Assembly: GCA_963924565.1 (NCBI GenBank)
Contig: OZ004614.1
Coordinates: 16,554,001 to 16,618,000 of the forward strand
Origin: Ascidiella aspersa
Taxonomy: Eukaryota
DNA: 64,000 nt
Direction of reading: 5' to 3'
Below the pieces are notes generated by a model. The model was not told the DNA's origin and ran no database searches. It saw only the letters and a program-made list of their open reading frames with translations. Position numbers and translations under genes: made by a program. Below, piece by piece: positions 1-64,000 of the stretch; positions within the stretch are counted from its first letter, which is position 1, and every line of letters begins with the position of its first letter.

Positions 1-51
1 CTATCTTAAACTACGGCGAAAATCAACTCCTGACTCAAAGCAAAATCAAAG
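1..51 (+). other. Possible upstream 5'UTR exon of the KLF gene (3' part only)
   Basis: Strong donor AAG/GTAAGA at 52, plus an otherwise unexplained acceptor with a CTAAC branch point at 1450-1480. Confidence 0.35.
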
Positions 52-1574
52 GTAAGAATGTTCAACTCTCTAGTAAAAATACGTGGGTAAATAACAAATC
101 TCAAGTAGGTCACTTAAAAAGATTGGCCATTTTATTTATATTTTGTCCGAGGTAACCCAACCTTAAAAATTAGGTATCTTGGTCCAATTCGGTTGCAGGT
201 TTATTTTTTCGTAAAACAACTGAACGGTGTCTGTTTTCCAAGTGTCAGACTTTCATTTTTTTTTACTAAAGGGGCTTATCGGTCAGTCGCATGTTCACTA
301 CAGAAATACGAAACCGACAGCGTACATTCGTAACACAAAGACGTGCACTTCTATATGCGCAAAATCATAGAACATAGAATCATAGATAGATGCACGCAAT
401 TCAAGGAGTGCTCTTTTGTGTTGTCTAAACGCGAAGACAGTGATGTAAAAAGGATGAAGCGATTCTCCATTGTATTTACAGCGCGTTAGATGATGGTGCT
501 TTCCTGGTAAGTGGACTGGCGTTTTAATTTGTAAGCCCTCGTTGTTTGCACCAATCGGTGAATAAATGCGATTTTGGCCTTTGGTCTGCTTTCTAATCGC
601 ATTTTAAGTTGGGCGAGCGCTTTTTCGCGACGCTAAGTTTTCGCCGTGAATCACGAAAACAAGCAGGCAACTGAGTTTTGGCGTAAAAGGCGACGCGACT
701 GAACGTGGCATTAAACGCATTCCGACGCGTAGGACAATATTTGCCTATCTCGAACAATGCCCGTTAAAATTATACTGCGTGATAAAACGAAATCATAGCC
801 TCAGCTTCAATAATAAATGGTAAAACATTATGTTTTGGGGCGATCGAACGTACATGGGCACTTGGTTAGTGCAGGTGCTACATAAACTATTTTCTCGACC
901 GGTTTGCAGAAACCTTTATGTACCAACTTTCCCTATTTAGTCAATTAACGTCATTATTTTAACGTTTCCGGTACAGAGAAAACTTAGCCCAGGGCGAAAT
1001 TGGCGTAAAACCGATTTTCACGCTCTTTCAGCGAACGCTGGAAAACTGTGTAAATCCCACCCCTGTGCGTCCCTTTTTCCCCTGAGCACTCGCTTAGGGC
1101 GACAACGTAGCAACGATCCGGCTTTACGCAAATAAATGACATACGAAAAAATGAGCGTCGCTCGACGACGGATGGCGGCCGGTTTGTTGGCACGTGTAAT
1201 TAAGGACTTTTCTCTGTCCCCAAGCGATACGTTTATATAGTTTAGTCTCACCCGGCGGGCGCCATTCAAAACTTGGGCGCAGCACAGCACGCAAGCTTGG
1301 GTCCGCATGTATATAAGTATATAGGTTTGAATAATCAGTGGAGATTGTTAAACAATAAACAAGCAAGTGTTGAATGGCTTTATTTTTATTAGAAGTGTAA
1401 GGTTCGACGTTCAGGCAAGGTGTAATTTTTGCTCAAGCGCGTATCTTACGCTAACTTAGACTTATTTTGCTGTTTTGCAGCTAAGCTAAACCAACGACCA
1501 ACAGCATTCCTGACGCAAAGTGCCTGGTAGACTTTACCACGCGCACGTTTAAAGCAAAGCAAGTATACGTACCA

Positions 1575-1772
1575 ATGGCTGCTGCCGTGGCTGTGAATTA
1601 TCTCTCGCCGAATTTCAACGACCCAAATCCCGCCGAACTAAGCTACTTCGACCGTTCCTTGGAGCAGGCGGCGTCGGTTTCCGAAAGCTCATCGACCTTC
1701 TCTCCCGTCTCGTCGCCCGACTACGGTTGCTTCGAGCAAGGCGTCGTGGACCAAAACGTCGACAGCATCGAG
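1575..1772 (+). CDS. KLF5: KLF5-like coding exon 1 (exon begins at acceptor 1480/1481)
   Basis: ATG at 1575 with an in-frame upstream stop. [14 protein letters not shown]...DSIE, donor AG/GTGAGA at 1773, phase 0 matches next exon. Confidence 0.75.
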
Positions 1773-4700
1773 GTGAGAGAGACAGTTGTTGTTTTGCGCT
1801 CGGCTGCTTCACTGTAACCTACTTACACTTGCAAAATGCGCACCCCTGTGTTGCCAGCGCCTGGCTTCAGGCATGCGTTACGCCCGGGACATCCGATGCT
1901 GGAAAAAGTTGCGCGGTTTCTTTAGGTTTGCTTTGACTACCTTTTTATCTTGGTTGGCGCCGCCTGGCGCGTTGGCTATCATGTGCCACAGCGGTTACAT
2001 GGGTGATAAAATTAAGTCACCCTTTACCCCCGATCACCCCGCACCCTCACCGACTGCGCGACCCTATAAAGTGACTCGTCGTTGTGCAGGAAATTGCTCA
2101 GTAAAGGGCAAACAGGCCGCTTGTAGTGACTGGAAGCTTGTCTATCCTGTTGTCACCTATTCCAACACGCGAAACTCAAACACTTTTGACCTGGGCTAAA
2201 ATCTCCCCTGCTTAGTCATATCGCGGTGGGTGCCCGAACACTTGAATTGGCTAAGCGGCCTATTCATGGAGAATAAATAGGACCAAAGCGTTGAACGTGT
2301 TTAAATATTGAAGTTTACCAGTAGCCTTTTCGCGATTCCATACGTGAGCTGTATATTAATACGAAAACCAACTACCTAAATCTAAAGCTATTAAATTTTA
2401 CAAATGTTCGGTTGACGAAGTGTCAAAAGAAAACAAACAAACATCGATTCTTGCAACAATCGAGTGTCGGTATTTTCGATAATGTACGTGTTTACTTTTC
2501 AATGACGACAAATCGGAAATGGCTGTTTGGCTTGCGGCAGGGCCATGGACTTCGAACGACTATTTGTTCGTGGCCACTTAACCAAGCCTCCGTCGGAGCC
2601 GTTTTATAGGGTACTTGAACGGTAAAGCTCTTTATATCAGAATGCTTCTAGATCCAAGTAAGATAAGGTAAACAGATCATAAATATCCAATGATTGTAGC
2701 TAAAATATTGTGCAGTAATATTCCATATAATTGTTTAACATCGCGCGTGTTTGACGAACCATTCGCCTTTCCCGTTCTTTCAGCGTGTATATTTATAAAC
2801 ACTTCTGATCCTTTGTCATTCAAGCGCATGGCGTATTGCTCTTCCCGCCATTTTCCAATGTTCATTTCCTGGCGTTTTCATGTTTTTTCAGTGACGTCAC
2901 ACCAATTCCATTGTGACGTAACAGCAATATGTGGGGGCCTTTGCGCGTGAATGCCTCAGACAGTCGGGGATCACAGATCAAATTAAACATAATTTGATTT
3001 GCTGTTCCGTAACACGCTAAAATAGTGGCGGGCAAAGAATCGTTTATCAGGGTATGAATATTGCGATACCTGAAATTTCTCCAAACGCTCTGCTGATCAA
3101 ATTATTTCCTTTATTCTATGTGTAAGGCGTGCATTCGTGTTTTTAAATGAGACCTGAAACGCCCAAACTTAAAAGTGATTTATTTTCCCCATAAAAAGTA
3201 TCTACAAAAAGTAAAATCTCCCATTACGCTCGATAGTCAAATGCTTTTCTAAAAATCCAAACTTCGTTTTTTGCTATTTAATGACCGAATTAACAATGTA
3301 GGACGACGTTTCATTTGGACAACATTAAAACAAATCTTAACCTTGAATTAAAAAAAATATTTCTATATCTTGTTGCTTCTTGTTTGTCTGACGTGAGGTT
3401 TGCGAGGGATTTTATTGAATATCTAAAAAAACGAACTCGGCATTTCGGGGCAAGACGCTTTTGAAGCGCGGCGTTTATAAAGTGAAGTATGTGCACGTCA
3501 AACATACAAAGAGAAACTCGGACACCTGGACAAACAATTTGCTCTTGTTTTCGCTGTACTCGTCTTTTCAGGCAAGTGCAAATCAACTGGGACTCGAGCT
3601 GAGCGTAATTTGGCACCCCATTGTAGTGGTATAGCATGATGTGAATTATTTTCCCGTTTGCGGTACATTGTATAGTCATGCTTTATATATAGCAATAACC
3701 ATCACCGTTTGTAGCTTGACTTGCTGTGAAATAGAAGGCCTTTTATTTTTGACGTTAACAACTATAGACGCCATTAGGCCGTTATTTGTTATAGTTTTAT
3801 TGACTTTCGTGCGAGAAAAAAATGGTAACCGGAAACAGCTATCAAGCTGACAGCAGCATGATTTGATCTACATGAAATGGGTACAAACTAGCAATTAGGT
3901 GTTTTATTAAGAACAATTGTATTACAAAATACTAATAAAACTTAGGCTTAAAACAGAACTACGTCCAACAAATTGCACCGTTATATCGCGCGAGTTTTCA
4001 GTGCTTGCCAGCGCGCTTAATAAATGGCAGCACCGCACACAGGGCCAAGGCCAACGCTAAACGAGCGGGGAGCAATTTCATGGAGCAGACCTTGTTTGTC
4101 GCGTAGTCGGATACACGGAAAGCTACTTAACTAATCCACTGGTCGACGCCTGATGCCGGCTCATAAGGGCAACGCGACGAGGCAAAAAGGACCTCTTTGT
4201 CGCACATACGGCCAATTGGGCCGAAACAACAAGACGGCAAATATGTGTACGTGATACACCTATAAAAGGTTCAGACATTGTCACATTGTATAGCGTCAAC
4301 GCTACGTGCTAGGTTGTTTTTTGTTTGTTATGACACAACCTAATTTGTCAAACAGATAGATTCGTAAGAAAATTTAAAACCCTAAAGCGTAGTTCACTCC
4401 CGTCTATTTGCACTCCCTGTTGTAATCGAATTAAACTACAATTATTGCACCGAGGTCCAGAAACCGTTTTTACTACGTGAATGCGTTGGTACTCCTCGTA
4501 GTGGATTAAAGTTGTGTGGCGCGCACACATATCTAAATATTTTTGGCAGTTTCGGGGCTTGCCTGGGGTTAATTTATTTTGCCCCCGTGTCGGCCTTTGA
4601 ACGCGCAGCCGTCCTCTTTGCACAGCGCTACACAACAAACACAAACCAACTCGGGCCTTTGTCTTCTCGGTTTCAATTTGTAACGTCATTATGCCAGCAT

Positions 4701-7700
4701 CATCGTCGGCTTGGGCTAAAACGATGATGACCTGTTGCGCTTTGATCGCCATTCGAGCAAAAACATTGTCAACAAGGCAAACAGTGGGTGTTTAAACAGA
4801 TTTCGCGCCGTGGCCCTCTCCATCACAGAGGCGCAATTGGGCAGGAGCCCAGTTATGCACAGTGCACATATAAGTATAAACGCGGCGCCCCCATTAAGCT
4901 CTGTCCATTCTATATCAAAGGAAGCGCGTCAATGCGGCCTCAAGTATTTCTTTCTTTCGGGCAGTTATACGACGGAGTGATATTGTTTGTTCGGCACTTT
5001 AGAAATCAAATGTGGTGTGAACAAGCGTCGGTCTGATGTTGTTTTACAGAAAGAACAATGCGTTAAAATTTTTTTTTTTCGGTGAATATTAAATAGTAAT
5101 TCCTATAACGGGGCGAAATACTAATTTATGCACAAAATGTTAGATTACTATAAGTTAACCCAAAACACTCACCAACAAAACATTGGGGTGAAACTCTCTT
5201 TATTTTAACTTAAAATAGTTTAGACTTCCGGTTGAAGGACATGAAGATCAGGTTCAGGCTACTTAACGTATTCCGTTTTTGTTCCAGGGTCCCATGGGCG
5301 AATACTACATGAGTCCAGAAATCAACACAGCTCCGATGAAAAACGTCTCCGCTGACGTATCGATGCCCCCTCCCGCTTTCCAATCACGGCCGACCTTCGC
5401 ATCTGACCCAAGCACCTTCCGACGGGAGAGCGCTTCCGACATTCACGACATACTTAATTGTCCGCGCACGCCGTGCCACGGTACGAACGAACTTCGGGCG
5501 GGAATTTGTTTTGAAGTGCATTTGGCACCACTTTGCATTTCATTCAGTTCCTCGGTGGAAATGCTTTATACATGCACACTTATCGTTATTTACCGAAGAA
5601 ATTCAATTGGAACAAACCTTAGCGTTGAAGGCCCCACTTATTTAACCATATTGTCTACGGATTAGGACATTTGCACACTAAATACTAAATCGTGTGTAAA
5701 AAAATATTTATAGTTAGTTAAAATATCAAATAAATGTGTTGCTGTTTCGCACAGGTTTCCTCAACAACAACTGTCAGGCGCACAACTCGAACGTCTACCA
5801 ACAAGCGAACAACTACAGCAACGTGGACACCGTCGGCAACATGTCGTGTCTCAATCTCAACTTCAACGTGGTGGTCAAGCAGCAAAACACCCACCACTTT
5901 CACGGCGCATCACCACAGCACTCGCCTAGTCGCGATGTGCAGACGCAGGGATCCGTTTCCCCTCCAATAAGCCCTAACAACATAAACAGCAACATCCCGC
6001 CTGTGTCAAGCTTTATCAAGGCGTCGGATGCAGTACTTTACCCTTCCTCCCCCATCTCCAATGCAGCCATCTCACCGGTAAGCTCACCAATGTACACTGG
6101 CAACCAAGATGCGACTATGTACCAGAGGTCGCGACTTTCTTCTGAATCCGAGGTCTGTTTCGATCAGCGCAGACATGCGTCCCTTCCTTCAATCGCCGTC
6201 ACGGCCCAAGATGAGAGCAACCAGATGAATTTCTACCAACGGACAAGATCGACCAGTCTCACCACAGATCGGTGCTCGCTTCCTTCAGCTTCTCCCAACC
6301 CGATGTCACCTAGCCACGTTCCACCTCAGGCTTGCTCGCCTGTCAACCTCATCTCGAGGCAACAGCAGTACCCAGTTAAAAGCGAGGTCGTGGAGTGCGT
6401 GCCCAGCATGCAGGGCGCCTGGGAAAACCAAGCGTTGCCAAACATGCAGTTTGAAAGCGCGACGCCGGCCGCATACCAAAACGCTAGACGATGCAGCACC
6501 GAAGTAAATCCGCAGCTGAACGGACACCTAACACCGAAAGAAGAGAAGCAGTCCTTTATTGAAACCCCTTATACTAATACCAACAATATAAGCTACAGTG
6601 AAAGCAACTTTCCCCCAAATCACCAGCCCATCTTCCCTCCGCATCAGATCAACTTCCCTTCCATTCTTGATACGTCCGCCGAACCCGGTGCCATCCAACA
6701 GCAGCAGCACCAACAACACCATAACCAGATGCTGCACCAGCATCACATGCACCATCATCACCATCACCAGCAGGAGATGCAACTCCAGCAACAACAGCAG
6801 AGAAGCGAGTTGACCCAACACCGACGTCACCACCCTTACATGGGAATGACGGTGCCCCCCTCTTACCCAATGGCAGTGAACGGCACGATACCGTACAGGC
6901 CGAGGTACAGTCGCCGAAACAACCCCGAGCTGGAGAAGAAGCGAGTCCACAAATGTAACCACACAGGTATATATTTATTCTAATAGTCTCAAGTTTCAAA
7001 CCAACCGAATATAACCATAGCGCAGCTTTATGACAACCTGCTTTTTCTACTGCACCTAAATTTATTTGCGGGCAACAGGGTACAGGCATAATACGCCTAA
7101 TGCAAACAGTTACAGGCAAAATGTATTGCTTTGCTCCAAATGTCGCATCATCGGTGTCAGTGAGCATTAGGGGTAGTCGGTAATCTCCCAAATTTTGCCT
7201 TACGCTCTTGTGGGACGCGCGCCACGGAAGGGCGTGTTGTTTTCCGCACTGTTTCTCCTGATTTTTAGCTCGATTAAAAAGCGAAGGGTAATTCCTTACT
7301 TTTCACGGGAGCAACCATTTTGAACCTTAACCACGCGGCAGTAACCGTCGTGCAATTGCCACAGCTCGCAAGTACTGCTTGGTTGAAAGGAATGCGGCGT
7401 GGCGATGTATGGCAACAGTGATTTTAGGTAGCGACCGGCAGTAAGCCCCAGCAGCCGCACGACACGCTTAGCGTTGCACGCGAAAGTTTTTTTGGCTTTT
7501 AGACGGGGCCTTTTTCTTCGAGGGGTCAGGGCTGTTGACAGGGGCGGCCATGCGTGATGGGGTGCGTGCAGGCGGCGAAATGCCTCTCACCGTTTTCGTG
7601 CTAGAAATTTGATTAGCCCGTAACGTTTACGGCGCCAGGTTTTCCTTCAGAGCGGAACATGCTGGGAGTGGTGGTCAACCTTGGCTTTAGACTGATGCGG

Positions 7701-10225
7701 CGAAATAACCTGCGCATCACTGAATCGATATGCAAATAATTTAGTCTAACATTAAAACACAACAAGTACTTTCTTTGCCATGTTTGTGTATATATGATTT
7801 ATTGACTTAAAAAAATATTGTAAACAAATATAAGCCGGCTTATAATATTAATTACGCGCAATTTTGATATCTGCAATATTTGTTTTTCCGTGGTTTAAAC
7901 AGCACTGCGCAAGCTAAATACGAGTCTTGTGTTTGTTTGCATGTTTTTATTTTAGAAGCCCGAAACAAAAACATTTACAAACAGATTTCGGAAGTGGGCG
8001 CGAAATTTACGTTCGGCGCAACTTTTGAAATCGCCCGATCTCTTATCATTTTATCAACAAACAGTAACGAGCATAATGTGAGCACTCATTATCGCCCCAA
8101 AGGTTCCAGCATGCAAATCGCGCGGCTTCGCTCTGCTCTGCTCGCTTGTTTACGTAAATGCGGGCTACGGGACGACTCAGAATGGCCAAAGCCGGTCACG
8201 ACTTTTTGTGATAATTTTTCCGTGCCGTCTTAGTGTTTTATTACCGAAATTCCCCGTTGCGCGACCGTAAAGCTTACCCCGCTAGCTATAATCTAGACTC
8301 TATATAACAACACGCGAACTTGCGCAACGGCAACGCACGTCCTGCCGGTCGGTTGGTCGGTCCGCATGTTTGTTTATGTCCACCTCTCTCGCGGCGTCAG
8401 TTTTCCGCTAAAATTGCGGCGAAATTCTTTAAGCGCATTTTCAAGCGACGCCCATTTTCCGCGCAACACAGTTCAGTCGGTTGACTAGCAAAAGCAGAGC
8501 TAAATGCCGTGTGCATGCGTGTGTGCGATTTTAAAATCAATTCGAGAAAACCAAGCCAAACAGTAAAATTTAATTTCAAAATTACTCCCCTTCCCCTCTA
8601 AGTAATGAACTAAACCGATATGCATGGATGGGTGTGATTATAGTGGCATTTGTGCTTATTATTTGTGCTATTTATAGGTGTGCCACGAAAATTAGGACGT
8701 ATGGGGTTGAACGCATTCTTGCAAGGGCTTTGTGTGCAAACGCCGCACAAACTCTAACCGTTACTGTTATGTTTCTTTTGCGCAGGATGCACCAAAGCCT
8801 ACACGAAGAGTTCACATTTAAAGGCTCACCAACGAACCCACACAGGTAAGAAACTGTACCCTAACCTAGTATAAAATCACCAATAAAAACAGAATAACCA
8901 AATAAAGTGACAAAAATTAACTGACCATAATGGTGACGCGTGACCACTAAATAAAAAAATATTGCTGCATAAAAACTGATATTGTGTGAATTGTAATGCA
9001 GCCCACTGAACCTCGCAAAACTAAATCATGAGCATACGAAATTCATTTCTTTCAAATTTAACAATAATCTGGCGATACAACAAAGTCTCTAGATCTAGAT
9101 GTTTTTGCCAAGTCTGGCGCCTGGATAATTACGGGGTCATCTTTTCTGGTCTCGCATGATTCCACTCACGGAGCGCATGCTTTTCCGTCGCTACGCTTCA
9201 ACGAGCACATATGGAAACTGCTCGAAATTGGGCCTGACGTAGATGGGGCCAACTGACAAACAAAATTCCTTTGTGCCCCTATAGCTAATGTAACGGTTGT
9301 TTTGATGCTAAAATTTTGCTTTTAGGGAAAAAAGTGCTGAAAGTGTAGTAAACTTAACCATTGCAACGTAGGAAAGCAACATTTCCAGCACAGAAGCTAT
9401 TTATTGTTATCTTTTGAAAGAGTAATAAAAAACGCAACATGGAGTAAACACATTTTAATTGAGTTTACAATTCTTATAAAATTTCGATATTTTAGCTTTC
9501 AAAGGAAAACACGTCTAACAAAAAGACACTTTTCACAGTCAGTCGGAGCCGTGTATAAGTTCTACCCGACCGACCTTGTATGGCCCTTTGAAATGGCTTT
9601 GTTAAAAATAATACAACAACAAAGTAACAACAACAAAGCAAGGCAATTGCGTCATTCGTTGCGCTTGATGGCCGTAAAAGGAAATAAGTCAGACGACTCG
9701 GGGACAAGTCTAATAGAAATCAATTTATGCATAAACTTGACAAAAGAATGAATTTGTGGCTCTTCACTCCACATATCTCGTTGATCTATTTGCGAGAAAC
9801 GCCAATGCAGATAGTTGACTGCCGTATCTTACTCAGGATATTTCAGTTTAATTGAGCGAATACAAAAATAAAATGTAATATTTTATGTGTGAGCATTGGA
9901 GCATAATGGTAGGAAGAAAAAATTGAAATGAATAAAGGGTTATTCGAAACGTTTGAAACGATACCTACTTCTATACATGAGCTTTGATATTTGTAAGCAG
10001 TTCCCAACCGCCTGACGACGCTCAACATTCTCCTTTTGTTTTCCAGGCGAAAAGCCCTACACGTGCAACTGGCAAGGATGCGACTGGCGATTCGCGCGTT
10101 CCGACGAGCTGACCAGGCACATGCGCAAACACACCGGAGCCAAGCCCTTCAAGTGCCTTGTATGTGGAAGGTGCTTCTCCCGGTCGGACCACCTCTCCCT
10201 GCACATGAAGCGACACCAGGCCTAA
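1575..10225 (+). CDS. KLF5: Kruppel-like factor 5-type C2H2 zinc-finger transcription factor (spliced; 613 aa)
   Basis: Exons 1575-1772, 5288-5480, 5755-6966, 8786-8845, 10047-10225 join in frame (phases 0,1,1,1; 1842 nt), all GT-AG. C-terminus [100 protein letters not shown]. The RYxRRxNPxLEK pre-finger segment, GAKPF linker and upstream PPSY match vertebrate KLF5 as I recall it. Confidence 0.92.
5288..5480 (+). CDS. KLF5: KLF5-like coding exon 2
   Basis: Acceptor ttttgttccag; [11 protein letters not shown]...RTPCH; donor CG/GTACGA; phase 0-1. Confidence 0.8.
5755..6966 (+). CDS. KLF5: KLF5-like coding exon 3 (S/P/Q-rich region, polyQ/H, PPSY, start of finger 1)
   Basis: Inside the 415-aa ORF; acceptor tttcgcacag, donor AG/GTATAT after KCNHT. 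Confidence 0.92.
6697..6800 (+). repeat. Coding CAG/CAA/CAC/CAT low-complexity tract (polyQ/polyH)
   Basis: [35 protein letters not shown]. Confidence 0.9.
8786..8845 (+). CDS. KLF5: KLF5-like coding exon 4 (60 nt, finger 1)
   Basis: [21 protein letters not shown]; acceptor cttttgcgcag, donor AG/GTAAGA. Confidence 0.95.
10047..10225 (+). CDS. KLF5: KLF5-like last coding exon (fingers 2-3, stop)
   Basis: [24 protein letters not shown]...[17 protein letters not shown]; acceptor ttttgttttccag. Confidence 0.95.
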
Positions 10226-10889
10226 GCTCTGCATGGAGCTTCTCTGCGTGGCTTACAACGCAAGAAAAAAATCTTTGTATTGCAAGTTTGTGCCGATGCT
10301 TTTTAGTCGCTTATGTGGTGGCTTGCACGCATCGACCCCGCGAGTGTACAGACGGTGCCGTACAGGTCGAAACTACATCTCAGGAAAATACACATGTCGT
10401 CTATAGGCTGCATGACTACAAGCACTCTATATGGCGGCAGAACACGAATCGCTCGTTCCGAGTGTGATAACCATTACCTATTGGCGAACACGAATCACAA
10501 ATACCCTTATCCGACTTCCATACTCTCACAAAGTTTCACCCTGATGCACCAAATTCTTGCTTCTTCAAAATTGTTAAACGCTTTCTATCTTCTTCAAGGG
10601 AACACCCCCTAAACCGCGACCAGAGTCCATGGCTTTTTGGAATCGCTCTGTAACTATATAAAAATACAGCGTTGTTGCTTGTATTTTTTCGATATACGAA
10701 GCATAACAAAAACTACGGAAGGGTGCTAATTGCAGCACCTTACAAAAACTAAAAGTTTCTAACCATTGTAATTATGTTCCAAGCGATACTTTTGCTATAC
10801 TTATTAATATATATTCTAATGTTCCAAGTCGAATTTTTCTTGTTCCCTGTGCGTTTCTTTTTGTACTTTATCTGTTTGTTTTTGTTTCA

Positions 10890-10920
10890 GCGCACGCGCG
10901 CGCATGTGTGTGTGTGTGTG
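10890..10920. repeat. (GC)n/(TG)n alternating purine-pyrimidine tract
   Basis: gcgcacgcgcgcgcatgtgtgtgtgtgtgtg. Confidence 0.85.
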
Positions 10921-11849
10921 ATTGTAAAGGTACGTTTTTGTTTCGTGGAGAGCCAGTTGCACTTACATGCATTTCCGCATCTGTAGAAGATATAACATAT
11001 TCGCATATAATCTCCCTCCAATCATATTGATACCATCCTCTTTACCGCTTTGATAATTGATCTCACCCGCTGCCTATTGTAATCTCAACACATAAGCCAA
11101 TTTTCTCATCCATTTATCCAGTCAATTATAATTTTGAAAGGAAAGGTAATTTTGAACACCAAACCTTCATGTTCCCTAGCCAACCACTTAAAGCTGCACC
11201 GCAATTACGCGATATCTCAAACCACAATTACAACATTGCCTCGACATGTTGGATGCCTAAAGCCACTATTTCGTTCATGTCAAAGCCGTAACCGATGAGC
11301 CACAAATAAACGACCTTTTTCCGTAAAAAATACCGCTTTGCAAATAAACTGACATACATTTTCCCGCTGTGCATTGCTCCCCATAATACCTACTGTATAG
11401 CCTCGCTTTGTAAAATTCGCAAATGACATGTGGCATTTTTGTCGCCGAAAAACGAATCAATGCGTGTGTGATCGAATGAAGAATATGTTCTATTTTCGCC
11501 AACTTTTAACGTATTATTTGTTGATTTTATTTAAAAATATACAAGTTTGTACGTTGCTGTACTCCTTCTCTGTGCAAAGTGACTACGACAAACGTATAGT
11601 TTGCATATTGTTGTTTTTTTTGTGCTTTTTTCAAATATACATATATATTTACGACAAGGAAAATCCTTTGCGATTTTTCTGCTCCTTTTTACCCTGCGTT
11701 CCGCAAAGATTTTGTGGACTTCCCTACTTTTTCTTTACTTACTAACAAAAACAACAAGCCGCAAACGGCCGACTCGCGCCGCGGTAATACGACGAAACCT
11801 TTACTAATAATACTGCTTTACCCGATTTTATTTGTTACGACCTGTCACC

Positions 11850-11877
11850 GTTGTTGTTTTTGTTGTTGTTGTTGTTG
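11850..11877. repeat. (TTG)n microsatellite
   Basis: ttgttgtttttgttgttgttgttgttg. Confidence 0.8.
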
Positions 11878-11996
11878 CCAAAATGTTGCGTTCTGCTATC
11901 TTCAACCGTTCATATTGCAGTACATTTAATGGTTTAGAGATGGTATTTTTACCACACGGTACAATTAACAATACATGCTGCTGTATTATTTTCAAA

Positions 11997-12002
11997 AATA
12001 AA
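11997..12002 (+). terminator. Candidate polyadenylation signal of KLF gene
   Basis: AATAAA at the end of the U-rich tract. Confidence 0.45.
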
Positions 12003-15000
12003 GTCTATCTGATTGTTACCTTATCTGGTCGCAAGTCTGACGTCGATTTTCACATTTTCAAGTAGGTGCCCGTCGATTTCAACTGTGACGTGACGTTATT
12101 TTAATAAAGAAAGAAGTAAGAATAATTAAACTAATACGCATGGGATTTGCTGGCTTGTAGCAGAAAGTAACTGCATATAGTTCCGAGAGATTACCAAGAA
12201 AGAAATAGAGCTAGAAAGAGTGAAAGCACCATATATAGCAAATTTGTCCATAAACCAGGTATAGTTACGAAGATAGTTAACGAAACTAAAAATATCGTAG
12301 AACTATTTGGTAGAAGGATCAAGCTCTTGAGCGTTGGCGTTTCAGGAGTCGTCAGATTTCACCCAGTCCTATAAACATATAAAGACGACCGATGTTAAGA
12401 TTTGACGCCAAGGTTGTCTGAAAATAGACGCCGAGAGCGTCGCCGTTTACGTTAAAAAAGGGCGCAGCACATGTTTCGAAAACGCCGGACGGCCAACCTG
12501 CAGCACCAAAGCGTTAGCGACAGGTATTACAGCACGCTGTATTTTAAGTACCGCAAGAGCAATGACAGCAAATTCTTAAAATAGTCTCGATCCAATGGGT
12601 TGTAGCTCAAGCGAATCAGTATTAGAGGCAAGCGTCTGCTCGTAAGTGGAGAAGCCGTTCGATTTTTGAACATTGAAAGCGCCGCCGTAATTGTTTCCCG
12701 TAATTACGCGCAAATATGTAGGGACAATCGTGGGAATGGCGACGTGACAATGGCAATTGTGATTTATAACAATGATACCCCCGCTGTTGTTTATTAGGCT
12801 TCGACGCACCGAGGAGAGAAATACCTAAACAATGAAGAATAGGTTTTCAATAACATAAACAACATGTAAAATGTTATGTTTATATAGGTGAAACTTGAAA
12901 TACTTGCCTTGGGAGCGTGGTATTATTAGTGAAAACACATCTTGCGATAGCTGTATACCTTCAAGCTTCAGCTGTGAGCATAAACAAAAATTCTCGCGGC
13001 TTATTTGCCGAAGCGTAAATGCCAAGCTACCCAAGTTGTTTGGGCGACATTTCGACTTTTGCGCAACGGAAATAACATTTCATAACAAACTGCTCTTTTG
13101 TTTCGACATTTCTCTCACCTTCGCTTATTTTAGTCGGCAAAAATGTAATTTGTTTGTATGAACATTACCTAAGCTGTGACATACAAAGCTTTTCCTTTCT
13201 CAATGTGTTTTTTTTCTACTTTTCTTTAGCATAATAGGGTTTCGTCACGTTTTCAAACATACAAACAGACAAAAACACTTTTAAATGATTTTTAAAGCAG
13301 TACTTCGTTAACGTGGACATAAAGGTTAGACAGAACAAAAAAAAAAAACCTGAACAAGAATCAAAGTTAATAAAAAGAATTTTCCATACGGAACTTTAAA
13401 CGAAAATGTTTTACTCGACTCACCATTGTCGGGCGATATTTTATCTGCTATTAAATGTTTGTGGTGGCGATAGAACGATGAAATGGTTTTATTGCGAATA
13501 GATAAACTTAAAAAAAACGTGGTTGGGTAGAACAAAATAACGAATGCTTGCTGTTTAATCAATAAAGTTCCGAACTGGAAAATTCCTATATGATGTTTTG
13601 TTTAGTATTTCGTGAGAGCTTATAGTCGAGTTGGCAAGATTAAGGTTAACCTTCAGAAAGGTTCAGTCACAGAGTTTCAGTTAAAGACAAGGCCACAGCA
13701 ATCCTACCCGAAGCAAGATGCCAAATAAGGAGTGGCGAGCGGCAATTAACCAGCGAAGAACTTGCACTTACAAGTTGGAGTCACCATGGGAGCGCTGACG
13801 TAAATCGGAGCGAAATAGCAGCATGGCTGGTGTCATTTCGCGGAAAAGCGCGGTGGCGTCAATAGATGGCCGGCCTAAATCGCTCGAGGTGAAATTGAAC
13901 AGGATGAATGCGGCTTTCCGCCAACGTTCCGCCGTCGCCTTGTGGCAGCCTTTGGGCAACTCCGATAGTCAGCACCTAGCTTTCACCTTGGCCAGGCAAT
14001 TAAAGGCGGCAAAGAATTTACGCAAACAACGCGCTGTGAAAGTGTAAATTGGTGTACCACAGTGATCTACGTTCAATTTTTGGCATCGAAAATCAACCTA
14101 AAAATAAAGCTAATATATAAGGCATTGAAAGTTAATCCAAGGTACAAAGCTTTATTGGAAGTTTTTACCTTATTTTCAGACATTGATACCGTTTATCCAT
14201 TCAGAAGATAAATAATTTAAAGCACAAATTCCCTAATTTTATTTTTGTCGACTACTGTGAGAATTTTAGAAGATTCCCATTTATTTTGCAAAATAATTTC
14301 CTTTCTTTTGAATGCAAACCAACCATGAGGCAAAACGAACTTCTCCGCAAAATTCCCAGAGTCGAAAATAAGTGAACGATTTTTATGTGTTTTTTAAACT
14401 TAGACATTTTTATTTTTCACATTAACCCTTTTCATTTGCTACAACCTGAACCCACACACGCCTACGCATTTCGCATGTTTTTCAACAGAGGAGTGGTTGT
14501 CACAAATTCAATTAAAAATACAGGCTATTTACACTCAGTTATTTGTACAACGCAGAATTCCATTTTTTTAATCTAGATTTTTATAGTAAATATATTATTG
14601 TATAAAACCTTACAGTTTACATTCAGTTGTTGTAGGTTGCTGAATCGCCAAAGTCCATATTGATCAAAGCTATACAAATTTAGCTCACTCAGGTTTATTA
14701 AAAAAATATAAGGTAGCCTATTATTGAATATTGTCCTCGGATTGCATAAAACAGTGCGATCTAATTTGTAATCCAATCGCAACTATTTTGGGGGTGCAAA
14801 AGGTACAACGCTTATAAAATGACCAGTATTAACGGTCAAAAGATCAGACGCTTTATAGTGCAGAAAGGCAGAGCTGTATTTTTACAAAACATGGTGTACT
14901 GAACAGGTGTTGACAGTTGCACCAAATATTCCACGGTTTACTTGCCCGCCCACCTATTGATTACAATTTACGCTCATTACAATTAGCACTTTTGTTAGTT

Positions 15001-18000
15001 ATTTGACCTTTCGTAACTTGACAATAACAGCCTTAACAGAAAACCGGCAGCCCAGACAAAATAAAAGCTGGGTTGCCGACCGCACTGACCATGTAATTTC
15101 GCGCTCAGCAGTCATGACCACCAACAAGTGATCGAATTCTCACAGTTACAGATCGACTATTATGACATGATTGTCCCCGTGATTCTAGTGCTTAACTTGT
15201 AGCTACTTGACCAACATCCTTTTCGTTAGAGGTTTCGTTTGCAAGAAGAGTTTGTAGGGAACATCAACGAGCGCCATAAAGTAGACTATAATTCATAAAT
15301 ACCCAGCTATGTTGACCAAGCGACTTTCATTCTAATTTTTATTCACACTTCACACTACATAGCAAAAGATCTTTGTCGGGTTAAAATTTACTCTTAACAA
15401 CGTGATATTTAAAAAAACATTGCACTCGTCATGCAAAACACTTATAAGACAAATCTCAAAAGGTAAATAACAAACCGTTTGTGTCAATGGTTTTAAAATA
15501 AACTGGCGTTTTCGCAAAACGAAAACGGTCAATTGATAAATCAAATTAATCAATAAAACCCAGTTAGTATCAATTCACGAGAAAGATTTGCTGATTCGCA
15601 ATGCAATTCCTAGTCAATCGACTTGGAGTGAGTTAAGGTGTGCCTAAACGTCGACAATCGATGCCTCGTTAAGGCACCATTACCCAGGGTATTTGTACCT
15701 CAACATTCTGTATTAGATTCTAATTTTATAAAGAGTATACCAAAGGTGGCTTATAAAGACAGGCCTATAAGCCAAATTCTGCTACTTTTGGTTTTCAGCG
15801 AAGAAATAACGTTCGTGAAAATCCGGTTTTGCAAAAATTACAGCAAAACTTGTCTCTATATTTAAAACAAGGGTAGAGGGCTTGCAGATACACAGGCCTT
15901 CCCGGCGTTACTCAACGGTTTCCCGAAAATAGACCAGAATAAATAGATCGGCAAAGAAAGTCGATGTGGCGTGTAAGAGCGAAAGGCAAATACCTCCTTT
16001 GCGTGCAGCGTCGACAGAGCGAAGCCAATTTTTACCGTTTGCTGCTGCTTAAAAAAAAAAGTTGCCCAAAACATGCGAAACATGCGACGTGCAGCCGACG
16101 TGCCTGATTGACCAACATACATAATAACAGACATAAAGACCTGCGAAACAATAACGACCTCGTTCGAGCTTTTGTGTGCGACCGTCTGGCGGAACAGTTT
16201 AAACCAACAAGCCGGCATGGAGTACTGTTGATAATGGCATAATTTTTTTTTTTTTTTTAAATAAGTGTAAATCCTAAATGTTTTGAAATGCCAGAAAGCA
16301 TCTCAAAATCCTTCTTTCACCGTAACCTATTCAACACTATTCCAAACAGGAAAGGCCGTTTCGTAGATGGCAAGCAAAAATAAAGTGGTTACCATCCAAC
16401 GACCAACAGGAATTTCTTCATTTGAAGAGAATCCTTTTTTTGCCTACTTTTATTTGTAAGGACTCCTTTTCCGGGGTTAATTTCTTGCTAGAATCAGAAG
16501 CATTGGGTCAAATGATCCTAAACCTGGTCAAGTGTTCCCGACATCATTAGGCACCTGTCCAAGTTAAAATGTGTTACAGTCTATGCCTCGAGTTATGCAG
16601 TAGGTATGGCTTCGGTGGGAGAAAATACGCTTAATGGCACAGTTTAAAAAGTCAAATCGAATAAAAATGGGGCAGATTTTCGCGCGCGGGGTCATCAAGG
16701 TTACACGCGATGATCGAATAAACACATTTGTGTCCGTAAAACCTATAGTCATAAAAATGGCCAGATTTTTGCCCTTTCAAATTCTCCTGGAGTAACTATG
16801 GGAAAACAACTTTATTTGTTAATGACTTTGAAGTGACGACAAATCTAATGATCAAATCCTCAATTTTAGGCAAACTTGTTTTATACAGTAAGTTTGTGAC
16901 AACGTATTGTTAGAAAAAAACGAATTTGTTACAAATAACTACCTATATTTTAATTTTTTTATATACTTTTGACAGGACAGTTATGCTGCTAAGAGTATTG
17001 TCAAAAGGTTGTGCAAGGTCACCAAGCTACGAGTAATTAAAATCAAGTATGCACAGACTGTGTCATTCTAACTTTTTGATAAGATATAAAAGCCTATATT
17101 ATGAAGAATTGGTATATATTTAGTATACAAGGGTAATTTAAATTTTATACAACTGTAGCGCTTCATGAGTAACGCGTTTTGACGGACATGTGGTACATTG
17201 TTTTATTTTCTTTAAAAAATGACTTCAAATCAATTATTTTCATCCTGTCAAACACCTGGCGCATCCAGTACTTAAATGCCGGTGATAAATCGTGACGTAA
17301 ATGTTCAATGTCGTTGATTAGCGGTTTGCAGCATTTAACCAGTCCAATGGTGTGATAGCTCTGAGATTGTATGTCATTAAAACTACGCCATTCGATGTCA
17401 GTATTATTACAGCTTTAAAAAGATTAAACTAATATATATCGCAAGTAAGAAAAGCAGTGGCGTGACCCATATTAGTATTAACTTAAAACTAACGATTTAT
17501 ACTTAAAAGAACAAAAAGCCAATTGAATTAAAGTTGACGTGAAAATGGCATTCGGCATAGGCATTTGGAAGCAATCCCATTTAGTTAAAAAAAAAATTGT
17601 AGCCACAGATATACGTTTAAAGACTGGCCTATTTAACTCGAAATACTGCGATAATACAATCTGATTTTTTCGCTGTTTGTTCGCCCTGAAAAATAAAAAT
17701 AAAGAGAAGACGTTGGCGTCACACGCCACCTAACGGCAATAGTTATAGGTTGTCAATTATACCAGACCACCAACGTAGCATTAGTACTGAAAACAGTTAG
17801 CCGACAAGGATTTAGTTGCTGGCAAGACATTAGCCTCTGAAAAATATTGCGGTGAGATTCAAACTCACGTCATCGACAATGTCAAACTGCGAAGAACGTC
17901 TAAAAAAGGTTGAGAAATTACAAACGAGCTACTTCATGAAGCAGTATATCAGTCCCCATATACTAAACTTTTTCGCTGATAATAACCTTTGTACGCACAA

Positions 18001-18149
18001 GAAAACCATGACATAAAATCGTGGAAACAGTATTCATTATGGCCTAAACATTTTTGCAATTTAAGAAACATTTACCAATATTCAGAACTGGTTGCGGCAA
18101 AATTAGCTCAAGGTTATAATTGAATAAAAGTGTTAATACATTTTCCATT

Positions 18150-18218
18150 TTTTGGAAGGCCGATCCGTGATAAAATTTTAGTTTTAAACCGGTCCGCATA
18201 AAAGGTTGGCGACCCCTG
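18150..18218 (+). mobile_element. hAT-type right-end fragment
   Basis: CCGGTCCGC...AAAAGGTTGGCGACCCCTG followed by ACCTAAAT; left end not found. Confidence 0.4.
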
Positions 18219-18690
18219 ACCTAAATGACTAAGAAATAATGAAACGAACGAAATAAGGAAATGGCATTCGTAAGACTGGCTGTTGGGTTACTTTTCGTAA
18301 ATGAAAATCTAATTTTTAGAAAACACAAAATTTTGAACCAATTTTAAATTATAGCCGAAATAAGTTTCCGCTCATTTAGACACAGTTTATTGTTTTACCC
18401 TGACACAGATTGAAACACTAAATTCCTGACATGTTGAGAAGAATCCTGACGTTTGGTACCCCTTTTGTAAAACTACTAGCTTGCGCAAAAATGTTGCAAT
18501 GTTGACACTACATACATACTATCCGTTTATTTCAATGTTGCTAGCCTGATTTGAAAAAGTTTTAGCGCTTAATTAATATCTTAATGAACTCTTGCTTCTA
18601 AATAACGTATTTTATTAACAACAAAATATTTGTTTAGATGTTTTCACTTCGTTCCAAAAAATTAAGCCTTACATCAGAAGCACTCTAGAC

Positions 18691-19658
18691 CAGTGCTCTT
18701 CAACGTTGTGCACGGTGCACCCTGGGGTGCTTCAAAATATGCATGGGGTGCACCAGTACGAAAGGGTATACAAGGGTGCATCACAAAATTTTAATGAACC
18801 ATTTATATTTGACTTACAAGTTATTACAAAAATAATGTAGATTTCGACTGATGTATAAATGAATCTTCTACATCGCAAATCTACATTTTTGTAATCAGTT
18901 CCCCTGTTGTATAATTTAAATGGTTAAAAACACCGTCTCATGCGGTCGCGATGTCGCCGTGTTTTTGAGATGAAAATGCTTTATTGTTAGTGACTTTACA
19001 GAAGTAATTTCAAGCTTAATTTAAACCAACTGTGTGAAGTTACATTTGCTGTGTATTTAAAAAAAAACATTTGAACCCAAGCTAATATTTAAGTGCTGCG
19101 TTGAATGTTTGTAAATATTAACTCAATATACCGTAGGTATTATTTAAAGAGACACCATACACTGACTTTTGGGTGCACCTGTTAAATGTTGCAGAATATA
19201 GAAGCATAGCAGAAAAGGCAATTTCCGTACCTATTCAAATGCCAACAACGTATTTATGTAAAAGCCTTTTTTCTTGTGTGAAATTAAATCACACACATCA
19301 ACCCATTGATGAGGGGAGCAATTGAAAAAGATATCATACCTCGGTTTAAGTTGTTAGTTAATAATGTGCAACAACAAACCAGTCATTACAAAGTCTCTTT
19401 GCTATTTTCTCTTTGTTTGAATGTTGTTTTGTGAAATGCAATAGTACTCGCAAGCAGCCTGCTGTCATATTCAAACTGTAACCTACAGTGCGTAAAACTT
19501 CGTCAGCTGCGCTCGGTTTAATTGACATGATGATATTGATAGGTAAAATGATTTTTCATATCACATTTTTCCTCAGTTTACCTTTTAAGTTAATAGGGTG
19601 CATAAGTTCGTCACATCAACTTTAGGGGTTCACCAAACCAAAAAAGGCTGAAGCACTG
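18691..19658 (+). mobile_element. Internally deleted hAT (Buster/Charlie-type) DNA transposon
   Basis: Perfect 8-bp TSD CTCTAGAC (18683-18690 / 19659-19666). TIRs CAGTGCTCTTCAAC / GCTGAAGCACTG, subterminal GGTGCA repeats, and a transposase C-terminal remnant. Confidence 0.9.
19137..19390 (+). pseudogene. hAT transposase C-terminal (dimerisation domain) remnant
   Basis: TDFWVHLLNVAEYRSIAEKAISVPIQMPTTYLCKSLFS, then a disrupted stretch, then PLMRGAIEKDIIPRFKLLVNNVQQQTSH. This matches the FW..EY..A..TTYLCE..FS...PR...Q..SH pattern of Charlie/Buster transposases. Confidence 0.82.
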
Positions 19659-20229
19659 CTCTAGACTGTAACAATCTTAGTGTAGCTACGAGTTTGATCA
19701 CTATGGTAGCAAATTTTACAGGTGCGTCATAAAAGCAATTTTTATGGTCCGCCATAAAACACGTATCTATCATCATATTTCCAAATATATCGCGTGCAAT
19801 ACTCCGCGTGTTTATCATCACGTTCCAAAATTAAATTATTAAACAAATAAAAAATGACAACATACGTGATAACTGAGTATTTGGTTCAGTACGTTTTTTG
19901 TAGTACGTTTTTTCGTATTTTTAACTTTATTAAAATCCGGCACAGAAAGTTCGCGCCAGGGGCCTGACACTGACTTAATCGTACTCTAGGAATGCACAGG
20001 CTGTTAATGTTTTTTGTTGCCAAATATTGCTGACAAAAGCCAATATTACATACGATGGAAATTAAAAGTGGTAGACGGATAACACTTCAACCCTGTATAG
20101 TTTTCACCTGCAATATAAACAATACTTATTGAGAATTTGGACAAAAATCGACATATTTTAATCTGGAAGAAATACTTGTGTGTTATTTGGTCATAAAATG
20201 TATACACTTCTATAACATAAAAGTCGCAT

Positions 20230-20235
20230 TTTATT
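20230..20235 (-). terminator. Candidate polyadenylation signal of FAT-like gene
   Basis: AATAAA on the minus strand at the end of a ~1 kb U-rich tract after the stop (alternatives at 20548-20553 and 20808-20813). Confidence 0.4.
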
Positions 20236-21277
20236 CCGAACAAGCGAACGCTAGGCGCTAAATAACGCAACAAGTGAAGACAACAATTACAGTTACGAGA
20301 ACAAAAACAAGCGGAATTAAAGTCAACTAAAATATCATCATAACAAATTTTGCATTCGAAAAAATAAAACACGTAACAACACACAAAAAAGGACAAAGGC
20401 GCCAAATACGAAAACTTAACATTAAATGATCAAATCGAGGAAAAATGCGACAACCTGGTACTAGCGGATTAAGGAAACTAAAAAGGCGTTTGACACAATA
20501 AGAATAACATAACAATGTGCCGGCCAGTACAATATAAACGAATGTATTTTATTCCATCACCTCACAGCACACTTTCTACACATGTATTTAAATAGCAATA
20601 GTTCAACAAACAACACAAAGATTTTTTGTTTCGATTTAAAAAAAAGAGTCACAAAAAGCGATAAAAATAGTCTGGGTGCGCAAAAAACATTATATAACGA
20701 AGCGATTTTTATGCAAGTAGTAAGTATAGTGGTGCTAGTACGAAAATTAAAAAGCATTTGAACTAAAAGCGGTACGCGACAAGGATCTGCGACAAGCGAC
20801 GTGAAACTTTATTGGCGCTAGGTAAGCGCAAAAAAACAAATAATTATTATCACTCGCGGCGAGGGTTGGTGGTTATCGAACGATATGATATTACCACAAA
20901 ATAAAAGTTTTCTTCGCGTAAAGTACGTCGGCACGATTGAGACGGCTGCCGTGTGAAGATTTCGTATCGTTTTACTGCGCACAGTGAAAGAAGTCGAACC
21001 ACCTTCGTCCGACAGAGCAGCACTTAATTTGTGTGGACAGATAAACTACAAAGGCTTCGATGATTGATTACCGTAAAAACAGTTTCGGTTTTGCTTGGAG
21101 CAGCTAGACCAACACCAACTTTACTATACACCTAAAATATGTTACCGGTACTTAAACTTATTTGATGACCCGATTCCAAGTGAAATGTTTATGATAAAAG
21201 TGTTGCTGTGCTTAATTAGTGATTTTTAGTTTATTAAAAGAAAATAAATTCGTTAACATCTTGTGCTTTGACACCTT

Positions 21278-22189
21278 TTAAACATTAGTATTAGAACGAA
21301 TCGCACTCGAATCGTCCAAGTTCAACGACGTGTCAAAAAACAGCGGCTGCATTTCCTGGGCCTCCGAGGAATGCTTGGCGCTTCCCTGGGACCGCTTTTG
21401 GCGCCGGGGCCGCTTCCCCTCACCCTGGCGCCGTTTGGGACGCGACTTGTGATGTTGATCGCGGATAAGCGAATCTTCCTCCTCCGCTTCCGAAAGTGAT
21501 GACATCGACAAACGTTCACTTGCGAGACGCACCGGAGGAGGGGGAATACCCTTATGCTCATGGTACGGTGCGCCATCGCGTGGCTGTTCCACGCTAAGAG
21601 CACTTCCGGATGCCTCGCTCAAATCGGAGGTCTGGTGATGGTGGTTGATGAGATATTGATCCGGATGAAACTTTGCGCTTCTGGTGGGACACGGCGTCGG
21701 CATGTTCACCTCGTAGGGTTGGTTCAGGAGAGACGAGTAAGAGTTGTTGGCGAGGGCTGGAGGAAGGTCTTCTTCCAGCACTTCTTCGTCCTCGCGGAAC
21801 GCGCGCAGCTCGTACTCTGTTGGAGGAGGAGGCAGCTCCGAGCCGGAAGAAGAAGACTGTGGACATGTGTCCGAGGTGTAAGACCGTGATCCACTGGTTG
21901 ATGAAGACTCTGGCTCTTCACTGGTTACACCAGCAGGAGGGGACTCGCGGACTATGCCCGTCAAAATCTCCTCAGCGTCAACGCCTTTATACTCATCCGC
22001 CCTTCGCGATCCGTGAACATTTACCGGATGTTGGAGGTCGTGTTGATGAAGAGGATGTCGGTAGCGGGAAGAAGCGCTGCTTCGGAGACTACTATTGCGA
22101 CTGTCGATATCTCTTGCCCTCGCCTCTGCTCCTCGTTGTGAATTAAGTATGATTCGGGTGATGCATAGTTTGTCCTCTTCCGGGATACT
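21278..22189 (-). CDS. FAT-like last coding exon
   Basis: SIPEEDKL...ELPPPPTE...FHPDQYL...RSNTNV-TAA; open across 912 nt from acceptor ttaataccag. Confidence 0.85.
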   Translation of the reverse strand, partial: SIPEEDKLCITRIILNSQRGAEARARDIDSRNSSLRSSASSRYRHPLHQHDLQHPVNVHGSRRADEYKGVDAEEILTGIVRESPPAGVTSEEPESSSTSGSRSYTSDTCPQSSSSGSELPPPPTEYELRAFREDEEVLEEDLPPALANNSYSSLLNQPYEVNMPTPCPTRSAKFHPDQYLINHHHQTSDLSEASGSALSVEQPRDGAPYHEHKGIPPPPVRLASERLSMSSLSEAEEEDSLIRDQHHKSRPKRRQGEGKRPRRQKRSQGSAKHSSEAQEMQPLFFDTSLNLDDSSAIRSNTNV

Positions 22190-25100
22190 CTGGTATTAAG
22201 AGTTGAATTTATCGGATTTTAAGATTATTCTAAGTTAAAATGATATTCAATTTTACATAACGACGACGATCACATATACTTTTAGACTTTCCTGTCTTAA
22301 TGAAAGTCATTAATAAGTTCTAGTCTTGAGACTGATAATGCCATATTTTGTGGCGAAATATATTTCTCTGTTAAAAGACTAGAATTTATTAATGACTGAC
22401 TTTGACTACGACAGAAAAGTCTAAAGTATATTTGCTCCCATTTGAAGCCATTGTCGTCGTTTACGCGTAAGGGCGAGGAGATATCTTCCTATTTTACACA
22501 TTCAGTTTGTCATCAACGACAACGATCACTTTACATTTATTAAAGAAAGACAACAATGGCCAAATAGCGAGTTTCATTTGTCCCCTTCTGCCTTAACAAA
22601 CTAAGCCAAGGGTTACCACCTATCTATCGTCACGCCAAATAAGCGGGCAACGCATCTTCCTACCTCTTCCTGACGAACTAGTTGCAACAGCTGCTTTTCA
22701 CGTCGCCTGCTTCGGCTGTTGCAGTAGTGGCCTGGGAGCGCGTCGGACCGGTTGCTACGACGACTGCGATTAGTGGCGACGCTGCTGAGGCTGCGTCGAG
22801 ACTCGGGTGAGCTGGGCAGGTCGCTGAAGGCGCCCCGACCACCGCTGGCGCAGCTTCCCCCAGGGACCCCGGGGCCGCCCCCGCACGCCACGTTGGCAAC
22901 CGAGTGCGGAACGTGGCCGGAATCCTCTGGCTTCCAATCGGTGACGTCCCAGTCATAACCTACGAACGAAGACTAGAGGTTAGTCGAATGATTTGCGAGG
23001 TTCAAACGTAAAACGAGTCCGCAGTTCAAACAGCAACGTGAAGAAGTCAATGTGGCGATGAAATTAATATCGAGATGTTAACCTTTCTAATAAATTGTCA
23101 TCATTTTCGAATTATTGCATTGTTCTGCCTAAATGATTTGTGGGATTTGAATTTGTTCGCATTTATCACCTTTATTGTTGGAATAGTTATTTTACATATA
23201 CAGAAAACAGAAGTCCCTGCTAAACAATAATACAGCATACGCAAAAGTTATAATCTATTCCGCAGGTTGTGCAGCCCTGATTTAGGCCCAATTTTCATGT
23301 TAAGTTACTGTCATGCTCAGCTGTGCCAAAATAATCAAAATGAAATAGTAATGATTAGCACCATACGGGAAACAAAATAACATCTCCGAAGTCAGTCTAA
23401 TAGTAAAAATGTAAATGTGCTATTTCTATCAAAAAAATCACAATGTAATTTCACCTGTCCCACAAAAATGTGATCCCAACAATAAGAACAACAAGACGAG
23501 ACAAGACAAAAAAACTTGAAACAAAATCGAATTGTGATGAATACAACAAATATAGCAGCATTCACAATACACATTCTTTTAATAAAAATGTTGAAAGAAA
23601 AAAAGGTTATGAAAAAATAAAAGTAATTAAAAAGTTAACGCATGCCGGAATGGAACTGTAAGTTTAAAAAAGCAAAAATGTCATGCTTTTAGTGCGTTTT
23701 ATTAGCAAGGGATTTTGAGTTTCATGCGTGGGAGTTTCACCTCTGCGCGGCAGATTCCATATTGGCGGACGGGGACTTTCCCGTATAACTGCAGGAGAGA
23801 AAACGAAACATAAACAAGACGACCTACTAACTATGATTAAGTGTGCTTTGTAATTATAATTTGATAAAAAATATTGAATTTATTGAGATCAGTTGTTTGA
23901 AGGAAGACTAGAAATTATCACTTTTACAGATCTAACCACCTTTAAAATATAAAAACACCATTAGGGTATATCAAACAAAATATATATTATTTGATTTAAG
24001 TGATCGATATAGCTATTAAGCACCGTCGTTTACCGTCAAAAAGACCACTATACAAATACACGACACAAAAACGTAGCGCTGTAGAAGAGATTATTACGCA
24101 CTAATGAATGATGTTGGATACACTGTTGCAAGAGCGAACAGCAACAACATCGTGATGTTTATCGGTAAACTCATGTTTGATGTGAACTTCAGATCTTTTA
24201 CACAAGTGTTTTTATCCAGGAAAGTTAATTAAAATATACAAGCAAAACTGTGGCATGATTTGAAATACTGAGAATAACATCAACCAGTCGCAACTGTATG
24301 GCCGCTATGACGTTCCTGTGAAGTCGTTTGACTTTAATGGGACACCACAAAAAGTAAAAGGTAATTTTTTCAAACGTGGAAAACCATTTGAAATAGAACA
24401 AGACCAACTTATGCTACAAAGTCTCTTGGAATAGGGAAGCGCGTGCATCGCTACGTTCCGTAACGAGTCAACATGTAAACGTAAAGTCCATTGGGTAAAA
24501 TTGGTAAACTGGGTAAAATTGGTAAACTGTCCGTTTACCGAACTTCACTTCTTTAAATAGTTTTAAATTAACATAGAAAAATAGAACGAAGCATTTGGTT
24601 TCAAAAGACGCAGTTGCAAAGTTAACAATGGTTTTAATATCTTCATTTTTCTACTACAAATATTAGTAAATCACTCGCAAACAAAGCAAACATAATAATC
24701 GGGATGAAACCTACTTTGTTGATCGTTGATGGAATAGTTGCTCGTCTTGTAGCGATCCGAGCGACCATGGCGGCCCGACGACGAAGCAGAATCGTTGTAC
24801 TGAATTTTTGGGGCACACACTTGTTAGTTGGTAAAACGATCGGACAATTAATGGTAGTTCAGGGTTTTACAGCGTCCAGCACATATGTTATGATTGCGCA
24901 ATGCACATTTTGTAAATATAAAGTTATTAAGTTAATTGTGCAATATTGCTTAAACCAGCTGTTCCAAAAGTCAAATACCACTTGCATGTGTTTTAATAAT
25001 TATTAATCGGTACCTTGCAACGAATCGCTTTAAATCGATAAACTTTACAAGACAACGGACCAAGTAAATAAAAAACAATAAAAGTAATTTCAATATAGAG

Positions 25101-28100
25101 AGGTTTAATGAGATGGGTTAACTTGTTTCACTTCATTTCGATTTATTTATGTAACTTGATGTTGGGACTAAAAGCTTTTCGTTTGCGAACCCCCTTGAAC
25201 TGATTCACGAGCCCGACTTTGGAAACAGCTTGCTTAAACAATTGCTTTTGGGGAAAATCCGAAAAGCAAGTGTTGACTATCGGAAAATATTGTCACTTGT
25301 TAAACGTCTCAGTCAGTCGAGTGCGAATTCATAATGGCAGTAATTAGCGAAACGGGTTAAGGCGCTACAAACAGCATTTCAATTAGTTTTCATAAAAGTT
25401 ATCGGCTATACTGTAGCAAGGTAGTTAAATAACGTGAAAATACAACTGTCAAACATACTTTAGGCGTCGAATTTAAAATAGTCGTTAAAACAAATTTGTT
25501 GAGCAATACCTTAGCTGCGTCGTATTCCTGCCACGAAGGAGGAGGCTTCTGAATTGAATCGTTGTCCGAGGCGGAGAACGACGGACTAACAGCGGGCAAC
25601 TGAGGTCGAACGTAGCAGAGGGGTACGCGTGCATCCTGGGGGGCACGAATGAGGGTAAATGCGATGATTTTGGTAACAAATTGCGATCAGGTTTGGAGGT
25701 ACGGTTGACATTTGATTTCCAAAGCAAAGTGGGTGAATTAGGCGTATGAAAAAGGTGTCAATAAGTTATTAACATAGGTGTAACTGGGCGGAGGTAACAC
25801 AAATGATAACGTTGCATATAAATGGCGCCATAATCTCATTAAAAGAAATGTGCGTGGTATTTTGGCTAGATGTATGAGGGCATGAGTCCAAATGAAAAAT
25901 GAGGAAAGAAGAGAAGAAAGAAACATAATTTAAATCTGGAGGAATGACATAACACTGATAAGTAAAAGTTGAATAGCGTTATTCGATGAAAGCAATAAAT
26001 TGTTTTAAAAAATGCTACTGAGCTTGCAAAACATTACTTAAGACGGTCTTTAGGATTTTATAACAGTTTAATTTCTAAAATGAGAAAACTTCTAACTTTT
26101 ATAATCAATATATTCAGGAAGCAATTATTAAGATATACCTGATCTCCAGTCCCCTCTAGAGGAAAAGAATCTCTCGAGCTTCTCTGATAAGCGGCGGGTC
26201 GTTCCGGAACGCGAGGAGCATGCGGTGAACTGAAATCTGTTTTAAACGAGGATTAAGGATTAATGGTAAGAAAACTAACCAGGGCTTTCCAAAAAGAAAC
26301 ACGTAGGTTACAAAATGCTTAGATGGGACAAGTGTAAACCAGATTCAATTCAATTAATTTGTAGAACTTTAAAATAACCAACTATTGTTGGCAAGAAGTA
26401 CTTGTCGTGCAGTGTACTATTAAAGTTAATACAAGAAATGTGCAATAACACATCAGTAAAAAACGTGTAATAGTTTCTTTCGCAATGCACTTTTATACCT
26501 GCGTTGTAGGGTACAACCGGTTGAATATCCCTGCTGCATCGACTGCCTCGCCTGTACTTGGAATCGTGCAATCTCTTCCGACGCCAAAGGAACCCGGCCA
26601 ATACGACAAGCCCGATGAACAAAATGATCACGCAGATGATTACGATGATCAACACTGAAACACTACTCGTGGTAGGTTCTGGTTTCTCCGTCGGGTTGAG
26701 AGAAATGGGACAGCGAGGGTCTGCACAAATTAAAAAATACTGTTTGCAAAACACATGAAATTGCTGACGATGCACAATAAGGTTTGCTAACAATTTTTTG
26801 TACAATTCTTCAAGTGAACTAATAAGAAATTCAATGTAACAGTTAGGTATTTTAACGTTGAGCATTACTCGCGGCCAAATAATAGACCTTAAGTCGGCTA
26901 AATTGGTATAGTTTCGTTCAAGCGTGAGGCAAATTCTCGCATTGAACTAAAAAAATCCCACTATGAACATTGGTAAATCAAACCATGTCGACTAAGTGGC
27001 AGCAGCGATTTATGCTCACCAGGTTTAGGCGTGGTGCAATTGCACGCGTAGCCGCCGTCAAAGTTATGGCAGCTGCCCGCTTTGTTTCCGCAATCCTTTC
27101 GCGCCGCCTCCGTCGCACACTCGTCAACGTCGATCTCGCAACGTTGCCCGCTCCACCCGGAGGCGCAAAAGCACGAGGGCGTGCCCGCCACGCCCACCAC
27201 GCACGTGCCGTGGTTCCGGCAGCGGCCGATCGCATGACACGCCGAGGGAGTCTCGCATCGTTCGCCGGCGAAGCCAATTGGGCACTTGCACCTGATATAA
27301 TGGAATAAATTGCTGTTATCATTGCGCAGTTTTCTAACGACCTTCGATAAACGAGGTGCGACCATTGCTTATAGAGAACCAAACTATAGTTTTCTTCCGA
27401 CAGCCCAATGTTTTAAACTTTATCTATACTGATTTCATATGTTTTTGACTTTTTATTAATTTTATTATTACTTTGCTATGTATTTATATGTATTTTACTT
27501 TACTTATAGGAAACGATGGTACCAGTATAGACGAAATAAATATTTTTGAAAATGTATGATTCTTGATTTACTCTTGTTTAATATAAACATAACATCTTTG
27601 GATAAATGTGGGCGTAAGCTTTTTTTGCTGCGTTAGAAAGTAATTTTCTGTAGCATTGGCACTAAATTTATCGTGACGAAACTACGCTGACATCTTGTGG
27701 TATTGCCAATCGACGTAATCAATCTTCTTATTGTATGTTGTTTTGTGTGACATAAGGTCAAAACAATGACCCGAACCTCATGTTCTTTCCCTCAAACAAG
27801 CAAACTCCTTTGTTCTGGCAAGGCCAGCGAGCGCAAGGGTCCGCTTCTTCGCAATGGTCGCCGTTGAACTGCACAGGGCAGTTGCACACGTAGGCACCGT
27901 CGCCGTGGGGAAGACAGGTGCCCCCGTTTCTACAAGGTTGGTGGAAGCAGGCGGCCATACTGATAAGCTCGTCCGTACACCTGCCGAAGTTAAGTGGTCT
28001 TCAAAATTGCAACTAGTACTAGCGTTCGAGAATTGAATAGCGTCTTATTGAGTGATAACTAACTATCGAATGTACTATAAAATAAAGGAAATCATAGACG

Positions 28101-31100
28101 TCAAGTACCTTTAGTACACTAAGCAGACTAGTGTTGGTGGCATAAAAAATATTATACGTGTCAATAGTAGCAACCACCCATGAGGCTAAGCAAACATTAC
28201 TGCTTTGTTCTATAAGTTCATATAAGCATTACTTAAGGCTCAAAAATAGAATCACTACAATGCAATAACCCATCTAAAAAGACAAATTGAACTTACGTAT
28301 CTAAAGCAGCGCGGTGATCGCGAAGCACCAGGCCGGGACTCGAACCGGCGCCGCTCGGATTGGAAGCGCTGGACTGCGGCGTTGGAAGTGGTGTTTCGTT
28401 AATCTCTGGACTCTCCAAGCAGCCTCGGAAACCTCGAGTGATGACAGCGGAAGACGACCTGGCTTCTCTCTGCCTCGTATCAACGCCGCGTCTTGACCTT
28501 GCACCCCTCGGAACTCCGCCGAGGGTCATCGACGTTAGCTGGATTCGCTTTCGGCCGCCTGTTGCTTTCAGCGAAGCGACGAACTGGTGGTCTAGGGTCA
28601 GCTTGAAAGCACAAGAAGCGGATGAACCTTCAGAGGGTTGAATGTCGACGTCGTGCCATTTTCCGTCGTTTATCATCACCAAATCGCGCTCCATAGTCTG
28701 CGGGCCGCCACCGCAGTCGAATGTGTAGCGAGCCAGGCCATTGGCCACCTCCAAGTGCGCGAAATGGCGCGGACCCGATGCGTGGAAAATGGTTGCGTTT
28801 GATTGAAAGGTCCGCAAGCGAAAATTCACGTGGAAAGGCGCCTGTTTGAGGGTCTGGCCGAACTCGAACTTCGCGTAGCCAGCGCCGTCAAACGATAAAA
28901 TCTTGGGCGTGCCTTTCGCGGCCGTACACCTGTAGCCTTTAGCCTCGTTGGGGTTCACCACACAGCGCTGCGTTTTTTTACACGGATTGTTCTCCGTGGA
29001 GCAGATTGACTTACATTCGGGGCCCATGGTCCCTGAAGGACACACGCACTTGGGCGTGCGGTAAAACCGCTGAGTCACCAAGCTCCAGGAGTCAGCACTT
29101 ACTGGCTGTGGCTCGTTAACTTTGCTCCAGGGAATTAACACGGGGACTTGGCGACAAGTGAAGTTGCAGCCATCTAGAAGACAATCGCTGGTTTTGATGC
29201 TTTCCACCTCGGCGCGAAGTTGGTCTTCAATCCTCGTGAGGCTCTTTTCCAAGTTCAGCCTTATAATACGAGACTGATAAAAGCCTGAGCTTGCTTTCTG
29301 GCTCGGCGGCTTACGCACGCTAAACAGCAGCTCAACAGCTCCCTCGTGCGACATCAAAGAAATAATCAGAAGGTCGCGCGGGGCGCTAAAACCTTGCGGA
29401 AGTAGTTCCCTGAGTTTGGTGACAAATAGTTTGTGGTAAAGCGAGATATAGCTGCTCAGACTGCCGATACCGCTGAACGTGATCGACAGGCTTTGCTCCA
29501 GAGCCTCTTTTGTTATTTGTCTGACTTTGACTGGTATCGCCGATATGTTGCTTCGACTTCCGTCACTCACTCGCATTAAAACACTATGGTCGCCCAGTGA
29601 TATGGGAGCTAACGCCTTGATTGCTCCCGTGTCCGTGGAAACAAAGAAGCGCTCAAAGTCCTCTGGTGAGGCGAGGGAGAATCGGAGTCGGTCAGAGTCG
29701 AATACGTCCCGATCGGTAGCGCGGAGATGATCGACAATCGCTCCTCCGTCGAATTGATCTATAAAAAATGATACATGTCTATAATTTTGTGCAAGAATGA
29801 AAGGAGTTTACGAATAGATAAAGAAGGGTTTAAATAGGAAAAGCCATAATAAGTCAGAAATAAGTTAACTAGAATTTTATGATTTACACTCCGTTTCTAA
29901 TTTTACCATTTCATACAATCTGTTAAGATATAAAAGGTCCTTTTCAAATAAAAGGATACCGATGTTTGATTGCGTTTGACTGAAATGTGTTTTAAGACTC
30001 ACGCTCGGCCACATAGAAACTTAACCCAGTAGTAAACTTCATATTAAGCTCAGCGATATGTCATTTTACGTTCCACATGTGTGCGAACGTTATTGGTGTG
30101 AAATACTTGTAGAAGCATGAAATAAAGACACGTGAAGAAACAATAGAAACCAGTCGTAACACAAACACGTCATCCACCATATAATATACCTTCGATAGTG
30201 GTGATCACAACACTGTGAGGAACCAGCTCGGGCGGATACTGGCTTCGTTTCAGGACAACCACGTTCAACAGGAGATGAGAAGCGGCCGAGAGAGTCCGAG
30301 GCTTACCGGAATCAGTGACGTCAATAAGTAGCTGATGGACGACACGGTGAGAGCGGGCCACGCCCCCAAAATCGTCCAATACTAGGGCTCGACGAGTTTT
30401 GACGATGTTATCGGCATCGAGATAGAACAGACCTGAGAAGCGAAAACTTTTAAGGTTAACTAAGAGCGAAGTTTCGATGCATACTGCAGGGAATAAATAC
30501 GTAATAATCGCTGGTCATTTTAACCCGCGTTCGTGTTAGTTTTGTACTTATTGATAGAATAAACGTTTGGAAGATTTTTAAATGTCACAGCATTATTCTT
30601 GTCTTAAAGAGAAGGGTTTAAAATAAACAAAAGAGCAACGGGGTTTTATTTAATACATTGCACTTTAAACTCTTTTTAGCGTACCCATAAAGACGGCTAT
30701 GAAACGCCGTTACCCCCGGATTACAGCAAAAATTTAAGCACTTTAAAGTTGAATTTTTTTGAGAACACTGGTAAACGCACCTTTCTCATTGCCTTCGAAG
30801 ATGCGGAAACTGAACGGCGCCCCGTTGCCTTCTCCATCGCCGTCTGTTGCGTTCAACTGCGCCAGTCCTCGTTGAACGGGATCCGTCGAACCGGCGTGAA
30901 TGTGAACTGTGCAGTTGGCGCCATTAACCGAAACCAAAACCACCGCGCCCGAATCGCCGCTAGTTGGCGCCGTGACGAGGAAACGCGGCCGTACGTCGTT
31001 TACGTCGGTGACGTGAACAAAAACGTCAGCGGTGCTCGATTTGGCCGGGTTTCCGCCGTCTGTAGCCGTCACGGGAATCGTGTATGATTTTCGCGACTCG

Positions 31101-34100
31101 TAATCTAAACCAGGGCTTGAAATGGAAAGATCCCCAGATAAGGAATCCATTTGGAAAGGACCGTGGGACGAGTCGATAGAGTAAGTTACATTGCCGGCGT
31201 CATTGCTGTCACGGTCCGTTGCGCTCACGTGAGCAATGACGCGCCCTTCTTCAGTGTCCTCCGACACGGAGACCTATGTAAAGCAGAAAGTGATATAAAA
31301 TATAAAACATTTAAACTGATGTTATTTTTTTTTCTTTTTCAAGCTTAATAGGTGACAACCAAATACTTGATTAATTTACCTCGTACAAGGGCGATGTAAA
31401 AACCGGGGTGTTGTCATTTACATCAAGTATGACCACGTTGAGGGTGCACTCTCCCGACAGGGGGTTCTCGCTGCGGTCGGACGCTGTTACCGTGATGACG
31501 TAACTGATGTCATTTTCGTAGTCGACGGGAGAAATGAGAGTGATTTCACCTGTTAACGACGATATTTTTGTATTTGTCTAATAACTTTGTAAATTAAGTA
31601 ACGTTAACACAATTTTTTTTTAAAGTTAAATTTAGATTTTTTCTGCGAAGCCTAATTTTGATAAACTGAAAAACAAGTGGCACCAGAGTTCTTTTTAGAC
31701 AAATACAGTTATCAGGCAAGATTAATTTTGATAAGAAACCTAAACTAACAACAGTGCTATATCGTCAACTCACAAAATATCAGCTACTTACCATTCTCTT
31801 CGTTGACGGCGAATTTTCCGTGTTCGTTGCCGTGGGTGATCGTGTACCTCAGTTTGGCGTTCGCCCCTGAATCACGACTCACAGCACTCACTGTCGCCAC
31901 CTTGCGGCCAACGGGAAGATTCTCTGCCACTGTGACGTTGTACTTGAAGAAATAAAACAGCTTAATTAACGATAATTCGTGATAAAGTTTGGGATTATAT
32001 AAGTTTTTTTTAGAGTTCAAAGACCTAAACAAGACCAAAATTGATCCCTACATATTTCGAGCTACCGATTTTAAGAGTGAATAAAAACATACCTTTGTGT
32101 GCTCAAATATGGGCGGATTGTCATTCACATCTATGACTTGGAGATTTAAGACCGCAATGGACGAAAGCGACTCCTTGGCACCATCTGTGGCCTGCAGTGA
32201 TAAAAAGGACGAAATTAGCATAATGTAAACATCGTTGTAAGCAACAACAAACGTTCTACATATCCCGAGCACTTACCACTATCTCCAGCTCGTATGATGA
32301 TTTAGTCTCGCGGTCAAGCGGTTTTCGTAGAATAAGGATACCAGTTGATGGTTCGATAACGAACTGAGATGCAAAGTTGTCGCGTAACGTGTAGCGAATT
32401 GTTCCGTTCTTGCCTACAAAATAAAACAAGAGGTTATTAAACACATGTGCCCGTGATAAATCTACTAGCCCATCGCAGTTATATCTTGATATATTCCAGG
32501 ACAAGGGTTCTTAAAGGTGGTTCAATTTTGCAAGCAGAAAAACTTTTCACTGTACGCCATCGTAATATTAAAGTTTAATGAAACATTTCTTTTTTATCGC
32601 CACTAAACTACAAGATGTCATACGTCATACGTGTTATATACTTTCTTTTGGATGCAACGCAACCTCTAAGCTTTCATTGAATGGTTTTCTAACATTATTT
32701 CCTTTATTGGCGATGGTGGTTTTTAGTATAATACAATTACAGTTTGATACAGTTTCCCATATTTTTTAAAAACCTCTATTTGCTTTTGCAATATTTTTGC
32801 AAACTAGAATGTTAAAACACGAGGCAAATGGTGTATTCCACTTTACCTAGATCGGGATCGTACGCGATAACCCGATGTAGCAGTGAGTTCACGGGGATGT
32901 TTTCCTTTGTTGAGGCCCTCAATGACGTCACGTCGAACTCAGGAGCATTGTCATTGACGTCATCGACAATGATGTGAACCTGTATCACATGAAACGTGTC
33001 TAACTCGCACATTTGTAACAGTTTTGTTTTATTTATCTGCATTCGTTTTCTGCCTTTCAGCATAAATAATAGTTAAAAAAAGTTTGCTCCAGCGGCATGT
33101 TATGAAACTTACCGAACTAGTACAAGAAAGGTCACCGCCGTCAGTACTTGTGACAGTCAAGCGATATTCGCTCATCTTTTCGCGATCCAATTTTCCAGCT
33201 GTGAAGATTCGACCTAAAAAGAGGTTGATAGTAACATTATATAGGCAATGTACAAGGTAAGAAATATTACAAGCATAATGGTTGGAGGTTGTAGTAAGAT
33301 GTAATAAGAATATCAAAGCCCATACAAAGTTGCAGAGTAACTCAAAACGTCCAAAATGATACCATCTTCTGTATGGGATTTAATATTCTTACTACGCCTC
33401 ACTATCGAAATCAAAGACACAAACCACTAACAAAAACTTAACGCTTTTCTATATTTGGTCGCTTCTAAATGACTATACAAATGTGGCAGAAAATAGTTGT
33501 CAAAACCAATAAAAACGACAGAGTTGGAAGAGATATTTACCGGTGCTTCTGTCGCGAATGAAGTTTTCCGATCCTTTCCCGCTTAAGGTGTACTGCAAAG
33601 TGCCAAAGTTGCCAGCGTCGCGATCTTTGGAATCAATTTGGACGACGGCGAAATGCCTGGGCACGTTTTCCCTCACATGGACTTCGTAGTTGAGCTGTTA
33701 AAGCAAGGCGCTTATGGAAGCCCAATATTTGCTAACAGGTATGTACATTGTACACTACAGTGCACAACACGCGTGAACAATGTATAAAGAAAAGGATATA
33801 ACCGGTAAAACTGTCCGAAGATGTTGGCTATGTAATAATAATTCGGTTTTACTTTCTCTAAAAATTAATATTTTAAAAAGTCAAACGTAAATAAATGGAT
33901 TGCATTCGCGTTGCATGAAAATAAATGGATGAGATTGATTGACAGCTCTTTTCTATAAACTGCAAGTTCGCTCTTTAATAAACTTAAACTTATCTAATCG
34001 GCCATATACCTGCTCGCATGTTGGAGGGTTGTCGTTTACGTCATCGATAGTGACGAGCACGTGAGCTTGGTTGCTATGGAGACCATCGGTGGCGACCAGG

Positions 34101-37100
34101 GTCAGATCGTAAGAATCCCGAAAAAGTCTTCCACCTGCGTCTCGGTCGAGTGGTCGTACAACCTACAAGTAAAATTAGGAATACAGTTTCGAGTTTTCCA
34201 CATGAAAAAAGTAATGTCAATGTCCCAGTTTGAACCAAATATACTGCATTGAAGTTGATAAACGCAAATTACGGTTTATTACGTTTAGTTGAATGGTATA
34301 TGATTGTTTAAATAGACCGCAGTCAACGATTCATAGCATATTAGAATGGGCTACAAACTGGTCACGCCTTAAAAACAGAAATATTCAATCTATTGCCTGT
34401 TTGTATAACATAATATCGCATGTTTTCGAGTTTGACTACAACACCCAACAATTGTAGCACTTGTCCAACTCAGGCAGTTACACATTTCTAGAATAAAAAA
34501 ATTACTATATGCATATGGATTTTTCCCTTTAGTCAAGTGAGTTCCAATAGCAGCGTTATCTTAAAAATCTCTAGTAACGTAGGCAATTTCATCAAAATGT
34601 TAAGAACGGTAGCCATTTTAAGTCTCAGAAACATTTACTGTGACCTGATAAGCGATTCGCAACAGTAGGAATGTTCGATAGTATCGGATTGGAGCCGATA
34701 TTCGATTTTCGTGCAAGTTGAATTTAACAAAAAAGAGTAAGTTAACTGAAAGTAACTTTGCTTCTTAACGTTAAAAGTTTTGGTGTCATAACCTAAAAAA
34801 ATACCTTTGAACGCCTAAATTTTATCTATTTTGCTTTTGAGCGTGGCATTGCGAAAAACTATCGCAAAACTTTTGTCCAAAATATTAGGTATCAGTATCG
34901 GAATAAAATTTAAATATCAGACATTCCTACATCAGCATAGGTCATTGTGAAGCTGGTATACCTTTATTCCGACTTTAACGACGTGTTGATCGCCTCGAAG
35001 CCGATTCCAGATGACCTCGAAAAGTCGGTTGGGATCGCCATCGCTGATGAACAGATCAAGGTGTGTGCAGTCGACCGTGTCAGCGTCGATGACGCGAATT
35101 GACTTGGCTGTTGTGCTGCCGACTCGAGCGCTAAACACAGAAGTCGAAATAGATCACTAATCGTAAAAATACAGATATGGAAATCTTTCTGATACATATT
35201 TCTACGACATGATTTGACCCATATTAGGGAACTGCACAGAAAACACCCCGGTAGTATTTGGAAGCTTCTCAACATACATATTAGAGTACAAGTATTTCCA
35301 ATGCTTACTAGTTTATGTGCTACATCCTTAAAACAGTCATAATTTAAAACAGACAACTATCTTATTTAATTTTTTTGTTTTTCATTAACAAATATGATTA
35401 TTTGACATAAAAAAACAAGTAAGTATTACGTTTTTAACAGTTTTGCAGTTTTAGGTGCGCTAATCGGTAAAACTTCTTTTTACATTTTGACATTTATACC
35501 TATTTTAGATAAAAATAAATTAAAGAATTTTCGCTACCTTTCAGATATCGACAATGCGTAATCGGTTTTGCTGAACGTGGGTGCTACGTCATTCACATCC
35601 ACAAGATGCACAGTGACGTCACACGTTGCGTTGCGCCCTCCCCCGTCTGTTGCCTGCACAGCGATTAAATGTGTGCTATTCTGCTCCCTGTCCAGGGGGG
35701 AAACGGTGGTAACCGCACCCGTTGAGCTGTTGATGGCAAACAAGGGAGCTGCCGCCTCATCAGAAAGGATCCTAAAAGTGATTTAAAATTGATAAAATAC
35801 AAAACAAATCAAATACCTTATTTGAGCATTGTTTGCCCGAAAGTAACTACTTTAGGAGTTCACAGAAAATGTTTAGCACTGTTTTCAACATGTCAGTAAA
35901 TCACAAGATATTATAAACGGAAAACACTTGCACGGCCTAAACATTAATAATCATAATATAAGAAGAACGTGGATTACTAATATTACATACTTTTGGGCAA
36001 TTTTATTTAACCGGATTATTTAATGAATCAAAGACGCATTGGAATGAGATGATAATATTACACATTCAGATTGACATATACTTTTTTACGAAATACTTTG
36101 TTTACCTGTAAGTGACGTCGCCGTTCTTCCCTGTGTCCCGGTCGGTCGCCAGGACAGTTATGACGTCAGTTCCGGCCGGTTGATTTTCGACCACCGACGC
36201 TTGGTAACTCTCCGCGGAAAAGCGCGGGTCATTGTCGTTGACGTCATCAACAACCACGGTAAGCTGATGGTTTATTAGGTTTAAATTGAGACTCAAAGTT
36301 TAGCAAAGAATGCTTGTTGTATAACTTCGATTAGGTTTATTAAACATGATAAGTTTACAAAATAAAATGATAGGAATATAGAAAATAAATCAATAAAAGT
36401 TAAAGGCAGACAAATATATGTTAATTTATAATAATTTTATATAGTAAAGTGCAAAAAACACTGTTAATAGTATTTATTTTGCAGTTCTACGAAACGTACC
36501 GTCATAAAAGAAACAAGATCCGGAGTTGTAGAAACGTAAGCGAATACGGTGACGTCATAGCTTGATTGCGCTTCGCGGTCGAGCGGTTTTAAAAGCGACA
36601 ATACTCCGGTTGTACGATCGATCTCGAAAGTAGGTGAAAGGTCCATATCGCCTAATATTGAACAAACACTTGAACTGGCATGCAATAATAAGAACTTTTT
36701 AGAGCAAGGTAATTCCGTGTATTAAGGTAACAGTAAACTCAAAAGTGTTTTAAACTTCAAGGTAAACATTGATAAAACATTGTTGCAGTTTTTGAAATTT
36801 GTTCAATTGGCGCTTACTTTCTTCCTGTTGAGCCGTGATGTAGCGCGGTGCGAGTTCATAGGTCACCGATTCCTCGCTAGCTTCTGCTTGGATCTCAGCA
36901 ACCTTTATTTAATGGCAGGAAACGATAAAAATTTTCAACATCAAACAGTCATCTAGAATCCACTTAATGGGTGAAGCAAACAGTATTAGTACGTAATACG
37001 TATTATGGTATAGCGGCTATATAGCATCGTAAAGCTAGTAGCATTGGATAAGTTTGTTGTTGGTAACTTCACGCCACATAAAGATTGCTCGCTTTAGAAG

Positions 37101-40100
37101 CGTTATCAACCTTAACTTCGAAGCGTTTTAACCTGCGAACCGACGGCTACGTCCTCCGTAATATGAGCAGTGGAGTTGCGCTGGGCGAAGGTTGGTATCA
37201 TGCCTGGATGGGACACTAGGAATATCGACACTCCCACAACGTTGCTGAGCTGCGGGTCTCCTCGGTCGCTCGCCCGGACGAAGAACTGCAAGCTTGGCAC
37301 GTTGCCTGCGAGATCAAAAATTATACTTTAGTCGACAATACTACTGAAATGGGTTTACGAAATAGGACAGATAAGCAATTAGCGGCCTACGGCGCTGCAT
37401 GTTTAAACGCATGCTATATTTTTATGAAGTTTACATTTACATATAGCCATCAAATGGCCCAAGGGCGAAATAAAATTGTAGAACTGTATGATAACTGTAC
37501 CATTACTTTCATATTCTCTTTGAAACAAACTAAAATACGTTCTTTTAATTTTTTTATCGCTTTTCAAAAGTGCTCCGAAATAATCTGAAAATGATATTTG
37601 AAGTGCTTTTGTAATGCACGCGATTTGATTTAAAACAAACCTAAATGACGAAGCAGCGATCTGATCGTTATAATCCCGGTGTCCATATTAAGGTTCAGGT
37701 ATTGCTTTGCGTTCGACGGGTCGTCCTCTCCCCATGAATAAGCCACCGTTCCGTTGGCGCCGCTGTCCGGGTCTGTGGCGCTAACCTGTGGCGATACGGA
37801 ATGTTATTATTTTTTTTATTTTTTTAAAACTGTTTAGGAAACATACGATTTTTTATTTATTTAAGGTTCGTTTGGAACTTTAGACTTTCGCACATCTGAA
37901 ATACAATTAACTACACAAAAAATAAACAATTTTGGTAAACTTTCAGTGTTTGCTTAATTGCGAGTGTAATAAACACATGTAGGGCACTTCAGACAACATA
38001 TATGCTAATAGATAATGCCTGTTATCTAACCTGAAGCACAAAGTCAGATATCTCGGCGTCCATTTGCACGATAGAAGTGGCATAACCATCCAACCCGAAT
38101 ACAGGAGCGTTGTCGTTTGTGTCCAAAATCGTAACGCGTACCAAGCAATCAGATATCCACCCTGTAATACAAATGGTAAAATTAAAATATAATAGTAACC
38201 GGAGAATAAATGTTAATCACCGACCCGTTTTTTTAGATGAAAATATTTACCGACCCTTTTTTGAAAAAAATGAACAAACCTTTAAAAAAAGATGCTCAAA
38301 TCAAAAGTATAAAACGAAATTAGGTATATTTTAGTTTCTTCTGTAGTGATCAAAACTGCGGCAGCAAACCTCGCTCGTCGGTTGCCATGACGACGAACTC
38401 AATTATCGCGTCATCGTCAATATGTGACGTCACGGCTTCGCGGTCAATCCTCTCTCGCGTGTACAAGTTTCCGCTTGAAGCGTCAATGCGAAACAATGAC
38501 GAGAGCTGATCATCGGTCACCATCTCGTAAATCACGCGACCATTTCCGCTTGCACGTAACTACGTTAAAAACGAACGTTTTATCTATTTGCTTATTAAAA
38601 TAATAGGATGTTTTTTTAAAACTAACCCGGGTGCCATGTTAGATTAGAATTTTTTTAACTAAACAACCTTAGGAGACAATAAATGGGATCATATTTTAAA
38701 ATTGCAAAATTTAAAACAAACGTGACACATCAGGAATTTCCAAACTTTTTTTTATGCCTTTTCAAACTTTTCTTATTATTAATTTAGTAAAACTTTCGCG
38801 TCCGTTTAGGTTTGACTGTTGAACAGAATGTTACTTGCGTCCGATTTAGCGCGTTTACTAGTGGAATGTATTTTATTAGTTTGGAGTGACTTGGGCGGGA
38901 CATTTGCATATCGAAAGTCATCACGACTCCTAGTTTAGCAAACCTGTAGCCAGCTTGAAATGAATATGGTAAACGTTAAAAATACAATTATTTCTCATAA
39001 ACAACTTCCAACCTTTCCCACTCTTCTTCCTGCCGCTAGGTTTTCACCAACTGAAAACTGAAACAACGGCGAACGAAAAACCACGGGTTCGATTTTCGTG
39101 TCGTTGGAGATTATTCGTACGACGAGTGGCGACGTGCAAACGAACACTCCGTCGGTTACAGAAACAGTGTACGTCATCAGTGGTGACGTTGGCGGATTGG
39201 TACCGACTGTTATTAGCCCTAAAATAAAAGTTGGTTATTTTGTTTAGATCTGGTAGTTTATAAACTTTCTAAACAGAGTTTTTATGTTCACGGGAAACTC
39301 ACCAGTACTCGGATTCATCACAAGCCCTACTTCTTGCGGATCCGATTGACGGAGCGAGTAGACGAGTTTGTCAGAGTCGGATATGTCGGGATCGTAAGCA
39401 CGCACTCTACCCACCGGGTAACCCGAACTCGACTCGCTACTCAGAACGAACTCGTAAGCCACCTTAAACACAACAGACCAAGTCGTTGATATATAAACTG
39501 TTACTACCAGGCATAGTAATATACTAATTAGAAATAACTTACATAAGTTGCCGAAACGCTGGTTAAGGATTACAATTACCAGAGGAGATGTTTTTGATTA
39601 GTATAAATCGTAAATATGTTTAAAACAACTCCTAAAACAAGTTCAAGAATAATTTGTTTTAAAACTTAACGCACCTGGCCAAACACTGGGGCATTATCAT
39701 TGATGTCGCCAACGCGCACCGTCACCATGACGTCACAGTGACGTGGGGGCGACCCACCGTCCGACGCCCTAACCACGAACTTCATCAGCGGATTGACGTC
39801 ACTGTCGAGGCTGTTGGCAGTCCACACCATTCCAGTGTCGCTGTCGATTAGAAAGCTCCTTCCGTCCAACCAGGGCTCGTCCTCAAGAATGGCGTAGGTA
39901 ATGTGGCCATTGCTCCCGGCGTCTTTATCATTGGCTTGAATCTACAACGTAATTTGGCGTTAGTGAAGGATAATTCGGTGTTTTTTTATTTCTCAAAACC
40001 AATCAGCGCAACACGATTTTTGCGATGTGCATTATATTTGATGAAATTTTATATGGATGCAAATAAAACTCTTATTATTTAAAAAAATATCTTTTGATTC

Positions 40101-55100: not shown

Positions 55101-58100
55101 ATACTCGACGATGGAGTTGTTTTCTTGATCAGGATCCAACGCAACTACTCTCCCCCTGTGAAGCAACGACATCAAAATTTAACAAATGTTATTTAATTTC
55201 TCATTTTGCTTTACCATACGTTCTACTCTTTGAAAGCGTCGTCGCGTCTTTAAGTTCGCATCGTCTACTTTGTGCGGTAAACGGTGTTAGTATATAAAAC
55301 TATAAGCAGTAATACCAAAAAAACAAAGTAAAGTCCAAAATGGGGCAGAAAATTGTGTCACAGTGAGTAATTTCTATCAGAGAGAGTGTCGAACTCAGCG
55401 CGAACAGAATCTTTATGAACCGTTTTAGTAACATTTTAAGGAACCGAAACTGTTCCGAATATTTTATTTAAGAAACGAAACCTTAATTGAAGTCGAACCC
55501 GTCTAAAGAGCAATTCATTCCAGTATAACGTCGCAACTTATACTGATAAACGGTGAAAAGATACATTAAAGAGATCCAAACGTGAACCTGGGGAATTGAG
55601 TGGTTCGACACTCTAATTGATATACTGCGGAAATTTACTGATAAAAATTTATTTCAGATTGGCGAACTTACAGCACGACGGGAGTTCCAGATGATGGGAC
55701 AACCGCGCGAATCATTCTGCTGACGTCAGGCATGAACTTGGGAACATTGTTATTGACGTCATCCAACGTCACCACGACCTTGACCGTGGAGGAGAGGGGT
55801 GGGGATCCCGAATCGGTAATTTCGACCTACAAAAAAAATAACCATATTTCTGGGAAGTTAAAAATCGTAAAAAAAACAAATTAAATATTGCGCAAACGAA
55901 CAGTTCAGGAGTACGGATTGGGCGTAATCACATAAGTGTTTGTCAATTTTGCGTTGTGAGAACTTTAAATGGCATAGCCAGGCTAAACCCGATTCGGATT
56001 AGAACAATTAACTCCGGTTCCAAAGCACGTATCGCGTATCTCGTTCGCGCACTCATCTTCGAGCAACCTAATTAAGTTAAGCCCCTTCTTCTTTAGCTTC
56101 AATCTTGCACGCTGTCAGCCACAGTTCGCTGCCTTTGCGCCCCCGTGACCACCCAAACGCTACCACCGAGACGTCTGCTTTTGTTGCGTATTACCGCACC
56201 TGTATCGCTGGCGTTCTCGATAGCTGCGAATGAAAAGGTTTCCAGTGTTGCCGCTACAGTGGCACACAGTAGTAGGCCATCAAGGCCCGCGAACCGTTAA
56301 AACGTGTGGTTTGGACGCAAGACCAAGGGAAATTGCATAAAGAAGCTTGTGAAGATCAAAACTGTTATTAACGTAAAAGCACCTCGGGAACGTTTTGTGT
56401 GCACAAGACTTTGCAACTCGTCTACTGATGAAAGCAAAAAATAAATAGGTACCTCGTATAGTTTTCACCCAAAAAAGGAAAACTGTCTTAAAATAAAAAA
56501 CACTACTTATTGGTACAGTACATCCAATATGTATAACTATAAAGCTTTTGTAAAAAATAAAAGCCTTTTGTAAAGAGAAGCGCGTAAAAGGAAACACTGA
56601 ACTAAAACATTAAAAAATTCTATCTTAGGAAACATAGAACAACTTTAGCGGATTTTATATTTAGTCAACTAGCCCCCAGTGATTTTATTTCCGGTTAACG
56701 CAAATTTCCATTAACATGAACTTAATATAAAAGAAACTGCAGTCTGTCGGCATAACTACAGTGAAAAGGAAGCGACAGGAAAGTGAACACAAACAGCGCC
56801 AAGGGGAAGGAAGTCGACCACCAATCGTCCGTAAACTCAAACATGTCATGGATTAACTAGCGCGAGAGTCGGATCAAATCGCCCAGCGAAAGTTAGACCG
56901 CTCGCCACCGTTGACCACTGACCAGAACCAACTGAGTGAGGTTTTTAAATTGGAGACGCGTGTCGAGCGCAAACCGATTCTTCTCCAGAAAAACTAAAAC
57001 GGCTGCCTTCCGGCTAGCGATATTCCACTTCTGCCACTGCAAGTCGTAATATTAAATGCGGGCAGAATAGTACACTCAGTTGTTCAAACAAAAATGTGGA
57101 TTTATTACTACCATTAGTAACGCTAAAATGTGAAAAAAAAAATTTGTCCCTCAAATAAACCGGTGATGTTTTTTGAATAAACGTACAGAAGCACTCTTCT
57201 CCAGCGGAAATCAGAATCGAAGCCTTGTTTACCGTCACGGGCATTTAATAGGGTAGGTGTTGTACTTATTAACGAGTGCAAGTAGACGGACGGCTAAAAG
57301 CGTCCCTTTACGTAATCGCTCACCAAACGCTGCCGAAAAGTTGTTGACGCAGAAGAACGCCGGGTGAATGCTTAGCGTTAAATGATGCGGAAAACGGGGG
57401 CCGACCAAAGGTAAACTAAGCGGCTTGTTGGTGGAAAACAAAAGGCCGTCGGGTGTCGGTTGATGGTTCGCCCCAGTCTGCAACCTTTGCAGTCGGGTAG
57501 GAGAGAGGAGGTTTGCACCCACCCAACCCCGACCGCAAGTTTGGGTAATTCGGGGTAAGGGCCATTTGAAATGTAAAGAGATCAAATTGGCTGATATTTA
57601 TGTTGCCGTTGTTTCAAATACTCCAGTAACACTATATCGACCGGGGCAATTTTGATAGCGTTTAATATATTATCGCGCACCACAATGCGTAATTTAAATA
57701 CCTCGAGTTTTTAACCTTGTGAAATTTTTTTTTCGGAATGAAAATTGTACCGAGGGTAAATGGAGCATAATATACAAATGCCTACAGTTCTGCAACATTA
57801 GGTACAAGATAAATAAATCAACACAAAGTTATATTAAAAGTTGTTTAAAGACTTTAAAAACTTTAGTTTAGTAGCGCTAACATACTGATATCCATTTGTT
57901 AAATATCGTTTGTTGAATTCAATTTTTTCAATGCTATTTTTTGAAATCATGAGAAAATATTTGAAACTTCGTGGTACATTTTTGAAAGTTGAAAAAAATG
58001 CCGCCTCCTTAGTTTGGTTTGGCCCGGATTGTGGTTATCTATAAGTGCGGCAGCAAGCGAAACCAGATTCATTGCTCATCCGACATGTAGATTCCAAACT

Positions 58101-61100
58101 AGTAATCCGAACCCAAACAAAGCACCCATAGGTCTCGTTGCTGCAAGCGCAAAATACGCCGCAGGAATCCGATTGTGCAAGAGCAATGGTTCTGCGTTTA
58201 CGATGAGCTATTGTGGATCTAAAGCCAATGCTAACAGCGTTTCCTTGGGCTAATCCGAGCTGTGCTAGGTAATTTATCAGGGTTTGAGTTGGATAACACA
58301 AATCCAAATATTTTAAATATTCGCTCTCCTTCCAAGTTGAGGGGGGTATTCAAATATAAATTACCGCTTTAAGTACTGGGAATTTCTTAGCACAAAGACC
58401 CCTATAACGATTCGTGGTTTAGTTGTCAAAAAATACTTATGAGTGATACAAATAGTCGCTCAATAGGTCCAAATGGTAACCCAAAGACGAATGATACGAA
58501 TGATATACCCAACATGAACTTTTTCATTAAAACATGCGGAGGTTATAAACTGTTCCTATTGACGCCATTTATTAATATTAAAATGAAATTATTATTACCC
58601 AAGCGAAAGTTTTTCCTGGTAGATTTTATAAGTTAATATGTTGCGATGCTACAAAACCCGTTTTATTTCATGCTACTGCCAATCTAAACAAAAACCGCCA
58701 TGGCAACGTCATTCGATGTAAGGGTTGCATGCACCGTAACGAATATAATACAAATTCCGTACGAAAGAAAAGCTTAAACATAAAGCCCCGATGTCTGTGC
58801 CGATTGGGGGCGGCTTAGTGACTCGAAGCTTCCCGTGGCAAACCGATAATAGGTACCTAGGGTTGCTTTACCACTGACCCGGATCTACGAAAGTCACCGT
58901 CGAAAGCCTTCACTAAAATGCGCCCCAGCACTGTATACAAGGGCAGGCTCGCGACAATAAAAGCACGCCGATTCGAGGTGGGTGGTTTCACTCGCTGCCT
59001 GGGTTACTACTTGGGTGCGATGAGTGAGAGCCATTTCGGGACGCTTTTGGATTTGGCTTTTTGACGCCGCTAACTGGAGGGAGGAAACACGGGGGGGGGG
59101 CAAACGCCCAAATGTGCTAGAAAGTTAAATTTGGTCGAAAAAAGACCGGGCTACGAGCAGGAATGGGGTCAGTTAAATCAGGGGATTAACTTTGAAAAAC
59201 AAGTGTTAGGAGTGACACTTTACGATTATTTGTTCTCCAATGCAGTTTCGACATTGAAATACAGATGCCACACAATTAGTACATTAAATAAATGCTATTT
59301 ATAACTGACGCAGGTTGTATTATAAGATAGTTAATAGGATTGTGAGGGCCGAAATAGTAAACAACCTAAATGATAACAATTAAATAGATGTGTTTTTTTA
59401 ATTTGAGTTTTGCGATTTGCATTAGGTGATTTATATTCGAGTACAAGCTCCACCAAACCACGACGTGTGCGGGGTGCGTGGGGTTGTTTGTGGGGAAAAC
59501 AACTAACGTTGAACGCTGTTTCCTAATTGTGCGAGCTGATTGTCAGTCTGCTCATTTGTAATCAGTCTTGTTCTAAGGAGTCTATACTTACTACAAAGGG
59601 TGCCCTAGCACACTTTTACATACAAAAGCTAATTCGGGTATTCTGGCGCCAACTATACGATTGACCTATCTGGCTTATGCTTTAGCCACCGCAACAGCTT
59701 TTTATATTCTGTAGAGAAAGTGTTGGTTTTATTTCGCAATCGGTATTTTTTTAAATGCCTTGATGTTTAACAGTAGCTGATTCTCAGAAAACCTTATGAA
59801 GAGTGGTTAAAATTCACAACAAATCGTTCGGTAACATATAATAACAAGTGCGTCCTGCCATCAAATTAAACTTTTGTCTCATATAAGTGACAACTGATGA
59901 CCGTCGCTGGGAATTTGATTACTCGACATCTTTGACCTTCAGCAACACATAAATCCACATCAATTGATTAAAGCTTTTCTTGCGCAAACACATGAATCAA
60001 AGTTACTGCAAAAAGGAGTCGTTAAACTGGGAACACAAGAGCATGTTTATGTGTGCAGTAAAAACACTTTCTTTTTGTCTCGTTGCCAATTACGGACGAG
60101 CGTCTGTTGACGGCTAACAAATTGTGTTTTAACCACGCCAATTAGGACCGCTTTCCAAGTCATAATAGACATGAGCTTAAAACTTTAAAGGGGTTTATAC
60201 AGTAATAAACCTTCGTTTTATCACAAAAGGCTAGATGTTAAATAAATTCAATTGGCACTATTAGCAATGTAAAGTTAACGAAACAGCAATTACAGGTACT
60301 AAGATATAATACTTTTCCAGTTAAAAACCTGCAGTTTACCCAAATCAATATAAAGTAAAGCGAAGTGCATACATGTTAGATCATCTATTTTTTTTTACTC
60401 TGTGGATGATTCAAATTCCGAAATGATTGACTAATTGGTACAGCGAAAAGTTGACAACGGGTTTTGAGGTATAACCTTGTAATACAAACCCTTTAGCTCT
60501 GCAGTCAGGCGCCGTTAAAACAACGTACGTCATGATTAACTGTACAGCAAAAGGGTTGGGTATTCTCGAATAGCAACGAACAACGCCAGTGCAAAACGAT
60601 AACCCTTAGGCTAAGGAATTTGCCAACAAAAGCGAGTGAATGCTTGCCTTCGTTAAGACTTTGCCGCGTTTCATCTGGCTATTTGATACGCGCGACGGTG
60701 GGCTATATAGCGTCGTGAATCGACTTGAACCTCTATTGCCAACATTGATAGGCTATCTATTTCGTCACAATGGGACCACCCGGCCAGGGTATATTGAGGG
60801 ACGAGATCTCGCGTTGCGAAGTAGCGTCAACAAACCTTAAGTAAACAGCTCCACCTTTTTCTTACGAAAACAACCCGTTCACTAAGGCTTGACAAATATA
60901 ATTTAACGTTACGCTTGAAGGAAAGAGCTTGCATTATTTACGAATGTTTGGATTTTTCAATTTGAAAAAAGCGCTAAAACTTCAGTCGTGTATTCAGCTT
61001 CATAGTGATTCAGCTCATTCGTTGAAGGGATTAAGTATTAGTCTACTTCTTTAATTATGTCATATGTTACACAAGGAAAGCCTCAATTTGGTAAAATATG

Positions 61101-63630
61101 ATCACCTTTGCTTTTACGAACCAAAAAGCCACGATATTTTAAATATCGATCAGCTTCCGAATCAACGTATTATACAAGGCGATTTCGCATTTTTGTTCTG
61201 CCAGTTGCGTCAAGGAAAACAATACCTTCCCATATTCATACACGAAAAACGTATGAGGATACACAGCAAACGCACACACAACCTGATGAGTATAACAACC
61301 AAGTGGCCTGTGATCCAGGGTCGGACAAATCTTGTTGCGATTTGGTCTGAGAAAATCCATGTGTTTTTATTAAGTCGCTTCGTTACGCGCAACTGAACGG
61401 CATAGTGTAATTCCTAATATTATTTCTTCACGGCATAATTAAAAACTCCGTCAAAAAATCAATTTTGTTTTTTTCCAAATTTAGAAAGACATTTAATCCA
61501 AAAAAATTAAAAATAACGCCAATTTGTGAATATAATAATTTTTTGTTTGCAGAAAAAAAGGCACACTAAAAGATTCAGCGTAATAACCAGAAGCACCGTT
61601 CTCATAAAGCGCCTTCTAACAAGGTCCAAAATTCCTTTATCACAGTGTTAGTCATCAACCGCAGTAAATACAGCGCCCAAGACCCCCAATTCAGCGCACT
61701 GGTTAAATGGTGCAACGCGCCCACCGGTTTATTTTCAGCAGAAACTGTCATTTATTGTCGCGCCAGCGCATCGATTGCTGGGCGAAAGGGGAAACTATTC
61801 TATAGAGTTGAGTAACGAGAACGGTCATTGGGGTTCCAGAAATGTGCCGTTTGGTAAAATCCAGACCGAATTCCCTCGATCGTGGTCCCGACCGCAAGCC
61901 CCAATTTCGCCCCATTCTTCAGCATTATTCACCCTGCTATTATCCAGAGCACCCACGCGATATTGCATTTAAAGTTTTCCGTTTCTGTCAGAAGTTCGCA
62001 AGTAAGCTTTGATATAAAAGATAGCACCTGCACTTCGGGGTGACGACGACTGATTTAAAGCAATGTTTATGTGAAATTGGAAAACTTAGCGATAATAAGG
62101 TGTTTTGAACAACGAAGATATCCAATACAAATCTTAAACCTAGCTACAGTTACCCTTTCTACTTCAAACAATGCCAAACCACAAATATCCTGTTTAAAAA
62201 CAAGCTAAAAATGGCCCAGCAAATTTGATGCCACCTCTGAATGTTTATTTAACCTCACTTACGATAAAACACCCGATTGGATATTGCTAACCTCGTTAAA
62301 CAGGTTTTGTTATTGCTACAACTATTTTAAGTCGTTGGTTAAGGTTTAAAACAGCTAATTAAGGATTTAAGTGCCAACGCAAACTTCGTTGTATTTGATT
62401 TTGATGCCCAGTGCCGTGAAGTACAAAATGTTACTCTACGGCAGCAAGCATACAAATACGATATTCAAAGGTGTTTTCTTAATTTGAAATAGAATAGAAT
62501 TCTGTTTTTTTGCCACAGCACATTTAACGGTGCAGAGTTGCTACTTGAAGCAGTAGCGTTGAGTGTAACAGATTTTAGGCGAAACGCTTATAACCGGGCT
62601 TATGTAAGCAGAAGGGATTTACCTTTTCCGAACAACTGAAATAGCGCCGCTCTTAAGAAAGCAAAGGCTCTGTAGGTACCCCGACGACGTAGCCCCAGAA
62701 TAAACAAATCACCCGTCGGTGTTAAGGAAACCAACGTAACATCTGCACACAGTCTGATGGCAACGCCGATTAAACACCGCATCACGGCTGCTGTAAGACT
62801 TGTTAATTGGAAACGCATAGGTGTGCACAGGGGCGGTTGCGTGAGAGGTATACAACCTTAAAACGTTACGATGGCGACCAGACTACCTTTCCTCTTTTTT
62901 AAAAAATATGCTAAAGAAATCAAGTTTTAAACCGCATAGAAGTAAAATTACTTAAAGTGTAGTTGTGTTCCAATAATAAACGGGATCTGTCAATAAACGA
63001 CCCTCGGTCTCCCAAACCTCACAGCACCCTGAAATGAGCCCTAAAATCATTAGCGAACGAGGCTCGTGTTTGCCGACCTCATTTAGCGCCTATAGGCAGT
63101 TAGCTCATTACAAGGAGCTGTGTGTCGCAGGTTTTTCTCACCACCCCTTCGCCCTGCCGAAGCCGACGCGTCTGTGACGTCACAATTGACCGGCGGCCCG
63201 AAGCCATGAAAGGCGCCGAATTGAATGGGGCTCGAATTTGCGGTGGGGCGTGGGTTGACGAATTGACCCGGCTTGACCGTTAGTTGGTTTGTTCCGAAGC
63301 ACGTGTTTAGGTAATTCGATGGCAACTGTCAGGTTTTCGCAGATCGTAACATAATAGGTAGAGTTTTGTGATTTTACAACTCAACAGTTATAACGATAAA
63401 CGTTTTTTCACTTATTAACATAAACAAAACTGAAAAACACACATATATCCAGTAAGTTTTATAAGATAAGCGTATTCGCCTCGTTTCTAGTTAAAATAAT
63501 TATTTTTATCAACCTTTACCTAAAATAAGCTGCCTAAGATAAGGTTAACAAACAGAAATACTCACGTAAAATTCCAAAAGACTGTGTTCCGCATCCTCGC
63601 GGTTAAGCTTTCGTCTTGTGGTAATGATTC
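21278..63630 (-). CDS. FAT1: FAT1/2/3-type (Fat-like) atypical giant cadherin, 5'-partial; 49 coding exons, ~3670 codons in window
   Basis: 49 GT-AG exons with consistent phases (11012 nt). Many LDRE / DxD / DVNDNxP cadherin motifs, a single LamG, 4 post-LamG EGF, one TM. Tail motifs [41 protein letters not shown] and C-terminal TNV resemble vertebrate FAT1-3 rather than FAT4. The symbol denotes the FAT1/2/3 co-ortholog. Confidence 0.93.
22253..22470. repeat. Foldback / palindromic element in last FAT intron
   Basis: Nested arms 22275-22296 / 22410-22430, 22305-22327 / 22375-22397 (22 of 23 complementary), central hairpin 22343-22361. Confidence 0.75.
22664..22959 (-). CDS. FAT-like cytoplasmic exon with YDWDVTDW motif
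   Basis: [12 protein letters not shown]... (cf. FAT1 GYHWDTSDW); phase 1-0. Confidence 0.85.
23741..23788 (-). CDS. FAT-like 48-nt symmetric (phase 1-1) putative cassette exon
   Basis: Strong acceptor ttttctctcctgcag, donor AG/GTGAAA, open frame [16 protein letters not shown]. Confidence 0.7.
24492..24529. repeat. 18-bp tandem duplication
   Basis: TGGGTAAAATTGGTAAAC x2. Confidence 0.85.
24715..24799 (-). CDS. FAT-like cytoplasmic exon
   Basis: [28 protein letters not shown]; phase 0-1, needed to link the flanking exons. Confidence 0.78.
24956..25231. mobile_element. hAT-type MITE in FAT intron
   Basis: Perfect TSD GCTTAAAC (24948-24955 / 25232-25239); TIR CAGCTGTTCCAAAAGT vs ACTTTGGAAACAGCTT (13/16 complementary). 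Confidence 0.8.
25510..25599 (-). CDS. FAT-like cytoplasmic exon
   Basis: [30 protein letters not shown] (cf. FAT1 SDSDSIQKPSW); phase 0-0. Confidence 0.82.
26139..26236 (-). CDS. FAT-like cytoplasmic exon
   Basis: [20 protein letters not shown] (cf. FAT1 PQVPVRPISY); phase 1-0. Confidence 0.85.
26499..26720 (-). CDS. FAT-like transmembrane exon
   Basis: [24 protein letters not shown] followed by RRKR; phase 1-1. Confidence 0.92.
27020..27291 (-). CDS. FAT-like EGF / Ca-binding EGF exon
   Basis: [13 protein letters not shown]...DVDEC...[12 protein letters not shown]; phase 2-1. Confidence 0.92.
27777..27980 (-). CDS. FAT-like EGF exon
   Basis: [12 protein letters not shown]...YVCNC...PCQNKGVC; phase 2-2. 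Confidence 0.92.
28297..29758 (-). CDS. FAT-like exon: last cadherin repeat, membrane-proximal region, EGF-like, laminin G domain
   Basis: [18 protein letters not shown]...LSFDGAGY...FRLRT...FDCGGG...INDGKWH...GFRGCL; phase 1-2. Confidence 0.93.
30190..30432 (-). CDS. FAT-like cadherin exon
   Basis: LFYLD...VTDSGKP...SQYPP; phase 1-1. Confidence 0.88.
30781..31273 (-). CDS. FAT-like cadherin exon
   Basis: [10 protein letters not shown]...LDYE...[13 protein letters not shown]; phase 0-1. Confidence 0.92.
31380..31549 (-). CDS. FAT-like cadherin exon
   Basis: [11 protein letters not shown]...DVNDNTPVF; phase 1-0. Confidence 0.9.
31792..31942 (-). CDS. FAT-like cadherin exon
   Basis: [12 protein letters not shown]...GNEHGKF; phase 0-1. 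Confidence 0.9.
32093..32191 (-). CDS. FAT-like cadherin exon
   Basis: [10 protein letters not shown]...[13 protein letters not shown]; phase 0-0. Confidence 0.9.
32277..32413 (-). CDS. FAT-like cadherin exon
   Basis: KNGTIRYTL...KPLDRE; phase 1-0. Confidence 0.9.
32847..32979 (-). CDS. FAT-like cadherin exon
   Basis: [15 protein letters not shown]...AYDPDL; phase 0-1. Confidence 0.9.
33113..33213 (-). CDS. FAT-like cadherin exon
   Basis: [27 protein letters not shown]; phase 1-0. Confidence 0.9.
33541..33694 (-). CDS. FAT-like cadherin exon
   Basis: [10 protein letters not shown]...[22 protein letters not shown]; phase 0-1. Confidence 0.9.
34010..34162 (-). CDS. FAT-like cadherin exon
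   Basis: VVRPLDRD...VATDG...[12 protein letters not shown]; phase 0-0. Confidence 0.9.
34666..34929. mobile_element. MITE-like element with terminal inverted repeats
   Basis: TAGGAATGTTCGATA ... TATCAGACATTCCTA and internal GTATCGG repeats; TSD not recognisable. Confidence 0.55.
34962..35130 (-). CDS. FAT-like cadherin exon
   Basis: VIDADT...[11 protein letters not shown]; phase 2-0. Confidence 0.85.
35538..35771 (-). CDS. FAT-like cadherin exon
   Basis: FAINSSTG...LDRE...DVNDVAPTF; phase 2-2. Confidence 0.9.
36106..36263 (-). CDS. FAT-like cadherin exon
   Basis: [15 protein letters not shown]...[10 protein letters not shown]; phase 0-2. Confidence 0.9.
36500..36651 (-). CDS. FAT-like cadherin exon
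   Basis: [19 protein letters not shown]; phase 1-0. Confidence 0.9.
36818..36902 (-). CDS. FAT-like cadherin exon
   Basis: [17 protein letters not shown]; phase 0-1. Confidence 0.82.
37133..37305 (-). CDS. FAT-like cadherin exon
   Basis: [16 protein letters not shown]...[10 protein letters not shown]; phase 1-0. Confidence 0.9.
37641..37785 (-). CDS. FAT-like cadherin exon
   Basis: [18 protein letters not shown]; phase 0-1. Confidence 0.9.
38031..38161 (-). CDS. FAT-like cadherin exon
   Basis: [21 protein letters not shown]; phase 1-0. Confidence 0.9.
38370..38559 (-). CDS. FAT-like cadherin exon
   Basis: [12 protein letters not shown]...IDRE...MATDER; phase 0-1. Confidence 0.85.
39013..39218 (-). 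CDS. FAT-like cadherin exon
   Basis: [10 protein letters not shown]...[13 protein letters not shown]; phase 1-0. Confidence 0.88.
39303..39462 (-). CDS. FAT-like cadherin exon
   Basis: VAYEFVL...[18 protein letters not shown]; phase 0-1. Confidence 0.9.
39675..39941 (-). CDS. FAT-like cadherin exon
   Basis: [16 protein letters not shown]...[11 protein letters not shown]; phase 0-0. Confidence 0.9.
40151..40480. mobile_element. hAT-type MITE in FAT intron
   Basis: TSD GTCTAGAC / GTCTTGAC (7/8); degenerate ends; GGACCCC/GGACCAC subterminal motifs. Confidence 0.65.
40558..40769 (-). CDS. FAT-like cadherin exon
   Basis: [17 protein letters not shown]...DLNDNAPIF; phase 1-0. Confidence 0.9.
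40977..41204 (-). CDS. FAT-like cadherin exon
   Basis: [14 protein letters not shown]...[28 protein letters not shown]; phase 1-1. Confidence 0.9.
41555..41738 (-). CDS. FAT-like cadherin exon
   Basis: [16 protein letters not shown]...VVATDF; phase 0-1. Confidence 0.9.
41830..41900 (+). mobile_element. hAT-type left-end fragment
   Basis: ATCTAGAT followed by AAGTGATTCTCAAACTG...GTGTCGCG; no matching right end found. Confidence 0.4.
42195..42359 (-). CDS. FAT-like cadherin exon
   Basis: LLIEAKE...[18 protein letters not shown]; phase 0-0. Confidence 0.9.
42526..42687 (-). CDS. FAT-like cadherin exon
   Basis: [11 protein letters not shown]...YSILN...GVPVDRE; phase 0-0. Confidence 0.88.
42851..43297 (-). 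CDS. FAT-like cadherin exon
   Basis: [10 protein letters not shown]...LVLPLCKGV...VRASDG...LPENSTQ; phase 0-0. Confidence 0.9.
43575..43842 (-). CDS. FAT-like cadherin exon
   Basis: PVFEQLRY...[19 protein letters not shown]; phase 2-0. Confidence 0.9.
43954..43993. repeat. 20-bp tandem duplication
   Basis: AGCTTTAATTCCTTTAAAAT x2. Confidence 0.85.
44006..44239 (-). CDS. FAT-like cadherin exon
   Basis: [26 protein letters not shown]...LDRE...DVNDN; phase 2-2. Confidence 0.9.
44568..44823 (-). CDS. FAT-like cadherin exon
   Basis: [16 protein letters not shown]...TTENAPVG; phase 1-2. Confidence 0.9.
50335..50358. repeat. (AT)n microsatellite
   Basis: About 12 AT units. Confidence 0.9.
50854..51064 (-). 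CDS. FAT-like cadherin exon
   Basis: [19 protein letters not shown]...[14 protein letters not shown]; phase 0-1. Confidence 0.9.
51595..51692 (-). CDS. FAT-like cadherin exon
   Basis: [29 protein letters not shown]; phase 1-0. Confidence 0.9.
52183..52399 (-). CDS. FAT-like cadherin exon
   Basis: [31 protein letters not shown]; phase 0-1. Confidence 0.9.
52825..52964 (-). CDS. FAT-like cadherin exon
   Basis: [40 protein letters not shown]; phase 1-0. Confidence 0.9.
54430..54652 (-). CDS. FAT-like cadherin exon
   Basis: [21 protein letters not shown]...IRWFSIE; phase 0-1. Confidence 0.85.
55002..55155 (-). CDS. FAT-like cadherin exon
   Basis: [20 protein letters not shown]; phase 2-0. 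Confidence 0.88.
55383..55614. mobile_element. MITE-like element with 12-bp TIR
   Basis: AGAGTGTCGAAC ... GTTCGACACTCT perfect inverted ends and repeated GAACC(G) internal motifs; TSD not recognisable. Confidence 0.6.
55672..55826 (-). CDS. FAT-like cadherin exon
   Basis: [31 protein letters not shown]; phase 0-2. Confidence 0.9.
63566..63630 (-). CDS. FAT-like exon (first in window)
   Basis: (G)[21 protein letters not shown]; acceptor ttgtttcag, donor GTGAGT; phase 1-0. Confidence 0.8.
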
Positions 63631-64000
63631 CTGAAACAATAATAAGCACGATGATTAAAACAAAACAATCACGTTGATGTCAACAAATAAAAAATACCTT
63701 TTTGTGAGTTTATGAGTGTTAGGAGTGTTAATTTAACACTAAAATATTTTGCCTTATCAATCAATAGGGCAACACTTCCTATATTACACTTGTAAAGAAA
63801 CAGGTTGTATTGAGTATATTGCATTTCCGCTATCGATAGCGGCCCAGTTACAAACCATCTCCGTATATCTGTCATTAATATTGCAGGAGGCAATTTCGCT
63901 AATTTGTAATTCACCGCTTTGCACTTCATTACAGACAGATTAAAAGCTAGCGTGGGTTGAAAAATAATTTCCAGTTGACCGCTTTTTGCAATTACTTTTA

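Follow-up and report, generated by a model that had tools for sequence, protein, structure and literature searches.

A cassette exon followed by a GCAUG cluster in the cytoplasmic tail of an ascidian FAT1-type cadherin, at the junction of the vertebrate FAT1 and FAT3 alternative exons

Results

The minus strand of the 64,000-nt stretch of DNA analysed here (the window, whose numbering is used throughout) carries the only cadherin gene of the FAT1 type (FAT1/2/3, Fat-like) that an ascidian tunicate has. Its product contains transmembrane and EGF sequences besides cadherin repeats and Laminin G, its named relatives in Ciona, Phallusia and Clavelina are 'protocadherin Fat 1', and its Laminin G exon shares 27-28% identity with fish Fat1a and snake Fat3. 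The tail carries a Y(D/H)WDxxDW motif and a C-terminal T-x-V, the last exon terminating in NTNV and a stop codon, a PDZ-ligand-like end. A preliminary description of this DNA, made from the sequence alone, had placed a small exon in a FAT cytoplasmic tail, and the identity of the gene and of its relatives agrees with that placement. A profile search with the last exon returned 16 matches, all of them tunicate-like tails, and reached no vertebrate tail.

The tail exons and introns are given in Table 1. The constitutive exon upstream of the cassette ends on the first base of a split codon, at the donor AAA/gtaggt, the intron behind it closes with a long pyrimidine tract and a TGC just ahead of the AG, and the exon downstream of the cassette is single-copy (one match in a search of the gene's own genome).

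Table 1. Features of the FAT tail region, in window coordinates
Feature	Position	Strand	Evidence
Upstream constitutive tail exon	24715..24799	-	Sequence; joints 25510>24799, 24715>23788 and 24715>22959 in X3 contigs
Intron 5' of cassette, 926 nt	23789..24714	-	X3 joint 'skips 926, CT..AC'; sequence
Cassette micro-exon, 48 nt	23741..23788	-	Reading frame; X3 joints for inclusion (two) and for skipping
GCAUG no. 1 (cGCAUG), intron +14	23723..23727	-	Sequence; position kept in L001
GCAUG no. 2 (preceding base a), intron +55	23682..23686	-	Sequence
GCAUG no. 3 (preceding base g; GCAUGC), intron +96	23641..23645	-	Sequence
Intron 3' of cassette, 781 nt, weak donor gtgaaa	22960..23740	-	X3 joint 'skips 781, cut +2'; sequence
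Downstream exon, begins (G/S)	22664..22959	-	Sequence; X3 joints
Last coding exon, 303 codons	21281..22189	-	X3 joint 22664>22189, depth 64.9, side 255; relatives

The 48-nt FAT-tail exon with a downstream GCAUG triple, as first noted from the sequence, is confirmed: the boundaries of the minus-strand exon (23788-23741) can be read directly, and contigs of run X3 carry joints at both. Its acceptor (minus strand, ...gtttcgttttctctcctgcag/) contains a long UC-rich tract, was rated good in keeping with the strong pyrimidine acceptor originally proposed, and has a TGC (UGC) at -5, while the donor, AGAG/gtgaaa, is weak, with A replacing G at +5. In the symmetric phase 1-1 that had been assigned to it, inclusion and skipping both preserving the frame, the exon is open and encodes (I)+15 residues+(G), a basic, Pro-containing insert of 16 residues. 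Translation puts this peptide immediately ahead of (G)YDWDVTDW, where it had been placed, and its inclusion turns the residue preceding the Tyr of YDWD from Ser to Gly. No variant among the listed differences of runs X1-X3 falls in the cassette exon or the three motifs, for which the expected number is only about two.

Both forms of the mRNA are represented in Logan contigs of X3, a single run from a single study with no tissue label, whose RNA nature is taken from its spliced contigs and not from its record. Inclusion is seen as the GT..AG joints 24715>23788 (depth 17.4) and 23741>22959 (depth 9.6), and skipping as the GT..AG joint 24715>22959 (depth 18.2), which by a crude depth ratio gives an inclusion of roughly 35-50%. 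The only run recorded as RNA, X4, holds just 31 reads, none of them on 22856-23959. The DNA-like runs X1 and X2 contain no such splice joints. Two other sources of the joints, a retrocopy and a DNA-level deletion, were rejected in view of the lack of joints in X1 and X2 and the single copy of the downstream exon. The exon is a true cassette, neither always included nor never used, and mRNAs with and without it coexist.

The GCAUG motifs reported downstream of the exon are present in the minus-strand sequence at +14, +55 and +96, exactly 41 nt apart; preceded by c, a and g, none of the three (0/3) forms the full hexamer TGCATG (high-affinity UGCAUG). There are 41 GCATG in the 64,000 nt of the minus strand, and a Poisson model gives a probability of 3.7e-5 that any one stretch of 100 nt holds three or more. 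At least three were counted in 14 of the 63,900 sliding 100-nt windows of this strand, all 14 at the cassette site, no such triple occurs on the plus strand of the 64 kb, and GCATG is missing from positions +1 to +150 of the other verified tail-exon donors (0/5). The same intron holds two QKI-like motifs, CTAAT at +36 and ACTAA at +48.

A comparable insert is found in Clavelina lepadiformis, where the Fat 1-like RefSeq isoforms X1 (FSDQQ-IVDFRRHGLRGRPYT-A-YDWDITDW) and X3 (FSDQQ-T-YDWDITDW) differ only by 15 residues at the cassette site. As in the window, the same gene receives an insert at the same site (45 nt, in isoforms X1 and X2 vs. X3), and the split codon is patterned alike, with I at the start and a small residue ahead of the Tyr. 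Counted back from this Tyr, position -4 is a Pro in the Clavelina and window inserts and in that of the contig described below; the Clavelina insert is otherwise divergent in peptide, the ascidian inserts resembling one another weakly, and its isoforms are known only as annotated RefSeq gene models. Only the skipped form is on record for Ciona (3/3 models) and Phallusia (1/1), and our search of the available literature found no paper on this exon in tunicates, nor on the Clavelina isoforms.

The orthologous metagenome contig L001, with ~53% protein identity to the window in a neighbouring ectodomain exon, contains a 45-nt, AG/GT-bounded, phase 1-1 candidate exon (K-TRMHNDKLKNVPYR-G), whose donor CAGAG/GTGAA is identical to that of the window and which is likewise followed by cGCATG at +14. 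With the window exon plus 30 nt as a query set beforehand, the best match in the L001 intron was the island of the candidate exon, a score reached by 3 of 500 dinucleotide shuffles; in a plain intron-vs-intron blastn the island has E = 1.8, and AG..GT open segments are frequent in this intron (22, with 26% of positions no more than 20 nt after one). GCATG occurs in L001 at +6, +14 and +137, with UGCAUG from +136, and the contig's sole GCATG pair within 20 nt and sole triple within 150 nt both adjoin the candidate exon on its 3' side. GCATG is the only non-U-rich 5-mer found two or more times between +1 and +150 in window and L001 alike (three times in each), motif conservation being found in the one orthologous intron examined (1/1). 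As judged from sequence, the GCAUG motifs form a conserved, non-random cluster, and other ascidians have the cassette as well, the L001 exon being a candidate. Two finer claims of the preliminary description stood only in part. The 41-nt spacing, exact in the window, is not kept in L001 (8 and 123 nt) and no underlying repeat was seen by eye, and we rejected the periodicity as meaningful; the CUAA motifs are present in the window, but no ACTAA occurs in +1..+150 of L001, where the nearest upstream TGC is at -36, and the QKI-like motifs were rejected as a conserved element.

It is very improbable that the cassette reflects splicing noise at a low level or a functionless cryptic exon. Its detection in a single run and the poor conservation of its peptide speak for noise, yet the joints for inclusion have about the same depth as the one for skipping, the exon preserves the frame, a 15-residue insert sits at the same place in the Clavelina RefSeq isoforms, and the donor and the +14 GCAUG are kept in L001 despite the divergence of the neighbouring ectodomain exon.

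GCAUG is bound by Rbfox proteins, according to the available text of PMC11874969. A genome search with Pfam Fox-1_C gave no match, its controls being equally silent, and a short-motif pattern search was used instead, which found one genomic match to an Rbfox RRM exon. All PDB matches of this RRM (6/6) are RBFOX1, RBFOX2 or ASD-1, with a best E of 1.2e-11. The window-unique cluster, its recurrence in L001 including the +14 position, and the genomic Rbfox RRM together appear to strengthen the case for Rbfox control, and we think it probable that Rbfox binds the GCAUG cluster and promotes inclusion of the tail cassette of the sole FAT1-type gene.

SRRM3/4-dependent neural micro-exons are no longer than 51 nt and have UGC near the 3' splice site. 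Since the acceptor carries this signature, with UGC at -5, other regulators may dominate, and the real cassette could have its inclusion set mainly by SRRM3/4 (eMIC), QKI, MBNL or RBPMS-type factors with GCAUG in a minor role, which we regard as unlikely. Such control would suit an exon of only 48 nt with a long UC-rich acceptor tract, ACUAA at +48 and CUAAU at +36, and in the text available for PMC12721327 the exon of rat Fat1 requires four factors jointly; against this, L001 shares neither the UGC position nor the ACTAA, and GCATG alone is both shared and repeated in the window and L001.

If Rbfox promotes inclusion, its occupancy of the downstream cluster would allow the weak donor, which lacks a G at +5, to be used, and sites of Rbfox expression would show high inclusion, other sites low inclusion. 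The included peptide, placed before YDWD(V/I)TDW, may affect the localisation or the partners of FAT. Inclusion of the cassette may be tissue-specific.

Discussion

Alternative exons of vertebrate FAT1 (+12, +32) and FAT3 (+32) are inserted at this same tail junction. The FAT1 and FAT3 tail isoforms govern placement of the cadherin in migrating cells and neurons, and the FAT1 +12 exon belongs to EMT and smooth-muscle splicing programmes. Isoforms X1 and X2 of snake Fat3 differ by 20 residues only, immediately before (A)YHWDTSDW, a pair compatible with phase 1 without proving the phase. In the accessible part of PMC5082931, mouse Fat1 and Fat3 alternative exons split a junction-spanning DNXYH motif, and the Fat3 exons 24.1 and 24.2 (+32 aa; 56 + 40 nt) are obligately paired. 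The isoform pairs and what is available of that paper put the insertion point directly ahead of x-Y-(H/D)-W-D in ascidian and vertebrate FAT alike: the ascidian cassette is inserted at the same junction as the vertebrate FAT1/FAT3 exons, and the earlier placement of the exon at a vertebrate alternative-splicing site holds. The accompanying claim that the vertebrate FAT1 exon is an RBFOX target also finds backing, as the 36-nt penultimate exon of rat Fat1 depends on RBFOX2 in smooth-muscle cells and is co-activated by RBFOX2, QK, MBNL and RBPMS in the part of PMC12721327 at hand. Inclusion of the +12 exon alters FAT1 localisation, as related in the accessible portions of PMC5082931, PMC10297709 and PMC12721327.

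The preliminary description had interpreted these features as a FAT-tail splicing switch, and a regulatory logic, that either predate vertebrates or re-evolved at the same intron; overall, this interpretation is partly supported. The chances seem about even that the tunicate cassette and those of vertebrate FAT1/FAT3 had separate origins within one and the same intron, with no inherited switch. The junction would have to be tolerant of insertions, and GCAUG enhancers are easily evolved. The lengths differ (45-48 nt in tunicates vs. 36, 56+40 and 60 nt in vertebrates, as far as PMC5082931 and PMC12721327 are available), the ascidian inserts bear no peptide resemblance by eye to that of snake Fat3, the DNxYH/Kif5-ID pattern is found in 4/4 vertebrate skip-form tails vs. 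0/4 tunicate proteins, and none of the recorded Ciona and Phallusia proteins has an insert. Independent origin sits less easily with an insertion point that is residue-identical (within or adjoining the codon that precedes Y(H/D)WD) across three ascidian lineages and vertebrate Fat1 and Fat3, and with a regulator class, implied or shown, that is the same; the dissimilarity of the peptides is weak evidence, because short alternative exons lose similarity fast. Disruption of the Kif5-ID/DNxYH motif as the function of the tunicate insert is unsupported.

It is also possible, and we put this forward tentatively, that the FAT1-3 junction before Y(H/D)WDxxDW was an Rbfox-controlled switch already in the ancestor that tunicates and vertebrates share, with the split of the junction and the GCAUG motifs under selection and the peptide turning over freely. 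If common ancestry were true, a regulated switch in a polarity/adhesion receptor would be more than 500 million years old, and its function could be dissected in a simple ascidian embryo. With one FAT1-type gene, one Rbfox gene and electroporatable embryos, ascidians make both the origin and the purpose of the switch testable. The case exemplifies a wider question, whether alternative-splicing 'hot spots' and their regulators are older than the exon sequences themselves.

Among known systems, vertebrate FAT1(+12) resembles the ascidian exon in being a small, frame-preserving tail cassette at the junction before (G)YHWDTSDW. It differs in length (36 vs. 48 nt), in that its insert breaks a DNxYH/Kif5-interaction motif which the tunicate tails lack, and in that the rat Fat1 cassette is penultimate whereas the ascidian one is not, because a further intron and exon come after the YDWD exon. 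In mouse Fat3 (from the text of PMC5082931 that is available) and in snake Fat3 X1, the insertion between DDN and (A)YHWDTSDW coincides to the residue with that of the ascidian; mouse Fat3 uses two paired exons and the ascidian one, the ascidian inserts are basic with Pro whereas that of the snake, SIVTVIQLVNNVVDTIENE, is hydrophobic and acidic, and in the available literature we found no report that Rbfox regulates the Fat3 exons. The typical Rbfox enhancer is (U)GCAUG, whereas the GCAUG motifs of the window lack the leading U. Like Rbfox-activated cassettes, the ascidian exon is otherwise alternative and has a weak donor; again as in these, GCAUG occurs several times no more than 100 nt downstream, in motifs that are kept in an otherwise unalignable intron.

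A single FAT1-type gene and its tail exons

A giant cadherin gene lies on the minus strand of the window. Its relatives were sought exon by exon, the tail junction was compared through database proteins and the tail exon borders were set by spliced contigs. Its nearest named relatives are the 'protocadherin Fat 1' proteins of Ciona intestinalis, Phallusia mammillata and Clavelina lepadiformis: the Laminin G exon shares 47-55% identity with these three, vs. 27-28% with fish Fat1a and snake Fat3, which places the genome among the ascidian tunicates. Its assembly (308.6 Mb, 75 contigs) has one copy of the YDWD exon and therefore a single FAT1-type gene. On the plus strand, an open frame at 10016-10222 encodes tandem C2H2 zinc fingers of the KLF/Sp type, and a 421-residue, Ser/Pro/Asn-rich frame at 5718-6980 possibly belongs to that zinc-finger gene as an upstream exon.

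Features of the FAT gene in the window
Feature	Position	Strand	Basis
Cadherin repeats	about 55 kb down to 30 kb	minus	readable
Laminin G domain	open frame 29807-28296	minus	Pfam PF02210, E 1e-15
EGF-like exons, downstream of Laminin G frame		minus	open-frame reading
Transmembrane exon, then short tail exons	near 26.6 kb	minus	open-frame reading
Tail exon	end 26499	minus	spliced contigs
Tail exon	26236-26139	minus	spliced contigs
Tail exon	25635-25510	minus	spliced contigs
Tail exon upstream of cassette	24799-24715	minus	spliced contigs
Cassette exon candidate	23788-23741	minus	spliced contigs
Tail exon downstream of cassette	22959-22664	minus	spliced contigs
Last coding exon, …NTNV then stop	22189-21281	minus	spliced contigs

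Inclusion and skipping coexist in one sample

The preliminary description had proposed a 48-nt exon with a strong pyrimidine acceptor and symmetric phase 1-1, and this holds: a long pyrimidine tract ends in ...ctcctgcag, the donor is gtgaaa, and inclusion and skipping both read in frame. The usual G is missing from its +5 position; the five tail donors around it read gtataa, gtatat (read with a +1 shift from its spliced joint), gtattg, gtaggt and gtagga.

We aligned four sequencing runs to 21200-26700: X1-X3 are Logan contigs from one study, their kind not on record, and X4 consists of raw RNA reads from a second study. X1 and X2 covered exons and introns evenly, with joints at the tail exon borders absent, so both behave as DNA. 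X3 exhibited depths of 37-65 in exons and 8-21 in introns, with GT..AG joints at seven places matching the reading frame, and therefore contains cDNA. Both inclusion joints (24715>23788, depth 17.4; 23741>22959, depth 9.6) and the skipping joint (24715>22959, depth 18.2) occur in X3, thus both isoforms coexist in one sample. Inclusion is roughly 35-50%, a crude ratio of contig depths from a single run, without tissue label, of one study. The X3 joints have a short flank of 26-30 nt, as expected from a k=31 assembly graph at a branch point. That an exon included at this level, albeit in a single run, is splicing noise seems highly improbable. X4 contributed 31 reads, with zero within 22856-23959, and is uninformative on the cassette; its reads at 23960-24695 and 25616-26351 lie largely in FAT introns with the first mate always on the plus strand, which looks like unspliced pre-mRNA of the minus-strand gene.

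The runs also exhibited intronic variation. At 24035-24052, X1-X3 carry 11-12-nt insertions and several substitutions relative to the window, the intron being highly polymorphic, and 22304-22671 in the last FAT intron is a high-copy interspersed repeat, where contig depth climbs to 9065 (X1) and 4691 (X2) from about 95 and 53 in the surroundings, and where loose ends and replaced letters are numerous.

The cassette in other ascidians

Five Clavelina protein models were compared at the junction. Isoforms X1 and X2 read …FSDQQ-IVDFRRHGLRGRPYT-A-YDWDITDW, isoform X3 and one GenBank model read …FSDQQ-T-YDWDITDW (the skip form, without insert), and in isoform X4 the motif was not matched in the last 700 residues. 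The insert is the sole difference between isoforms X1 and X3, which implies a 45-nt cassette at the same split codon as in the window. For Ciona (three of three tail-bearing models) and Phallusia (1/1) the skip form alone is on record. The Clavelina isoforms P0027 and P0024 also differ by 5 residues at about 4369-4374, in the tail and some 120 residues upstream of the cassette, possibly through a further alternative splice choice. The three Ciona models (P0004, P0017, P0019) end in …DITLI and not in the T-x-V found in the window, Phallusia, Clavelina, vertebrates and the metagenome locus described next; faulty gene models or a genuine loss of the PDZ-ligand end could account for this.

A scan of metagenome contigs recovered the orthologous locus of another ascidian (L001), with exon order as in the window. 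Its intron lies between the donor at 4630, after …SINDQ, and the YDWD exon, which begins at 5836. Apart from one island it cannot be aligned to the window intron; it contains a 45-nt, AG/GT-bounded candidate exon (4998-5042), open in phase 1-1, which reads K-TRMHNDKLKNVPYR-G and is followed by GTGAAGCATGTTCGCATG. A gapless alignment with the window spans the exon end, the donor CAGAG/GTGAA and cGCATG at +14. By itself this island is not significant (E 1.8, plain blastn of the window region vs. the L001 region), and open AG..GT segments are frequent in the L001 intron (22); a query fixed beforehand (exon + 30 nt) has no better match in that intron than the island, whose score is reached by only 3 of 500 dinucleotide shuffles. 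The window, L001 candidate and Clavelina inserts are little alike, common to them are a basic character, Pro four residues before Tyr and a small residue before Tyr.

A GCAUG cluster downstream of the cassette

Three GCAUG motifs had been claimed at +14, +55 and +96 from the cassette donor, and GCATG is present at all three, at none as the hexamer TGCATG. Of the 41 minus-strand and 46 plus-strand GCATG in the window, no others come three to a 100-nt stretch (P 3.7e-5 for any given stretch of that length), and 0/5 other verified tail donors have GCATG within +150. The L001 gene strand holds 20 GCATG over 17.3 kb; just one pair lies within 20 nt (5048, 5056) and, with 5179 (a TGCATG), just one triple falls within 150 nt, both of them starting 6 nt past the candidate exon. 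GCATG is the only non-U-rich 5-mer occurring at least twice in +1..+150 of both species (3 and 3). L001 also has GCATG at 4645, +16 after the upstream constitutive exon's donor, where the window has none.

Other regulators might dominate inclusion, SRRM-type via UGC or QKI/MBNL, which we consider unlikely. TGC lies at -5 of the window acceptor and is not conserved, the nearest TGC in L001 being at -36; the CUAA QKI-like motifs noted earlier are present in the window, but ACTAA is not conserved in L001, and the exact 41-nt GCAUG spacing is likewise true of the window but not of L001.

We predict, with moderate confidence, that the ascidian exon is an Rbfox-enhanced cassette. A ten-residue Rbfox RRM pattern has one match in this genome, in an open frame whose PDB matches (6/6) are RBFOX2, RBFOX1 or C. 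elegans ASD-1 (best E 1.2e-11). Rbfox binding downstream of an exon activates its inclusion. Here, a competent acceptor with a weak donor would leave the exon dependent on a downstream enhancer, and Rbfox, whose specificity for GCAUG is described in PMC11874969, would help donor use when bound at the three sites. Inclusion would place a basic 15-16-residue spacer right before the invariant YDWDxTDW, probably altering access to, or context of, the Tyr/Trp motif, and by analogy with vertebrates may change localisation.

Comparison with vertebrate FAT1 and FAT3

Published work already covers the vertebrate switch and its dependence on RBFOX2. In mouse Fat1 and Fat3, alternative exons are inserted between the exons jointly encoding the DNXYH motif (56 + 40 nt, +32 aa, in Fat3), and with the insertion Kif5B no longer binds and localisation is altered (PMC5082931). 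FAT1(+12) occurs in several tissues and FAT1(+32) in brain (PMC10297709), FAT1+12 inclusion is higher in the mesenchymal state (PMC3158048), and the rat Fat1 36-nt penultimate exon is jointly activated by RBPMS, MBNL1/2, RBFOX2 and QK (PMC12721327), which substantiates the preliminary description's account of a vertebrate FAT1 tail exon as an RBFOX target. Clavelina RefSeq isoforms include the ascidian cassette without comment, and we found no paper on it in the literature searched on Rbfox/Ciona splicing, Fat1 microexons and tunicate Fat tail splicing.

Five of the six vertebrate proteins examined contain the junction motif. Snake Fat3 X1 and X2 differ solely in a 20-residue insert, …SGDDN-[insert]-A-YHWDTSDW, and the insertion site is therefore identical to the residue with that of ascidians; together with mouse Fat1/Fat3 (PMC5082931), this confirms the proposed placement at the vertebrate alternative-splicing position. 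On present evidence, descent from the tunicate-vertebrate ancestor is about as likely as separate recruitment of the same intron, and the ascidian single-gene system offers a way to test both how old the FAT tail switch is and what purpose it serves. The snake Fat3 and ascidian insert peptides are unrelated, and the Kif5-ID pattern with DNxYH is present in all four vertebrate skip-form tails vs. none of the four tunicate proteins.
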